The notes: a model not told the origin generated them from the letters alone. A stretch of DNA of 64,000 bases from Promethearchaeota archaeon (GCA_048941285.1 JBHLNS010000001.1:1-64000), one strand, 5' to 3'. Counted from the first letter of the stretch, positions 1-64,000 are shown. Numbers and translations are program-made.

Positions 1-207
1 ATCAGTAATAAATAAAGCTCTTCTATCTTCTTCTGGAATTGTTTCTTTTAAATAAGCAGATACTTGAAGTAATCCTAATTTTCCTGAATATATTCGACTG
101 CAACAAAAATTACACATTATTCCAGCTGTTGCTCGCAGATTTAATAATGAAATTAATTCTTTTATCAGTTTTGTTTCATAAAAAGCTGGTTTTTCTTGTT
201 TTGCCAT
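1..207 (-). CDS. 5' part of probable iron-containing alcohol dehydrogenase (runs off window edge)
   Basis: Manual translation from ATG at 207: MAKQEKPAFYETKLIKELISLLNLRATAGIMCNFCCSRIYSGKLGLLQVSAYLKETIPEEDRRALFITD; 'RIYSG...RALFITD' resembles the Fe-ADH N-terminus; not in the ORF track. Confidence 0.6.
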   Translation of the reverse strand, partial: MAKQEKPAFYETKLIKELISLLNLRATAGIMCNFCCSRIYSGKLGLLQVSAYLKETIPEEDRRALFITD

Positions 208-303
208 TTATTTTTCACTTCCAAATATTTAAACTGGTCCTCACTTCCTTTCAAAATCTCCATGTTGAATTTTTTTTGGACAAATTTGTGAAAGGAATTT
301 CGC

Positions 304-347
304 CAACAATATACAGAATTATATTATTGTATTTAAGTATATTGTTG
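304..347. promoter_or_regulatory. 11-bp perfect inverted repeat (CAACAATATAC-N22-GTATATTGTTG), candidate operator upstream of the ADH gene
   Basis: Arms at 304-314 and 337-347 are exact reverse complements with an AT-rich spacer, about 100 bp upstream of the minus-strand ATG at 207. Confidence 0.4.
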
Positions 348-587
348 TTGGAGTCAACGTTTTTTGCACAAAATTTTAACATTAAACCTTGAAAGAATAG
401 TTAGGAATCAATCCTCAAACCTACTTATCACTGAACTCAAAAATGTTAATTACATTGTACTTTATTTTGAATTGTCAAATTCAATAAAATTAGCGGGTTA
501 TAAAATTTTCTTACACATGTACTTTAAATACATATATCACATCTATATAGTAACTATCCATTCTTATCTAATCTCAATAATAATTAC

Positions 588-726
588 TGCGGAGATTAGT
601 GCTAGGAAATCCGCATGACCTGACATTTTCTCACGATAATTACGGAACCCTATATTTGTTCACGTAATTATACCAAGAGGGGTATTTGAGGCGTTTTGGC
701 TAAACCAGCATACTCTGGCAGGTATT
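588..726. other. GC-richer intergenic segment with tandem hairpins (possible structured RNA or mobile-element remnant)
   Basis: TGCGGA 588-593/TCCGCA 610-615; ATAATTACG-GAAC 636-648/GTTC-A-CGTAATTAT 658-671; further short ATACC/GGTAT and CCAG/CTGG pairs. Confidence 0.3.
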
Positions 727-942
727 CTGTTTGTTCTTAACATTTTTCAAAGGAAATTTCATGGAAATAAGACGCTGAATTTACATTTCCATTCAATTTT
801 CGTTTAGTTGAAAAAAATAAGAATACAGTACTCGTCATTAACCCTCTCTTTTCCGATTATCTCAACCTCAAAATACTGATCCGGAAAAATTTTGAGTAAT
901 TAAGAAAAGTAGAAAATTAAAGAAAAATTGAAATTTAAGAAT

Positions 943-1767
943 TTATTTCCATCGCCATTTAGGTTTTGTTTTTTGAAGACGAGCAAGAGCTCCTGCTGTA
1001 GCATCTTTAGTTTGTAGCAATTGTGAACTAACTAGTGTTTCTAACTCTAGTCCAAATGCGGTATCCTTACCATAACAATCATCTATCAATTTTTTTGCAA
1101 GTCCCACCGCTAAAGGCCCACTGGTCATAAGTTCATCGGTATACTTTTTAATAATTGAATCTAATTCTTCATGGTCTTTAGCAACTCGATTTACAACACC
1201 AAGTCTATAAGCTTCCTGACCATCAAACATTCGTCCCGTCAAGATAATATCTTTAGTGTTCTGGATACCTATAAGTCTTGTTAATCTAATTGTACCCCCT
1301 ACATCAGGATTCATAGAAATTTTACTTTCTAGCATATGAAATTCAGCTGAATGGGTACAGAATCGAAAATCACATGCTAATGCTAACTCAAATGCCATTC
1401 CATAACAGTAGCCGTTTATTTTAGCTATTACCGGTTTTTCCATCTTTTCAATTTTTGTAAAAATAGGATGAATCCAGGTATTTGCAAAATATCTAAAGTT
1501 CCTAGGAATTCTTAAATCCGGAATGACACCTTCAGGATCTCTTTCTTGGCCCGTTAAAAAGTTTAAATCTATACCTGAACTAAAAAAATCATCTCCTCCA
1601 GTAATAATAACAACTCTAGCATCTGTTCTTTCTACTTGATCTATTGCTTTTTGAAGTCCAACCATCAAATCATAATTCATAGCATTTCTTTTATCTAAGC
1701 GATTCATCCGTATGGTTATTATGGATTTTTCTTCATTTTCTTCTATTAATACAGCATTTTCAGACAT
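943..1767 (-). CDS. Enoyl-CoA hydratase/isomerase (crotonase) family protein
   Basis: NRLDKRNAMN, FSSGIDL, KPVIAKINGYCYGMAFELALACDFR, ESKISMNPDVGG motifs. Confidence 0.92.
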   Translation of the reverse strand: MSENAVLIEENEEKSIITIRMNRLDKRNAMNYDLMVGLQKAIDQVERTDARVVIITGGDDFFSSGIDLNFLTGQERDPEGVIPDLRIPRNFRYFANTWIHPIFTKIEKMEKPVIAKINGYCYGMAFELALACDFRFCTHSAEFHMLESKISMNPDVGGTIRLTRLIGIQNTKDIILTGRMFDGQEAYRLGVVNRVAKDHEELDSIIKKYTDELMTSGPLAVGLAKKLIDDCYGKDTAFGLELETLVSSQLLQTKDATAGALARLQKTKPKWRWK

Positions 1768-2002
1768 TTTTTCTCAATTAAGAAATTTAATTTTTGTATA
1801 TAATAATTGTCTGCTTATAAAAAAATTATTTCTTTCCTAGTTTTAAACTGAATTTAATAGGATAACTTATTTTGTAATCTTATGCGTTGGTTTTTTTTAC
1901 TAAAACGTATAATAATTAGCTTCTTATTTTTTAGTCTAATTAGATTTTAATAAATTCCATTTTTATTCTTATTAAATATTAAAAACATTTTGGGGATTAG
2001 AA

Positions 2003-4015
2003 TTGAAATTCTTTAAGTTGTTTAAACCTTTAAAAATTAGAGATATGACTATTTCCAACCGCATCATAATGCCTGCTTTAAATCTTAATCTTGCTGATAA
2101 AGGCTTTATAACTAATAGACTAATTGACTTTTATGTTGAAAGGGCAAAGGGTGGTGCTGGTATGTTGATTGTTGGAGGTTGCGCGGTGGATCTCTATGCA
2201 AGTGGATTTCCAATGATGATCTCTATTGAAAGTGATGAGCATCTCCCGAAATTAACAGAATTTACTGAAGCTATACATAAAGCACGTGATGATGTGAAAG
2301 TTGTTTGTCAATTATACCATAGTGGAGCTTATACATTCCCATTTTTGATTGGTAAACCCCCAATCGCACCCTCAGCTATATACAGTAAATTCAGTAAAAC
2401 TACTCCTAGAGAGATGACTCTGGCAGATATAAAAAGAGAGCAACAAGCTTTTGCTGATGCCTCTATTCGGGCAAAGAAAGCAGGCTTTGATGCAATAGAA
2501 ATTTGTGCTAATGCGGGTTACTTGTTTTCTCAATTTACATCTCCGAAAACAAATATTCGAACTGATGAATATGGTGGGAGTCTTGAGAATCGTTTAAGAT
2601 TTCCTATTGAAACTCTTGAATTAATGAGACTAAGTGTCGGTGATTTTCCCATTGGATACCGAATTTCTGGCGATGATTTTGTTCCAGAAAGTAATACATA
2701 TAAAGAAAAAGCCATAATAGCTGAAAGAATATCAAAATACTTAGATTATCTAAATGTTACTGGAGGTTGGCATGAAACTAAAACCCCACAAACAACTATG
2801 GATGTTCCAGAAGGATGTTATACTTATTTAGCTGAAAATATAAGGAAGCGTGTTTCCATTCCCGTTTTTGCTTCCAATAGGATTAATTCTCCCGAATTAG
2901 CTGAACAAATATTAATAGCTGGAAAAGCAGATGCCATCTGTATGGGTAGAGCAATAGTAGCCGATCCCTATTTGCCATCAAAAGCGAAAAAAGGCGAACT
3001 TAGGGATATAATGACTTGTATTGGATGTAATCAAGGATGTTTTGATGCTATCTTTAAAATGGTACCAGTATCTTGTTTAAGGAACGCTAGAGCTGGGAAT
3101 GAGACAAAAACAGAATTAAAACCTCTTAAAGAAAAAAAGAAGATAATGATTGTTGGTGCTGGTCCGGGAGGATTAGAGGCTGCTAGAGTTGCAGGAATGA
3201 GAGGTCATGAAGTCCATATTTTTGAAAAAGATGATAAAATCGGGGGGTTATTAAATATTATTTGGATTCCTCCTGGAAGAAATGAATTCAAGAGAATAAT
3301 TGATAATTATTCATATTGGATTCATAAATATGGAATTCAACTACATCTCGACCAAGAGGTAACAATTGATACTGTTAAAAAATTTACACCCGATGTTGTT
3401 TTTATTGCAACTGGTTCAATTCCAATTAAACCATCTATTCCTGGCATAGAGAGAGAAAATGTTTACTGGGCGAATGATGTATTTAGTATGGATGCCCCTA
3501 TTGGTAAAAATAATGTAATTATTGGTGGTGGAGCAACTGGTATTGAACTAGCTATATATTTGGCTAAATATGGATCTTTAAGCCTTGAAGCATTTGATTT
3601 TCTTACAAGATATCAAGCCCTAGAGCCTGAAGATGCCCTAAAGATGTTACATAAAGGGAGAAATAAAGTAATTGTGCTAGAGCAACTTCCAAAATTAGGC
3701 TCAGCATTAGGAAAAACAACAAAATGGGTGCTTCTTGATAAATGTGACGCTCTAGGAGTTAAGTTTCATACAAATGTTAGAGTTAAAGAAATTGGAGAGA
3801 ATTATGTAAGTTATCTTGATGTTAAAGATAGAGAACAAATTATTAACGATGTAGATGCGATATATTATGCCACTGGAGTTGAACCAAATAATCTTCTTTA
3901 CAAAGATCTAAAACAACTTGAAAATATTCAGGTGGAAAAAATAGGAGATGCTAGAAAACCAGAAACTGTCTTAGAAGCTATTCATAGAGCGTATAAACTA
4001 GCAAATAACGTTTAA
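2003..4015 (+). CDS. fadH: FadH-like 2,4-dienoyl-CoA reductase (FMN TIM barrel + 4Fe-4S + FAD/NADPH domains)
   Basis: Old-yellow-enzyme barrel (NRIIMPA, RTDEYGGSLENRLRF), GGWHE, CIGCNQGC..C cluster motif, GAGPGG and GGGATG Rossmann motifs. Confidence 0.8.
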   Translation: MKFFKLFKPLKIRDMTISNRIIMPALNLNLADKGFITNRLIDFYVERAKGGAGMLIVGGCAVDLYASGFPMMISIESDEHLPKLTEFTEAIHKARDDVKVVCQLYHSGAYTFPFLIGKPPIAPSAIYSKFSKTTPREMTLADIKREQQAFADASIRAKKAGFDAIEICANAGYLFSQFTSPKTNIRTDEYGGSLENRLRFPIETLELMRLSVGDFPIGYRISGDDFVPESNTYKEKAIIAERISKYLDYLNVTGGWHETKTPQTTMDVPEGCYTYLAENIRKRVSIPVFASNRINSPELAEQILIAGKADAICMGRAIVADPYLPSKAKKGELRDIMTCIGCNQGCFDAIFKMVPVSCLRNARAGNETKTELKPLKEKKKIMIVGAGPGGLEAARVAGMRGHEVHIFEKDDKIGGLLNIIWIPPGRNEFKRIIDNYSYWIHKYGIQLHLDQEVTIDTVKKFTPDVVFIATGSIPIKPSIPGIERENVYWANDVFSMDAPIGKNNVIIGGGATGIELAIYLAKYGSLSLEAFDFLTRYQALEPEDALKMLHKGRNKVIVLEQLPKLGSALGKTTKWVLLDKCDALGVKFHTNVRVKEIGENYVSYLDVKDREQIINDVDAIYYATGVEPNNLLYKDLKQLENIQVEKIGDARKPETVLEAIHRAYKLANNV

Positions 4016-4101
4016 AAAAATCTAATTTTTTTATAATTTTTAGTATGTTTATTCCTTTTCTTAAATTTTCTTGGAATACAGCGAAAATTAATAAAAATTG
4101 A

Positions 4102-5652
4102 TTAAGAATGAAAGATTTTACCGGTTTTACTTTCTTCCTCTTCACGAAGTGGTTGTTTCATAATTTTACCGGTTGGTGTTTTAGGTAGATCGTCTCTAAA
4201 TTCCACATATTTAGGAACTTTAAAATCTGCTAGATGTCTTTTGCAGTATTCGATGAGTTCTTGTTCATTAAGAGATTCTCCTTCTTTTAGAACAATAAAT
4301 GCTTTAGGTAATTCTCCATAAATCTTATCTCGTACACCTATGACTGTAGCTAAAGAAACTGATGGATGAGCATACAGTACTTCCTCAATTTCACGAGGAT
4401 AAATGTTTTCTCCACCTCTTATAATCATATCCTTTTTGCGGTCCGTTATATAGAAAAATCCATCTTCGTCCATATATCCAATATCTCCCGTAAATAGCCA
4501 GTCATCTTTAAGGGTTTCTGCGTTTGCTTCAGGATTTTTGTAATATTCCTTCATCACATTATCTCCTTTTACAACAATCTCACCCTTCGTATTTGGAGGA
4601 AGATCTTTACCATTTTCATCAACAATTTTCATTTCATTTCCAGGTAAAGGTATACCGATACTACCTACTTTTCGCCGATCTTCTGTTTCAGTAGGTAGTG
4701 GATTTACAGAAGACGCACAAGTTCCTTCTGTAAGACCATATCCTTCTACAATTTTACAGTTAAAAGTACTTTCAAATTCCTTAAATACTTCTACAGGTAA
4801 AGGAGCAGCTCCACAAACAATATATTCTAATGAAGAAAGATCTAAATTCTCATGGGGCATTCTAAGTAAGATAGAAAGCACAGTTGGAACACAACTAAAT
4901 GTGGTTGCCTTATATTTGGCTACAGTTTCCCAGTGAGTTTGTGCTGAAAATCCAGGTGTTAAAATAGAACTCGCTCCAATTACTAAAGGCGTAACAATAG
5001 TGACTATTTGAGCATTAACATGAAATAGGGGTAAAATCAGCATATAACGAAAGTGTTCCTTTCCATTAGTGAAATCTCGTATCATTTCTGCGTTTCTCCT
5101 AATGTTAAAATGAGTCTGTAGAACTCCTTTAGGAAAACCAGTAGTTCCTGATGTATATAATATAGCAGCAGGGTCTTCTTTTTCATCGATATCCACCTCT
5201 GGAGGTGCAGCAGGTGTAGCTTTTTCCATTAATTCCTCGTAACTTAATGTACCTTCAAGTTTTTCTCCGATAACGATTATGTGTTGTAGATGGGGGAGCT
5301 CTCCCTTAATTTGATTAACAACTTCCATAAATTTTGGAATAGTAACAATAATTTTAGCTTCTGAATGGCCAACAACAAATTTCACTTCTCTTGGTTTAAA
5401 TAACGCATTTACGGGACCAGTAATTGCTCCTATTTTAGGAATACCTAAGTATAAAAATACATATTCAGGCATATTTGGTAAATAAACACTTACTTTATCC
5501 CCTTTTCTGACGCCTAAATCATATAAGAAATTCGCTACTTTATTAGTAAGCTCATTCAATTGAGAATAAGAGATAGTAATATCCTTCCAATATAGAAATA
5601 CTTTATCCTCATACTTTTTTGCCTGAATTTCCACTAATTCTCTTAAATTCAT
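4102..5652 (-). CDS. Long-chain fatty acid--CoA ligase (ANL family)
   Basis: YTSGTTGFPKG, EGYGLTE, TGDIG, DRKKDMIIRGGENIYP, PKTPTGK. Confidence 0.92.
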   Translation of the reverse strand: MNLRELVEIQAKKYEDKVFLYWKDITISYSQLNELTNKVANFLYDLGVRKGDKVSVYLPNMPEYVFLYLGIPKIGAITGPVNALFKPREVKFVVGHSEAKIIVTIPKFMEVVNQIKGELPHLQHIIVIGEKLEGTLSYEELMEKATPAAPPEVDIDEKEDPAAILYTSGTTGFPKGVLQTHFNIRRNAEMIRDFTNGKEHFRYMLILPLFHVNAQIVTIVTPLVIGASSILTPGFSAQTHWETVAKYKATTFSCVPTVLSILLRMPHENLDLSSLEYIVCGAAPLPVEVFKEFESTFNCKIVEGYGLTEGTCASSVNPLPTETEDRRKVGSIGIPLPGNEMKIVDENGKDLPPNTKGEIVVKGDNVMKEYYKNPEANAETLKDDWLFTGDIGYMDEDGFFYITDRKKDMIIRGGENIYPREIEEVLYAHPSVSLATVIGVRDKIYGELPKAFIVLKEGESLNEQELIEYCKRHLADFKVPKYVEFRDDLPKTPTGKIMKQPLREEEESKTGKIFHS

Positions 5653-5804
5653 TTTTCATTTCCTCTTTTTTATGTATTTATCATACTGTAAATTAAACAA
5701 GCAAAAGTATTTTCTTTAATATATAAATTTTACAATATTAAGCGAAATTCATTCATTATTAGATAAACAAGAGAAAAAAAGATTAATAATTAAAATTAAA
5801 AATT

Positions 5805-6881
5805 TTAAGGAGTAATTACTGGATAGGTTTCTTTAAAATAGCTTAATACTGTATCTGTAAATAATTCTAAAGATTGAAAGTAATTACCTACTCCAAATAC
5901 TTCAATTAGAAGATGTTCTACTCCTGCTTTAACAAATTCCTCTATTTGCTGAATACAATCTTCAGGGCTACCAAAAATAACCATTGAATCAATAATTTCC
6001 TCCGGAATGTTTTCCTTTGCAAATTCCATTACTTCTTTCTGTGATTTAGCCATTTCTGATAAAGTTTGATTAATAAGTCGATGCTGAAATTTTTCAGGAA
6101 GCTTAATATTGTAATCTTCAAGAATATGTGAATTTACAGTGCTAATTAGACCAAAAGATTTTCCCATCTCTCGCGCAATGTCTGGTTTATCTTTACTAAT
6201 TACAACATATACTTCACAAGCTTTTTCAATTTCATTCAGTCTTCCCCCTTTTCCTAAAATCTTTAAATTTTTTTTAAATGATTGTGCATTACTCATTGGA
6301 AGCCACCCATCAGCAATAAGCCCTGTAAACTCAATTAATCTAGGGCCATTAGCAGCGATCCACAATTTTGGCATATTTTTAGTAGGATATTGTAATCGAG
6401 CATTTTTCAAATTATAATATTTACCTGTAAAATCAACTCTTCCCTTTCTTGATTGTGCAGTTTTCCAGAGCTCCTTTATTACTTCAACAGCTTCAATTAA
6501 TCTTGATGCTGGTTTATCCCAAATAATTCCAAATTCATTCAGATTCATTGCCTCTCCAGCCCCTATTCCCAAAATAAAACGATCATTACTTAACCGTTGA
6601 ATTGTTAGTGCATCTAATGCAATTTGGGCCGGATGTCTTCTATGAGGATCTGTTACACATGAACCAATTTTTATATTTTCCGTCTGGGAAGCAGCAATTG
6701 GTAATATTACATTACTACTCACCACTTCAGAATTCATTGGAGAAGAATTTAAATGATCCATCATAAAAATTGAGTCATATCCATTTTTTTCACAGTAAAG
6801 AATTGATTTTAAATAATCTTTTGTTTCTAATCCTAAATATGCTGCATTTGTTCCATGTTGAAAACCAAATTTAACTCCCAT
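5805..6881 (-). CDS. LLM-class (luciferase-like), probably F420-dependent oxidoreductase
   Basis: MDH, GSCVTDPHRRHP, RFILGIGAGE, ADGWLP motifs of the Mer/LLM family. Confidence 0.85.
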   Translation of the reverse strand: MGVKFGFQHGTNAAYLGLETKDYLKSILYCEKNGYDSIFMMDHLNSSPMNSEVVSSNVILPIAASQTENIKIGSCVTDPHRRHPAQIALDALTIQRLSNDRFILGIGAGEAMNLNEFGIIWDKPASRLIEAVEVIKELWKTAQSRKGRVDFTGKYYNLKNARLQYPTKNMPKLWIAANGPRLIEFTGLIADGWLPMSNAQSFKKNLKILGKGGRLNEIEKACEVYVVISKDKPDIAREMGKSFGLISTVNSHILEDYNIKLPEKFQHRLINQTLSEMAKSQKEVMEFAKENIPEEIIDSMVIFGSPEDCIQQIEEFVKAGVEHLLIEVFGVGNYFQSLELFTDTVLSYFKETYPVITP

Positions 6882-7085
6882 TATTGGTTACCCTCAAATT
6901 ATTTTTAAAAAATTGGATTTACCTTTTTCTCAATTTATAATAGCAAGTATAGTATTTTGAGAGATCCTTAAAAAGTTTTTACACTTTTGAATATATTTCA
7001 AAATGAAGAAGAAACATATTAATATGAATAAAATCTAATTTCCATAGTAATCTAAGTTTCTTACTCATAAATTAGAGTTTAAATT

Positions 7086-7988
7086 GTGATAAAAATGTCA
7101 GAAAAAGATTTAAAGAAAAAATTAGTAATAAGCGCTGCTCTTACAGGAGCAGTAACCAATAGAGATATGAATCCTAATGTCCCATTTACAGCAGAAGAAT
7201 TTGGGGTTGAAGCTAAAAAATGTTATGAAGCAGGAGCAGCAGTAGTACACATCCATGCACGAGATCCAGAAAAAGGTAATCCCACGCATGAATTAAACAT
7301 TATAAGCGCTATACTAGATAATATTAAAGAAAAAGCCCCAGATATATTAATTAATCTTAGCACCGCAATAAGTTCAATAGTAACCCCTAAACAAAGAATT
7401 GAACCTGTTGCGACATTTAAACCTCCTATTGCTTCATTAAATACCAATTCAATGAATTTCGCAGTAGGAGATCATAAAACGGGACAAGTTGGACTTGGCT
7501 CGAAAAATATTTTTGAAAACACATTTGATACTATTCAAAAATTTGCAAAAGCAATGAAAAAAGCACAAACAAAACCAGAAATCGAAGTTTACGATATTGG
7601 TGGAATGTATAACATTTTACATTTATCAAAACAACAACCTAAACGACTTCTTGATCCTCCACTTCATTTTCAGTTTGTATTCGGTGTTTTAGGAGGAATA
7701 CCTTTTTCCTATGAAAATTTAGCACATCTTATCAATCTCAAACCTCCAGATGCTAGTTGGAGTGTTTGTGGTGTAGCTAAAAACCAATTTCAAGCAGCAA
7801 TGTGTGCAGCGGCTATGGATGGGCATATTCGGGTTGGATTAGAAGATAATACAAAATTACCTGATGGTCGATTAGCCAAAGGAAGTTGGGAACAAGTAGA
7901 ATGGGCTGCAAAGGTTGCTCGAGTAGCAAATCGTGAACCAGCAACCCCTGATGAAGCAAGAAAAATCTTTAATTTATACCAACAATAA
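7086..7988 (+). CDS. 3-keto-5-aminohexanoate cleavage enzyme (BKACE/Kce) family protein
   Basis: ISAALTGA, VVHIHARD, KPEIEVYD, HIRVGLEDN, ATPDEARKI; start may be ATG at 7095. Confidence 0.9.
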   Translation: MIKMSEKDLKKKLVISAALTGAVTNRDMNPNVPFTAEEFGVEAKKCYEAGAAVVHIHARDPEKGNPTHELNIISAILDNIKEKAPDILINLSTAISSIVTPKQRIEPVATFKPPIASLNTNSMNFAVGDHKTGQVGLGSKNIFENTFDTIQKFAKAMKKAQTKPEIEVYDIGGMYNILHLSKQQPKRLLDPPLHFQFVFGVLGGIPFSYENLAHLINLKPPDASWSVCGVAKNQFQAAMCAAAMDGHIRVGLEDNTKLPDGRLAKGSWEQVEWAAKVARVANREPATPDEARKIFNLYQQ

Positions 7989-8106
7989 TAAATTCATTAG
8001 GTTATTTATTTTAATTTTATTTTTTTCCTTATCTTATATTAATTATTAATTGAATTAATTTTATTATTCAGTTTATTGAACTCCAAAATTAAGAAGGTGT
8101 GTTAAT

Positions 8107-9192
8107 ATCAAACCTAAATTTATTCCGGGATTAAAATTATCTGAATATTTTTATAGAGATGTTATAAAAGAAAAACTTGAAAAGCAATATCCTGAATTAA
8201 AATATGCTGCTGCTTTAATTGGTCGAGGTTCTGAAGTTCTTGGATTAGATGATGAAATCTCTACAGATCATCACTGGGGTCCAAGGTTACAAATTTTTTT
8301 GAGAGAAGTAGATTATAATAAATACCATTTACAAATTAAACAATTTTTCAATAATAATCTCCCGCTTAACTTTCTTGGATATTCTACAAACTGGAGTGAA
8401 CCAAACGGGAATGATAATATGAATCAGTTTCTGATACAAAAAGAAATTGGCCCCATTAATCATAGAATTGAAATTTATACTGTTCAAAATTTCTTACAAC
8501 AGTTTCTAGGTCTTGAATCCTTAAATCTTACTGAAATTGACTGGTGTACAGTTCCAGAACAGAAGTTATTAGAGTTTACATCAGGAAAGGTATTTTATGA
8601 TAATTTAGGAGAATTAACCTATGCTAGAAAAATCTTAAACTACTTTCCCGATTCAATTTGGAAATTAAAACTTATTGTGCAATGGGATCGAATTTCTCAA
8701 GAAATGGCATTTGTAGGAAGGATTGGAATAAGAGATGATGAATTAGGATCCAGAATAGAAGCCTCACGTTTAGTGAGATATATTATGGAGTTGGCTTTCA
8801 TTCTTGAGAGGAAATATATTCCGTATGAAAAATGGTTTGGTATAGCTTTCAAAAACTTAATTATAGCAAAGAGTTTAGAACATCTATTATTAAAAATATT
8901 AAAGGAAAATAAATGGCAACAACGAGAGAAACATCTATGTGATGCGTATTTAAAACTTATTAAAATGCATATAGAGTTAAATCTAATCCCCAATATTGAA
9001 ATTAAGCCTATAAAATTCTATAATCGACCCCAGTTAGTGGTTCCACTCCAGCAGTTTATTGAAGAATTAAAGAAAGGAATTGCTTCTTCTTTTAACCAAG
9101 CATTATATTCTCTAGGAACCATCAACCAATTCATTACTATTTGTAATAATCTAAATCTTAAATTTTGCAAAAGAGCGAAACAGTTTTATTAA
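8107..9192 (+). CDS. DUF4037-family (nucleotidyltransferase-like) protein; probable start upstream of the track ORF at a non-canonical ATC
   Basis: Frame of the 8299 ORF is open back to TGA at 8077 and encodes KPKFIPGLKLSEYFY...AALIGRGSEVLGLDDEISTDHHWGPR, the family N-terminal motif; YIPYEKWF downstream. Confidence 0.75.
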   Translation: MKPKFIPGLKLSEYFYRDVIKEKLEKQYPELKYAAALIGRGSEVLGLDDEISTDHHWGPRLQIFLREVDYNKYHLQIKQFFNNNLPLNFLGYSTNWSEPNGNDNMNQFLIQKEIGPINHRIEIYTVQNFLQQFLGLESLNLTEIDWCTVPEQKLLEFTSGKVFYDNLGELTYARKILNYFPDSIWKLKLIVQWDRISQEMAFVGRIGIRDDELGSRIEASRLVRYIMELAFILERKYIPYEKWFGIAFKNLIIAKSLEHLLLKILKENKWQQREKHLCDAYLKLIKMHIELNLIPNIEIKPIKFYNRPQLVVPLQQFIEELKKGIASSFNQALYSLGTINQFITICNNLNLKFCKRAKQFY

Positions 9193-9336
9193 TAGAGTAA
9201 AAGAGTAAAATGAAAATTATTTAAAGATTATATTCATTCCCAATTTATAATATTTCTTAAATTTTTTTCCTGTATATCATCAACATTTTTAATATTAAAA
9301 TATAATATTAAAAAAATAAAAATTAAAAGGAATTAT

Positions 9337-9939
9337 TTAAAATGTAAAACCTTCTGGAAGTTCTGATTCAGTTGTATCCTCAACAACAAACATTAAATCC
9401 ATAATTGTATAGGTCGGGCTCTTGGTTCGAAAGATTGGTACAACTCTCTTTCCAATTTCTGGTTCTCCTACAACTAAGACGCTCATAAGAATCGTAACTA
9501 CTTCTTCATCAAACTCAACATTTATAAATTTGATGGGCTTTGGTAAGATATTAAATGCTCCAGAACGATGGGTAATGATAAATGAGTGGATCTTGGCAGT
9601 TTTTTGAGCTTTCTCAGTAATATCTACAATAGTATTTTTTCTTAGGCAATCTGGGCAATAAATTCGAAATGGTTCATAAATTGAACCTTTTGTTTCACAT
9701 CTTTTGTTATCACACCTAGAAGCCATTAGTTTTCCTTTACCAAGAGACTCGAAAAATATAGCTTCTTCTCCATATGAGTGTATATATGTCATATCTCTGG
9801 GGTTTGTAACACCTGCTAGTTTTCCTGTTTCTTTATTATAAATCGGTTGATTTTTTTCAATTATATGAAAAACTCCTTTAGGTTTATATCTCTCATTAAC
9901 AATCTCTACAAAACCTTTTTCCTGTTCTGTTTTTGGCAT
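9337..9939 (-). CDS. DUF35 (Zn-ribbon + OB-fold) thiolase partner protein
   Basis: FFESLGKGKLMASRC-x4-C...CPDC zinc ribbon followed by OB-fold; 4 bp downstream of the thiolase. Confidence 0.85.
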   Translation of the reverse strand: MPKTEQEKGFVEIVNERYKPKGVFHIIEKNQPIYNKETGKLAGVTNPRDMTYIHSYGEEAIFFESLGKGKLMASRCDNKRCETKGSIYEPFRIYCPDCLRKNTIVDITEKAQKTAKIHSFIITHRSGAFNILPKPIKFINVEFDEEVVTILMSVLVVGEPEIGKRVVPIFRTKSPTYTIMDLMFVVEDTTESELPEGFTF

Positions 9940-9943
9940 CTTT

Positions 9944-11365
9944 CTAATCCTCCTTTATTAAATTATTTGGATCCATTAAAATAGTACATGTTACATGGGA
10001 ACCTACTCCAGCATGAGAAATTGCTAAACCTCTTTTCGCTCCCTTAACTTGTAGGCTAATCCAATCTTTTGGTTTTTCCCTACCAAAAGCTTTCCATTTT
10101 TCCTCAGGCTCATGGATTTCATCCCATCGATTCCAAATATGATATCCAATTTCAGCAATTTGCATTAAACCTGTCGCTCCTACAGCATGCATACACCCTA
10201 TCAAACCACCACAAGGATTACTAGGTAACTTTCCTGGCTTTTTAGTATGTGGGTTAATAACATACGCATCTCCGCTTTCTATATAATCCCTTCCTTCTCC
10301 ATAAGGCCTAATTCCAATGTCTTCATATGTTTGAATATCGCTGATTGTAAATGCATCATGAAGTTCAACTAAATCCAGATCATTTGTCGGATCAACGACA
10401 CCAGACATGTGATAAGCATAATAAGCAGACATTCTAGCTGCTAAGAAGCTTGTAAAGCCTGGATAACGGTCTCCACCTGGGAATCTTTTGCCTAAATCAT
10501 CATATTGATTTGATTTTTCATTAGGTAAGAGAGGTATTTTCATATCTCTTCTATCAGCTACCCGTAATGTATGGCTACCAGCTGCAATATATATCCTAAG
10601 TGGTTTATCTGTTATTTCATATGCTGTTTTTTCATCACATACTATTCCACAGGCAGCTCCAACACTCATCAAACAACAATCTAAAGCACGTAAGGGATAC
10701 GCAACTATAGGTGAGTTTATTACATCTTCAACAGTGATTTTCATAGGGCCTTGAGCGTGAGGATTCATTCTAGCATAACCTCGATTTTTTACTGCAACTT
10801 CGGCCATAGTATTTCGAAATGAATCTTCTTCCTTACCAAATATTTTCCAATATCTTTGAGCCATAACAGCATAATAACCTGTATATATATGTCCAAGGGG
10901 TGTTTCCCAATCTTTATCTGCTGCGCACGATATAAGATGGTTACCTTCATCAGTAGGAACTTCGTCCATTCTTTCCCATCCTAACGCTAAAGCACAATCA
11001 CTATAACCTGAAGCCACCGCTTTTACAGCTTCCCACATTGCAGAACCCCCGGTAGCACCACCTGTTTTTACTCCGATGTTGCCTAATGGATCTAACCCAA
11101 GTCTATCATGAATTACTGCTTCTCCAAGTAATTGATCTCCAAAATGGTCTGCAAAATGACCATAATAACACGTATGAATATATTGTTTTAATTCACTAGG
11201 AGTCATATTTACAAAATCCGCTGCCGCTGTAAGCGCATCAATACACAATTCTTCAGTTCGCGTTTCTGGAAAGGCCCTATCGAATTTTGACATTCCAACT
11301 GTAGCTAAATAGACAGGTCTCATCAGCTTCGGTATTTTTAATTGTTTATCGCTAAATTTAATCAT
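9944..11365 (-). CDS. Thiolase-superfamily protein (SCP2/Ltp2-like) lacking the N-terminal nucleophilic Cys
   Basis: VGMSKF, GWERM, VAVKNR..NPHAQ, ELHDAF, NPCGGL..HAVGATG; GGATG in place of CASG. Confidence 0.88.
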   Translation of the reverse strand: MIKFSDKQLKIPKLMRPVYLATVGMSKFDRAFPETRTEELCIDALTAAADFVNMTPSELKQYIHTCYYGHFADHFGDQLLGEAVIHDRLGLDPLGNIGVKTGGATGGSAMWEAVKAVASGYSDCALALGWERMDEVPTDEGNHLISCAADKDWETPLGHIYTGYYAVMAQRYWKIFGKEEDSFRNTMAEVAVKNRGYARMNPHAQGPMKITVEDVINSPIVAYPLRALDCCLMSVGAACGIVCDEKTAYEITDKPLRIYIAAGSHTLRVADRRDMKIPLLPNEKSNQYDDLGKRFPGGDRYPGFTSFLAARMSAYYAYHMSGVVDPTNDLDLVELHDAFTISDIQTYEDIGIRPYGEGRDYIESGDAYVINPHTKKPGKLPSNPCGGLIGCMHAVGATGLMQIAEIGYHIWNRWDEIHEPEEKWKAFGREKPKDWISLQVKGAKRGLAISHAGVGSHVTCTILMDPNNLIKED

Positions 11366-11558
11366 ATTAACTTCACTTTTTAGAATTTTTTATCTTTTTT
11401 ATTTTTGCAATTTAGTTTTCAAATTAAGTTGATATTTTATGTTTATGTTTTATTTTGATTAAAAACTTACTAATTAGGCTTTAAAAATGAGAATGGGAAA
11501 AAAATCCTCTTTTGGAGAGAAGAAAATTTAAAATCATAAGAAAATTGTCTTATTTATT

Positions 11559-12851
11559 ATGGATACAAGACTCCCGGAATTTCCAAAATTAGAAATAAGT
11601 AGAAATATTCCCGAATTGGATTTATTAAATAACCCAATACTCAATGTAAAAGAAAAGGAATTTTTAGCTGAGTTTTTTGAGTACATGGAAGAAAATCTTG
11701 AAAAAGATTTGAAAAATTTAGAAGAATTGAATTATGCAGCTGAAGAGCCAATTCAAGATAAAAAACGTGAAATTGTTGTTAATTTTATGAAAAAATTAGC
11801 AGAAAAGGGCTACTATAGTACGGTCATAGATTTCGAAGAACACGATGTTGGGAATGTTACTAGAAATGCACTTATCGCATTGGCTTTATGTGGAGGATTT
11901 TGGTCTCCTACCAGTGATAGGTATATAAATGGGAATTGGAGTATTGAAATGGGCAGATTAGCGGGAGGAACGCTTTACTGCAATCCGGTGAATTATAAAG
12001 CTAATAATTTTCAAAGAGATAAATACCTCATCCCCGTTGTGAGAAATGGTTTGATGGCCGCTTCTGCTATGACAGAATTTAATGCGGGTAGTGATATTGT
12101 TAGAATTGAGTTAAAACTTGATGATCAAGGTAATAAAGTGGTCGCGAATGGGAAAAAATTATTTATTACTAATGGGATGTTAGCAGAAGACATTATTCTT
12201 TATGGTAGATTAAATAGTGGAAGATTAGGTGGGATTATTGTTGATACAAACCATCAACAATTAAAAAATTTTGAATCTTCAAGGGTTAGAACTTATGGAA
12301 TGAATGATGCTTTTGTTAGCCGTTTAGTATTTAATGACGTTGAACTTCCTAAAGAAAATCTCCTTGAAGGTGATGGTTTAGATATTATGTTTCATCAACT
12401 AACTGAAGAGAGACTAGTCATCAGTGCTGAAGCAATAGGTGATTGCATTAAAAAGCTATTTTATTCCCATAGTTTCGCCCTTCAACGTGAACAATTTAAA
12501 CATAAATTACATCAATACCAAATAATTAGATTCCCAATTGCGGAGAATATACGTCAAACAAGTCTATTTATATCAGCGTTAATAAACTATGCACGAGAGA
12601 TTGATACAAGGACACAGATAGCTAGTTCAAAAATAATGGCTTCCCAAATTATGGGATTAAAAATTCAAACTTGTGAATTAGCCTTTCAAAGTTCTATTGA
12701 TTTATTTAGAACTATGGGAGGACGTGCTTTCACAGAGCAATATTGTAATCAAATGGGGCTTCTTGATGCATATTGCATGGTTCATGGTGGGGGAAGTCAT
12801 TATGTGTTAGGAGATGCTGAATCTAGAAGATTTTTCAAAACAAAAAATTAG
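11559..12851 (+). CDS. Acyl-CoA dehydrogenase family protein (divergent)
   Basis: AMTEFNAGSD, NGKKLFITNG, LTEERL, REQF, TMGGRAF. Confidence 0.85.
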   Translation: MDTRLPEFPKLEISRNIPELDLLNNPILNVKEKEFLAEFFEYMEENLEKDLKNLEELNYAAEEPIQDKKREIVVNFMKKLAEKGYYSTVIDFEEHDVGNVTRNALIALALCGGFWSPTSDRYINGNWSIEMGRLAGGTLYCNPVNYKANNFQRDKYLIPVVRNGLMAASAMTEFNAGSDIVRIELKLDDQGNKVVANGKKLFITNGMLAEDIILYGRLNSGRLGGIIVDTNHQQLKNFESSRVRTYGMNDAFVSRLVFNDVELPKENLLEGDGLDIMFHQLTEERLVISAEAIGDCIKKLFYSHSFALQREQFKHKLHQYQIIRFPIAENIRQTSLFISALINYAREIDTRTQIASSKIMASQIMGLKIQTCELAFQSSIDLFRTMGGRAFTEQYCNQMGLLDAYCMVHGGGSHYVLGDAESRRFFKTKN

Positions 12852-12913
12852 AGATCTGATATAAAATAAAATTTCAGATTTAAACTAATAAAATGAATAA
12901 CTAAATTTATTAT

Positions 12914-13423
12914 CTATTCTCTATCGATTTGTATCTCTATTTCGCAACAATCATCTCCAGCTGGTATTCTTTTTGTAAGATTGAATTTAAATGCTTTATT
13001 GGGGAATAATCCTTTCATTAATCCTCTATGTGCAGTAATATGAGCATCAGAGCACATTTGCCCCGCTTTTGCATAATCGGTAAACCTCGCTTTTTGTATC
13101 TCTTCCCACTGACCACAATAAGTGACTCTTGAAATTATTTTATTCCCAATTAACTCAAATTCTCCCTTTTCAATAGATAATTCTCTTAATACATCATTAG
13201 CTTTCACATAAGTTTCAAAATATGTTTCTGGGCTATAATCTTTAAGATGAAGCACTTTCTTTACATATCTTGCTGCTCTCATATAAAAATCTTCCCATAC
13301 TTCCATATCTATCTCATACGCTACATCAATACCATACTTCTTTTCCAAAATACGAAATCAAGCACCGTCTAGTCTTGAGACAACGTATTTTGTAAAATCT
13401 TTAAATTGTTTTTCAATTAACAT
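12914..13423 (-). pseudogene. DUF6125-like (V4R-related) protein interrupted by an in-frame TGA at codon 22
   Basis: ATG 13423 gives MLIEKQFKDFTKYVVSRLDGA*FRILEKKYGIDVAYEIDMEVWE...C...C..H...DDCC; TGA at 13360-13358 falls in the DGxWF motif. Confidence 0.65.
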
Positions 13424-13585
13424 GATTTGATACCGTTTTTAGATTTCTTTAGAATAAGGCATATTATAGTGTTTTTAAATTTTTAAAAGTCTAATCAAAA
13501 ATAATTCTTGGTGAAACACTTCAATTTTATAATAAATCTTATGAGAATACATTATTAAATAAAAAATCTTAATTAGTAATAGATA

Positions 13586-14557
13586 ATGGATTACTTTAAA
13601 TTTGAAAGCTTTGATATTACACCGTTAGTAGAAGAACATCAAGGGAAAAGACTAGAAGACTTGTACCAGAATCATCGTGTTGTTAAAAATTTTATGGGTG
13701 AATTTATTGAATTTTTTTGGGAACCAAAAGATATACCGAATGACTTAAACCTAAATATAACAAAGGAAAAATTACTTTGTAATCTTAAAACAGTTAATTA
13801 TGTTGGAGATTATAATGAACAAAAACTAAAACAGAGAGGAATACAGACTCTATTGGATTTAAAATTTAACCTGAATTTTAGTAATTCAGCTAATGAAATT
13901 TTAACATTAATACAAAATAGAGATTATAAAACCCTTACAAAAAACAGATATATTACCGATTTAGATCTGAGCTTTTGTTTTAATATTGAAGATCTATTAT
14001 TTTTAGACATCGAAACTTTAGGTATAATTGATAGTCCGGTTATCATGGTAGGAATCGGCTTTTTTAAAAATCGAAAATTTAAAATCCATATACTTTTTAC
14101 TAGACAACTTGAAGAAGAAATCGCAATTTATGAACATCTTAGAACTGAAATATTTCCGAATTTTAAATGTTTCATTACTTATAATGGGAAAACCTTTGAT
14201 ATACCTCACCTAGCAAATCGATTCTTATATTTTTTTGACGCAAATCCGATGATTTCAAATGATGATCCACCATATGAAAAATGCAACACAAAATTTCATC
14301 ATATTGATTTATATCATCATTGCCGTCGCTTATTCAAGGGGAAGTTCAATACATACACTTTAATGAATATAGAAGAAAATGTATTGAAACTCACAAGAGA
14401 AAATACACTACCAAGTAATCTGGTAGGCATTTGTTATCGAAAATATAATGAAAATTCTGCAAGGTATATTGGATTAATAAAGGAGATTATCGAGCACAAT
14501 TATTACGATATTTATTCGATGCCTTTAATTCTAAAAACTCTCTTAACTTATCTTTAA
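13586..14557 (+). CDS. RNase H-like 3'-5' exonuclease (YprB / RNase_H_2 family)
   Basis: FLDIETLG, TYNGKTFDIP, HIDLY, EHNYYD acidic motifs; N-terminal HhH-like segment. Confidence 0.85.
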   Translation: MDYFKFESFDITPLVEEHQGKRLEDLYQNHRVVKNFMGEFIEFFWEPKDIPNDLNLNITKEKLLCNLKTVNYVGDYNEQKLKQRGIQTLLDLKFNLNFSNSANEILTLIQNRDYKTLTKNRYITDLDLSFCFNIEDLLFLDIETLGIIDSPVIMVGIGFFKNRKFKIHILFTRQLEEEIAIYEHLRTEIFPNFKCFITYNGKTFDIPHLANRFLYFFDANPMISNDDPPYEKCNTKFHHIDLYHHCRRLFKGKFNTYTLMNIEENVLKLTRENTLPSNLVGICYRKYNENSARYIGLIKEIIEHNYYDIYSMPLILKTLLTYL

Positions 14558-14864
14558 AAAGAAAAGAACTAATTTTATTTTCAAATTAAGCTTTTTAAAA
14601 TCGTTCGATTGTTCTATAGATATCTTCTTCTTTGAAAAGGTTCTTGATATATTTTTTTGCTCCTTATGGCTTGCAAATATGCATTTTTGATTCAAAAATT
14701 AGCAGTATCTATGTATGAACTGAAATTTTTATTTTAAATCTTTACATTGCGAAAAATCTGTTTTATCCACACAAAAAACTGAATTTATTAAATTTAACTA
14801 AATTTAAAGTTTGAGGGATGTAGACTATTTCAAAAAATTAAATTAATCTTAAAAATTCTTTAAA

Positions 14865-16559
14865 ATGATAATTATGGAAGTTTTGGAAAAAAGATTATTT
14901 GATCAATTTTGGAATTTTAATAATAGAGATAAAATTATTGACAAATTCAAAGTATCAAATTATGATATTATAATTATCGGTGCGGGCATTACTGGTGCAG
15001 GTGTTGCGAGAGAAGCAGCAATGAGAAACTTAAAAGTTGCTTGTGTTGACATGCAGGATTTTGCTGCGGGAACTTCTTCACGAAGTTCCAAATTGGCTCA
15101 CGGAGGTTTAAGATATATTACCCATGGAGAAATGGATTTAGTAAGAGAGGCTTCTAGAGAAAGAAATTGGATGCGAATGCATATTCCTCATTTAGTAAGA
15201 CCAATACCCTTTTACCTGCCTTTAATAGAGGGAGAAAAATATAAAAAGCGAGATTTAACTGCAGCAGTTAAAATTTATGACTTTTTAAGTGACGATAAAT
15301 CCGAATTTAAAAATTATGAGAAACATAAATGGCACTCTTCTGAAGAGATCTTTGAATTAGAACCTGAATTTTTAAGAGAAGGGAATTTAGGAGGAGCTGT
15401 ATATTATGATAATAATATTGATGATGCTAGATTAACAATTGAAACATTAAAAGAAGCAGTAATAAGGGGAACTGATGTTCTAAACTATTGCAAAGTGATT
15501 GGTTATATTAAAAATAATAATAAAATTGTAGGTATTAAATGTGAAGATCTAGAAAAAAATAACAAATTTGAAATAAAAGGGACTTTAATTGTAAATGCTA
15601 CAGGTGTTTGGACAGATGAATTACTTGAAAGTTATCCTGAACATATTCCAAAACCTCTCATCCGACCCACTAAAGGAGTGCATTTGCAATACAAACGTAG
15701 TGATATCAAAAACAAAATGGCAAGTGCTCTTTACTCACCAATTGATGGCCGTGTTTATTTTGTTCTACCAAGAAATAAAGATTTCACTATTATCGGCACA
15801 ACAGATACTGATTTTGATGGAGATTTAGCTAATCCTTATTGTACTAAAGAAGATGCTGATTATTTAATTAAATCAACTCAAAAATTTTACCCAAATGCAA
15901 AATTAGGTTACGAAAATATACTCTCAACTTATGCAGGAATAAGGCCGCTAGTAATGCAGAAGGGTAAATCTGAAAGTGAGGTCTCCAGATCTCATATAAT
16001 TTTTTTCTCTGATGATGGATTATTGACAATAACTGGTGGTAAGTTAACCGAATGGCGGGCTATGGCTGAAGATTTATTCAATAAATTAGAGGAAAAAGAA
16101 ATTTTTCCAAGTATTCAAAGAGAAAAGCACTTCAGTAGACAACCATTCATAATTGGCTTTGGAAAAGAGGATTGGTTGGCAAAATTAAAAAACTCTAGTG
16201 TGAAATTGGATCCTGATATTGTTGATCATATATATCAGCAATACGGAAAAGGTGCTGTTAAAATTCTAGAAATGATAAAAGAAAATGAATCACTAAAAGA
16301 AAAAATAATTGAAGAGAATAATTTTATAAAAGCAGAAATTCTCTATTGCTTAAGATATGAACCAACTCCGCATCTGATTGATGTTTTTTGTAGACGAACG
16401 GAAATGTCTTTATGGATAAATTATAAAGAAGCTTTAAAGGCAGCTAGAAAGGTCGCTGAAATCATGGCAGATGAGTATTCGTGGAATGAAAATAAAAAAG
16501 CTCAAGAAATTGAGTTATATATGGATTACATAAAAAAATCAGTCTCATTTATTACTTAA
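14865..16559 (+). CDS. glpD: FAD-dependent glycerol-3-phosphate dehydrogenase (GlpD/GlpA family)
   Basis: IIGAGITG, DFAAGTSSRSSKLAHGGLRY, DDARL, KGVH, GTTD, AGIRPL, GGKLT, RRTE. Confidence 0.88.
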   Translation: MIIMEVLEKRLFDQFWNFNNRDKIIDKFKVSNYDIIIIGAGITGAGVAREAAMRNLKVACVDMQDFAAGTSSRSSKLAHGGLRYITHGEMDLVREASRERNWMRMHIPHLVRPIPFYLPLIEGEKYKKRDLTAAVKIYDFLSDDKSEFKNYEKHKWHSSEEIFELEPEFLREGNLGGAVYYDNNIDDARLTIETLKEAVIRGTDVLNYCKVIGYIKNNNKIVGIKCEDLEKNNKFEIKGTLIVNATGVWTDELLESYPEHIPKPLIRPTKGVHLQYKRSDIKNKMASALYSPIDGRVYFVLPRNKDFTIIGTTDTDFDGDLANPYCTKEDADYLIKSTQKFYPNAKLGYENILSTYAGIRPLVMQKGKSESEVSRSHIIFFSDDGLLTITGGKLTEWRAMAEDLFNKLEEKEIFPSIQREKHFSRQPFIIGFGKEDWLAKLKNSSVKLDPDIVDHIYQQYGKGAVKILEMIKENESLKEKIIEENNFIKAEILYCLRYEPTPHLIDVFCRRTEMSLWINYKEALKAARKVAEIMADEYSWNENKKAQEIELYMDYIKKSVSFIT

Positions 16560-16675
16560 TTCTTTCAAACTTTATTTTTTAATTATTGGACTCCATTAGA
16601 ATTTAATAACAAAATAAATATATAATAACAAAATAAATTCATCATAAACTTATTAAATTAAAGGAGTGAAATTTA

Positions 16676-17323
16676 GTGATTTTTCAAAATTTTTTGGGAC
16701 TCTTAGGACGAATGGCTGGCTTCTTTGTTTTGATCTTAGGGATTATGTGGTTGATCTTCGGAATATACGAAGCTAAAAGGAGAGGATCTGTGAAGAAAAG
16801 GAAAGTTGAGGATTGGGATATGAAAGTAACAAAAGCTCTCAAGGTTCTAACTTATTTGGGGATTATCCTTGGCGTTTTTTGTATAATAAGCGGTGTTGGG
16901 GGATTAACGGAAGATGTACCTCCAAGTATAAACTTTGTAAGTGGCAGAGTAAGCATTTTTACATCAGCATTGCTGATTATTTTTGGCATTCTTACGCTTT
17001 TAAAACCATTAAATGATCTTCCAATTGCAAGTGTAGTAGGGCTTTTAGCGGGAAGTGCTGTAATATTAGTCCTCGTAATGGTAATGCCTGCAGAAGCTTA
17101 CACAATCATAGGATTATTTATGAACCCCACAGTGTTCTTTGTCATATTATTTATAATTATTTTTGCCATTATAGCTTTAACTGCAAAATTCTATATTGGA
17201 GGGCTAATGAAAGTTTCCAAATTTATATCGTGGCCTCCTATAGCTTTTATCGTGACTGGATTCTGCTTTCTTCAAGGATTCTTAGTGTTAGTCTTTGGGG
17301 TTTCAATAGGTTATTTGTTTTAA
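16676..17323 (+). CDS. Multi-pass membrane protein, unknown function
   Basis: About six hydrophobic segments; AAGGAGTG SD-like motif before the GTG start. Confidence 0.7.
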   Translation: MIFQNFLGLLGRMAGFFVLILGIMWLIFGIYEAKRRGSVKKRKVEDWDMKVTKALKVLTYLGIILGVFCIISGVGGLTEDVPPSINFVSGRVSIFTSALLIIFGILTLLKPLNDLPIASVVGLLAGSAVILVLVMVMPAEAYTIIGLFMNPTVFFVILFIIIFAIIALTAKFYIGGLMKVSKFISWPPIAFIVTGFCFLQGFLVLVFGVSIGYLF

Positions 17324-17389
17324 ATCTCAATTTTTTTTATTATTCTTTTCTCCTCTAAAAGTTAATCTTTATTCACAAGTCTATCATAT

Positions 17390-18502
17390 TCAGAAGAAAT
17401 TAAATCTGTGTGAAGGATTTTTATTAATTTCACCAATAATCTCCTTATTTAATTCATAAGAGCAATTAGGACATTTTTTTTCATAGGTTATATCAATATT
17501 TTTAAAACTATACCCTCTTCGTTCCATTAATAAATGATTGCATTTAGGGCAATAAGTATTACTTCCTTGATCGTGAGCTATGTTTCCCACATATGGAAAG
17601 TATAATCCTGCTTTTTTGGCAATATTATATGCCATATTTAATGTTTCATATGACGTGCGTTTCATGGATGGCATTTTAAAATCAGGATGATACGCAGAAA
17701 AGTGGGTTGGCGTATTTTTTCCTAAATTTTCAACTATCCAATCACAAAGTATTTGTATATCTTCCCTACTATCATTTAAATCTGGTATTATTAAATTAGT
17801 TATTTCGACATGAATGCCATTAGATTTAAATCGTTTAGCTGTGTCTAAGACAGGTTGAACAGATTTAACACCGCATATTTTTTTATAAAAATCATCACTC
17901 ATAGCTTTAATATCAATATTTGCGGCATCGATTCCTACTTCAATTAGTTCTTTCGTCGCTTCTGAAGTAGAATACCCATTTGTGACTAAAATTGTTTTTA
18001 TATTATGCCTTTTCATGAAAGGCACTGTGTCCATAATCCATTCGTGCCATATTAATGGCTCATTATAAGTATAAGCAAGAGTTTCTGCTCTACTCTTCAC
18101 GACTTTCTTTTCCAACTGCTCTGGTGTCATTTCAACTAGTGCCATACTTCGACCTTCATAACCGCTAATGTCATAAAATCCATTTTTTCCATTATCGGTT
18201 GGATTTGCTTGTGAAATATTCCAATTCTGGCAATTTTGGCATTTAAAAGAACATCCTATTGATGCTATCGAGTATGCAGTGGCACCTGGCCAGAAATTAT
18301 AAAGAGGTTTCTTTTCGATAGGATCTAAACTACCTGAAGAGATCATTGAACCATAAATTAGGGTGTACAGTTCTCCATTAAAATTTTTTCTTGTTCTACA
18401 TATTCCCACTTTCTCTGGAAGGATTGTACATTCATTGGCACATACATGACATTTAACTTTTTTTTCATCAAGTTTATCAAATAATCTCGCTTTTAATTTC
18501 AT
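17390..18502 (-). CDS. amrS: AmmeMemoRadiSam system radical SAM enzyme (PFL-activase-like)
   Basis: N-terminal CHVC..C..GICRTR, DPIEKKPLYNF, CSFKCQNCQNW, YTYNEP, C-terminal CPKC/CPNC. Confidence 0.9.
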   Translation of the reverse strand: MKLKARLFDKLDEKKVKCHVCANECTILPEKVGICRTRKNFNGELYTLIYGSMISSGSLDPIEKKPLYNFWPGATAYSIASIGCSFKCQNCQNWNISQANPTDNGKNGFYDISGYEGRSMALVEMTPEQLEKKVVKSRAETLAYTYNEPLIWHEWIMDTVPFMKRHNIKTILVTNGYSTSEATKELIEVGIDAANIDIKAMSDDFYKKICGVKSVQPVLDTAKRFKSNGIHVEITNLIIPDLNDSREDIQILCDWIVENLGKNTPTHFSAYHPDFKMPSMKRTSYETLNMAYNIAKKAGLYFPYVGNIAHDQGSNTYCPKCNHLLMERRGYSFKNIDITYEKKCPNCSYELNKEIIGEINKNPSHRFNFF

Positions 18503-18621
18503 ACTACTACCTTTGTTAACTAATTAAATGCTTATTGTATCACTAGATATATAATAGATATGAAATTTTATATTTCTTATACCTTTAAATTGTAATTTTT
18601 ATAAAATAGGACTCAATCAAA

Positions 18622-19056
18622 ATGTCAGGAATCGAAAAAGTTATTTCTTCCTTTAGGGGAGAATTTAATTGCGCTCAATCGGTATTAAGTTCATATTCTA
18701 GTAAATATGGATTAGATAAAGATACTGCTCTGAAATTATCAACTGGATTTGGAGGGGGAATGGGGCGTATGCAAAACACATGTGGAGCTGTATCTGGGGC
18801 TTTTATGGTTATTGGATTAAGATATGGACGGGGTCTAAATGACGATAAGGAAGCGAGAGAAAAAACCTATGAGATAATAAGAGAATTTTCAAAGAGATTT
18901 CAAGAAATTCATGGCTCAATAATCTGTAAGGAGTTGTTAGATTGTGATATCAATACTCCTGAAGGAAGGGAATTCTATGATCGAAATGATTTTTTTGAAA
19001 AGAAATGTTTTCAGTATGTAAAAGATTCAGCAAAGATTTTAGAGCAAATATTATAA
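18622..19056 (+). CDS. C_GCAxxG_C_C family putative redox protein
   Basis: NCAQSV, GFGGGMG, TCGAVSG, ICKEL, KC. Confidence 0.9.
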   Translation: MSGIEKVISSFRGEFNCAQSVLSSYSSKYGLDKDTALKLSTGFGGGMGRMQNTCGAVSGAFMVIGLRYGRGLNDDKEAREKTYEIIREFSKRFQEIHGSIICKELLDCDINTPEGREFYDRNDFFEKKCFQYVKDSAKILEQIL

Positions 19057-19065
19057 AGGGCTTAT

Positions 19066-19983
19066 ATGACAAAGAATGAACTTGAGCATAAGAAAGAAGA
19101 TTTAGAGCAAATTTTAAATCAAAAGCTGAAAATTCTAAAAGAATTAGAAGAAATTGGTAAAAATTCAAATTATATTAAAGAACTAAGTGATATTGCTCTA
19201 ATCCAATTACAATTGGAAAAGTTTACAGATTCGGAAAAAAATTATCTAATTTGTTTAACCCATTTTAAAAAGCAAAAAGATAGATTAGGCCAAGCCGCTG
19301 TTCATGGTGTTTTAGGTACTTTATATTTTAAAGAAGCTGATTATGAACAGTCTATTGAATCTTATGAAAAGGCATATATTATTTATGAAGAATTAAAACA
19401 GGTTCAAGAACAAATTACTTGTTTAATAGGAATTGGAAATAATTATGTTAAATTGAACAAACTTGATGATGCATGTGATACTTTTTTAGATTGTAGCGCA
19501 ATTTGTTCAGATAATAATGACATTTATAACTTATTAGACTGTTTAGGAAATTTAATCTACATCCATGAAACTAATGAGAGATGGGATATAGTTTTTGAGC
19601 TTTACAAAAAAACCTTAAAGGCTTTTAAAGAAATTAAAGATCAGAAGGGAATAATTACATCATATTTTAATTTGGGAATCCTCCAAAAGAAAAATAACTT
19701 TTTTGAACAAGCTTTAAGATATTTTAAAAAAGGAACGAATGTAGCAATTGATAGTAACTATGGAGAATTAATAATTCGTGGACTTAGCTATGTTGCTGAA
19801 ACTTTATTTTACTTGGGAGAAAATAAAGAAGCTAAAAACCAATTTATAAAAGCTCTACATATTGCTAAAAAACTTAATGCTAAAAATGCAATTCTTCAAC
19901 TCCGGGTTTTATTACTATCATTAGGATTACAGGATGAACATATAAGTGAGGAACTTAAAGAACTTGATAATACCCAAAAATGA
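19066..19983 (+). CDS. Tetratricopeptide-repeat protein
   Basis: Repeated ~40-aa helical units (LGTLY, IGNNY, LGNLI, LGILQ). Confidence 0.8.
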   Translation: MTKNELEHKKEDLEQILNQKLKILKELEEIGKNSNYIKELSDIALIQLQLEKFTDSEKNYLICLTHFKKQKDRLGQAAVHGVLGTLYFKEADYEQSIESYEKAYIIYEELKQVQEQITCLIGIGNNYVKLNKLDDACDTFLDCSAICSDNNDIYNLLDCLGNLIYIHETNERWDIVFELYKKTLKAFKEIKDQKGIITSYFNLGILQKKNNFFEQALRYFKKGTNVAIDSNYGELIIRGLSYVAETLFYLGENKEAKNQFIKALHIAKKLNAKNAILQLRVLLLSLGLQDEHISEELKELDNTQK

Positions 19984-20035
19984 ATTTAAATAAATAAAGA
20001 AAAAATTAGTTTTAACAAAAATAACTCTGTTACTT

Positions 20036-20182
20036 TTATTCACGCGATTTGTATTCTTTATTTGTAGCTTTTCTTAAACTTGGTGCTCCACACTTTTCAC
20101 AAAAATCATTCATTGTGTGGGTGAATTCGTTGCATTCACCACAAATGTATGGAAAGGTCTTTTTAAATAACTTTGCGTCCAA
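20036..20182 (-). CDS. Small zinc-ribbon protein (48 aa), not in the ORF track
   Basis: TTG start: MDAKLFKKTFPYICGECNEFTHTMNDFCEKCGAPSLRKATNKEYKSRE; two CxxC motifs. Confidence 0.7.
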   Translation of the reverse strand: MDAKLFKKTFPYICGECNEFTHTMNDFCEKCGAPSLRKATNKEYKSRE

Positions 20183-20323
20183 AATGCTTCACATTTGCTT
20201 AATAGACTTACTTTAATAAGAAAAACAATCGATCATTTTTAATAGTTAAGATAATAAAAAATACGTGTCAGACTTTCTTGAAAGATATTGGATTTTATAA
20301 CAAAAAATTCGATTCTATAATTA

Positions 20324-20480
20324 TTATTTGTAGAACATTCCCCTAAAATTCTCCGCCTCTACTATAGTCATTTCATAAATTACTTTTTTGCAATTAATAC
20401 AGCTGTCTTGAGTGCCTTTTTGATAGATTCAGCATCTTTCGCATCCCATTCACAGAAGACTTTACCTAATTCTGGAATAT
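20324..20480 (-). pseudogene. Degraded remnant of a small DUF4242-like protein
   Basis: IPELGK / VFCEWDAKDAESIKKALK / IYEMTIVEAENFRG joined by two frameshifts; no start codon or N-terminal half visible. Confidence 0.45.
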
Positions 20481-20566
20481 TTCAGAATCTAATCAAATAT
20501 GCATTGGATGAATAATCTAAAAAAAAAAAGTAATAAGCAAGTATATGCTTCAGAAATTGTATAAAA

Positions 20567-21283
20567 ATGATTGAACTAGTAACTTTCGATCTTTGGAATA
20601 CGATATTTACTAATAAGCATTATTCGGATTTAAGATTTGATTATTTTATTCAGTTTTTAAAAAAAAATCAAATTCCATTTTCTCTCAAAGAAGTTAAAAA
20701 TGCTTTTAGTTTGACATTTCAAGTACTAGATGTTAATTTAAAAGAAATTGACTATCGTCATATATACACTCATGACCGAATTTCAAAACTATTATTAGCA
20801 TTAAATATCAAAGTTTCTAAATCTGATTGTAAAAAAATTAAGGTTAAATTTGAAGAAATAATGTTAAAAGATCCTCCTTCTTTGAAAAATGGAGTCAAAA
20901 AAGCCTTAAAAGAATTATCGGAGAATTATGATATTGGTCTAATCTCTAATATAGGAATTACTCCTGGCCATGCAATCAAAAGAGTTTTCGATACATATGA
21001 TATTGGGAAATATTTCAAATTAACACTTTTTTCAGATGAGACAGGGTTTTATAAGCCAAGTCCAAGAATGTTCGAGACTGCTTTAAAAAAGTTTAAATGT
21101 AAACCACAAAACGCAATTCATATTGGAGATCGATTGGAAACGGATATAAAGGGAGCAAAAGATTGTAATATCTTGAGCATCTGGATAAATGATTTAAAAA
21201 TTCCAAAATCAAATGAAATTATACCTGATTATGAAATTCAGCAAATCTATGATGCTGTTTCTATAATTAAGAGAATTCCTTGA
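20567..21283 (+). CDS. HAD-superfamily hydrolase
   Basis: FDLWNT, ISN, YKP, HIGDRLETDIKGA. Confidence 0.9.
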   Translation: MIELVTFDLWNTIFTNKHYSDLRFDYFIQFLKKNQIPFSLKEVKNAFSLTFQVLDVNLKEIDYRHIYTHDRISKLLLALNIKVSKSDCKKIKVKFEEIMLKDPPSLKNGVKKALKELSENYDIGLISNIGITPGHAIKRVFDTYDIGKYFKLTLFSDETGFYKPSPRMFETALKKFKCKPQNAIHIGDRLETDIKGAKDCNILSIWINDLKIPKSNEIIPDYEIQQIYDAVSIIKRIP

Positions 21284-21431
21284 AGTAATTATCACAGAAA
21301 TTCTAATTATTATACTTTCTTAATAAAGGTTTTATATCGATAAATTTCAAATTAATAGTGATTAATTATAAATAACGTAATTTTCATTTTTAATTTAAAA
21401 GTCTTTAATATCTACGAGTGTTCTCCCAATT

Positions 21432-22853
21432 ATGAAAATATGCCCATATTGTCAAAATCCTATTGAAAAAAACTGGTCATATTGCAGGAATTGTAATAAA
21501 CCATTACTTGTAAATTTGGAGGAAGCTTTAGATAGGAACGTGCGGTTTCCTTATGATGAACCTGAGACTTATCACTTAGATTTGGAAGATCAAAATAGTG
21601 AATATGAGCCAGATATTATAAAGGATGAAGAGGTAGATAAAAGAATAAGAGAAATTGACGAAATCCTAGAGCGTAAAGAGATTCTTGGTGAGCCAATACC
21701 AGGCTCTGTATTATTAGAAAAATCTGGTTTGTATTATAAGAAGAGAGATTTACTAAATGCATCAAAGTACCTAGAGTTAGCATTAAAAAATTTTAAAGAG
21801 GAGAAAGATCAACTTAATGAAGCTATATGTCATAATGAATTAGGCATAATTCAAGAAGATAATGGATTTTTTGACCAAGCTATCTATCACTTCAATAGAT
21901 CCCTTGAAATACTTGAAGAATTTGATGATAAGCCTAAAATTATTAAAATTTTCAACAATTTAGGAAATATCTATTTCTTACTTAAAGATTTGGAACAATC
22001 ATACAAGTATTATCAAAAAGCATTTGAACTTTCTAAAGAAGAAAATATGATATTTGAAGAAGTAAAATCTTCCAGTAATTTAGTGGAAGTTCTTTACTTA
22101 TTGAAGAATTATGATCGAATTAAAAAAATATTAGAAAGAAATATAGAATTCTTTAAAGAGAAAGAAGATATCTATGGAATTATTCAAACAGAAATAAAGT
22201 ATGGAAAGTTATATTATCTAATGGATGAAAATTATGACGAATCTTACCATCATTTAAACAAGGCACTAGAGTTAATTAATGCAATAGAGAAGAATATATC
22301 AATTTATATTAAAGCTAAACTTGAATGGGAATGCTATTTTTATCTTGGAAAAATTTATCATGTACGAGATAATAATTCTAAAGCTGAAAATCTACTTATA
22401 CAAAGTTTAGAGGCTGTTCGTGTTTTTGAGATTGGTGAAAATATTAAAGAAGGTGAGATATTAGAAAACTTAGGAAATGTATATATATCAATGGGAGATA
22501 TTGAAAAAGCCATCGAATATTATGATTTATCCCGTCAGATTTTCTATAAATTTGGCGATAATTATAAAAATGCAGAACTCAGATTTAAAATTGGAAAAAT
22601 TCATTTAGAATATGAAGAGGATACTACAAAAGCCATAAATTTCTTCGAAGAAGCATTAGAAATCTATGAAGATTTAGAATACTTTAAAGAAACGGCTATT
22701 ATCTTAAATAAATTGGGTGATATTTATCTAAATAAAGGGATAACGGAAGCCGCTATATCATACTTTGAGCGAGCTCGGAATTATTATGAAAAATTTCAAG
22801 ATGAATACAATATGAATTTATTGACCGAAAAATTAAAATCATTGAATAATTAG
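21432..22853 (+). CDS. Zinc-ribbon + TPR protein
   Basis: N-terminal CPYC..CRNC, acidic linker, then about nine TPR-like repeats. Confidence 0.82.
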   Translation: MKICPYCQNPIEKNWSYCRNCNKPLLVNLEEALDRNVRFPYDEPETYHLDLEDQNSEYEPDIIKDEEVDKRIREIDEILERKEILGEPIPGSVLLEKSGLYYKKRDLLNASKYLELALKNFKEEKDQLNEAICHNELGIIQEDNGFFDQAIYHFNRSLEILEEFDDKPKIIKIFNNLGNIYFLLKDLEQSYKYYQKAFELSKEENMIFEEVKSSSNLVEVLYLLKNYDRIKKILERNIEFFKEKEDIYGIIQTEIKYGKLYYLMDENYDESYHHLNKALELINAIEKNISIYIKAKLEWECYFYLGKIYHVRDNNSKAENLLIQSLEAVRVFEIGENIKEGEILENLGNVYISMGDIEKAIEYYDLSRQIFYKFGDNYKNAELRFKIGKIHLEYEEDTTKAINFFEEALEIYEDLEYFKETAIILNKLGDIYLNKGITEAAISYFERARNYYEKFQDEYNMNLLTEKLKSLNN

Positions 22854-22871
22854 ATTGCATCCATTTATTTA

Positions 22872-23558
22872 TTATTCATTATCATGAATCTCAAAATCTT
22901 CCTTCTTGTATACTTTTGTACCAAATTCTTCAAAACCTATACCTTTTATAAATGAATAGGACACCTTATTATCCTTATACACCTCGCACCTAACTTCTTT
23001 TACATGTGGGAAGTGTTCTTTTAGATATTGCCAACTTGCCATCCCAAGAACCGAACCAACACCTCGTCTTTGAAATCTAGGGATGACTGCTAAAGCAGCT
23101 ATAATAGCGAATTCTTTGTTTTCGCCCTCAAAATCAAGAAGTATAAACGCTGCATCCGTTCCATATACTTTGCCAATCAGAAAAACTGTTTCGGGATACT
23201 CAAGTATTTTTTTTAAGTCTGTTTTCGTTATAGGGCGAAATGGTGTGTTAGATGTCAACCAAGCACGATTATATATATTTTTTAAACTATCAAGGTCTTC
23301 AATAGTGGCTTCTCTAATTTTAGCTTTAACAATATTATGTTCTATTTTATTTTTTAATTTATTTTCAAATTCACTTGTAATATTTTCAACGGGAAGTCTC
23401 ATCTGGACATAAACCATACCATCTTGATAAAGATCCTCTGCTTCCCTATCAATTTGTATATTTTGTTTTTTCTTTGTTTCTATGGACAAAAAAAAGGCTC
23501 TTATTTTTCTTTTTTTCAGATCCAATCTTTTTTTACGATCTACTTTTGTATTTGTCAT
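22872..23558 (-). CDS. GNAT-family N-acetyltransferase
   Basis: IREATIED, AVIPRFQRRGVG acetyl-CoA motif A, N..S..F..IGF. Confidence 0.88.
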   Translation of the reverse strand: MTNTKVDRKKRLDLKKRKIRAFFLSIETKKKQNIQIDREAEDLYQDGMVYVQMRLPVENITSEFENKLKNKIEHNIVKAKIREATIEDLDSLKNIYNRAWLTSNTPFRPITKTDLKKILEYPETVFLIGKVYGTDAAFILLDFEGENKEFAIIAALAVIPRFQRRGVGSVLGMASWQYLKEHFPHVKEVRCEVYKDNKVSYSFIKGIGFEEFGTKVYKKEDFEIHDNE

Positions 23559-23582
23559 AATAAAAAGGAGAAATATATTTTT

Positions 23583-25217
23583 TTATGATATTTTATTAAG
23601 ATTATCTCGAATTATTCTCTCCATTGGCTCATTTATTAACACTTTTTCTCTTAATTTTGAAATACCTAGCTGGATTCTCTTTTTTAGGTTGGGATCTTTT
23701 ATTAAGTTATTCCTTTCGCAAGAAAATTCAAAATTTGATCGGGTTGCCATATCATTTTCAATTCTTTCATTTACGGCTTTCTTTAAATTAATAAAAGCTT
23801 CTGAAATGTTCTCATAGAGATTATCAGGGGTATTAGTTATAAAGCCAGGAAATAGTATATTCATATATTCTTCCATATTGTTTTCATCTTCAATAAACAT
23901 AGCATAAACTGGCATATAAATCCATTGTATAGGCCTTGAAAATAAATCTGATTGATTATCATTGAGTGCCCATCCAGTTAATGTCTGAGCTTCTTGTAAA
24001 CAATTGTTTTGCTTAATTTGTATAATTTGCTTAATTTTGTCAAATAGCTCTTCTATTTGAGTTTTCAAATTGTTTAATTCAGAGATTTTCACTTGTTTTT
24101 CACTTTCAAATTCACTTAATTGTTTATCTCTATCTTTCAGTTTCAAATTTAAAGAAATCTTAAACTGCTCTAACTTTAGCTTTGCTTCATCATCAATTTG
24201 AAAAGCTCGGGTTTTTAATTCATAAAATTTTTGTTTTAACGTTGATAGGGTTTCTAAAAATTTATTTCCCTCGTCTATTAGATAGCTAAATTGATTTTCA
24301 AAGTGAGGTATGAGATCTTCGAAAACTTTACTTCTTAAAGTATCATCACTAGTAAAAAATTTATTTTTTTTAATCATTTCTTCAAGTTGCCTTTCAAATG
24401 TTTTAAATAGATTAGACATATTTTCAATAATTCTCTTCTTTTCGTTAACATTCCAATGATCGATTTTATCCTGCTCTAATTTTGTTTGTTCATCTACCTG
24501 ATAAGTATCTATTGATGTAGAGGTTTTAGAAATTTGACTAGAATATCTTGAATCTATATCCTTCAATTGCACATTTAAATCAATAAGCCACTTATTTACT
24601 TCTTTATCTATTAATTCAATTTGAGTCTTCCATCTAAATGAATTTCCTTTCATAGTATTGATTATTTGACGATACTCTTCTGAAATATTTAATGCAATTT
24701 CTGTAGAAATTCTCGCGTCTAATACAGTATAGTCTGCAATTGGTTTATATTCAATCAAAGGTATAATTGATAATAACGTCTGAAGGAATTCTGGATTAAT
24801 TAGGCCATCTATTTTTAGTATATGAAATTCAGATTCTTCGCCTTCACCAATTTCTTCAGCTTCCTTATCTTTATACGTTAAAATATCAATCAAAATGTTT
24901 AATAGTTCAAATTTTGATCTGTTATCTATATTTCTAAGAATGTGGCCAATTAAAGGTTGACGAGGGGGATTAGAAAACTTTCCTATATTTTTAAATAAAT
25001 TCAAACCATCTAACATAATATGAGTACTAATTACACCTTGAATGCTCAAGATTGGCCAGAGAAGCCTCGAAAAAGATATTATTTTTTCATGTTTCTGTAA
25101 ATCTTTTGATAATAAATAAAATGCAAGAGCCAATTCCTCGTTACCTTGAATTGGAAGAGGATGTGCTCCTTTTCTAATAAGTAATGGCAATAAATGTTGA
25201 TTTCCGTGAACTGTCAT
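23583..25217 (-). CDS. Hypothetical protein with long central coiled coil
   Basis: Heptad-rich E/K/Q/L region (about aa 180-410) flanked by beta-rich segments RLLWPILS and WIYMPVYAMF. Confidence 0.75.
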   Translation of the reverse strand: MTVHGNQHLLPLLIRKGAHPLPIQGNEELALAFYLLSKDLQKHEKIISFSRLLWPILSIQGVISTHIMLDGLNLFKNIGKFSNPPRQPLIGHILRNIDNRSKFELLNILIDILTYKDKEAEEIGEGEESEFHILKIDGLINPEFLQTLLSIIPLIEYKPIADYTVLDARISTEIALNISEEYRQIINTMKGNSFRWKTQIELIDKEVNKWLIDLNVQLKDIDSRYSSQISKTSTSIDTYQVDEQTKLEQDKIDHWNVNEKKRIIENMSNLFKTFERQLEEMIKKNKFFTSDDTLRSKVFEDLIPHFENQFSYLIDEGNKFLETLSTLKQKFYELKTRAFQIDDEAKLKLEQFKISLNLKLKDRDKQLSEFESEKQVKISELNNLKTQIEELFDKIKQIIQIKQNNCLQEAQTLTGWALNDNQSDLFSRPIQWIYMPVYAMFIEDENNMEEYMNILFPGFITNTPDNLYENISEAFINLKKAVNERIENDMATRSNFEFSCERNNLIKDPNLKKRIQLGISKLREKVLINEPMERIIRDNLNKIS

Positions 25218-25432
25218 GGATTTTATCTTTAATTTTTAATAATTTCTATATTATATAATTTAAATATATTAAATTTAAAGATCTTCAGTTTTAAATTTTT
25301 AATTATTTTTCTTCAAATTATTAAGGGCTAGTACTTACAAAATAATTTCCGGGATGAAAAATTCCTTTTAATGTAATAATAGAGCCATACAATTAAGTAA
25401 ATATATTTATAGGAATAAAAAAGAAAACAAAT

Positions 25433-26296
25433 TCATTTAAGTTGTTCATAATTGTTAGCTAATACAAATATAAGGAGTGCTAATAATATGAGTAAGGGTG
25501 GTAATATTGCTCTTACATGAGGTGAAGAAAGTACATCAAGTGCTCCTTGTAAAATTCGACCGCCAACAAAATAAAGAATAAATCCAATAGCATTTAAAGC
25601 ATAAGATTTTCTTAACACACCAAAAGTCTTCCAAGCAAGGTATAGAAAGATAAAAGGAATTAACGTGAGAAATAAAGGCATAAAAATAAAATTTAACAGA
25701 AATCGTCCTAAAGGATATTCCCAAGAACCTATTACAATTGAAATTATATAATCTGGTATCCCATTATAGTCAGATACAAAATCTGGATCCATGAAAAGCC
25801 ACTCCGACAATGTTAATGCTAAAATTCCAATAATAATAGGAATCACTATTAATACATAGCGGATTATAAGTTTAATGTTATTATTACTTCTAAACCAATT
25901 TGCAAGAGATTTCCCTTTCTCTTCAGCATTTTCAACTTGAGTGTCAGTTGGAAATAATAGAATTCCCAATACTCCGACAGCGCAAGCATTTCCTAACCAA
26001 GTAAAAAATGTTGCCAATCGAAAGTTTAGCATTAAAAACGCAACGACTTCAGGTCCATTTGTAGCCCCATCATATAGTTCTGGAGCGAAAAAATAATACA
26101 CTATAAAAAATACTCGTGCAATCCCAAAACATAGGAAGAATAAACTAAAAAACAACCAGTATGGTTTTTTTGAAGTCCGAAATCTTATAAATAGGAAATA
26201 GAAAAATAGTAAAAAGAAATATCCCACTATAATAAAGTAGAGTCCCATTTCTAATGCTTCCCAGAAATCAAGGTATTGGAAATCTTGAAATAACAT
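25433..26296 (-). CDS. Stand-alone seven-transmembrane membrane protein
   Basis: Seven hydrophobic helices by eye; no cytoplasmic output domain. Confidence 0.75.
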   Translation of the reverse strand: MLFQDFQYLDFWEALEMGLYFIIVGYFFLLFFYFLFIRFRTSKKPYWLFFSLFFLCFGIARVFFIVYYFFAPELYDGATNGPEVVAFLMLNFRLATFFTWLGNACAVGVLGILLFPTDTQVENAEEKGKSLANWFRSNNNIKLIIRYVLIVIPIIIGILALTLSEWLFMDPDFVSDYNGIPDYIISIVIGSWEYPLGRFLLNFIFMPLFLTLIPFIFLYLAWKTFGVLRKSYALNAIGFILYFVGGRILQGALDVLSSPHVRAILPPLLILLALLIFVLANNYEQLK

Positions 26297-26427
26297 AATT
26301 TATCAATTTTATTTTTAATTTAAAAAAAAATTATAATAATATTATTATATTCCTATTATAAAAATTTATTTTAATTCTCATGTAATATCTTAAAATACAA
26401 ATATTATAATACACTTTCTAACAATGT

Positions 26428-27927
26428 ATGAAAATTGAGGATACTATAGAAACATTCAATTCATTAGTTAAACGACGAGGATTTATTTGGGGACCATCTC
26501 CAGAAATTTATGGGGGACTCGCAGGTTTTTATTCATATGGCCCAGCTGGAATGGCTCTTAAAAATAATATATTAAATCTTTTTCGGCAAGAACTAAGATA
26601 TTTTGGATTTGGAGAAGTAGAATGTCCAACAATTTTACCTGAAATTGTATGGATAGCATCGGGACATTTAGAACGCTTTATTGATCCTGTTATTAATTGT
26701 AATAAATGTAGCACATTATATCGAGCTGATAAATTTCTTCAAGAAAAATTACCAGATCTTATAATAGATGGTTTATCATTTAAAGAAATGGAGAATCTAA
26801 TACAAAAGTATAATCTAACATGCCCAAAATGCGATAATCCTTTTAATAAAGTAGAAGAATATAATTTAATGTTAAAAACTCAAATAGGAAATAATGTTAC
26901 GGCATATCTAAGGCCAGAAACTGCCACAACAACCTACTTATTATTTAATCGTTTAGATCAAGATGCAAGGAGGCAGTATCCAATTAAAGTATTTCAATTT
27001 GGGAAAGCATATAGAAATGAAATTTCACCAAGACAAGGAGTTCTTCGAATGAGAGCATTTGATCAATTTGAATTGCAGATCTTCATAGGCAGAGAACAAG
27101 AAATGATATTTGAAGATTATGAAGAATTCAAAAAGATGAAATTACCTTTATTAGATTGGCAACTACAAGATAAAAAAATCGATAAACCCCAAATAATTAC
27201 GCTTGAAAAATCAATTAAAATCAACATTCTTAAAAAGCCAGCATTCGCATATTGTCTTTATCTTTCTTACTATTTAACTAAAATATTAGGGATCCCAGAA
27301 GATTTAATAAGATTCAGACAACATTCAATGAATGAACGTGCTCATTATGCTGATGACGCATGGGATCTTGAAATAAAAACAAAACAATATGGATGGGTTG
27401 AAATTTGTGGAGTTCACGATAGAACCGACTATGATTTAAAAAGACATGCAGAATTTTCAAAACAAAATTTTGAAGTTAATACAACTTCTGAATCAAATGT
27501 TAAAGAAATTCCTCAAGTTCTTGAAATAGCATTTGGAATTGATAGAATTATCTACACATTACTTGAAACATCTTTTTACGTTGAAGAAGGCAGGATTAAT
27601 TTGAGATTAAAACCGATATTATCCCCAAATACAGTGGCTGTCTTTCCGCTCGTAAAAAATAAAGAAAACATAAATAGTTTAGCTCTAAAAGTTCATAGGA
27701 ATTTATTAGAAAATCGAATTAATTCGTATTTTGATGTAGCAGGTTCTATAGGGAAAAGATACCGAAGACAAGATGAAATTGGTACAATGTATTGTATTAC
27801 GATTGATTATGAATCTTTAGAAGATAATACAGTAACTCTTAGATCTAGAGATTCAATGAAACAAGAAAGAGTCAATATCAATGATTTAGCAGAGATCTTA
27901 ACAAATGAACTCAGATCTTTTAAATAA
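26428..27927 (+). CDS. glyS: Glycine--tRNA ligase (archaeal/eukaryotic homodimeric type)
   Basis: KRRGF, EIYGG, LRPETA, YRNEISPRQG, ERAHYA, EIAFGIDR, SIGKRYRRQDEIGT. Confidence 0.96.
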   Translation: MKIEDTIETFNSLVKRRGFIWGPSPEIYGGLAGFYSYGPAGMALKNNILNLFRQELRYFGFGEVECPTILPEIVWIASGHLERFIDPVINCNKCSTLYRADKFLQEKLPDLIIDGLSFKEMENLIQKYNLTCPKCDNPFNKVEEYNLMLKTQIGNNVTAYLRPETATTTYLLFNRLDQDARRQYPIKVFQFGKAYRNEISPRQGVLRMRAFDQFELQIFIGREQEMIFEDYEEFKKMKLPLLDWQLQDKKIDKPQIITLEKSIKINILKKPAFAYCLYLSYYLTKILGIPEDLIRFRQHSMNERAHYADDAWDLEIKTKQYGWVEICGVHDRTDYDLKRHAEFSKQNFEVNTTSESNVKEIPQVLEIAFGIDRIIYTLLETSFYVEEGRINLRLKPILSPNTVAVFPLVKNKENINSLALKVHRNLLENRINSYFDVAGSIGKRYRRQDEIGTMYCITIDYESLEDNTVTLRSRDSMKQERVNINDLAEILTNELRSFK

Positions 27928-28117
27928 AGTAAGTTATTGAGAAATCTTCCTTTAATAAATTCTAGTTCTTTACTTTTTAACTTTAATTTAAAAATCGAGA
28001 TTATAAAGAAAAGATTGAAACTGTCAGAAAAAATTTTAAAGAGAAGGATTTTTTTAAATTATAATTTAAAAAGTAAACTTCAGTAAATACTTATTTGATA
28101 TCTTTATTTATATTACA

Positions 28118-30913
28118 ATGAAATTTTTGAATTTATTCGATTTTGGAAAAAACCACGGACAGAAAAAGCATAATAAAAAATTATTAATTTGCTTACTATT
28201 TACTGTTATATTTTTAGTGAATTTTATATTAATCACCCAGAATAATTATAAAATTGTTTATTCTGATAATACCTTCATTACAAATCATAACAATTTTGAT
28301 AATAATTCAACTACTGAGAATCTTAAAACAAGTTCAGCGATCTCATTGCTTCAAGATCCTTTTACTAAAAATTTTGATGAAGTAAGTCAATTTTTTGAAT
28401 TAAAATATCCATCAAATTTAGATTTTGACATTTCTCTTTATTATAGATATGGTGACACTAATGGTGATATAATTGATACTACCATTTTTTCAGAAGATAA
28501 TTTGTTATATTATAAATCTTTAAAGCAAATGGAACTAACTGATATTAAAACCTTTGAGAATTACTTAGATTTAAAAGACACAAGTTTATGGTATGAGAGT
28601 AGTAATGGTAAATATAAATATGGTTTTGTTAAATCGATTGAGGATAACACTGGAGATATTAAAAACAACAAGAGATTTTTGATTGATAATTTAATGCCAG
28701 TGTTCCTTTTAATTGAAAATATAGGCGATCAAATTAATAATATTCCTCTTAGAGGGATCCTCCCTAGGCATTCAATAAATGAAATGTTCCAATTAATAAA
28801 TTCCTCGCAATTTTGGGATGATAGACCAGCTTATAACGGGTTTTTCAATTACAATTCCTCAAATACAAAATATGCTGAGAGTAATTTTTATGCTGTTATA
28901 GCAAACCTTTTAGTTCATAAAAGCTATCAAAACTTAGGTTTAGAACTCGATATTCGAAATCGTGCTTATGAACTCGCAAATTTAACCATTTTTGACATGG
29001 TAGATAAAGGTTATATGTGGGATGCAACAGAAAAAGCCTTTTATCATGATGCTAATAAAAATTGGGATACATCCTTAGCAGGGCAAAAATATTATCATTT
29101 AAGTACTAATGCTTTAGGTATAATTGCATTATTAGAATTTTGGATCGAAACTGGTATGGCAAATGATTCAATATATTATCAAAATGCGATTGATCTTTAT
29201 GAAAGTCTTAATTTTTTATATGATAATGGACTTTATAAGAAGATTGCACTTCCTGGATGGAGTGCTATCTTTGACCATACCAAAGACCTTAAAGACAACG
29301 CTTTGATGATGAGTGCTTGTTTGAAGTTATTTGAAGTGACTGGAGATATAAAATACTATAATAGAGCATTAAAAATATATAATTCTATTGAGAATAATCT
29401 ATATGATAGCATTAATACTTCCTATAATTTTTCTTTTACAAATTCTACTAAATCATTTCATTCAAACCTAAAATTAGCTGAATCATATTTAGACGCTTTT
29501 AATATATATAGCTCCACAGTTTTAAACACCTTTTATAATGTGTCAGGAGAAGTACCCGATTTTATTTTCAATCAAGACAATATGAATATAACTTCAATTT
29601 ATTCATTTAAAAAAATCGGGCAATATTTTAATCCTGAAAATGGGTCATATGGGTACTATAGCATAAGATATGATATTACTAATTTTAGTATAAATTATAT
29701 TTTTAAATATCCAAATGGAACTTTCTTTTATCAATTTGGAGATTTTATTGGAGAACCCGAAACTTCTTACACCCTTGTATATAACATTAAAGATACACTT
29801 CCATTAGGGGATGGGTATTATATTTATATTTGGGTAAATTGTTCTTATTTCAAATTGACTGACGTTGTAAAACGATTTAATGTTATTTCTGGATTAACTT
29901 TTGATTCAATTCAGGGATTACCACGAATTCTCTACCATGGACCAATAGTAAATGTATCTATACGTATTAATTACACCCGAAGTGAAGATTCAACGTTAAC
30001 AGCATCATTAGCAGGGCAGGATATTGTAAATTATCCCTCTCAAGAGATTAATTTTACAACATCTCAATTAATTCAAATAGATTTTAACCTTACAGCTTTA
30101 TTTGATGCGGAACCTGGAATTAGCGAAATATCATTCAAAATTAAAAGGGGTAATATAATTTATTTGGAAATAATAAGAACGATAGAAATTGGATATTCCT
30201 TTGATTATAGTAACTTTTTTTATGAAAAAATAGTAGTTATGGGTGATAATATATTTGTATCTATGACATTGAAAAATTTTCTGCCAAACGCAACCCAATC
30301 TTTAAACGTGAGCTTTTCAGGAATTACAGAGAATTCTATTGAAGATCTTATACAAGAAGCAACATTAAGTGAAAAAGAAACTAAACCTGTGGTTTTTTAT
30401 CTAAGAACATTGGAATCCATATCGAACAATACAATTAAGATAAAGATGGAAATTTTAATTAATGCTACGAAATATTATACCAGATTTTTTATAGTTGAAA
30501 TACTCCCAAAGTATGAGATTTTAAGTGCAACTTTTCCTGATTCTATACCTCAAGGTGAAACTGCTTATTTAATTGTTATTATCCAAAACAATCAAGAAAA
30601 TTCAGAAGCATTTTCATTATTTATAAATAATGTAAAAATAAAAACTAACCTAGTAGAGTTGGATAGTGGAGAAAATAGGATCATAGCTAGTATAATACCC
30701 ACTCTGAATCCTTATGAGTTTGGAATTAAGAAATTCAAGGTTGTATTAAAGGATAATGAAGATGCTGAAATCGCACTACTTTATTTTGAGCTTTCTCTAG
30801 AATTATCAAATTTAAATCTAATTTTATTCTATATTTTACCCATTCTAGCGCCTGTTGGTATAATTTTGTATTTTAAAAATAAATATATAAAACATAAGAA
30901 ATTAAGAAGATGA
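28118..30913 (+). CDS. Large type-I membrane/surface glycoprotein with alpha/alpha-toroid (six-hairpin glycosidase-like) and Ig-like domains
   Basis: N-terminal signal/TM; LKDNALMMSACLKLFEVTGD..YY..A toroid-type repeats; beta-rich C-half; many N-x-S/T sequons; C-terminal TM plus basic tail. Confidence 0.7.
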   Translation: MKFLNLFDFGKNHGQKKHNKKLLICLLFTVIFLVNFILITQNNYKIVYSDNTFITNHNNFDNNSTTENLKTSSAISLLQDPFTKNFDEVSQFFELKYPSNLDFDISLYYRYGDTNGDIIDTTIFSEDNLLYYKSLKQMELTDIKTFENYLDLKDTSLWYESSNGKYKYGFVKSIEDNTGDIKNNKRFLIDNLMPVFLLIENIGDQINNIPLRGILPRHSINEMFQLINSSQFWDDRPAYNGFFNYNSSNTKYAESNFYAVIANLLVHKSYQNLGLELDIRNRAYELANLTIFDMVDKGYMWDATEKAFYHDANKNWDTSLAGQKYYHLSTNALGIIALLEFWIETGMANDSIYYQNAIDLYESLNFLYDNGLYKKIALPGWSAIFDHTKDLKDNALMMSACLKLFEVTGDIKYYNRALKIYNSIENNLYDSINTSYNFSFTNSTKSFHSNLKLAESYLDAFNIYSSTVLNTFYNVSGEVPDFIFNQDNMNITSIYSFKKIGQYFNPENGSYGYYSIRYDITNFSINYIFKYPNGTFFYQFGDFIGEPETSYTLVYNIKDTLPLGDGYYIYIWVNCSYFKLTDVVKRFNVISGLTFDSIQGLPRILYHGPIVNVSIRINYTRSEDSTLTASLAGQDIVNYPSQEINFTTSQLIQIDFNLTALFDAEPGISEISFKIKRGNIIYLEIIRTIEIGYSFDYSNFFYEKIVVMGDNIFVSMTLKNFLPNATQSLNVSFSGITENSIEDLIQEATLSEKETKPVVFYLRTLESISNNTIKIKMEILINATKYYTRFFIVEILPKYEILSATFPDSIPQGETAYLIVIIQNNQENSEAFSLFINNVKIKTNLVELDSGENRIIASIIPTLNPYEFGIKKFKVVLKDNEDAEIALLYFELSLELSNLNLILFYILPILAPVGIILYFKNKYIKHKKLRR

Positions 30914-30920
30914 GGATATT

Positions 30921-32612
30921 TTGATACCAAGAAGAGTTCAGAATAAGGCCATAATTTTATTCATAATTATAAGCTTTTTTCTAAGCTTTGCAAGTATTTC
31001 AATAAATAATAATTCACATATTATTAATTACACGGATAATAGGGAGCAAAAGGTACCTGAAATTGCTCTACCCGCTTTACCATATTGGGCGATAAGGCAA
31101 AATGCTACAAAAGTATATCGTTTATTTGAATCAGTTAATTTCACAATAAACACGTTTAATTTGGGTTCAGGAGATGCGGATAATGCGAAAATGAAAATAT
31201 CTTTTAGTAATAATTCAACACAATTTTATGACATGACATTTATAGGCAATGATAGATTCCGATGTGAGTATATACCTGATTATGATGCACCATTAGGATT
31301 TCAGAAAGTAAACTTTCTTGTGTATAATGCAACTAATGAATTAATGAATTCACAAGCAACTTCTACAAATTTCACGATTGTCTCAAATTATCTGGTGCAT
31401 GTAAATAGCTCACAATACTATATTGGAGATACAGTATATGGAGAAATGTTAGTAACTAATTTTGATACTTATGATTTTACTTGGAATACAACCATTGTGG
31501 ATATTTTAGATGAAGCTATTCAAACAAATATAATTAACTTTGATAAAAATATTGTTCAGTTTATATTCGCTTTAAGAAATGAATCTTTCAGTAATAATCG
31601 ATTCTATTATGTACAATTAAATATGACTGATAAAAATTTGGGGAGGAAAGAAACTGCTTATTTTCCTTTTTATATCAGTAATAATAAACCAATAATTAGC
31701 TCAAATATAGATCTATCACCTCAAGAAGTACTTAGAACAGAAGATTTTACAATCTCATTTAATGCTACCGATATTGAGAGTAAATCAAAAGATTTGATAC
31801 CTTGGATGTCCATTTATGATGCGGAAGGTAACAGAGTAATCCAAAATCAAATAGCTTTTGATAGTGATAATCTCTTCTCCGAAAGCTTTAATATACCTGC
31901 AAATAGACCTATCGGTAAGTATAGAGTTAATGTGACTCTAACTGACCCTCATGGTGCATCTTCATCAAAAATTACCTATCTAACTGTGGAAAATAACTTA
32001 CCTGAAATTCATTCTTATAGTATCAATGAATTTCAAATGGATCAAAAGATATCCATCTTTTATGGTAGAAACTTAGTCTTTTCCTTTAATGTGTCTGATA
32101 TTGAGGGAGTGGCATACGTCAAGGTTGGTCTTTTAAACGAAAATGATGAATGGTTTAATATCACACGTAATTATATCGGAGAAGACACTGAAATTACGAT
32201 AAGAACTTTTGATTTAATTGATGGGATCTGGTATGTATATATCTATGTTATAGATTCAGATGGAGCGATTGTAAGTCTTACTGATGACTATGATAAAGCA
32301 CCTCAGGGAATAAGAATAATCCCAGATGTTGTGAGTTATTACTTACCATGGATTTTATTTTTCGGTGGAATCACGTTCGGACTCCTTTTAGGTATAGTTG
32401 TGGCCTATAGTTATATGAAATCGAGAAGAGACACTCAAAAAATTACACCTAAAAAGAAAGAAATACCTGCTAAAAAGCAAATTGCTCAAAAAAGATTAAA
32501 AACAAAATCTAGTATACAAGAACCTGAGAAAAAAGCAACTGAAGAATTCACTAAAGAGAAGGAAAAAGAAAAAGAAGAGTTTCCTCAAAGAAAAATAAAA
32601 AGAAAATTATGA
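30921..32612 (+). CDS. Type-I membrane glycoprotein with Ig-like repeats and charged cytoplasmic tail
   Basis: Signal peptide; NNKP/NNLP..I, ATDIE, VSDIEG, DSDG beta-sandwich motifs; TM near aa 475-498; K/E-rich tail; 7 bp after the previous gene. Confidence 0.7.
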   Translation: MIPRRVQNKAIILFIIISFFLSFASISINNNSHIINYTDNREQKVPEIALPALPYWAIRQNATKVYRLFESVNFTINTFNLGSGDADNAKMKISFSNNSTQFYDMTFIGNDRFRCEYIPDYDAPLGFQKVNFLVYNATNELMNSQATSTNFTIVSNYLVHVNSSQYYIGDTVYGEMLVTNFDTYDFTWNTTIVDILDEAIQTNIINFDKNIVQFIFALRNESFSNNRFYYVQLNMTDKNLGRKETAYFPFYISNNKPIISSNIDLSPQEVLRTEDFTISFNATDIESKSKDLIPWMSIYDAEGNRVIQNQIAFDSDNLFSESFNIPANRPIGKYRVNVTLTDPHGASSSKITYLTVENNLPEIHSYSINEFQMDQKISIFYGRNLVFSFNVSDIEGVAYVKVGLLNENDEWFNITRNYIGEDTEITIRTFDLIDGIWYVYIYVIDSDGAIVSLTDDYDKAPQGIRIIPDVVSYYLPWILFFGGITFGLLLGIVVAYSYMKSRRDTQKITPKKKEIPAKKQIAQKRLKTKSSIQEPEKKATEEFTKEKEKEKEEFPQRKIKRKL

Positions 32613-32639
32613 ATTATTGATTTAAGTATTTTTTTATTT

Positions 32640-33554
32640 TTATAAATTTAAAATATCGTAGAGTCTATATTGGAATTTTCCAAGTGTTCCCCCATAATTA
32701 CCTGCAGATATACGATTTATCCCCGGGACTTTTACTGCTGCTTCAATTCCTAGTTTTAGTGCTTTCTTAACAGCTTCTTCAGTAGCACCATCTAGAACAA
32801 TTTCATAAACACAGTTATCTTCTTCTCTTAATTCTGAATCTTCTATTTTTGTTTTCAGAGTTGGGCAATATTTTTGATTAGTAGAAGCTCGCATAAATTC
32901 ATATTTTGAACCAACCTTGGATCCAGAACGCACAATCCCTCCTGGGAATGGTGCAATTACATTAGGAATATCTTTAATTGCTTCAATTGCCTTTTCAGCA
33001 GCTTCTAATGCAGAATCTTGATCTTTGCCAATAATTAAAAAATTACCACCTGCTATTCCTTTTCCTACTTTAAAAGAATTTTGAACAATAAATTCCCCTT
33101 CCATAACGGGAATTTTAAACGCTTCAAACATATAAACACCCGTTAGTTTTTCTTGGAATCCATCGCCAAAAAATTTTAAATTATTACCAGATTTTATTTC
33201 AAATTCTTTAGAGGGATCAAGAGAGGTATCTAAAGCATCGAAGCATGCAGTAGTAGGGCAGGTTAAAACACATTCACCAATTCGATGTGTTAAAACCATA
33301 CTCATTTCATCTTTTTTGTTCTTAAAAAACATTAATATAACCCCTGGGCGACTGTCAGGAGTATTTTCTGCATTAACAAAAATATCAATTCCTGCTTCAG
33401 CATCACAACCAATTGTTGATGTACCATACCCAGTTGCTTCTTGAGCTGCTATGGTTGCCCATTTCTTGTTCTTTGCTGTCACTAAAACTCGAGTAAAAAC
33501 AGTTCCAAAAGCCTCACAAAAAGTATCTTCAATCTCCACACCATTTAACTCCAT
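32640..33554 (-). CDS. ftr: Formylmethanofuran--tetrahydromethanopterin N-formyltransferase
   Basis: NGVEIEDTFCEAF, TPDSRPG, VLTCPTTA, FFGDG, GIAGGNF, PFPGGIVRSGSK, ISAGNYGG. Confidence 0.96.
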   Translation of the reverse strand: MELNGVEIEDTFCEAFGTVFTRVLVTAKNKKWATIAAQEATGYGTSTIGCDAEAGIDIFVNAENTPDSRPGVILMFFKNKKDEMSMVLTHRIGECVLTCPTTACFDALDTSLDPSKEFEIKSGNNLKFFGDGFQEKLTGVYMFEAFKIPVMEGEFIVQNSFKVGKGIAGGNFLIIGKDQDSALEAAEKAIEAIKDIPNVIAPFPGGIVRSGSKVGSKYEFMRASTNQKYCPTLKTKIEDSELREEDNCVYEIVLDGATEEAVKKALKLGIEAAVKVPGINRISAGNYGGTLGKFQYRLYDILNL

Positions 33555-33715
33555 TTTGAATATTACACCTTAAATTTGTTATTTACCTTATTTTTATGTT
33601 ATTTGTATTTACTAATAGAGTTCCCTATTTTATAAAATTTAAAAAAAAAAAAATAAAAATATTAAAAAATTGTAAGGTTACATAACTCATATTTAAAATT
33701 TAAATAATAAAAAAC

Positions 33716-34567
33716 TTGTTAAAAATGAGCATAGAAGAGAAAATACTTAAAATCGGTATTCTTAAAAATGGAACAATTGGTTCTTCTTTATTACTTGCTT
33801 TCTTAATGGATGAAAGAGCAGAAGCTACACGAATCAATGTAAGAGAAGTTACTTCTGGTGCTAAAATGCATCCTCCAGAACATTGTATAGATACAATGAA
33901 AAAACTATTAGAATTTAACCCAGAATTAATAATAATGTCTAGCCCAAATGCATCATTACCTGGGCCAAAAGCAGTTAGAGAAATGGCAGGAAACATCCCT
34001 ACTATAGTAATTTCTGATTCTCCTGCCAAAAAATCTATTGATGAAATAAAAGAAAAGAATATGGGGTATATATTAGTAGATTGTGATAGTATGATAGGAG
34101 CACGTAGACCTTTTCTCGATCCTATTGAAATGAGTATATTTAACTCAGATTTACTAAAGGTGTTAGCTATTACTGGTGCCCTACAAGTAATATCAGAAGA
34201 ATTAAATAATGTTATTATGGATATGCTTGATGGTAGAATCACTAGTTTACCTCAAATAATAATTGATGCAAACAGGGCAACTGAGGCTGCTAATTTTTCT
34301 AATCCTTATGCTAGAGCTAAAGCAATAGCTGCTTTTGAACTTGCTGCTTCAGTATCTAAGATTACTGCAAAAGCTTGTTTCCAATTAAAAGAAAGAGAGG
34401 ATTATATGCCACTTTTAGCTGCAGCTCATGAGATGATGAGGACAGCAGCCTTTATGTGTGATAAAGCAAGAGAAATTGAAAAATTTAATGATTCAGTTAT
34501 CAGACGGCCGCATCACGCCAAACAGCATTTCCTTAGTAAAATTGGCTTATATGATAAAGAGCAATAA
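33716..34567 (+). CDS. mtd: F420-dependent methylene-H4MPT dehydrogenase
   Basis: KIGILKNGTIG, DERA, SGAKM, SPNASLPGP, DSMIGARRPFLDP.EM..FN.D, NPYARAKA, AAHE; start probably ATG 33725. Confidence 0.95.
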   Translation: MLKMSIEEKILKIGILKNGTIGSSLLLAFLMDERAEATRINVREVTSGAKMHPPEHCIDTMKKLLEFNPELIIMSSPNASLPGPKAVREMAGNIPTIVISDSPAKKSIDEIKEKNMGYILVDCDSMIGARRPFLDPIEMSIFNSDLLKVLAITGALQVISEELNNVIMDMLDGRITSLPQIIIDANRATEAANFSNPYARAKAIAAFELAASVSKITAKACFQLKEREDYMPLLAAAHEMMRTAAFMCDKAREIEKFNDSVIRRPHHAKQHFLSKIGLYDKEQ

Positions 34568-34605
34568 AATTATTTAAACTCAATTTTTATTTTCAATTTT
34601 ATAAA

Positions 34606-35562
34606 TTAAAATTCAGAAGATTTCAAATAAAGTTTTAAATTTTTGAACACATCACCAGTAAATGCATTCATTACACTTGAAAATACTTCAGGTTGTTTAT
34701 TTTTTGTTACAGCCATTAATACAGCCCCATTACTAACTTCTTTTACTAAAATCCAGCAATTATCTGACTCATAGACAACACTTGACAATGATAAAGGAGA
34801 TAGATTTGAAACATTTTGAAGTTCCATAATATGCTGATAAATACTATAAATATTAGAATCTAAGGTTCCTATTTCAAATTTCATAAATTTTAATGGCTTT
34901 GATTCAAACTTACCGAATGTAGAAGAAATTAATAATCCATCGGGTTGGTTAAATAAGAGATATTCAGATAAGGTATTCAATTTTAACTCATCTAATAAAT
35001 GACGGATTTTTCCTAAACGTTGCATAGAAAGAGTATTCTTTTGGATTTCATAATCGAGGATTTCAATTAATCTATGTTGAGCACTTCCTTCTTTTACAGA
35101 TACAGGAGTAAATGAGAGTTTTGACAGTAAACCATCATTCATATCTTGTGTTAAAATTTCATAAAATTCATCTTCTTTTGATTCTTTTAGATCAATTTTA
35201 TTTAGTAATACATAAACCATTTCAATCTTAGGAGAGAATTCAAAAATAAACTTTAAGAATTTATCAAAAATATGTCGCACTTCAGGATCGACTGCACTAG
35301 AATCGACCATGAAAACAGCTGTGGTTGCTTCTGAAAATATTAATTCACGTTGAGATTCTGAGAAGTAACGCTCCATATAGCGTTCTTGACCTCCAAGGTC
35401 CCAAACATTAAGTTCCATTATACCACGAAAAATAAAATTTTCTCGAGAAACGCCTTTAGTAGGTTTAAGATTTAAAACCTTCATAAAATTATACCCGAGA
35501 CACGTGGTACGCATTAATGATGTTTTACCAGCACCAGCAGGACCGAACAATAATATTTTCAT
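34606..35562 (-). CDS. RagA/Gtr1-like small GTPase with C-terminal roadblock/longin-like domain
   Basis: GPAGAGKTS, LKPT, LNVWDLGGQERYMERYF..QRELIF (cf. RagA WDCGGQ..FMENYF..QRDNIF), NKID; C-terminal DGLLISS. Confidence 0.85.
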   Translation of the reverse strand: MKILLFGPAGAGKTSLMRTTCLGYNFMKVLNLKPTKGVSRENFIFRGIMELNVWDLGGQERYMERYFSESQRELIFSEATTAVFMVDSSAVDPEVRHIFDKFLKFIFEFSPKIEMVYVLLNKIDLKESKEDEFYEILTQDMNDGLLSKLSFTPVSVKEGSAQHRLIEILDYEIQKNTLSMQRLGKIRHLLDELKLNTLSEYLLFNQPDGLLISSTFGKFESKPLKFMKFEIGTLDSNIYSIYQHIMELQNVSNLSPLSLSSVVYESDNCWILVKEVSNGAVLMAVTKNKQPEVFSSVMNAFTGDVFKNLKLYLKSSEF

Positions 35563-35696
35563 TTAAATAAAACCCAATTTACAATTAGTTTTTTATTTAT
35601 TTTCAATATATTTTTTATACTTTAATTTTTATTTAATTTTTTCTAATTATCAAAAGAAAATTAGTTTTTGAATGAATTTGAATTTATTTCTAATTA

Positions 35697-35739
35697 ATCA
35701 TTTTTAATTATCATTTTTAATTATCATTTTTAATTATCA
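35697..35739. repeat. Perfect 13-bp tandem repeat (ATCATTTTTAATT) x3.3
   Basis: Copies start at 35697, 35710 and 35723, with a partial copy at 35736, in the divergent Rag-like GTPase/apt intergenic region. Confidence 0.9.
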
Positions 35740-35785
35740 AATTTATGCATATACATCGTAAACTTAAAAAATAAAATGAATTGAA

Positions 35786-36313
35786 ATGAATTTAGAGGAT
35801 TATATAAGGAACGTACCTGATTTCCCGGTTAAAGGTATTCAGTTTAAAGATATTACAACTTTAGCGCAAAATTACTCAGCTTTTAAAGAATCCTGTGATA
35901 GAATTATTAATTATTATAGAGATAAAGAAATATCTAAAGTAGCAGCTATTGAGGCTCGTGGATATGTATGGGGTGGGGTATTAGCATACCATTTGGGAGC
36001 CGGATTTATTTTAATGAGAAAACCAGGCAAATTACCATACAAAACTCTAAAAGAAACATATGAACTTGAGTATGGTACAGATAGTATTGAAATGCATATT
36101 GATGCAGTTAATAATGGAGATCGAGTATTAGTTTTTGATGATTTATTAGCTACTGGAGGCACTGCTAAAGCGGCATGTAAGTTAATAGAGAAGGCTGGGG
36201 GTGTAGTTATAGGGATTGCTTTTGTAATTGAATTGACAGGAAGTTTACATGGCAGGGAAAAACTAAAAAACTATGACGTTCTTTCTTTATTAGAAATTCC
36301 AGTTGAAGAATAA
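35786..36313 (+). CDS. apt: Adenine phosphoribosyltransferase
   Basis: PDFP..GIQFKDIT, EARG, RKPGKLP, YELEYG, VFDDLLATGGT. Confidence 0.95.
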   Translation: MNLEDYIRNVPDFPVKGIQFKDITTLAQNYSAFKESCDRIINYYRDKEISKVAAIEARGYVWGGVLAYHLGAGFILMRKPGKLPYKTLKETYELEYGTDSIEMHIDAVNNGDRVLVFDDLLATGGTAKAACKLIEKAGGVVIGIAFVIELTGSLHGREKLKNYDVLSLLEIPVEE

Positions 36314-36365
36314 AATTGCCTTTAAAACAAATTGTTAAGGATATTTTAAAAACATATATTTTTTT

Positions 36366-37364
36366 TTATATTCCTTCCAATTCTGGCGGAATGTAGCCAA
36401 ACGTATTTAAGAACCGTTCTCTTACCATTAAAATATTAAAAATTTGAGTTTGAGCTCCAGTTGTTTCAACTACAAATGATCCGATTATTGCTCCTAATCT
36501 ACATGAATCCAATAGGGTCATATCTAAAGTTAAACCAGTTAATATCCCAGCGCGGTATCCGTCCCCTGCACCAGTAGTATCTACTATTTTATCTGCAGTA
36601 GCAATAGGAATATGAATTTTAAAGATTTTCTTTTTACGATCTTTATAAATTAAATCAGAGCCCTTAGAACCTTGAGTTATGATAATTGCATTAAGAAACT
36701 CAAGAATTTGATCTTCAGTTAACTCAGATTTCTCTTTTATTTGAGAAATTTCATGATTATTACCAATCAATATTTCCGATTTCATGAGTAATTCAAGTAG
36801 GTTATCTTTTTTGAAAAGTGGGGTCACTTGACCAGGATCAAATATTGTAGGGATCTTTAAATCACTTAACTGATGCGCAAAATTAGTCATAGCCTCTATA
36901 CTTTGAGTAGAATTTATGGCATAAATGAATTCTTCTGGATTCGAAATTCTCTCTTTTAAATTAATATCCTTACACTTATCTAAAGCCCCACCATGAAAAA
37001 TAATCATTTGATTAGATTTAATATCATTCACGATATAACATGCAGCAGTAAAAAGATCTTCATGCACATCAAGGAGTAATTCCACGTTTCTAAATTGCTT
37101 TATATGCTCCATATATCCCAATCTTTCAAAATCATCTCCTACCGAACCAAATATAGAAACATTTGCAATATTTAAAAGTCCTAAGTTATAAGCAATATTA
37201 CCAGCCGTTCCTCCAAAAAATTGATAACGACTGTCTGCTGTAACAGTACTTTGATATTCCTCCTTATCGTGATTAATAGAAACCGCTTTAATAAAGCTTT
37301 CTTTAAAACCCATTATATAATCAAAAGCTAATGAACCAAGAACTAGAACTTTGTTTTTTACCAT
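36366..37364 (-). CDS. PfkB-family nucleoside (adenosine) kinase-like protein
   Basis: GSLAFD, GGTAGNIAY, FDPGQ, DTTGAGDGY. Confidence 0.88.
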   Translation of the reverse strand: MVKNKVLVLGSLAFDYIMGFKESFIKAVSINHDKEEYQSTVTADSRYQFFGGTAGNIAYNLGLLNIANVSIFGSVGDDFERLGYMEHIKQFRNVELLLDVHEDLFTAACYIVNDIKSNQMIIFHGGALDKCKDINLKERISNPEEFIYAINSTQSIEAMTNFAHQLSDLKIPTIFDPGQVTPLFKKDNLLELLMKSEILIGNNHEISQIKEKSELTEDQILEFLNAIIITQGSKGSDLIYKDRKKKIFKIHIPIATADKIVDTTGAGDGYRAGILTGLTLDMTLLDSCRLGAIIGSFVVETTGAQTQIFNILMVRERFLNTFGYIPPELEGI

Positions 37365-37497
37365 GAAATAATCTAATAAATTTTAGAAGTATATTTTAAA
37401 TTAATCTGTATTATGTTTAAAATTTATAGAATTTGGCAGCGACGACTAAGTTTAATAACAAATAATTTAAAAAATTTTAAATTTAATACTTTAAATA

Positions 37498-38265
37498 TTG
37501 CATAAGTTGAAAAATATGGTAAAAATAGGAATAATTGGTGGATCAGGATTAGATAACCCTGAAATTCTAAAAGGCGTCATGGATATAGAGGTTGATACAG
37601 AGTATGGAAAACCTAGTTCCCCTTTAAAGGTTGGAAAAATTAATGATATTGACGTAATACTCATAGCTAGACACGGAAGACAACATACTATTCCTCCTAC
37701 GCAAGTAAATTATAGAGCTAACATACAAGCATTAAAAGATCAAGGGTGTTCACATATACTCGCTACAACAGCTTGCGGTAGTTTAAGAGAGGAAATAGAG
37801 CGAGGTGATCTAGTAATTCTTGATCAATTTATAGATTTCACTCGTCTCAGAAAAATATCCTTTTTTGAAGAATTTGCTCCTGGTGATATGAAGCATACAC
37901 CAATGGCAGATCCCTATTCAAAAAAATTAAGAGAAATACTCATTAAAACTGCTAAGGAATTGAATCTTAAGCATCATGAGACTGGAACCGTTGTTACCAT
38001 TGAAGGCCCTAGATTTTCTACAAGAGCAGAATCAAATATGTTTCGGATATGGGGTGCTGATGTAATAAATATGAGCATTGCTCCTGAGACTATTTTGGCT
38101 AATGAAATTGGTATTCCATACGCTGCTGTTGCAATGTCTACGGATTATGACTGTTGGAAAGAAGATGAAACTCCAGTGACATGGGAAGAGATCTTGAAAA
38201 TTTTTGGCAAGAATGTTAATAATGTTATTGCTTTATTAGTAAATGCAATAAATAAAATACAATAA
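37498..38265 (+). CDS. mtnP: 5'-methylthioadenosine phosphorylase
   Basis: IGIIGGSG, ARHG..H..PP..VNYRANI, EGPRFSTRAES, NMS, STDYDCW; start probably ATG 37516. Confidence 0.93.
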   Translation: MHKLKNMVKIGIIGGSGLDNPEILKGVMDIEVDTEYGKPSSPLKVGKINDIDVILIARHGRQHTIPPTQVNYRANIQALKDQGCSHILATTACGSLREEIERGDLVILDQFIDFTRLRKISFFEEFAPGDMKHTPMADPYSKKLREILIKTAKELNLKHHETGTVVTIEGPRFSTRAESNMFRIWGADVINMSIAPETILANEIGIPYAAVAMSTDYDCWKEDETPVTWEEILKIFGKNVNNVIALLVNAINKIQ

Positions 38266-38450
38266 ATCTTAACTACCGAGTTAATTCTTTATTCTTTTTT
38301 TTCTTCTTAAACCAAATATTATTTAACAAGATGAAAGTCGATTTTTTAGAGGATTTTTTATGTTTTTTTTAAAAAAGTTGATATTTCTTAATGGTTTTTC
38401 TTAAATAATATATTTTTATGATATTTAGAGCTAGTTTTTATTTTTGAAAT

Positions 38451-39758
38451 ATGACAAAAATATCATTCCTAGGAGGTTGCAGAGAAATTGGACGCTCATG
38501 TATTTTGGTTGAATCAAATAATGGTTCCAAATGCCTGTTAGACTATGGTATAGGATTCAATAGCGATGATAGATTACCGCTAGAAACAGATTTTACTAAC
38601 TTAAGATCAGTTGCGCTTACTCACAGTCATGTGGATCATTCAGGAGCGTTACCGTTTATATATTCAAAATGCAAAGTTCCATTCTTCACCAATTCAATTT
38701 CACTTGAAATTACTGAGCTGTTAATAAGAGATATGATACAGATTTCAAAATATCCATACCCCTTTGGATTTAGGGAATTAGATAGTTTAAGACAAAATTC
38801 ATATTTCTTGAAGAATGGTACTCGTCAAAAGATAGGGAATAATTTTCATATAACTTTTATTGATGCAGGGCATATTCCTGGAAGTGTTTCAATTTTACTT
38901 GAAGTTGATAATAAGCGAATACTTTATTCTGGAGATATTAATACTCAAAATACTAATTTGATTCACCCTGCTGATTACTTAAATGTACCCAAATTAGATG
39001 TATTGATTGTTGAGTCTACATATGCCTTAAAAGAGCACCCCCCCAGAGAATTATTGGAGGAAAAATTCATAGATAAAATTATTGATGTTACTCAAAATGG
39101 GGGTAAAGTTTTAATTCCTGCTTTTGGTGTTGCACGTTCACAAGAAGCATTGTTAATTTTAGAAAAATATAATTATTCGGGTAAAATTTTTGTAGATGGA
39201 TTAGCTAGAAAAGTATCTAGCATCTATTTAGAGTATCCAGAGTTTATTAAAGATATAAAAGCGTTTAAACAAGTTCTAAAAAAAAGTGAATTCATTTCAA
39301 AGAAAAAAGATAGACTTCATGTAAAAAAATCAAATGGAGTGATTATATCTCCTTCTGGTATGCTTAAAGGAGGTGCTGCTATAGATTATGTAGAAACAAT
39401 TTTAAACGATCCAGCATCTGCAATTTATTTAGTAGGATATCAAGTTGAAGGTAGCCCAGGAAGAGGATTACTAGATGATGGAATTTTTGAATTTAAGGAA
39501 TCTCGTAAGAAGAAAAAGATGTATCATAATCTTCAGATCAAAGCGAAATGTGATTATGATTATTTTGATTTTTCGAGTCATGCAGATAGTATACATCTGT
39601 ATAATTATATCGAAAATTTAGAATTTCGAAATAAAAATCATAATAATATATTTTGTATCCATGGTGATAATAAATCAACAACAACCTTTGCTAGTGAATT
39701 AGTAAAGAAAGGTTACAATTCTGTTGCTCCTGAAATTGGAGAAATTTATAGAATATAG
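38451..39758 (+). CDS. Metallo-beta-lactamase/beta-CASP ribonuclease (aCPSF-like, no KH domains)
   Basis: LGGCREIGRS, THSHVDHSG, GHIPG, SGD, ESTY, GYQ, SSHAD, IHGD. Confidence 0.88.
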   Translation: MTKISFLGGCREIGRSCILVESNNGSKCLLDYGIGFNSDDRLPLETDFTNLRSVALTHSHVDHSGALPFIYSKCKVPFFTNSISLEITELLIRDMIQISKYPYPFGFRELDSLRQNSYFLKNGTRQKIGNNFHITFIDAGHIPGSVSILLEVDNKRILYSGDINTQNTNLIHPADYLNVPKLDVLIVESTYALKEHPPRELLEEKFIDKIIDVTQNGGKVLIPAFGVARSQEALLILEKYNYSGKIFVDGLARKVSSIYLEYPEFIKDIKAFKQVLKKSEFISKKKDRLHVKKSNGVIISPSGMLKGGAAIDYVETILNDPASAIYLVGYQVEGSPGRGLLDDGIFEFKESRKKKKMYHNLQIKAKCDYDYFDFSSHADSIHLYNYIENLEFRNKNHNNIFCIHGDNKSTTTFASELVKKGYNSVAPEIGEIYRI

Positions 39759-39770
39759 ATCGGTAAATTT

Positions 39771-41309
39771 TTATTTTCCATGCAATTGCTTCCTAATTAC
39801 CAGATTACAATTTTCTAAAAAACTATCTACTCTATCTAGTGGAATTTTTGTGCCAGCAGCGGGAGGATGGCCTCCACCTAATACATCTAAACCAGTTTGC
39901 TCACAAGCTTCTCTAATTGCTTTTGAGAGATTAACACCTCTATTTACAATCATTTTATGTGCCCTCCCAGAAACTTTATAGACATCCTCATTTTCTCTTT
40001 TGGCTAAACCAAATATAGGTTTAGTTTTATCAAATCCTTCACTACTTTCAAAAATTATCATTGAAGCAATTGTACCAACCATTGTCTCAGGAATAATTTC
40101 TTCAGCGAAAAAATATTGAATATATTCCTTTTGTTGAATTTTATCATTATCTTTAAGCCATGTTAAACTCTTTAATAATGTTTTCTTGTAATTTATAAGA
40201 ATCTCTTGAGATTTTTGATAAGAATTTCTTCTATCTCCCATCGCTATTGCGATCCCTAAAGAACCATGATTTAATCTACCACAAGCATTTAAAAGATTGG
40301 AAAAATCTCCAACATCGTATAAATCCGTACCTACTTTTTCATTTTTCAATAAAAATCTATTTATGATTAATTTCTCAATAATATCACTCGGTTCAATATC
40401 AAGTTTTAGGGAACCATATTCAATGATAGCAGCAGAAATCTTTTGCTTTTCATCTTTATTAAGTTCGGTTAGAGATTTTATGTCTCCTTTTGAATTTTCC
40501 ATTAGTATCCCTAATGTCTTTAAAAATATTAAGGTTCTATTGACATCGCCAGTTAGTCCAGGTAACTCAATTTCATTAGAATAAGCAATTGCTTCATTTA
40601 AAGGTTTTATTGAAGAAAAATTCAAATCACTTATTATTTCAATCAATCCTAAATTCTTCGCATCCTCTAAAATCAGTGAATTTAAACCTAAAAATGATTT
40701 ATTCGGACCTTGATTTTGAATATCTCCCATGGCCCCAATAATCGCATTACAGGATAAATCGACATTATTCTCATTTAAGATTTTCGCAAAATAATAGCAT
40801 AATCCTGCACCAGATACTTCTAAACTTCCATCAAATCCAAAAAAATACGGATTCAAATGCCACTGACATGTTTTATTAAAAATTTCACTAATTAGATCAT
40901 CCTGTTCTTTAGTGGATACCTTCTGTGGAAGATGATGATCTAATATGATAAAGGAATTAAAATCTTCTTTCTCAATCAATTCATTTTGAAGTTCAAGATA
41001 TTGGCCACTTCCAAAATCTGTAAAAAATAAAAATTTATTAAAACTCTTTACATCTTTAGAGATATTTCTAATTATTTCCTTTTCTAACTGTTTTAAAACA
41101 GTAATTTGAAATGGTAGATTTTCTCTGATTAGAGCTCTGCCTAAAATAGCACCTCCACTTAATCCGTCAGCGTCTAAGTGAGTATATATATGAACTGATG
41201 ATTTATTTTTCTGAATAGACGTAGTAAAATTATTTTTTAAAATCTCTAGAGCATTATAGAATTTATCAAATTTATTTGTCAAGTTCTTCATTTTATATAG
41301 AAGTAGCAA
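39771..41309 (-). CDS. Archaeal RecJ/GAN (Cdc45-related) DHH-family nuclease
   Basis: HLDADG, TDFG, DHH, GAMGD, LNACGR, VSGR, GGGHPPAAG. Confidence 0.9.
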   Translation of the reverse strand: MLLLYKMKNLTNKFDKFYNALEILKNNFTTSIQKNKSSVHIYTHLDADGLSGGAILGRALIRENLPFQITVLKQLEKEIIRNISKDVKSFNKFLFFTDFGSGQYLELQNELIEKEDFNSFIILDHHLPQKVSTKEQDDLISEIFNKTCQWHLNPYFFGFDGSLEVSGAGLCYYFAKILNENNVDLSCNAIIGAMGDIQNQGPNKSFLGLNSLILEDAKNLGLIEIISDLNFSSIKPLNEAIAYSNEIELPGLTGDVNRTLIFLKTLGILMENSKGDIKSLTELNKDEKQKISAAIIEYGSLKLDIEPSDIIEKLIINRFLLKNEKVGTDLYDVGDFSNLLNACGRLNHGSLGIAIAMGDRRNSYQKSQEILINYKKTLLKSLTWLKDNDKIQQKEYIQYFFAEEIIPETMVGTIASMIIFESSEGFDKTKPIFGLAKRENEDVYKVSGRAHKMIVNRGVNLSKAIREACEQTGLDVLGGGHPPAAGTKIPLDRVDSFLENCNLVIRKQLHGK

Positions 41310-41391
41310 AATTAATAATCTATTATATTAAATTATCAAATTAATAATATATACTCAATCAAAAAAAGTAAATTTAATGAAGTGAAAAGAA

Positions 41392-42387
41392 GTGCATCAT
41401 GTAAAAATAAATGAACTAGGAAGGCAAATAATTGAAGCTATCATAGATAATAGAGATTATTATAATGCAGAGGTCCATAAATTAGATAATGGGTCGACCG
41501 TTCTTGATATGTCCAAAGCATCATGGATTGGAGGCAAACTAGTGGGAGAAATTTGTATGGGAGGATTAGGGACAATTGAATTTTCTTCATATAATTTAGA
41601 GAGATATTTCATACCTAGCGTTAATGTTTATACTTCGGAACCAGTTATATCGTGTATGGCTTCCCAATTAGCAGGATGGAGCGTTAAATTAAAAAAAGAA
41701 GTAGAAAAAGAGGGGCAAATAAAGAAAAAAGTAGTTTTTCAATCTTTAGGTTCTGGACCCGCTCGGGCTAAAAGTAAAGTGGAGAAGATATTTGATGCAT
41801 TGGATTATACTGATGAATCAAATTGCGCAGTAATTGTTTTTGAGACTCCAAAATTGCCAAATGAAGAAGTTATGGATCTTGTAGCTAGAAAATGTGGTGT
41901 TGATTCAAATGAAACTTATGCTGTTTGTGCTCCGACAGCTAGTTTAGTTGGATCTATTCAAGTAGCTGCTAGAATTGTAGAAACTGGAATCCATAAACTG
42001 CATGAGATTAAATTTCCTATAAACTTAATATGTGACGGTTTTGGTACTGCCCCCATTGCTCCTATTGCTCAAGATGATCTTGGTGCTATGGGTCGTACAA
42101 ACGATTCAATAAATGCCGCTGGTTTAACATATTATAATGTTAAAATTGAAAAAGAAAAAGAAGTAGAATTATTTGAACTTCTTAAAAAAGCACCTGCTAG
42201 TACATCCTCTAGCTACGGAAAACCCTTTTTGGAAACATTTAAAGCTGCAGATTATAATTTCTATAATATAGATCCCGGATTATTTGCTCCAGCAATATAT
42301 ACTGTCACCAATATCATAACTGGTAAATGCATTACTGTTGGAAAAATAAATAATGAACTTTTAAAACAATCTTACGGATTGGATTAA
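41392..42387 (+). CDS. mch: Methenyltetrahydromethanopterin cyclohydrolase
   Basis: EICMGGLG, SQLAGW, GSGPARA, TASLVGSIQVAARIVE, AMGRTND, SYGKPF, IDPGLFAPA. Confidence 0.96.
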   Translation: MHHVKINELGRQIIEAIIDNRDYYNAEVHKLDNGSTVLDMSKASWIGGKLVGEICMGGLGTIEFSSYNLERYFIPSVNVYTSEPVISCMASQLAGWSVKLKKEVEKEGQIKKKVVFQSLGSGPARAKSKVEKIFDALDYTDESNCAVIVFETPKLPNEEVMDLVARKCGVDSNETYAVCAPTASLVGSIQVAARIVETGIHKLHEIKFPINLICDGFGTAPIAPIAQDDLGAMGRTNDSINAAGLTYYNVKIEKEKEVELFELLKKAPASTSSSYGKPFLETFKAADYNFYNIDPGLFAPAIYTVTNIITGKCITVGKINNELLKQSYGLD

Positions 42388-42470
42388 AAATAAGCAAAAA
42401 AGTTTAAAGAAAATATAATCATTTTATTTATTTCTTAATTTTCAAGATTCTTAATGAATAAAGAAACAAA

Positions 42471-43538
42471 TTACATGTTCATGAGTTCTTCTTCATATTT
42501 AATAATTTCATCATTAGAGATATCTCTGTCAAATTTTATCTTTTTATGAATCCCTAAATATGCACATGCAAGTTTAGCTGCAGCAGCAACTTCTGCTTTC
42601 TTAAGTGTTATTGAGTATTCATCTTGTTGAATAGGATCTTCTTGATAAAGATTTTCTTGGAAATTTTTATCATGAATTCGAAGAGTTCTTTCATTTTTCA
42701 TTTTATATAACAATGAAGCCATTTTATTTGCGACTTTAAAAGGTAATTGATTTTTAACTACCAATCGTATAATATTATTTACATCAAAATAATTGAGAGT
42801 CTCAAATTTAGCCCTCAGAAAGCTTTTAAGATTTTCGGAATTTCTTTCACATTCAATTTCCATCCAGTCATGTATAGCAAGTTTTCTTCTGAAAAATATT
42901 AATTCCCAATCTATATTCAATTCTTTTAATAACTCAAAAATCATATCATCATTTGATTTTCTTGATTCGATGATCATATAAAGCTGAAGTCCATAGTACT
43001 TATGTTCTTGTTGAAGAAAAAACCCTCTCTGTTGCATAGAAGAGAGGATTAAGACCTTTATAGAATAAACATTTTCTGAGAGATTCTTTTTCCCACAATT
43101 AAGATATATAACATTACCCTCTTCACTAATAAATTCACTATCTAAAAAACCTAAAATTCCCTCTTTGTTATCCTTGATGAAATCCCTTAATCCACTAAGC
43201 GTTGGTTTCACATCAAATTTAATCAAATCATTTTCTCCAACGGTCACATAATCATGGAAATTACTCCCAATTGCTAGTTTGATTGAATTCAGTTTCAGTT
43301 CTTTGTCACTGCCAAATACTCTCTGAAATGCATCATTTATCGGGAAAATCTCTTCTTCTAGTATTTTGATTTCTGCTATGGAACTCTCATAAGGTTCCGG
43401 TTCATTTAGCAATTTATTCAATATTGGTGCTTCAGAAGCATCCACTTCGATTTCATAGGATTTTGCTAGATCTTTACGAATAATAAAGAAAGCTCTATTC
43501 TTTTTATTATAAATTGACAGCGATAGGTGATCATTCAA
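42471..43538 (-). CDS. Hypothetical protein (frame open about 24 codons further upstream without a canonical start)
   Basis: 355-aa ORF with protein-like composition and no motif recognised. Confidence 0.65.
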   Translation of the reverse strand: MNDHLSLSIYNKKNRAFFIIRKDLAKSYEIEVDASEAPILNKLLNEPEPYESSIAEIKILEEEIFPINDAFQRVFGSDKELKLNSIKLAIGSNFHDYVTVGENDLIKFDVKPTLSGLRDFIKDNKEGILGFLDSEFISEEGNVIYLNCGKKNLSENVYSIKVLILSSMQQRGFFLQQEHKYYGLQLYMIIESRKSNDDMIFELLKELNIDWELIFFRRKLAIHDWMEIECERNSENLKSFLRAKFETLNYFDVNNIIRLVVKNQLPFKVANKMASLLYKMKNERTLRIHDKNFQENLYQEDPIQQDEYSITLKKAEVAAAAKLACAYLGIHKKIKFDRDISNDEIIKYEEELMNM

Positions 43539-43794
43539 TACTGCACGGAATTTTTCTATAAATTTACTTTCTGTATTATCAGACCCAATCCTTCTTCTTC
43601 GAATTATATATCATCTAAAAGTTGTTAAAACTATCTTATCTATATTAATTAATTTATAAACTTTTTATCTTAAATTCTTATCTAAAATGTATTATAAGAT
43701 TTTTAATTATTTATTAATAAATAAAACACATTGAAGGGAAAGTAATTTTTTAAGATAAAATCAATTTTTAAACATAATTAAAATCATACACATA

Positions 43795-43971
43795 TTATAT
43801 TTCTTCTTCTAAATAATAAAAGTCTCTCTTCTTAACATATATGATTGTAGAACCAAAGTTATTACGGATAGTGTATTTATCTCCTTGAACATCTAAAATT
43901 TCTATAGAATAAGATAATCTTCTTTGTTTCATTATGTCCTCAATAATTTTTTTTTCTTCTTTTGCGTCCAT
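43795..43971 (-). CDS. Small hypothetical protein (58 aa), not in the ORF track
   Basis: MDAKEEKKIIEDIMNKERLSYSIEILDVQGDKYTIRNNFGSTIIYVKKRDFYYLEEEI; ATG start, helix-then-beta-strand pattern. Confidence 0.6.
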   Translation of the reverse strand: MDAKEEKKIIEDIMKQRRLSYSIEILDVQGDKYTIRNNFGSTIIYVKKRDFYYLEEEI

Positions 43972-44455
43972 GATTTTGAGTTATTAAACACTGCAAAAAA
44001 AATTTATCGTTTTAATTGGTAATAAAAAAATGATTTGATACATATATCAGCGTTATGGTTTGATATAAATTAATAATGGATATCAAATTAAAATTATAAG
44101 ATTATTTTAGGTATACTTAATAATTGTCAATTAATATTCAATAAAAAAAGGGAGTAAATTATTGAAAAGGGAACCAAAGGATCGAAGGATGGTTGGTTAC
44201 ACACATCTCTTACTCATTTTTAATATAAAAGAAGATTAAATTATCCGATTTATCCTTTGAAGTATTAATATATAATCTTGAAAAATGTGTGACGAAAAGC
44301 TCGTTCAGTCAAAATCTATTTATTTATTTCAACTTTGGGTATTTTTAAATTTATACAATATGGTTTAAAGTTAATAATTTCAATTTTATGGTTTATTTAC
44401 CTTATTAAAAAATCGAATTTTTTTTATTAAATCATACATATTTTTATATATTAAA

Positions 44456-44482
44456 AAACATGTTTATATAAAACACATGTTT
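44456..44482. promoter_or_regulatory. TATA-like box (TTTATATA) bracketed by an AAACATGT/ACATGTTT inverted repeat
   Basis: AAACATGTTTATATAAAACACATGTTT, about 55 bp upstream of the GT4 ATG. Confidence 0.45.
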
Positions 44483-44534
44483 CTTTAACTAAAAGAATCA
44501 TCTCAAAGCCTTATTCTTTTATGTCTGATATAAT

Positions 44535-45785
44535 ATGGTTAAACAGAAATTAGATATTGGTTTTTTCACTTCAATGTATTCACAGGTTAATGGTACCGCC
44601 ATTGCGTGTAGAAATCTTGCTGAAGGAATAGCAAAATATACAGGACATAATGTTCATGTTTTCGCACCCGGTATTCAAAAACCTAAAATCAAACCAAATA
44701 ATCTACATCTCTACAATTTTTTTGGAGCTAAAATTGGTCCCAAAACTGGTTTTGTATTAAGTTTTCCGATACACAGATATTTTTTCTGTTCCCATGATTA
44801 TCTAGATATGGCACATATCCATACACACGCCAGTTATGGATCTATGGCAATTAATTGGGCAAAATATCTGGGAATCCCGATGGTTGGAACTCACAATTCT
44901 CCTCTTAGCTTTTATACAGCGCAATATATTCCTGTTTTTGGTAAACTTCTTTCAAGAATGGATTGGGTATGGCGCTATGAAAGACATATATTAGATAAAT
45001 ATGATCTTGTCTCGGTTCCAACAAGATCTAAAAAAGATTTACTACGGGAACAAAGATTTAAAGAGCCAATAATATGTTTAACCAATGGTATTTCAGATTT
45101 ATATTTTAAAGACGTTAAAGAAAATGGAATAAGAGATAAATATAATTTAGATAGTAAAAAAATTCTTTTATATGCATCTAGGTTATCTCCTGAGAAACAT
45201 CAATTAAGTATTATTAAAACATTTAGAAAAATTCAAAAAGAAGTTCCCGATACTCATTTGGTTCTTGTTGGAAGTGATGGGCCTTCCAGTTCCCATGTTA
45301 AAAAATTAATAAAGAAGAGATACTATAATGATAGTGTTTCATACTTAGGTCGTGTACCTTTCATAGATTTATTAAAATTGTATAATACAGCTGATTTAGC
45401 CTGCCTTTGGTCATGGATTGAAGCGGAAGGATTAGTTTTAATCGAGGCTATGGCACAAGGAACACCTTGCATAGGGGCAAATGCTGTTGGAATTTCAAAT
45501 GTAATTAGACATGGTAAAACAGGATACCTTGCCAATGATCTTGATGATTTTAAGAATAAAGCGATAGGTTTATTTAAGGATGACGATTTACGAGCAGAAA
45601 TGGGAATGAATTCAAAAATGCTTGCACAAAACTATAGAATTAGCAAAGTTGCTAAAACTTGGGTTAAGCTTTATAAATTTATAATAAATGAACTTTACCC
45701 CTTACGTTATTATAAAAAAGAAAGAAAAGAAAGAGTTGAGCTGGTAAAAGAATTTATTCACAAATTACCTATCGTATCATTCTAA
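44535..45785 (+). CDS. GT4-family (GT-B) glycosyltransferase
   Basis: QVNG, HIHT, NGI, SRLSPEK, EAEGLVLIEAMAQGTP (E-x7-E). Confidence 0.9.
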   Translation: MVKQKLDIGFFTSMYSQVNGTAIACRNLAEGIAKYTGHNVHVFAPGIQKPKIKPNNLHLYNFFGAKIGPKTGFVLSFPIHRYFFCSHDYLDMAHIHTHASYGSMAINWAKYLGIPMVGTHNSPLSFYTAQYIPVFGKLLSRMDWVWRYERHILDKYDLVSVPTRSKKDLLREQRFKEPIICLTNGISDLYFKDVKENGIRDKYNLDSKKILLYASRLSPEKHQLSIIKTFRKIQKEVPDTHLVLVGSDGPSSSHVKKLIKKRYYNDSVSYLGRVPFIDLLKLYNTADLACLWSWIEAEGLVLIEAMAQGTPCIGANAVGISNVIRHGKTGYLANDLDDFKNKAIGLFKDDDLRAEMGMNSKMLAQNYRISKVAKTWVKLYKFIINELYPLRYYKKERKERVELVKEFIHKLPIVSF

Positions 45786-45791
45786 CTACTC

Positions 45792-46538
45792 TTAGAAATT
45801 ATATTGTACTCTAATCTGTTCAAATTTTAATTTGCAATTATCGCAAAAATCAAATGATTTTTTGTCAATATTATTTATATGATGAGAAAATGTCATAACA
45901 CATGAATCTGTTTGACAATGATCTGGACCTAATATTATGTGTCCAATTTCATGAATAACCTCTTTTATAACACGTAACTCAAAAATTTCAAAATTTGGCA
46001 TTTTATTATAAAATTCTTCTTTTAGCTTTAATGACGAAACAACACAACAGCGATGTTTCAAATGTGTTTCTCCAAATAAGAATATAATATTATCATCATT
46101 ACTAGAATATAAAGGAAGATCAGTAACTGCAACAACCATACCAAGGTTTTCTTCTATTCTTTTGTTGATTAAAATCTGGTAAAACTTATTAGTAGGATGT
46201 ATTTTAATTTTGCCTGAAGACCTTTTCATTTCCTTAAATTCTGTCTTAACACCTTTAGAAACTAGATCTAAAGAAAATTTATAATTTCCAAGATTTCTAA
46301 TAGAAAAAAAAAATGAATCATATACTTGATTTAAAAAATATTTTATTTGTTCAAAAAGAGCTTTGTTATAGTCTCCAAAAAAAAGAAAACCTATATGGCA
46401 TGGCAATGAAAACTTCTCTGGTATCTCATTATTTAATTCAAATTCGCTATTATAAGATATTCCTATTCTTGTAATTAAATTTTTTAATTTATCTTTATAT
46501 TTGCGAATTTTTTGCTCATATTTTTGAAAGCTTGGCAT
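45792..46538 (-). CDS. Archaemetzincin (peptidase M54) zinc metalloprotease, variant motif
   Basis: FLFGE, VVSS, KEVIHEIGHIILGPDHC-x4-CVM...FCDNC. Confidence 0.85.
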   Translation of the reverse strand: MPSFQKYEQKIRKYKDKLKNLITRIGISYNSEFELNNEIPEKFSLPCHIGFLFFGDYNKALFEQIKYFLNQVYDSFFFSIRNLGNYKFSLDLVSKGVKTEFKEMKRSSGKIKIHPTNKFYQILINKRIEENLGMVVAVTDLPLYSSNDDNIIFLFGETHLKHRCCVVSSLKLKEEFYNKMPNFEIFELRVIKEVIHEIGHIILGPDHCQTDSCVMTFSHHINNIDKKSFDFCDNCKLKFEQIRVQYNF

Positions 46539-46690
46539 TACTAGACTTTTAAAAGATTCTTTCTATAAGAATTTTCTTTCATTCAACAAAACTGAAATAG
46601 TGGGTTTAAAATTATTATTAATAGGTATTTAAGTTATAGATTCTATTATAAATTAGGATAATTATTTTTTAAAATCAATTTTATGTAGAT

Positions 46691-47740
46691 ATGACAGATC
46701 TAATAGACAATTCAGAGATAAATGACCAAAAAAAAGAATATTCTAAAAATTCTGAAAATAACCTAGAAGATGATAAAGAGGTTATTCAAAAAGATTTCAT
46801 TCCTCACTTTTTTCCAACTTATAGAATTAAAAGAAATTTTTACCCTATACCAATAATTCTCGTAATTGCTATCTCTGCAATACTAGCTTATTTAACATAT
46901 GTTGAAGCTGGAATTCAAATAGATGGAGGATACATTCCAGAAAGTGAATATGGTGTTCTAGGAGGAATTTTAAATGGCTTAATTTACACGGCATTAGCGG
47001 GAATTTCTGCTTTTATAATAGTTTTCATAATTAAGAAGAAAGGTATTGGTGTATTAATGTATATTTTTGGTTTTAGTTTTGGGTTAATAGGATTTTTCCA
47101 AACATGGTTTTTTGGCCAAATTATTATATATTTATTGTTTTTAAATTCACCAAATTTATTCTACTTATTTTATTATGAATTGATTTTCCTAGCAGCTTTT
47201 TTTACAATTCTTATGTTATATTTATATTTTACTTCAAAATCGATTAAAACAAAAAATTTTATAGTTTTATATATAGGGTTATTAATTGGAGCATCTATGG
47301 GGGTTTTAATGCCCCTTTGGACTACAATGGCCATTTTAATTGGAATTTCCTGCTGGGATATTTTCGCTGTGTTATATAAACACGGGCCAATCAAACAATT
47401 AATAGATATTGCATCAAGTCCAGAAGAAGAAGCTGTTTTCTCAGAACAAGAATTACAGCAAAAGATAAAAACAGGAGAATATAAGTATGATACTTCAAAA
47501 TTAGAAATTGGAATAGGAGATTTAGCATTTTATAGCATGCTAACTTCTAGTGCCCTAATTCAGACTAATAATTTAATAGTTATGATTCTAACTGCATTTG
47601 CTACAATTTTGGGTACCGGAATTACTATTTCCGGGTTAAAGCGAAATAAAATTCTCCCTGGGCTACCCATTTCGATTTTTTTAGGAATTGGAACTATGCT
47701 ACTTTCATGGTTTATAATTTCAACTTTTCCCTTTAGTTAA
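46691..47740 (+). CDS. Presenilin-family intramembrane aspartyl protease (A22)
   Basis: WDIFAV..GPIK (YD/WD motif), EIGIGDLAFYSML (GxGD), LPGLPIS (PAL-like); about nine TM helices. Confidence 0.9.
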   Translation: MTDLIDNSEINDQKKEYSKNSENNLEDDKEVIQKDFIPHFFPTYRIKRNFYPIPIILVIAISAILAYLTYVEAGIQIDGGYIPESEYGVLGGILNGLIYTALAGISAFIIVFIIKKKGIGVLMYIFGFSFGLIGFFQTWFFGQIIIYLLFLNSPNLFYLFYYELIFLAAFFTILMLYLYFTSKSIKTKNFIVLYIGLLIGASMGVLMPLWTTMAILIGISCWDIFAVLYKHGPIKQLIDIASSPEEEAVFSEQELQQKIKTGEYKYDTSKLEIGIGDLAFYSMLTSSALIQTNNLIVMILTAFATILGTGITISGLKRNKILPGLPISIFLGIGTMLLSWFIISTFPFS

Positions 47741-47766
47741 AATTATATTTTTTTTTATAAATTACC

Positions 47767-49005
47767 TTGAATTTATACTTAATAGAATTTAATACAGTAA
47801 AAGTGATTCGAAAGATGAATTTTTCCACCCTCAATATTGATAAAATTGCTGTGATTGGAGCTGGAACTATGGGCCATGAAATTGCTCAAGTAGCTTTAAT
47901 GGGAGGATTCAAATCTGTTATACTAAATGATTTAAGTAGTGAAATACTCAAAAATGCCGTAAAGAAAATTCAAAGTGGTTTGCAGAAATTAGAAACTAGA
48001 GGGCAGTTAAAAGAAGAATATTCAACTTCCTCTCTTATGCAAAATCTTAAACCAGAAATAGATCTAAAGAAAACCGTTTCTCATGCTGATTTTATTTTTG
48101 AAGCAATTCCCGAAAAAATGAATATCAAACAAGATCTTTTCCAAAAATTAGGAAATTTTTCTCCTAAACACGCAATTTTAGCAACAAATACGTCAACTAT
48201 GAGCATAACTAACATTGCATCTTTATCAGGAAGACCAGATAAAGTTATCGGTTGCCATTTTTTTACTCCAATAGTAGTACTTAGATTAATTGAAATCATA
48301 AAAGGGAGAGATACTTCAGAAGAAACCGTTGAAATTACTAAAAATGTTTGTTACCAATTACCAGCTATCAAAGGAAGAAGATTATTACCAGTACTTCAAA
48401 AGGAGAGTCCAGGATTTATTGTAAATCGGTTAATGTTAGGAACAAGTGCTTATATAAATTGGCTTCTTGATTATGCGATAAAGGAAGGCATACCCCTAGA
48501 AAATTTAGATGCTGATGTAAAAGAAGTAATGAAGATTGGCCCAATAGCTAAATGGGATTATTTAGGTCTAGACGTGATTTATAACACTTTAAAATATTTT
48601 GAAACCGTTGTTTCTACGGACTTTGCTCCAGGAAAAACTCTTTCAAAATTAGTAAATGAAGGAAAATTAGGTAGAAAAACTGGAGAAGGCCTTTTTAGAT
48701 GGATTGGAGGTAAACCAAAAATAAATTTAGATACTAAAGCAGGAATTCTTGATTTAGAACTTTTTATGGCAATTCAATTGAATGAGGGATGTAAACTTTT
48801 AGAGGAGGGAATTGTATCGGGATATAAAATTATTGATGATACAATGCTAGCTGGAATGGATTTGCCTGGACCATTTAGTATGGGGAAAAAGAAATATGAA
48901 AAATGGGTTAAATTACTGGAAGACTTTGTTAAGCAGTCAAATTTACTTTATCTTAAGCCTTGCAATTTAATGAAATCTGGAAAATTCATTCAAATGCGAA
49001 AATAA
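47767..49005 (+). CDS. 3-hydroxyacyl-CoA dehydrogenase
   Basis: VIGAGTMG, EAIPE, ATNTST, GCHFF, PGFIVNR, LGRKTGEG; start probably ATG 47815. Confidence 0.92.
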   Translation: MNLYLIEFNTVKVIRKMNFSTLNIDKIAVIGAGTMGHEIAQVALMGGFKSVILNDLSSEILKNAVKKIQSGLQKLETRGQLKEEYSTSSLMQNLKPEIDLKKTVSHADFIFEAIPEKMNIKQDLFQKLGNFSPKHAILATNTSTMSITNIASLSGRPDKVIGCHFFTPIVVLRLIEIIKGRDTSEETVEITKNVCYQLPAIKGRRLLPVLQKESPGFIVNRLMLGTSAYINWLLDYAIKEGIPLENLDADVKEVMKIGPIAKWDYLGLDVIYNTLKYFETVVSTDFAPGKTLSKLVNEGKLGRKTGEGLFRWIGGKPKINLDTKAGILDLELFMAIQLNEGCKLLEEGIVSGYKIIDDTMLAGMDLPGPFSMGKKKYEKWVKLLEDFVKQSNLLYLKPCNLMKSGKFIQMRK

Positions 49006-49150
49006 GAGCAAACTATTTTACTTTGATTATATATATTTTATAATTATCTATTCAGATATGACCCTATATAACAAATAATTTTAAATTATAACAGTGTTTA
49101 ATCTATATATTAGATTTATAGCATAAGCGTAAAGTGTAAAGAAAAACCTC

Positions 49151-49429
49151 ATGCCTGAAGAATGTGATAGCCCTAAATCGGGTTTTGATAAAATTATTGA
49201 TTATTTTAATAATTCACTTAAAATAAATCATCCGGTTGCTATTGCAGAAATTGTAGAGGAAACTGGGTTTTCTTGGAGTTTTGTGAAAAAAACTTTAAGT
49301 AAAATAAGTGAAAAATATGATGGATTCCATTTTGAAAAATCAGGTAGTACGTGGATCACTTGGAAAGATCGTGATCATTTGATAAAAAAACTTGATAATA
49401 CTTGTTCTCGGTTATTAGATGAAAGTTAG
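49151..49429 (+). CDS. Small winged-helix (HTH) protein
   Basis: IAEIVEETGFSWSFVKKTL HTH pattern followed by a beta wing (FEKSGSTWITW). Confidence 0.65.
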   Translation: MPEECDSPKSGFDKIIDYFNNSLKINHPVAIAEIVEETGFSWSFVKKTLSKISEKYDGFHFEKSGSTWITWKDRDHLIKKLDNTCSRLLDES

Positions 49430-49710
49430 AAATAAATAACTTCCAATTTTTGCGCTCAAATCTCTTTAATTTTATGAAAAAAGGATTTTATCAGTTTAAT
49501 TCCACTAAATTTACCTTAAAGATTAATCAAATGAGTAGATGGACTGAAATAATAATAAATGATTATAAGAGGAACTGATTTAGCTATTTAGGAATCTTTA
49601 AAACAAAGTTCATAAAATCGGAAAGAAATTTTTAAGGAAGAAGAAAATTTTAAAGTTGTTATCATTTATACAAATTTAGAATAATTAAGTTTATTTGGCA
49701 AAAGGGATTT

Positions 49711-50970
49711 ATGAAAAAAATAAAAAATATCTTATTTATTGTTGTAGATTGCTTAAGAGCGGATTATATTTATGATCCGAACAAAACTCATATTCCTAAC
49801 ATAAATGAACTCAAAACCAATGGCTTTTACTTTTTGAACACTATAACAACTACTTCTACAACAACACCCTCATTTTCTAGCTTACTGACAGGTCTCTATC
49901 CTTTTGAAAGTGGGGTGAGGAGTCACTCTGGTTATGCTTTAAATAAAAATGTCATTCCCTATCCTAAAATTTTAAAAAATAATGGATACTATACTTATGC
50001 TGAAGTAACCGGACCAGTAATTCAGAAAATTGGGTTGGATAAAGGTTTTGACGAATTTAATTACCGTGATAAAAATGAAACAATTCATAAGAATTGGGGA
50101 AAATTACTAATAAAGAAATTTATTTCTGAATACAAAGAACCATGGTTTGTTCTATTGCATATTTGGGCCCTCCATGAGCCTAGAATGGTTTTAACTCCTT
50201 TTAATAATGAAAAATATGGAGACACACTTTATGCTAGATCGATAGCTAGTATAGATAAATATTTAGGGGAACTTTTTAACGTTTTGAAAGAAAATACTCT
50301 AATAATTTTAACAGGCGACCATGGTGAACAAATTGAACATTCAATTATCGAAAGAAGAGTAAAAAGAACTATAGAGAAATTCATAAAAACCTTTAAAACC
50401 AATAATATTTTAAAAATTCCATATTCTAAAATAATCAGACCATTTCATATCGGTCATGGATATAGTATTTATGACGTATTAGTTAAAGTTCCATTAATAT
50501 TTTATGATAAAGAAACTATTCCTCATGGACAATCAAACGTACAAATAAGACACATTGATGTTTTTCCAACAATTTTAGATTTAGTTGAAATAAAGACCAA
50601 TAATGAAGTGTCTGGAAAAAGTTTAATCCCAATAATAGAAGGAAAAGATCTTTCACATAGGGATGCCTATCTAGAGGCGGTAGGGATAAATATTCCCAAA
50701 AAAGAAGATTGGTTAGTTGGGCTCCGTATTGCTAATAAATATAAATTTATCATGGCTCCATTTCTAAAAAATTTTAAAGAAGAATTATATTTATTAGAAA
50801 AAGATCCTCTTGAAAAACGAAATGTTGCTAACTATTACCCTCAATTAATTGAAAAGTTTAAAAAGAAAATTGAAAACTTAAAATATAAAGAATTAATTGG
50901 AGAAAGGTTGAAAAAAGAAGAGCAGGATAAAATTATCGATAGGTTAAGATCTTTAGGATATGTTGATTAA
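49711..50970 (+). CDS. Sulfatase-like / alkaline-phosphatase-superfamily hydrolase
   Basis: NILFIVVDCLRAD, TTPSFSSLLTG, HEP, TGDHGE, HG, DVFPT, DPLE..N, RLRSLGY. Confidence 0.88.
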   Translation: MKKIKNILFIVVDCLRADYIYDPNKTHIPNINELKTNGFYFLNTITTTSTTTPSFSSLLTGLYPFESGVRSHSGYALNKNVIPYPKILKNNGYYTYAEVTGPVIQKIGLDKGFDEFNYRDKNETIHKNWGKLLIKKFISEYKEPWFVLLHIWALHEPRMVLTPFNNEKYGDTLYARSIASIDKYLGELFNVLKENTLIILTGDHGEQIEHSIIERRVKRTIEKFIKTFKTNNILKIPYSKIIRPFHIGHGYSIYDVLVKVPLIFYDKETIPHGQSNVQIRHIDVFPTILDLVEIKTNNEVSGKSLIPIIEGKDLSHRDAYLEAVGINIPKKEDWLVGLRIANKYKFIMAPFLKNFKEELYLLEKDPLEKRNVANYYPQLIEKFKKKIENLKYKELIGERLKKEEQDKIIDRLRSLGYVD

Positions 50971-51189
50971 TTAATATCAATTAATTTCTCTATAGTTTTC
51001 AAATTTACATTTGAATTTACTTTTAAATCTTGAAAATCATTAAATTTATTTCAAATCTCCTTAATTGCAAAATCATTATTATAGATCTCAATAATTTGAA
51101 GAGTGTGAAATTTCATCCTATAATTATAACATCTTTAAATGACATGTATAATTCTATAATTCATTAATTAAAACAATACAATCAATTAC

Positions 51190-52161
51190 TTGCCTGTTAA
51201 ATTTGTGATAAATAGCATGAAAATTGAAAAATCAAGTCAAGATCTCGAAAATGAAGTAATTTATGCAGGACTTTGTATTCATTGTGGTTCTTGCAATGCA
51301 TTCTGTCCACATATGGACTTTAATCTTGACACGGGAGAAGCTTATGTAGTGGATGAGTGTGCTGAAACTGTTGGACTCTGTTACAATGCTTGTCCAAGAA
51401 CATTTTTGCCTATATCGGAAATTGAGACGAAAATGTTCGGAAAAACTCGTATAGATTTAGCTGTTGGAGTTTATAAAGATATAATTCAAGTAAAATCAAA
51501 AAATAAGGATGATATATTATATAATCTAGTAGTGGCGGGTTTTGAAACAGGAATTGTAAAACATATGGTTCTAAGCGAAGTTAAAAGTAAAAAACCTCCT
51601 GTGGCATTTCCAGTTGTAGTGGATAATGCAAAAAATGCAAAAAAATTTATACCTAAAGCTACAATGGAGAACGCAGGGCCTTTAATTACGGGAATTGGTA
51701 AAGCCTACAAGGATTATAAACGAGATATTGGCATTATAGGTAATCCTTGCCATCTTCAAGGTCTTGCAAAAATTCTTACATCAGATTTCAACACTGGAGC
51801 AGAACGCACAACTTTAAAAATAGCCTATGCTTGTTCTTCAGGAGGAATGACTGGTTGTAAATATTGTACTGACTTCTCAGGAGAATTTTCAGACATTTCA
51901 TACTCCCCTTGGGGTGCTCCAAAAGGTTCTGGCGAAGCATTCCTTATAATTAGAACTGATATCGGCCAAAAATTAGTTGATTACGCAGTTAAAAAAAAAT
52001 TAATTGAAATCACTAATCCAAACCCTGATTTATCTGAGATGAAGAAGTTTTTAAATAAAAAACGCAAAAAAAATTTCTTAACTCTTTTAAGTAAGGATTT
52101 AATAAAAGCTAAATACTTAAATCTTAATGTTGACGAGTTAAAGGATATTCTGGAAGATTAA
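51190..52161 (+). CDS. FrhB/FdhB-like (F420 hydrogenase beta family) Fe-S protein, shortened
   Basis: CIHCGSCNAFCP, C..CYNACPR, GNPC, GCKYCTDF..FSDIS, IIRTDIG; start probably ATG 51217. Confidence 0.8.
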   Translation: MPVKFVINSMKIEKSSQDLENEVIYAGLCIHCGSCNAFCPHMDFNLDTGEAYVVDECAETVGLCYNACPRTFLPISEIETKMFGKTRIDLAVGVYKDIIQVKSKNKDDILYNLVVAGFETGIVKHMVLSEVKSKKPPVAFPVVVDNAKNAKKFIPKATMENAGPLITGIGKAYKDYKRDIGIIGNPCHLQGLAKILTSDFNTGAERTTLKIAYACSSGGMTGCKYCTDFSGEFSDISYSPWGAPKGSGEAFLIIRTDIGQKLVDYAVKKKLIEITNPNPDLSEMKKFLNKKRKKNFLTLLSKDLIKAKYLNLNVDELKDILED

Positions 52162-52349
52162 TCCTTTCTTTTTTATTTTTTTATATTCTTTTTGCTAATT
52201 AAAACCCTTTTTTTTCCCAAAAGTGATAATTTAATTATCATTCGCAAATTAAATATAAAAGCAGTTCAATCTATTATTTATAGAAAAAAAATTAATTACG
52301 ATTAAAATTTATTATATTAATAGTAATTTTTTAATACAAGTCAAATAGA

Positions 52350-52883
52350 ATGTTAACGCGCAAATTACTTTTTAAAATTGTCGTAGTGGGAGATGGAGGA
52401 GTAGGAAAAAGTACTATGGTACAAAGATTAATCACAGGACAGTTTATTCCTCAAAAAATTACTATTGGGACAGATCTCGCGATCCATAGGATTAAAATCA
52501 ATAAAGAGATCTCAACCAATCTCCAGATCTGGGATTTTGCAGGAGAACGACGTTTCAGAATTTTTTTACCTAATTATTCTCGAGGAGCAACAGGATGTTT
52601 ATTATGTTATGATATTACAAGGCAAAGTAGTTTTGATAATCTAGAAGAATGGTATCAAATCGTCAATAATAATGCTGACAATCCTGTATTTATTTTAGTG
52701 GGTGAAAAAGCAGACTTAGGGGATATCAGGAGAAGTGTTGACCATGAACAAGCAGAAGAATTTAAAGCAAAATACAATATTGATTACTTTGTAGAGACTT
52801 CTTCTAAAAGCGGAGAAAATAATCAAAAAATATTTGAAATCTTAACACGTTCGATTTTAAAAAAAAGGGGTCATATAGATTAG
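52350..52883 (+). CDS. Rab-like small GTPase
   Basis: FKIVVVGDGGVGKS, TIG, QIWDFAG, YDIT..SF.NL..W, ETSSK. Confidence 0.92.
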   Translation: MLTRKLLFKIVVVGDGGVGKSTMVQRLITGQFIPQKITIGTDLAIHRIKINKEISTNLQIWDFAGERRFRIFLPNYSRGATGCLLCYDITRQSSFDNLEEWYQIVNNNADNPVFILVGEKADLGDIRRSVDHEQAEEFKAKYNIDYFVETSSKSGENNQKIFEILTRSILKKRGHID

Positions 52884-52918
52884 GATTTTATAAAAACTTA
52901 ATTGGCAAATAAATTCTT

Positions 52919-53791
52919 TCATTCTCTATTTAATTGTTCTTTAATTCTTTTATTCAATGATTTAAGATTTTCAATTATTTTAATTTGAAAGGGTCTAGGC
53001 AAGGGTTCTAGAATTTCATCCAATTTTTCTTTGCTAATTCTATTAATATTTTTATAACTCCTCATCAGAAAAAAAATCGTTAAACTTGGTGAAATAAAGA
53101 GAAATCCAAAGAAAAAGTAAGAAATTGTTATAAGCTGAGAACCAGGTAGGAATAATTGAATTCCAAGATTACCATCATTTATGAAAAAAAGAATTATGAT
53201 ATTCAGTATGTTTAAACCAATAAAAACCAGGAATGTGATATAATTAATTATTCTAATATTATTCAATGGAAGATATGAAATTATCTTTTTTACATCCTGA
53301 GAAAATGGAACAGTTGATTTTCCTTTAGAAATATCCATTAGGATTTCTATCCTCGTGTATTTCCATGAATCAATAAAAATCCAAAAGAAACTAAATGTAT
53401 ACAAAAAGATAAAAAATCCCAAAAAGTACGAGAAATAATTATCGACTAAGTGAGAATTATATAGCGACTCTCCACCAATCCAAAAAATTAAAATTAACTG
53501 GAAGAGTGAGCAATAAAATAACCTATCTGCATGTTTTCTTTCAAAACCTAAAGGATTATAAATAATAGAACTGTTCTTAAATTCCGTTTTCATCTTATTA
53601 GTACTAATAATTCTAAAAAACAATGAAAATATAAACGTTATTAAAGGAAATAATAATAAGAATATATTTTGCCATCCTTGACCTATGATTAAGATGAATA
53701 AAAACGTAAACAAAATCAAATCTCTTAAAAGACTCTCAGAGATAATGTTTTTCAATGACAAATAATCATTACTATTATTTTTTTCTTTCAT
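52919..53791 (-). CDS. Multi-pass membrane protein, unknown function
   Basis: About six hydrophobic segments. Confidence 0.7.
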   Translation of the reverse strand: MKEKNNSNDYLSLKNIISESLLRDLILFTFLFILIIGQGWQNIFLLLFPLITFIFSLFFRIISTNKMKTEFKNSSIIYNPLGFERKHADRLFYCSLFQLILIFWIGGESLYNSHLVDNYFSYFLGFFIFLYTFSFFWIFIDSWKYTRIEILMDISKGKSTVPFSQDVKKIISYLPLNNIRIINYITFLVFIGLNILNIIILFFINDGNLGIQLFLPGSQLITISYFFFGFLFISPSLTIFFLMRSYKNINRISKEKLDEILEPLPRPFQIKIIENLKSLNKRIKEQLNRE

Positions 53792-53889
53792 TTTCTTTAT
53801 TAAAAATACTTAATAAATAAATTTTTATGATTTCTACTATTCCATAATATAACTCAAACACATTTGGACTGTAATTTTGTGTAGAAATT

Positions 53890-54987
53890 ATGAATGCTAA
53901 ACTAATAGAAGATAAAAAAACTCCTCTCTACGAGACTCATTTAAGCCATGGTGCGCGTATGATCAGTTTTGCTGGATGGATGATGCCAGTTCAATATGAG
54001 AGCATTGTAAAAGAACATGAAGCAGTTCGTTCTAATGTTGGTGTTTTTGACATATCACATATGGGAGAATTTCTTCTTGAAGGTGAAGATGTAACTGATT
54101 TTCTTCAGTATATAATGATAAATGATCTTAATTTATTAGAACCATCTAAAGGACAATATTCTTGTATGTGCTATGAAAATGGAACCGTTGTAGATGATCT
54201 CGTTTATTATGAGGAAAATGCAAAAAGGTTTAGAATGATTGTCAACGCAATTAATATCGAAAAAGATCTACAATGGTTGAATGATCATATTGATAAAAGA
54301 GACGTAAAAATAATAAATCTTTCAGAAAAAAGGACTCGTTTAGCTTTTCAAGGCCCCAAGGCAGATAAATTACTTCAACACTTAGTGAATGTAGATTTGT
54401 CAAAAATCAACCGATTCTATTTTTCCCATTGCACTATCAACAACAATCCTGTGTTTCTAGCAAGAACCGGCTATACGGGGGAAAGAGGATTTGAAATTTC
54501 TTTTGAAAATAGATATGCTGAAAGAATATGGAATGATTTAATAGAGATTGGAGCTACTCCTGTAGGATTAGGTGCAAGAGATTCTTTAAGATTAGAAGCT
54601 TGTTATTCACTTTATGGGCACGAGATAAGCGATTCTATTACTCCTATTGAGGCAGGTCTTTTTTGGTTAGTGAAACCAAAAGAGGGAATTAATTATATAG
54701 GAAAAGAAGTTTTATTGAAGCAAAAATCTGAAGGAACAGAAAGAGTATTAGTAGGTTTAGGTCTAATTGATAAGGGAATTATCAGAGAGAAATATAAAAT
54801 CTTTAAGGATGGAACTGAAATTGGATTTGTTACATCTGGGGGATATTCACCAACGCTTAAAAAGACTATCGGTTTAGGATTTGTAAAAAAACAGTTTAAC
54901 GCACTAGGTACTGAAATCGACATTGAAATTCGCAATAAATTCTCAAGAGGAGAAATCATACCTACACCATTTTACCGCAATGTGTAA
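53890..54987 (+). CDS. gcvT: Glycine cleavage system T protein (aminomethyltransferase)
   Basis: KTPLY, FAGW.MP, FDISHMG, RTGYTGE.GFE, GLGARDSLRLEA. Confidence 0.96.
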   Translation: MNAKLIEDKKTPLYETHLSHGARMISFAGWMMPVQYESIVKEHEAVRSNVGVFDISHMGEFLLEGEDVTDFLQYIMINDLNLLEPSKGQYSCMCYENGTVVDDLVYYEENAKRFRMIVNAINIEKDLQWLNDHIDKRDVKIINLSEKRTRLAFQGPKADKLLQHLVNVDLSKINRFYFSHCTINNNPVFLARTGYTGERGFEISFENRYAERIWNDLIEIGATPVGLGARDSLRLEACYSLYGHEISDSITPIEAGLFWLVKPKEGINYIGKEVLLKQKSEGTERVLVGLGLIDKGIIREKYKIFKDGTEIGFVTSGGYSPTLKKTIGLGFVKKQFNALGTEIDIEIRNKFSRGEIIPTPFYRNV

Positions 54988-55022
54988 TAATCAAAAAATT
55001 TAGCAAAAAAAGGTGCAAATTA

Positions 55023-55418
55023 ATGGATTATGAATTTCCTAATGAATTAAAATATGCCTTAACTCATGAATGGATTAAGATTGAGGATTCAGTAGCAACA
55101 GTTGGAATTACTGATTATGCTCAAAAACAATTAGGTGATATTGTATTTGTTGAACTTCCTGAAATTGGAATGGTGTTTGAAAAAGGAAGTAATGCTGTAG
55201 AAATTGAATCCGTAAAAGCTGTTGGGGATTTAATCATGCCACTATCAGGTGAAATCATAGCTACAAACGAACATCTAGCTGATAATCCTGAAATTGTTAA
55301 TTCCTCCCCCTATGAAAAGGGATGGATGATTAAAATCAAATTTTCTCACCCAAGTGAAATAGATGAGCTTTTATCTATAGAAGAATATAAAAATATAATC
55401 CAAAAGGAAAAACATTAA
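55023..55418 (+). CDS. gcvH: Glycine cleavage system H protein
   Basis: HEW, GITDYAQ..LGD, ESVKA lipoyl-lysine motif, PYEKGW. Confidence 0.96.
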   Translation: MDYEFPNELKYALTHEWIKIEDSVATVGITDYAQKQLGDIVFVELPEIGMVFEKGSNAVEIESVKAVGDLIMPLSGEIIATNEHLADNPEIVNSSPYEKGWMIKIKFSHPSEIDELLSIEEYKNIIQKEKH

Positions 55419-55448
55419 AAATTTTTTCTTTATAGTTTTATTTAATTT

Positions 55449-56819
55449 TTGAATAATTTATTAATTGAGTTGTTTAAATTGGATTTTGTACCTCATGATG
55501 ATAAAACAATTGGAGAAATGTTAAATGTAATAGGTGTTAAATCTTTACAAGAACTATTTTTAGATGTCCCTAGTGATCTAATTATCGAAAATCTTAAAAT
55601 ATCATCCGGATTATCTGAACCAGATCTTATAAGACAGATAAAAAAAATTGTTCAGAAAAATAAAGTATATACAAATTCTTTTTTAGGAGCTGGTTGTTAT
55701 TTTCATTATATCCCCTCCTTAGTTGATTTTGTAACTTCTCGATCAGAATTCTATACCGCTTATACACCATATCAAGCTGAAGCAAGTCAAGGATATTTAC
55801 AAGCTATTTATGAATTTCAAACAATAATTTCAAGATTAACTCAAATGGATGTTGCTAATGCAAGTATGTATGATGGATCAACCGCTCTTGCAGAAGCAGC
55901 AATAATGTCAACCAATATTACAAATAAAAGTTCTGTAATTTTACTTGAAGGAATTCATCCCGAATATTTAGATGTTATTAAAACCTATTGTTGGGGGCAA
56001 AGTATAAATCTAGAATTTGCCAATGAACAAACTCTGATTGAATTATTATCAAATGATAGTGCCGCATTAATATTTCAAAGTCCTAACTTCTTCGGTGATA
56101 TTGAAGATGTTAATAAAATTGTAAAAAATGTTAAAGATAAATATCCGAATTGTTTAATTATTCAAGTTATGACAGATCCAACATGTCTGGGAATATTAGA
56201 AACACCAGGTGCCAATGATATTGACATTTTTATTGCTGAAGGTCAATCTTTTGGCATAACTCCTTCTTTTGGTGGTCCAGGATTAGGAATATTTACTTCT
56301 AAACAAAAATATCTAAGAAAGATGCCAGGAAGACTTATTGGTAAAACAAAAGAAATAAATGGTGAAAAGTTAGGCTTTATTTTAACACTACAAGCACGTG
56401 AACAGCATATACGACGAGAAAAAGCAAGCTCAAATATATGCACAAACCAAGCATTGTGTTCATTAGCAGCATTAACATATCTTTTAGCATTAGGAAGAAC
56501 CGGTTTGAAAGAAATTGCTAATCAAAACATTCAAAAAACACATTATTTAAAGCAAGAACTTAGTAAAATCCCTGGATATAAAATATTAAATAAGAAACCA
56601 ACATATAATGAATTTTTACTCAAGTGTCCTAATATTGAATCCTTAATCGATTATTGTATAAAAAAAGAACTATTACCTCCCTTAAAAATTTCAAATTATT
56701 ATCCTAAAATGAAAAATGTTGCTTTAGTGTGTGTAACAGAAATGAATTCAAGACAATCAATGAATAATTTCCTTGAAGCGGCTCGTTCTGCTTCGAAAAA
56801 TAACAGGGAGGGATCATAA
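55449..56819 (+). CDS. gcvPA: Glycine dehydrogenase subunit 1
   Basis: FLGAG.Y.H, YTPYQAE.SQG, NASMYDG, FGGP, REQHIRREKASSNICTNQ; start may be TTG 55479. Confidence 0.95.
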   Translation: MNNLLIELFKLDFVPHDDKTIGEMLNVIGVKSLQELFLDVPSDLIIENLKISSGLSEPDLIRQIKKIVQKNKVYTNSFLGAGCYFHYIPSLVDFVTSRSEFYTAYTPYQAEASQGYLQAIYEFQTIISRLTQMDVANASMYDGSTALAEAAIMSTNITNKSSVILLEGIHPEYLDVIKTYCWGQSINLEFANEQTLIELLSNDSAALIFQSPNFFGDIEDVNKIVKNVKDKYPNCLIIQVMTDPTCLGILETPGANDIDIFIAEGQSFGITPSFGGPGLGIFTSKQKYLRKMPGRLIGKTKEINGEKLGFILTLQAREQHIRREKASSNICTNQALCSLAALTYLLALGRTGLKEIANQNIQKTHYLKQELSKIPGYKILNKKPTYNEFLLKCPNIESLIDYCIKKELLPPLKISNYYPKMKNVALVCVTEMNSRQSMNNFLEAARSASKNNREGS

Positions 56820-58258
56820 TCATATTTTCTAATATTGAATTAATTTTTGAAAAAGAAATTGAGAATGAACTCAATAATTTTGTTCCTCAAATAGATATTG
56901 AAGAAGTTGATATCAATGAAATTTTACCAAAAAATCTACAAAGAAAAGAGTTACCAATACCAAATATTCCAGAAATTGAAATAGTTCGTCACTTCATCAA
57001 TTTAAGTTACAGAAATTATGGTGTAGATACAGGAATATATCCATTAGGCTCCTGTACCATGAAATATAATCCTAAAATAAATGAAAATATCGTAAGATTG
57101 CCTGAGATTACTCATATTCACCCTTTACAAGAAGAAAATAGCGGTTGTCTTGAATTAATTCATCATATCTCCAAATTATTGGGAGAAATAACTGGTATGG
57201 ATGGATTTACAATGCAACCAGCAGCAGGAGCTCATGGAGAGTTAGTTGGTTTATTAATAATAAAAAAATATTTTGAGAGAAAAGGTATTAAAAAAGATAA
57301 AATTATAGTACCCGACTCTGCTCATGGAACTAATCCTGCTTCAGCAAAAATGGCTGGATTTTCAATTATTGAAATACAGTCAAATGAACACGGAGAAGTT
57401 CCATTAGATAAATTAAAGTTTGCTATGGAAGAAGGTGATGTTGCTGGTATTATGCTTACCAATCCAAATACACTTGGGGTTTTTGATAGACAAATTAAGC
57501 AGATCACAAGAATTGTTCATGAAAATGGAGGTTTATGCTACTACGACGGAGCAAATTTAAATCCAATGTTGGGAATATGTCGTCCTAGAGATATGGGATT
57601 TGATATTATTCATTTAAATTTACATAAAACCTTTTCCACTCCACATGGTGGTGGTGGTCCAGGATCAGGCCCTGTTGGGGTTGTAGATGAGCTTATTCCT
57701 TTTCTTCCCGAACCATGCTTAATTTCAACTCAAAAAGGGATTATTTGTAAAGAAAAAAGTGATAAGTCAATAGGCAGAATTAAAGCCTTTTGGGGTAATT
57801 TTGGGGTAATCGTTAGAGCTTATGCCTATATTTTAGCCTTAGGGGCTGAAGGCTTGAAAAGAGTAGGTCAAATCTCTGTTTTAAATGCTAATTATTTAAG
57901 AGTTCTTTTACAAGAGAAATACGATCTTCCTTTTCACCGAATGTGCCAACATGAATTTATTCTCTCAGATCGGTCAATGCCGAATGAAATTACAACAGAA
58001 GATATAGCAAAACGTATTCTCGATTATGGAATATATGCTCCCACTATATATTTTCCATTGATAATTTCTGGTGCTTTAATGATAGAACCCACTGAAACTG
58101 AATCAAAAAAATCATTAGATTATTTTGTAGAAGTAATGAATAAAATTTACGAAGAAGCTAAGAAAAATCCTGAAATTCTGAAAAAAGCGCCCCAAAATAT
58201 GCCTGTAAAACGTTTAGATGCTGTCTTAGCTGCTAGAAAACCTATATTACATGATTAA
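56816..58258 (+). CDS. gcvPB: Glycine dehydrogenase subunit 2; conserved N-terminus begins upstream of the track ORF at ATA/ATC
   Basis: Upstream in-frame LIFEK...EIVRHFINLS.RNYGVDTGIYPLGSCT continues into MKYNP; also QPAAGAHGE, AHGTNPAS, HKTFSTPHGGGGPG, IEPTE. Confidence 0.92.
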   Translation: MIIFSNIELIFEKEIENELNNFVPQIDIEEVDINEILPKNLQRKELPIPNIPEIEIVRHFINLSYRNYGVDTGIYPLGSCTMKYNPKINENIVRLPEITHIHPLQEENSGCLELIHHISKLLGEITGMDGFTMQPAAGAHGELVGLLIIKKYFERKGIKKDKIIVPDSAHGTNPASAKMAGFSIIEIQSNEHGEVPLDKLKFAMEEGDVAGIMLTNPNTLGVFDRQIKQITRIVHENGGLCYYDGANLNPMLGICRPRDMGFDIIHLNLHKTFSTPHGGGGPGSGPVGVVDELIPFLPEPCLISTQKGIICKEKSDKSIGRIKAFWGNFGVIVRAYAYILALGAEGLKRVGQISVLNANYLRVLLQEKYDLPFHRMCQHEFILSDRSMPNEITTEDIAKRILDYGIYAPTIYFPLIISGALMIEPTETESKKSLDYFVEVMNKIYEEAKKNPEILKKAPQNMPVKRLDAVLAARKPILHD

Positions 58259-58346
58259 CAGTATAAATTTTTAAATTTTTAAAGTCTATAGCAATATAAA
58301 TTCTAAATTAGTATGAAAATTATAAATTAGATTTTGGTGTACAAAA

Positions 58347-60323
58347 ATAAATTATTTATCTTTTTTCCCTTACGATAAATTCAGAGAAAATCAGGAAAAA
58401 ATCATTAAACAGATTGAAGAAAGTTCAAGATCTAAAAAACTAATTCTATTATTAGCTCCTAATGGTACAGGAAAGACAATTATTGCTTTATCTAGCCTAC
58501 TTCCTTTGGCTTTTGAGAAAAACCTAAAAATTGTTTATATGTGTCGGACACACTCTCAAAATCGGAGAGTAATAAAAGAATTGATAAAAATTTCAAATAA
58601 GATTGCTAAAGAGGATGTTAATTTCAAACTTAATGCGCTCTCAATTAGAGGCAGAAATGAGATGTGTTTAAATACAACATTATTATCTCTTAAATTAAAT
58701 CCAAGGGAAGCTATGTCCGTTTGTAGTGATTTAAGAAAAAATAGAAATTGTATTTATTTTCTAAATTTATTAAAAAAAAGGGGTCAAATTGAAAATCCAT
58801 TATCAATCGCGCCAGAATTATTTAATAAACCAATTGATGCTGAAGATTTGATAATATTCTGTAAAGAACATAAATTTTGTCCTTACTTCTTGAGTAAATT
58901 CTTACTTGAAGAAATGAAAGTTATCATTTGTAATTATCAATGGATTTTTAATCCTTTTATTCGTGAATCTTTTTTAGAATTCATTGGAAAAGAACTTCAA
59001 AATTGTATCTTAGTATTAGATGAATGTCATAATATAATTGACATTGCAACAGAAATTAATTCAAAAAAAATTACACCTTACTCATTAAGATTATGTTTAA
59101 AGGATCTTGAAATGTATAGATCGCCAGTTCTAATGCAGAGTTTCGCACAAATATTATTAAATCAACTACAAGTAAAAAAAAAGAATTTAAGAGTAAGAGA
59201 AAAAGCAATACAACCAGATAAGTTTTTAATATCAATTTGTAGAAAATTAGGATTTTCTGACCTAAATGGATTTAAGAATTTTATTGAAGAGCTTCATGAT
59301 TTCAGTGTATCAATTCATGAGGAAAAAATGGCAAATGGGGAAATATCTAGAGATTTTGTTGGTTCATTGGCAGAATTTTGGTTAAAGTGGTTAGACACAT
59401 TTTCGCTTGAAAATTATTTCTTCTGTTATAACGTTAAAGAGAATAAAGGAAAAAGTTTAATCTCACTTGAAATTGTAGCCTTAGACCCTAGAGAAATTGC
59501 TATTCCTATATTGAAAAAAAGTTTTACTTGCTTAAATCTCTCTGGAACAGTAAATCCTTTTGTTTATAATAATTTAATGGGACTGAATGAGTGTGGTAAG
59601 AGTTATAAGGGAATTATTGCTGATTCACCATTTAGTAATAAAAACATTAAGGCTATTATAACAGAAGGAGTAGATACTAAACGAGATAGTAGGAATCCGA
59701 CTATGTTCAAAAAAATGATAGATAAAATTGATGAAGTTTTGCAAAGCACTCCTGCAAATATTGGAATTTTTTGTGCATCATATAAAATCCTTAAGGGATT
59801 GTTAACAAATGGACTTGAAAATATCATAATTAAAAATAAAAAAAAATTATTTATTGAGGAATCTGGATTGTCAGCCTCAGAAAATGCTTTATTAGTTGAT
59901 GATTTCAAAAATATGGCTTCAAATGGCGGTGCTGTCTTATTAGGTGTCTGTGGAGGTAGAAATTCAGAAGGAGAGGACTATCCTGGAGATTTTATGAACG
60001 CAGTAATAATTGCAGGATTTCCATATCATTTACCAACCCCTAGAGTAGATGCAAAAATAAAATATTATGATAAAGTGTTTAAAAGACAAGGTTGGAATTT
60101 CGCTTACTTGTATCCCGCTGTGCAGAGAGCAAATCAAGCTTCTGGAAGACCTATAAGAAAAATTTCTGATAAAGGGGTGATAGTTTTCATGGATAGCAGA
60201 TTTAAATCAAAACATAAATGGATTTCTGATTGGATAAGGAAAGAAATAGAAATAATTCCTGATATCCCAAATGTTATATTTCAGAACTTATCCAGTTTCT
60301 GGAAGGTTAAGAAACCTGTTTAG
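58347..60323 (+). CDS. xpd: XPD/Rad3 Fe-S DNA helicase; N-terminus (Q motif, Walker A) lies upstream of the track ORF, probable ATA start
   Basis: In-frame NYLSFFPYDKFRENQ...APNGTGKT; RTHSQ; four Fe-S cysteines; DECH; SGT; SEGED; QASGRPIR. Confidence 0.9.
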   Translation: MNYLSFFPYDKFRENQEKIIKQIEESSRSKKLILLLAPNGTGKTIIALSSLLPLAFEKNLKIVYMCRTHSQNRRVIKELIKISNKIAKEDVNFKLNALSIRGRNEMCLNTTLLSLKLNPREAMSVCSDLRKNRNCIYFLNLLKKRGQIENPLSIAPELFNKPIDAEDLIIFCKEHKFCPYFLSKFLLEEMKVIICNYQWIFNPFIRESFLEFIGKELQNCILVLDECHNIIDIATEINSKKITPYSLRLCLKDLEMYRSPVLMQSFAQILLNQLQVKKKNLRVREKAIQPDKFLISICRKLGFSDLNGFKNFIEELHDFSVSIHEEKMANGEISRDFVGSLAEFWLKWLDTFSLENYFFCYNVKENKGKSLISLEIVALDPREIAIPILKKSFTCLNLSGTVNPFVYNNLMGLNECGKSYKGIIADSPFSNKNIKAIITEGVDTKRDSRNPTMFKKMIDKIDEVLQSTPANIGIFCASYKILKGLLTNGLENIIIKNKKKLFIEESGLSASENALLVDDFKNMASNGGAVLLGVCGGRNSEGEDYPGDFMNAVIIAGFPYHLPTPRVDAKIKYYDKVFKRQGWNFAYLYPAVQRANQASGRPIRKISDKGVIVFMDSRFKSKHKWISDWIRKEIEIIPDIPNVIFQNLSSFWKVKKPV

Positions 60324-61491
60324 GAATTTTGAATTTCAAAAATATGATTAAAGTTGAAATTAGGGGAAAAATAATCAAAAAATACATAGAAAGGTAAAAG
60401 TCTCTATTAGTAAGTGTTAATAATAAACTGAAAAAAAGACCTCCCAAAAAACTACCAGAGAAAACACTTGTATTTGCATAACCCATATAACGTCCTTTAT
60501 TTTTTGGTGTTGTATTTTGAGCAATGTAAATTGTGGTAGCTACCCAATGAGTAGAGTAACTGAAAGACACTAAAACTTGAAAGAATAAATAGCTCCAGAA
60601 ATTATTAGATACAATATATCCAAAAATAGAAATTGCACTTAATAAATAACCAGTTATTATAAAAAATTTGAGATTTTTGATTGATATCACGTGCCCTATT
60701 AATAACATCTGAAAAAATTGTAATAAAAAGTTAATCCCAATCAAAAATCCGATTTCAATATAATTGCCTATATGAAAACTCATAATAACTGCTAAATTAG
60801 GCATAATTGGTTTAATACTAAAATTTCTAAAAAATAAACCATAGAAAATTGATAGAGAAATTGCACTTATAACTTTTGGGTTATTAAAAGATAGATCATT
60901 ATTACTTTTTCCCATCTTTGCATTATATCTCTCTATTATCAATGACCTATTTTCCCTAATAAATGCAACAAAAAGTATTGCTGGTAATGAAATTATTAAA
61001 ATAAGTAAGAAAATGTTTTCAATACCATAGATATCAATAAAAATACCACCAGATTGAGCTCCAAGAAACCAACCCCCCACAATGGCAGCATTAAAATAGG
61101 ACATTAGTTTTTTGTCATCTTCAACCAGTTCAGCAAATAAGGTCATCAACAAATTTGAAGATGCCATAAAAAATCCAAAAATAAATAGGAAAATAATCAT
61201 TAAAATCAGATCCTTAAATACAAATAAAAAAAGAAATGAGAAATTTAAACCAATTGTACCAAATATGATAAATATAAACCTATTTTGAATTTTATCAGAT
61301 AAATGACCATATAATGGGGGAAAAATAAAAGCCATTAAAGGAAATATAGTAATAATCAACTGTGTTAAGGCTGGGTCTACTCCTAAATTTAAAAGATATT
61401 TTGGAACATAGGTATAAACAATTATACCCGCAGTGTTTAAAACAAAAACTAAAATTAAAATAAGAATAACAGATTTTTTTGATAATATCAT
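60307..61491 (-). CDS. MFS transporter
   Basis: About twelve TM helices, GHLSDKIQNR motif A, KGRYMG; 17-bp convergent overlap with xpd. Confidence 0.88.
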   Translation of the reverse strand: MILSKKSVILILILVFVLNTAGIIVYTYVPKYLLNLGVDPALTQLIITIFPLMAFIFPPLYGHLSDKIQNRFIFIIFGTIGLNFSFLFLFVFKDLILMIIFLFIFGFFMASSNLLMTLFAELVEDDKKLMSYFNAAIVGGWFLGAQSGGIFIDIYGIENIFLLILIISLPAILFVAFIRENRSLIIERYNAKMGKSNNDLSFNNPKVISAISLSIFYGLFFRNFSIKPIMPNLAVIMSFHIGNYIEIGFLIGINFLLQFFQMLLIGHVISIKNLKFFIITGYLLSAISIFGYIVSNNFWSYLFFQVLVSFSYSTHWVATTIYIAQNTTPKNKGRYMGYANTSVFSGSFLGGLFFSLLLTLTNRDFYLSMYFLIIFPLISTLIIFLKFKIPKQVS

Positions 61492-61502
61492 GACATAAAC
61501 CT

Positions 61503-63302
61503 CTAATTGTTTGACAAGTGAAGATTCTTTATAGCATTATACAACTCAATTAATTTTTTGGAGACAATATTCCATCGGAAGTTATTTTCTACTCTTCTAT
61601 AACAGTTTTCTTTAATTTTAATGTAATATTTAGGATCCAATAGCACAATTGACTCTAAAATTTTATCAGGGATCTGATTAACTAGTTGGAAATTTTCAAT
61701 TTCATAAATATCGTCCTTACTTTTTACTTTTTCAGAAATTTCCTTTAATTTGAATAGAGAAATTAAAGCATCTGCAAATTGTTTTGGATTATCCTTATCA
61801 ATTAAAATACCTGTACCTATTTCTGGAAAATTTCTGATATCTATTATTGATTCTTGAAATCCTCCTACTTTTGTTGCAATTACAGGCAATTTTATAGACA
61901 TTGCTTCTAAAGCTATAATACCGAATGGTTCCCATCTAGAAAGAGCGCAATAAACATCAGAAGCAAAATGTGCAAGATGAAATATGTCTGTAGCTACTCC
62001 AAAAATGATTCTTAAGTTGTTAGGATACATTTTAACATATTGAGCATAAATTCGAATTTCATTTAAACTATAATCAGTAGGTAATATAAGAAATATAAAT
62101 TTAGCATTTGGGATAACTTTAAGTACTATAGGAATAGCTTCAAAGATAGTCTCAAATCCTTTTTGTGGAGATATTCTACCAGTTGTAATTACTAAAGGAC
62201 CAGATTGGTTAAAAGCCTTAATATATCCGTTTTTGACGAATCCAGTTCCATTTGAGATCTCATTAATAACTTTCAATACTTTCTCTGATTGAATTAATGG
62301 ACTCCTGTCCAAATGCGATAACTTATAGGTCAATAAATAATTCTTCATGTCTAATAAGGTTAAGTCCTTTTCATATGATATATGTAAAACATCTCTTATT
62401 TCTTGCTCATGATTTTTTAACACTTGTTTATAGATTTCATTATAATCCCAATCACAACCATCCCAGACGAAATTGGATTTGAATTCAATTAACTCCTTCC
62501 CACAATTCGGTATGATATCTGACTTTAAATAGGATTGGCTAACTGTTGTTACTAAATCACTAATAAATGCCCCTATTTGTTCTACAGTAGGTGGTCGATA
62601 CTCTCCACTTATTTTCTCAGATATTGAAAAAATTTCGTTTATGTTTAGTGATTTAATACCCTCTTTAAAATAGATAGTAATTGGAGTTTGATCAATCCCA
62701 CATGCTCGATAAAATTCTATTGGATATCTCGGCCAAGTTAGTAAATGGATTGTGATTATTGAAGCAACATCTAGTCCATTTTTAATTAAAATTTGTTTTA
62801 TTCCAATAAATGGGATAACAGCATGATAATCATGAATATGAATTATGTCAGGTAAAAAATTTTTGCAGTTATCAATTAAATAATCAATATAGCAACACAT
62901 TCCTATACTAAACAAGCAAATCTTTCCGCTAAGTGTATCTGGATTATAAACGGTTCTATCATCTAAAAATTTATTAGTAAATGGATTTTCACCATGTAAT
63001 AAAATAACATTTACATTATTTATCTGTGATCTGTAAAATGCAATGTTATATGTCGATTCTGGTTCATTTATTCCGAACTGAGATGGACTAATTTGTCCTA
63101 CACAGTTAAATGGTAATTTTTGCCATTGAAGTGATCTTTCTAGCTTGGTTAATTGACCGTGTGAAGGAATAAACACAGTGATATTATAATCATTAGATAA
63201 ATGTTTAGCTTGATTAGCAGGTACTTCTCCAAGCCCACCTACTTTAATAATTCCCGCGTATTCAAAAGTAAATATCCAAATATTATCTTTATTTTTTATC
63301 AA
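61503..63302 (-). CDS. glgA: Glycogen/starch synthase-like glycosyltransferase
   Basis: KVGGLG, HIHDYH, TIH, TTVS..Y, GRISPQKG, SRWEPFGI..LEAM, VGG. Confidence 0.8.
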   Translation of the reverse strand: MIKNKDNIWIFTFEYAGIIKVGGLGEVPANQAKHLSNDYNITVFIPSHGQLTKLERSLQWQKLPFNCVGQISPSQFGINEPESTYNIAFYRSQINNVNVILLHGENPFTNKFLDDRTVYNPDTLSGKICLFSIGMCCYIDYLIDNCKNFLPDIIHIHDYHAVIPFIGIKQILIKNGLDVASIITIHLLTWPRYPIEFYRACGIDQTPITIYFKEGIKSLNINEIFSISEKISGEYRPPTVEQIGAFISDLVTTVSQSYLKSDIIPNCGKELIEFKSNFVWDGCDWDYNEIYKQVLKNHEQEIRDVLHISYEKDLTLLDMKNYLLTYKLSHLDRSPLIQSEKVLKVINEISNGTGFVKNGYIKAFNQSGPLVITTGRISPQKGFETIFEAIPIVLKVIPNAKFIFLILPTDYSLNEIRIYAQYVKMYPNNLRIIFGVATDIFHLAHFASDVYCALSRWEPFGIIALEAMSIKLPVIATKVGGFQESIIDIRNFPEIGTGILIDKDNPKQFADALISLFKLKEISEKVKSKDDIYEIENFQLVNQIPDKILESIVLLDPKYYIKIKENCYRRVENNFRWNIVSKKLIELYNAIKNLHLSNN

Positions 63303-63526
63303 GATATTTCAATCTTATTAGAACGCATTTAATGATTTAAAAACAAAAAATTGAGTACATCTTTAATAGTAATGAAGTCTAATTCGTTAAAAAAAGAATT
63401 TTATTAAAAGTTAATTAAATTTTGATATGTTTGACTCAATTACGACAAAAAGTAAATTTAATAATTATGGATTAATCGTAATATCAATAAAAATATCAAA
63501 TAACTGTAAATAAAAAAAGAATATTT

Positions 63527-63916
63527 TTGGTGATAATTTGGATGGTAGATTTTGAAGTAATTGATTCTGGTATTCCAGCAGCTGGACCTTATAGTTCTGG
63601 GATAAAAGCCGGTAATCTAATCTTTGTTTCAGGGCAAGTTCCTAGTCCAGAAGCAAGAAATATTAAAGAACAAACATTAGCTGTACTAGAAAAAATTAAG
63701 AAAGTATTAAAAGCCGCTGGAGCGAGTATCTCGAGTATTGTAAAAGTTTCTATCTTTCTGAAAAATATAAGTGATTTCAAAGAGATGAATCTAACATATA
63801 AAAAGTTTTTTGAAGAAAATGGGGTATCTAATAAATTTCCTGCAAGAACTACAATTGAGGCGAATTGTCCACTTCCAAATGCTTTAATTGAAATTGATGC
63901 TATAGCAGTATTATAG
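63527..63916 (+). CDS. RidA/YjgF/UK114 family reactive intermediate deaminase
   Basis: AGPYS, FVSGQ, F..MN..Y, PAR, LP..IEID; start probably ATG 63542. Confidence 0.92.
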   Translation: MVIIWMVDFEVIDSGIPAAGPYSSGIKAGNLIFVSGQVPSPEARNIKEQTLAVLEKIKKVLKAAGASISSIVKVSIFLKNISDFKEMNLTYKKFFEENGVSNKFPARTTIEANCPLPNALIEIDAIAVL

Positions 63917-64000
63917 AAAATTTTAAAGTTATTTATAATAAAAATTCTTATTTCTCTTAAAATTAAATTATAAATAGGATTTCATTTTAACCTAAATAAT

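Follow-up and report, generated by a model that had tools for sequence, protein, structure and literature searches.

Where does translation of a gene begin when the codon at its conserved start is none of ATG, GTG and TTG? The question is raised by a DUF4037 gene in the window, the stretch of 64,000 nucleotides analysed here, in which the position of the homologues' first residue is occupied by ATC and the first canonical in-frame codon lies far inside the conserved protein. An earlier note, made from the sequence, had proposed that this gene and two others in the window, gcvPB and xpd, start at ATC or ATA behind a Shine-Dalgarno (SD) site, and that the lineage may have relaxed its selection of start codons. 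According to a review, as far as its available parts go, archaea use AUG, GUG and UUG, and the Lokiarchaeote genome then available seems to have few SD sites (PMC7531240). Asgard proteomes, which are mined for eukaryote-like proteins, rest almost wholly on automatic gene calls that admit only ATG, GTG and TTG, and should AUH (AUU, AUA or AUC) or CUG be the start codon of about 2% of genes, deposited proteins would lack conserved N-terminal elements or be missed entirely.

Methods

The window comprises the opening 64 kb of a contig from a draft genome of 3,553,451 bases in 101 contigs (29.7% G+C), which belongs to a Loki-type Asgard lineage, was assembled from metagenomic data, and is 94% complete and 3.4% contaminated. 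For the DUF4037 protein 120 public homologues were compared, 94 of them below 62% identity (distant) and 26 at 62% or more (close, Loki-type).

Stop-to-stop ORFs of at least 100 codons were collected (3703) and reduced to 3000 by the removal of shadows. Aligned spacing was counted as the number of nucleotides from the end of GGTG to the start codon. The spacing test used ORF heads without an upstream ATG, GTG or TTG (hereafter NTG) and with at least 20 NTG-free codons downstream, which together gave 5146 codon positions. The per-codon test used the first 13 codons of the heads (3012 positions) and scored an SD at spacing 6 to 8, for which the background was 2.1%. Candidates were defined as ORFs with ATH (ATT, ATA or ATC) and an SD at spacing 6 to 8, at most 12 codons from the upstream stop. 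The census was repeated on 400-kb samples of five other genomes.

Results

The start of the DUF4037 gene

All features given here for the window lie on the plus strand. The frame of the DUF4037 gene is closed upstream by an in-frame TGA (8077-8079) and forms a stop-to-stop ORF of 370 codons (8080-9192) that ends in TAA at 9190-9192. Behind the TGA stands an SD, AAGGTG (8094-8099), whose GGTG occupies 8096-8099, and this is followed by a 7-nt spacer (8100-8106) and by ATC (8107-8109). Between the TGA and the TTG at 8299-8301, which lies 64 codons past the ATC, there is no in-frame ATG, GTG or TTG. The earlier note had read every element of this arrangement correctly. We take the ATC as the probable start codon of this DUF4037, or nucleotidyltransferase-like, gene from its place at residue 1 of the homologues and from the same spacer in congeners; the coding sequence then comprises 361 codons plus TAA (8107-9192). 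Reassignment of TGA as a sense codon was considered and rejected, because a further in-frame TAA (8056-8058) stands upstream of it, two codons after a TTG at 8050, and readthrough of the TGA therefore gives no upstream start.

The ATC position is the annotated residue 1 in 54 of the 94 distant homologues, and 78 of them start within -1 to +2 of it. Among the 26 close homologues, one starts with Met at the ATC position, two start 14 residues upstream and 23 are called 8 to 104 residues short; the public protein of the gene itself has 297 residues against 361, which corresponds to a start at TTG 8299 and covers 82% of the query. The N-terminal mis-annotation that had been expected from the sequence is thereby documented. 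An orthologue was found in 6 of the 41 related genomes searched, our own included. Two of the three congeners (G003 and G024) have GGTG, 7 nt and ATC at the aligned codon. In the third (G008) a stop and GGTG are followed by ATA one codon earlier, the aligned codon being ACA; this nearest ATA sits only 4 nt past GGTG, which counts against a start at the ATC position, as does an additional in-frame TTG 14 codons upstream in G003. In the two orthologues that belong to other families of this order, ATG stands 2 to 3 codons downstream of the ATC position (M-D-F-I-P-G and M-A-S-I-S-G). Judged from these alignments, the coincidence of ATC 8107 with the start of the homologues is more than chance.

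The protein read from the ATC consists of a probable nucleotidyltransferase-like core at about residues 1-125 and a helical part with a match to Pfam DUF4037 at residues 146-244 (E 9.5e-29). In an AlphaFold2 model (mean pLDDT 92.4) residues 1-64 supply a helix (8-27) and two strands (33-37 and 60-65) of the core, at pLDDT 85-98. The best PDB matches found with Foldseek were 3c18 (nucleotidyltransferase-like), kanamycin nucleotidyltransferase ANT(4') and lincosamide nucleotidyltransferase LinB, with E-values of 7e-6 to 6e-4 for 3c18, 6un8, 1kny and 3jyy but TM scores of just 0.32-0.49; because of these matches the product is probably an enzyme of the nucleotidyltransferase fold. A sequence search of the PDB with the protein gave no match. 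Residues G39, G41, S42, D48, D49 and D54 show little or no variation in the alignment, and G-S ... D-x-D/E in the N-terminal domain is what we take to be the nucleotidyltransferase motif.

These features bear on whether the gene is instead translated from TTG 8299, with the 64 codons before it forming an untranslated leader. The TTG is the sole ATG, GTG or TTG available, it is the start used in the public call, and AAGGT stands about 11 nt before it. The 64 codons, however, hold 13 of the 30 columns that are invariant when 42 sequences are aligned (G8, L11, L37, G39, S42, E43, D48, S52, D54, H55, W57, G58 and F64), the G-S...D-D of the putative nucleotidyltransferase motif included, and they model as the helix and strands of the core just described; the upstream frame is open and conserved in four species, and the distant homologues start at the ATC position. 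A start at TTG 8299 removes these 64 conserved residues and, on the model, would delete the nucleotidyltransferase-like core of the protein. We regard it as very improbable.

The read runs listed for this DNA comprised 16 DNA runs and no RNA run. Reads at 8005-8110 are identical to the assembly at a depth of about 11x and add no independent support. They come from only one of the four DNA read runs, probably the source of the assembly, the other three covering conserved parts only, and together with the draft nature of the metagenomic assembly this is what can be said for a sequencing or assembly error at the ATC, or for a pseudogene in which an ATG was recently inactivated by mutation. Against both, a start other than NTG is also found in the assemblies of three other species, the 23 short calls among the 26 close protein clusters derive from several sources, the ORF is intact across 361 codons, and random errors cannot yield the genome-wide spacing peak described below. 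The probability of an error or a pseudogene is close to nil.

Recoding would offer another route into the frame: ribosomes could start out of frame, at GTG 8097 or 8099, and then shift, for example by -1 on A_AAT_TTA (8116-8122), or they could re-initiate after the mini-ORF GTG-TGT-TAA. The GTG at 8099 lies in the +1 frame, with the slippery-looking heptamer downstream of it. None of the GTG frame, the heptamer and the mini-ORF, though, is kept in G003, G008 and G024, where they are either missing or in another frame, while the geometry from SD to ATH is preserved; the GTG at 8099 is without an SD site of its own, and about 50 other genes have the same plain layout of SD and ATH. Recoding is highly unlikely.

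Start codons behind SD sites throughout the genome

Pieces of GGAGGTGA are enriched upstream of first-ATG starts in the whole genome, and the aligned spacing of ATG starts peaks at 7 (114 of 1739), where TTG and GTG peak too. In the ORF heads, an SD 4-mer precedes 30 of 718 in-frame ATH codons at spacing 7, compared with 30 of 4428 other codons (OR 6.4, p 2.3e-11), and at spacing 8 it precedes 24 of 718 compared with 71 of 4428 (OR 2.1, p 0.003); no enrichment of ATH was seen in frames +1 and +2 of the same heads. A sharp SD-spacing peak for ATA, ATC and ATT, which had been named beforehand as the observation that would support such starts, is thus present genome-wide at 7 and in the gene's frame only. 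When the codons were taken singly, an SD at spacing 6 to 8 preceded ATT at 36 of 253 positions (p 3e-19), ATA at 17 of 163 (p 8e-8), CTG at 5 of 22 (p 8e-5) and ATC at 7 of 59 (p 2e-4). The next-ranked codon was AGT (5 of 47, p 0.003), and the position-2 near-cognates ACG, AAG and AGG gave no SD-spacing signal in this test.

Fifty ORFs are candidates by the rule given above (ATT 29, ATA 16, ATC 5). The screen independently recovered all three cases of the earlier note: the ATC at 8107; gcvPB (56807-56824), where GGAGG at 56807-56811 is followed by ATA at 56822-56824; and xpd (58336-58349), where GGTG at 58336-58339 is followed by a 7-nt spacer and ATA at 58347-58349. Measured as excess over background, ATG makes up about 60% of SD-led starts, TTG about 20%, GTG about 3%, CTG about 1.5%, and ATH 12.7% (4-mers, spacing 6 to 8, excess 62) or 18% (5-mers, spacing 5 to 9, excess 48). 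These shares are rough, since for some codons that are not starts the excess reaches about 15. Counted with our own ORF and SD screen and not with a trained gene finder, at least about 50 genes, or about 2% of the ORFs of 100 codons or more, would then have AUU, AUA or AUC as their start codon, and a few would have CUG. The AUH class leaves other heads unexplained: 121 ORFs have a head of at least 30 codons free of NTG, and in 78 of them no SD-led ATH lies near the head.

Pfam profiles were compared with 20 of the 50 candidates, and in 13 the first profile positions align within residues 2-31, before the first NTG; the other seven are uninformative and none contradicts the ATH start. The 13 are ribosomal proteins L21e and S10, IMP dehydrogenase, Rpp14/Pop5, a cytidylyltransferase-like protein, DUF134, a Ras-like GTPase, XPD, an ABC ATPase, enoyl-CoA hydratase, a CoA-binding ligase, a phosphodiesterase and the glycine-cleavage P-protein. 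Serine follows the start codon in 27% of the ATH candidates and in 16% of ATG genes with an SD, whereas it follows 7.1% of internal Ile codons (p 8e-6). The SD is at least 5 nt long at 71% of ATH starts compared with 44% of ATG genes with an SD (p 1.6e-4), and it contains GGTG at 63% compared with 15%. Translational coupling was rejected as the cause of ATH tolerance: the gap to the upstream ORF is 20 nt or less in 12% of ATH candidates, in 28% of ATG genes with an SD and in 14% of all ATG genes.

The DUF4037 gene is very probably translated from the AUC at 8107, as one of a regular class of SD-anchored AUH starts in this genome. In the mechanism we propose, the AAGGTG 7 nt upstream would base-pair with the 16S rRNA 3' end, setting the AUC in the P site, where the normal initiator Met-tRNA (anticodon CAU) would read it despite a third-base mismatch, so that the protein should begin with Met. 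Compared with those of AUG genes, the SD sites of AUH starts are longer, contain GGTG more often and keep a more exact spacing. Methionine as the first residue, an efficiency below that of AUG and a dependence on the level of aIF1 are what we infer for them.

The same starts in related genomes

At gcvPB (12 loci) ATA is found in our own genome only, and the other 11 orthologues in the family, a congener's among them, have ATG (9), TTG (1) or GTG (1). For XPD, 28 loci were aligned, and 14 of them, from at least seven genera, have ATH behind GGTG and lack a usable NTG further upstream; two of the remaining loci are probably ATH, eight are canonical and four unclear, and ATA, ATT and ATC interchange between congeners. 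The aligned start of rpS10 (30 loci) is ATA in 6, GTG in 8, TTG in 5, ATG in 5 and TCG in 2, with an ATG one codon upstream in the 4 loci outside the family; the ATA starts belong to genera g1 and g16 and are all behind GGTGA. For rpL21e (30 loci) the counts are ATG 14, TTG 7, ATA 6, GTG 2 and ATT 1, and GGTG lies 6 to 7 nt before every ATH. Since ATG, GTG, TTG and ATH replace one another at a single aligned site, start-codon identity is, on these alignments, fluid in the family wherever the SD site is present.

Our genome (G000) has 5.6 candidates per 400 kb. The samples of the other genomes gave 5 in the same genus (G006), 4 in another family of the same order (G032, 31% GC) and 3, 4 and 2 in other Asgard families (G077, 40% GC; G041, 38% GC; G113, 30% GC). 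Behind SD 5-mers at spacing 6 to 7, the ratio of ATH to NTG is 87:162 in three Loki-type genomes against 22:161 in three outgroups (OR 3.9, p 3e-8) and against 6:36 in the AT-rich outgroup G113 taken singly (OR 3.2, p 0.007), contrasts that draw on 400 kb each of G113, G077 and G041, the samples being small and the genomes related. Because of this contrast and of the candidates in other Asgard families, the AUH class is, by these counts, enriched in the Loki-type order and not exclusive to it.

A more general cause has to be weighed here, namely that AUH starts arise by AT-biased mutation in any low-GC prokaryote that uses SD sites, and are tolerated rather than used and not special to the lineage. 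Plausible ATA and ATT starts in the 400-kb samples of three other Asgard families (2 to 4 each) agree with it, and so does the ATA of gcvPB, which is private to our genome. It fits less well with the lower ratio of G113, a genome of 30% GC, with the ATH start of XPD, kept across many genera while its third base varies, or with the fixation of ATH at aIF1 in all family loci (below); the published S. aureus and D. deserti cases, as far as the available parts of those papers go, amount to four genes each. We judge AT-biased mutation an unlikely explanation, though one that carries appreciable weight, and prefer an AUH class that is in regular use.

Comparison with known non-canonical starts

In S. 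aureus, AUA and AUU starts with an extended SD occur at infC, cvfC1, ccpN and citZ and give about 10-30% of AUG output (Nat Commun 2026, PMC13009471). They share with the starts described here, as do the AUU starts of bacterial infC (IF3) and pcnB, a near-cognate third position and an extended, well-spaced SD, and the S. aureus starts are likewise kept in relatives and overlooked when genes are called. In the available parts of that paper, S. aureus has four sites, in a bacterium with IF3 and fMet, whereas we find about 50 in an archaeon with eukaryote-type aIF1, aIF1A and aIF2; unlike the S. aureus set, ours includes ribosomal proteins S10 and L21e.

Deinococcus deserti has non-canonical starts in four genes, among them dnaA (ATC), rpsL (CTG) and infC (ATA) (MCP 2010, PMC2830850, as far as its available parts go). 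Common to both cases are ATC or CTG starts on essential conserved genes, one of them ribosomal, and the mending of annotation by N-terminal alignment. The D. deserti starts were proven by N-terminal proteomics, for four genes in a GC-rich bacterium; ours are computational and concern roughly ten times as many genes.

For AtubA, from a Lokiarchaeial (Kariarchaeaceae) MAG, a 'rare ATT start codon' has been inferred (Sci Adv 2026, PMC13394414). The class of organism and the reasoning are the same as here, in that the deposited protein was without a conserved N-terminal strand and an ATT lay at a plausible distance from the ribosome-binding site. In the available parts of that paper AtubA is a single-gene remark in the methods with no genome-wide or comparative analysis, unlike the present census. 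Among the papers listed in our literature search, none describes AUH starts genome-wide for Asgard archaea, and none reports the start codon of aIF1 itself. The genes affected here include ribosomal proteins, a repair helicase, GTPases and aIF1, and AtubA, as published, had already needed manual repair.

Initiation machinery and the start of aIF1

The assembly holds no 16S rRNA gene, and because it is without the 16S 3' end the anti-SD could not be read directly; we take its sequence from the enrichment of SD motifs and from the 16S consensus. Aragorn found 13 tRNAs with or without its intron option, and the Rfam tRNA model found 24 over the cut-off. A search for the initiator tRNA with an anticodon-arm motif found none, and similarity to a relative's gene recovered one, on the minus strand of contig C74. 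It is canonical, with A1:U72, three G:C pairs in the anticodon stem and anticodon CAU, and its gene has a 25-nt intron after position 37/38.

The aIF1 (SUI1) gene is present, and the first 30 codons of its ORF contain no NTG. One codon after TAG stands an ATT, which leads into the zinc-knuckle N-terminus; about 10 nt before this ATT there is a conserved AAGGTTGTGA. At the 25 loci of the family (12 genera) the aIF1 start is ATT in 20, ATC in 2 and ATA in 3, and at none is it ATG, GTG or TTG. Across 70 Asgard loci there are 31 ATH, 5 CTG, 8 GTG, 3 TTG and 20 ATG starts, with 3 ambiguous, and ATH or CTG starts occur in 7 of the 18 Asgard families sampled. The link to aIF1 start fidelity that the earlier note had guessed at is stronger than it supposed, as aIF1 is itself ATH-started throughout the family. 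Its idea of relaxed start selection holds for the regular use of AUH (and CUG) behind a strong, precisely spaced SD and stops short of a demonstrated loss of fidelity; the initiator tRNA is canonical, aIF1 is present and AUU is conserved on aIF1. The conserved AUU on aIF1 argues that discrimination is still operating.

The aIF1 of S. solfataricus destabilises non-AUG complexes (PMC6237735), and IF3 autoregulates through its AUU start and eIF1 through a poor AUG context (Asano 2014, PMC4705826; cited in Monestier 2018, PMC6237735). The available parts of these two papers make no mention of the start codon of aIF1 itself. The likeness to Loki-type aIF1 is that a factor which rejects poor starts is encoded behind a poor start of its own; the difference is that the feedback is putative for aIF1, and that 20 of the 70 aIF1 loci start at ATG. 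By analogy, the start codons suggest that aIF1 limits its own synthesis in a feedback like that of IF3 and eIF1. We tentatively extend this to a circuit of tunable stringency in Loki-type Asgard archaea, possible though rather less than evenly likely, in which aIF1, started at AUU there and at AUA, CUG, GUG or UUG in other Asgard families, would limit itself and at least 50 genes with AUH or CUG starts would vary inversely with it. The proposed members of this putative regulon include rpS10, rpL21e, XPD, IMPDH, the RNase P subunit Pop5 and the DUF4037 nucleotidyltransferase-like gene.

If the circuit exists, self-limiting control of initiation fidelity would be found in all three domains, including the archaeal relatives of eukaryotes. 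The conserved weak start opens autoregulation of aIF1 to a direct test in cultured Loki-type strains. To a view of archaea limited to AUG, GUG and UUG, the starts described here would add a strongly SD-dependent class of weak starts and a conserved weak start on a fidelity factor. The four other initiation-factor genes of our genome start at ATG: both aIF1A genes at the second ORF codon, aIF2-beta at the first, and aIF2-alpha at ORF codon 10, with an in-frame ATA at codon 1.

Start codon of the aIF1 gene

The gene for aIF1 (SUI1), the factor that proofreads start codons, lies outside the window on the minus strand of contig C34 of the source genome (2382-2696, equivalent to 1477-1791 of locus L141), and its first 30 codons contain no ATG, GTG or TTG. 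Its start is ATT, preceded by a conserved imperfect Shine-Dalgarno (SD) site, AAGGTTGTGA. Within the family of this genome the aIF1 start is ATA, ATT or ATC (ATH) in 25 of 25 loci, and among 70 Asgard loci the start codons are ATH in 31, ATG in 20, GTG in 8, CTG in 5 and TTG in 3, with 3 ambiguous.

Start-codon usage and other start codons

Genome-wide, TTG makes up about 20% of SD-led starts in the source genome, far more than GTG (about 3%). In orthologues of the ribosomal protein gene rpL21e the SD site is often absent where the start is ATG, whereas GGTG is always present where the start is ATH.

CTG is over-represented at SD spacing in the source genome (5/22, p = 8e-5), and appears to be the start codon of five genes, all on the plus strand and outside the window, with candidate starts at C14:23595, C40:26455, C64:9572, C67:7596 and C69:9140. 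In all five the spacer between the SD, which ends in GTGA or GGAG, and CTG is exactly 7 nt; one of these candidate genes encodes a ferredoxin-like product with a C-x2-C-x2-C motif.

At the aligned start of the ribosomal protein gene rpS10, two species that share a genus (loci L051 of genome G079 and L052 of G166) have TCG, 8 nt downstream of GGTGA, with no in-frame ATG, GTG or TTG among the 16 open codons upstream; the codon at the same position is TTG in a third member of their genus.

tRNA genes

The initiator tRNA gene of the source genome (C74, about 18870-18990, minus strand) carries a 25-nt intron 3' of the anticodon loop, whereas in that of the relative G032, from another family of the same order (locus L059), the intron lies within the D region; both genes went undetected by standard tRNA finders. 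On C52 are found an intron-containing tRNA-like 3' part (about 85800-85910, plus strand), whose loop can be read as anticodon UAU (Ile, decoding AUA) and which would be a candidate tRNA-Ile(UAU) for AUA, as an alternative to a modified CAU, and a selenocysteine tRNA with anticodon TCA predicted by aragorn (88257-88349, minus strand).

Neighbours of the DUF4037 gene

The DUF4037 gene, with its ATC start at 8107, has as neighbours in the window a plus-strand gene (7083-7988) whose product, on visual inspection only, resembles a beta-keto-acid cleavage enzyme, and, on the minus strand (9337-11389), a DUF35-like gene together with one of thiolase fold.
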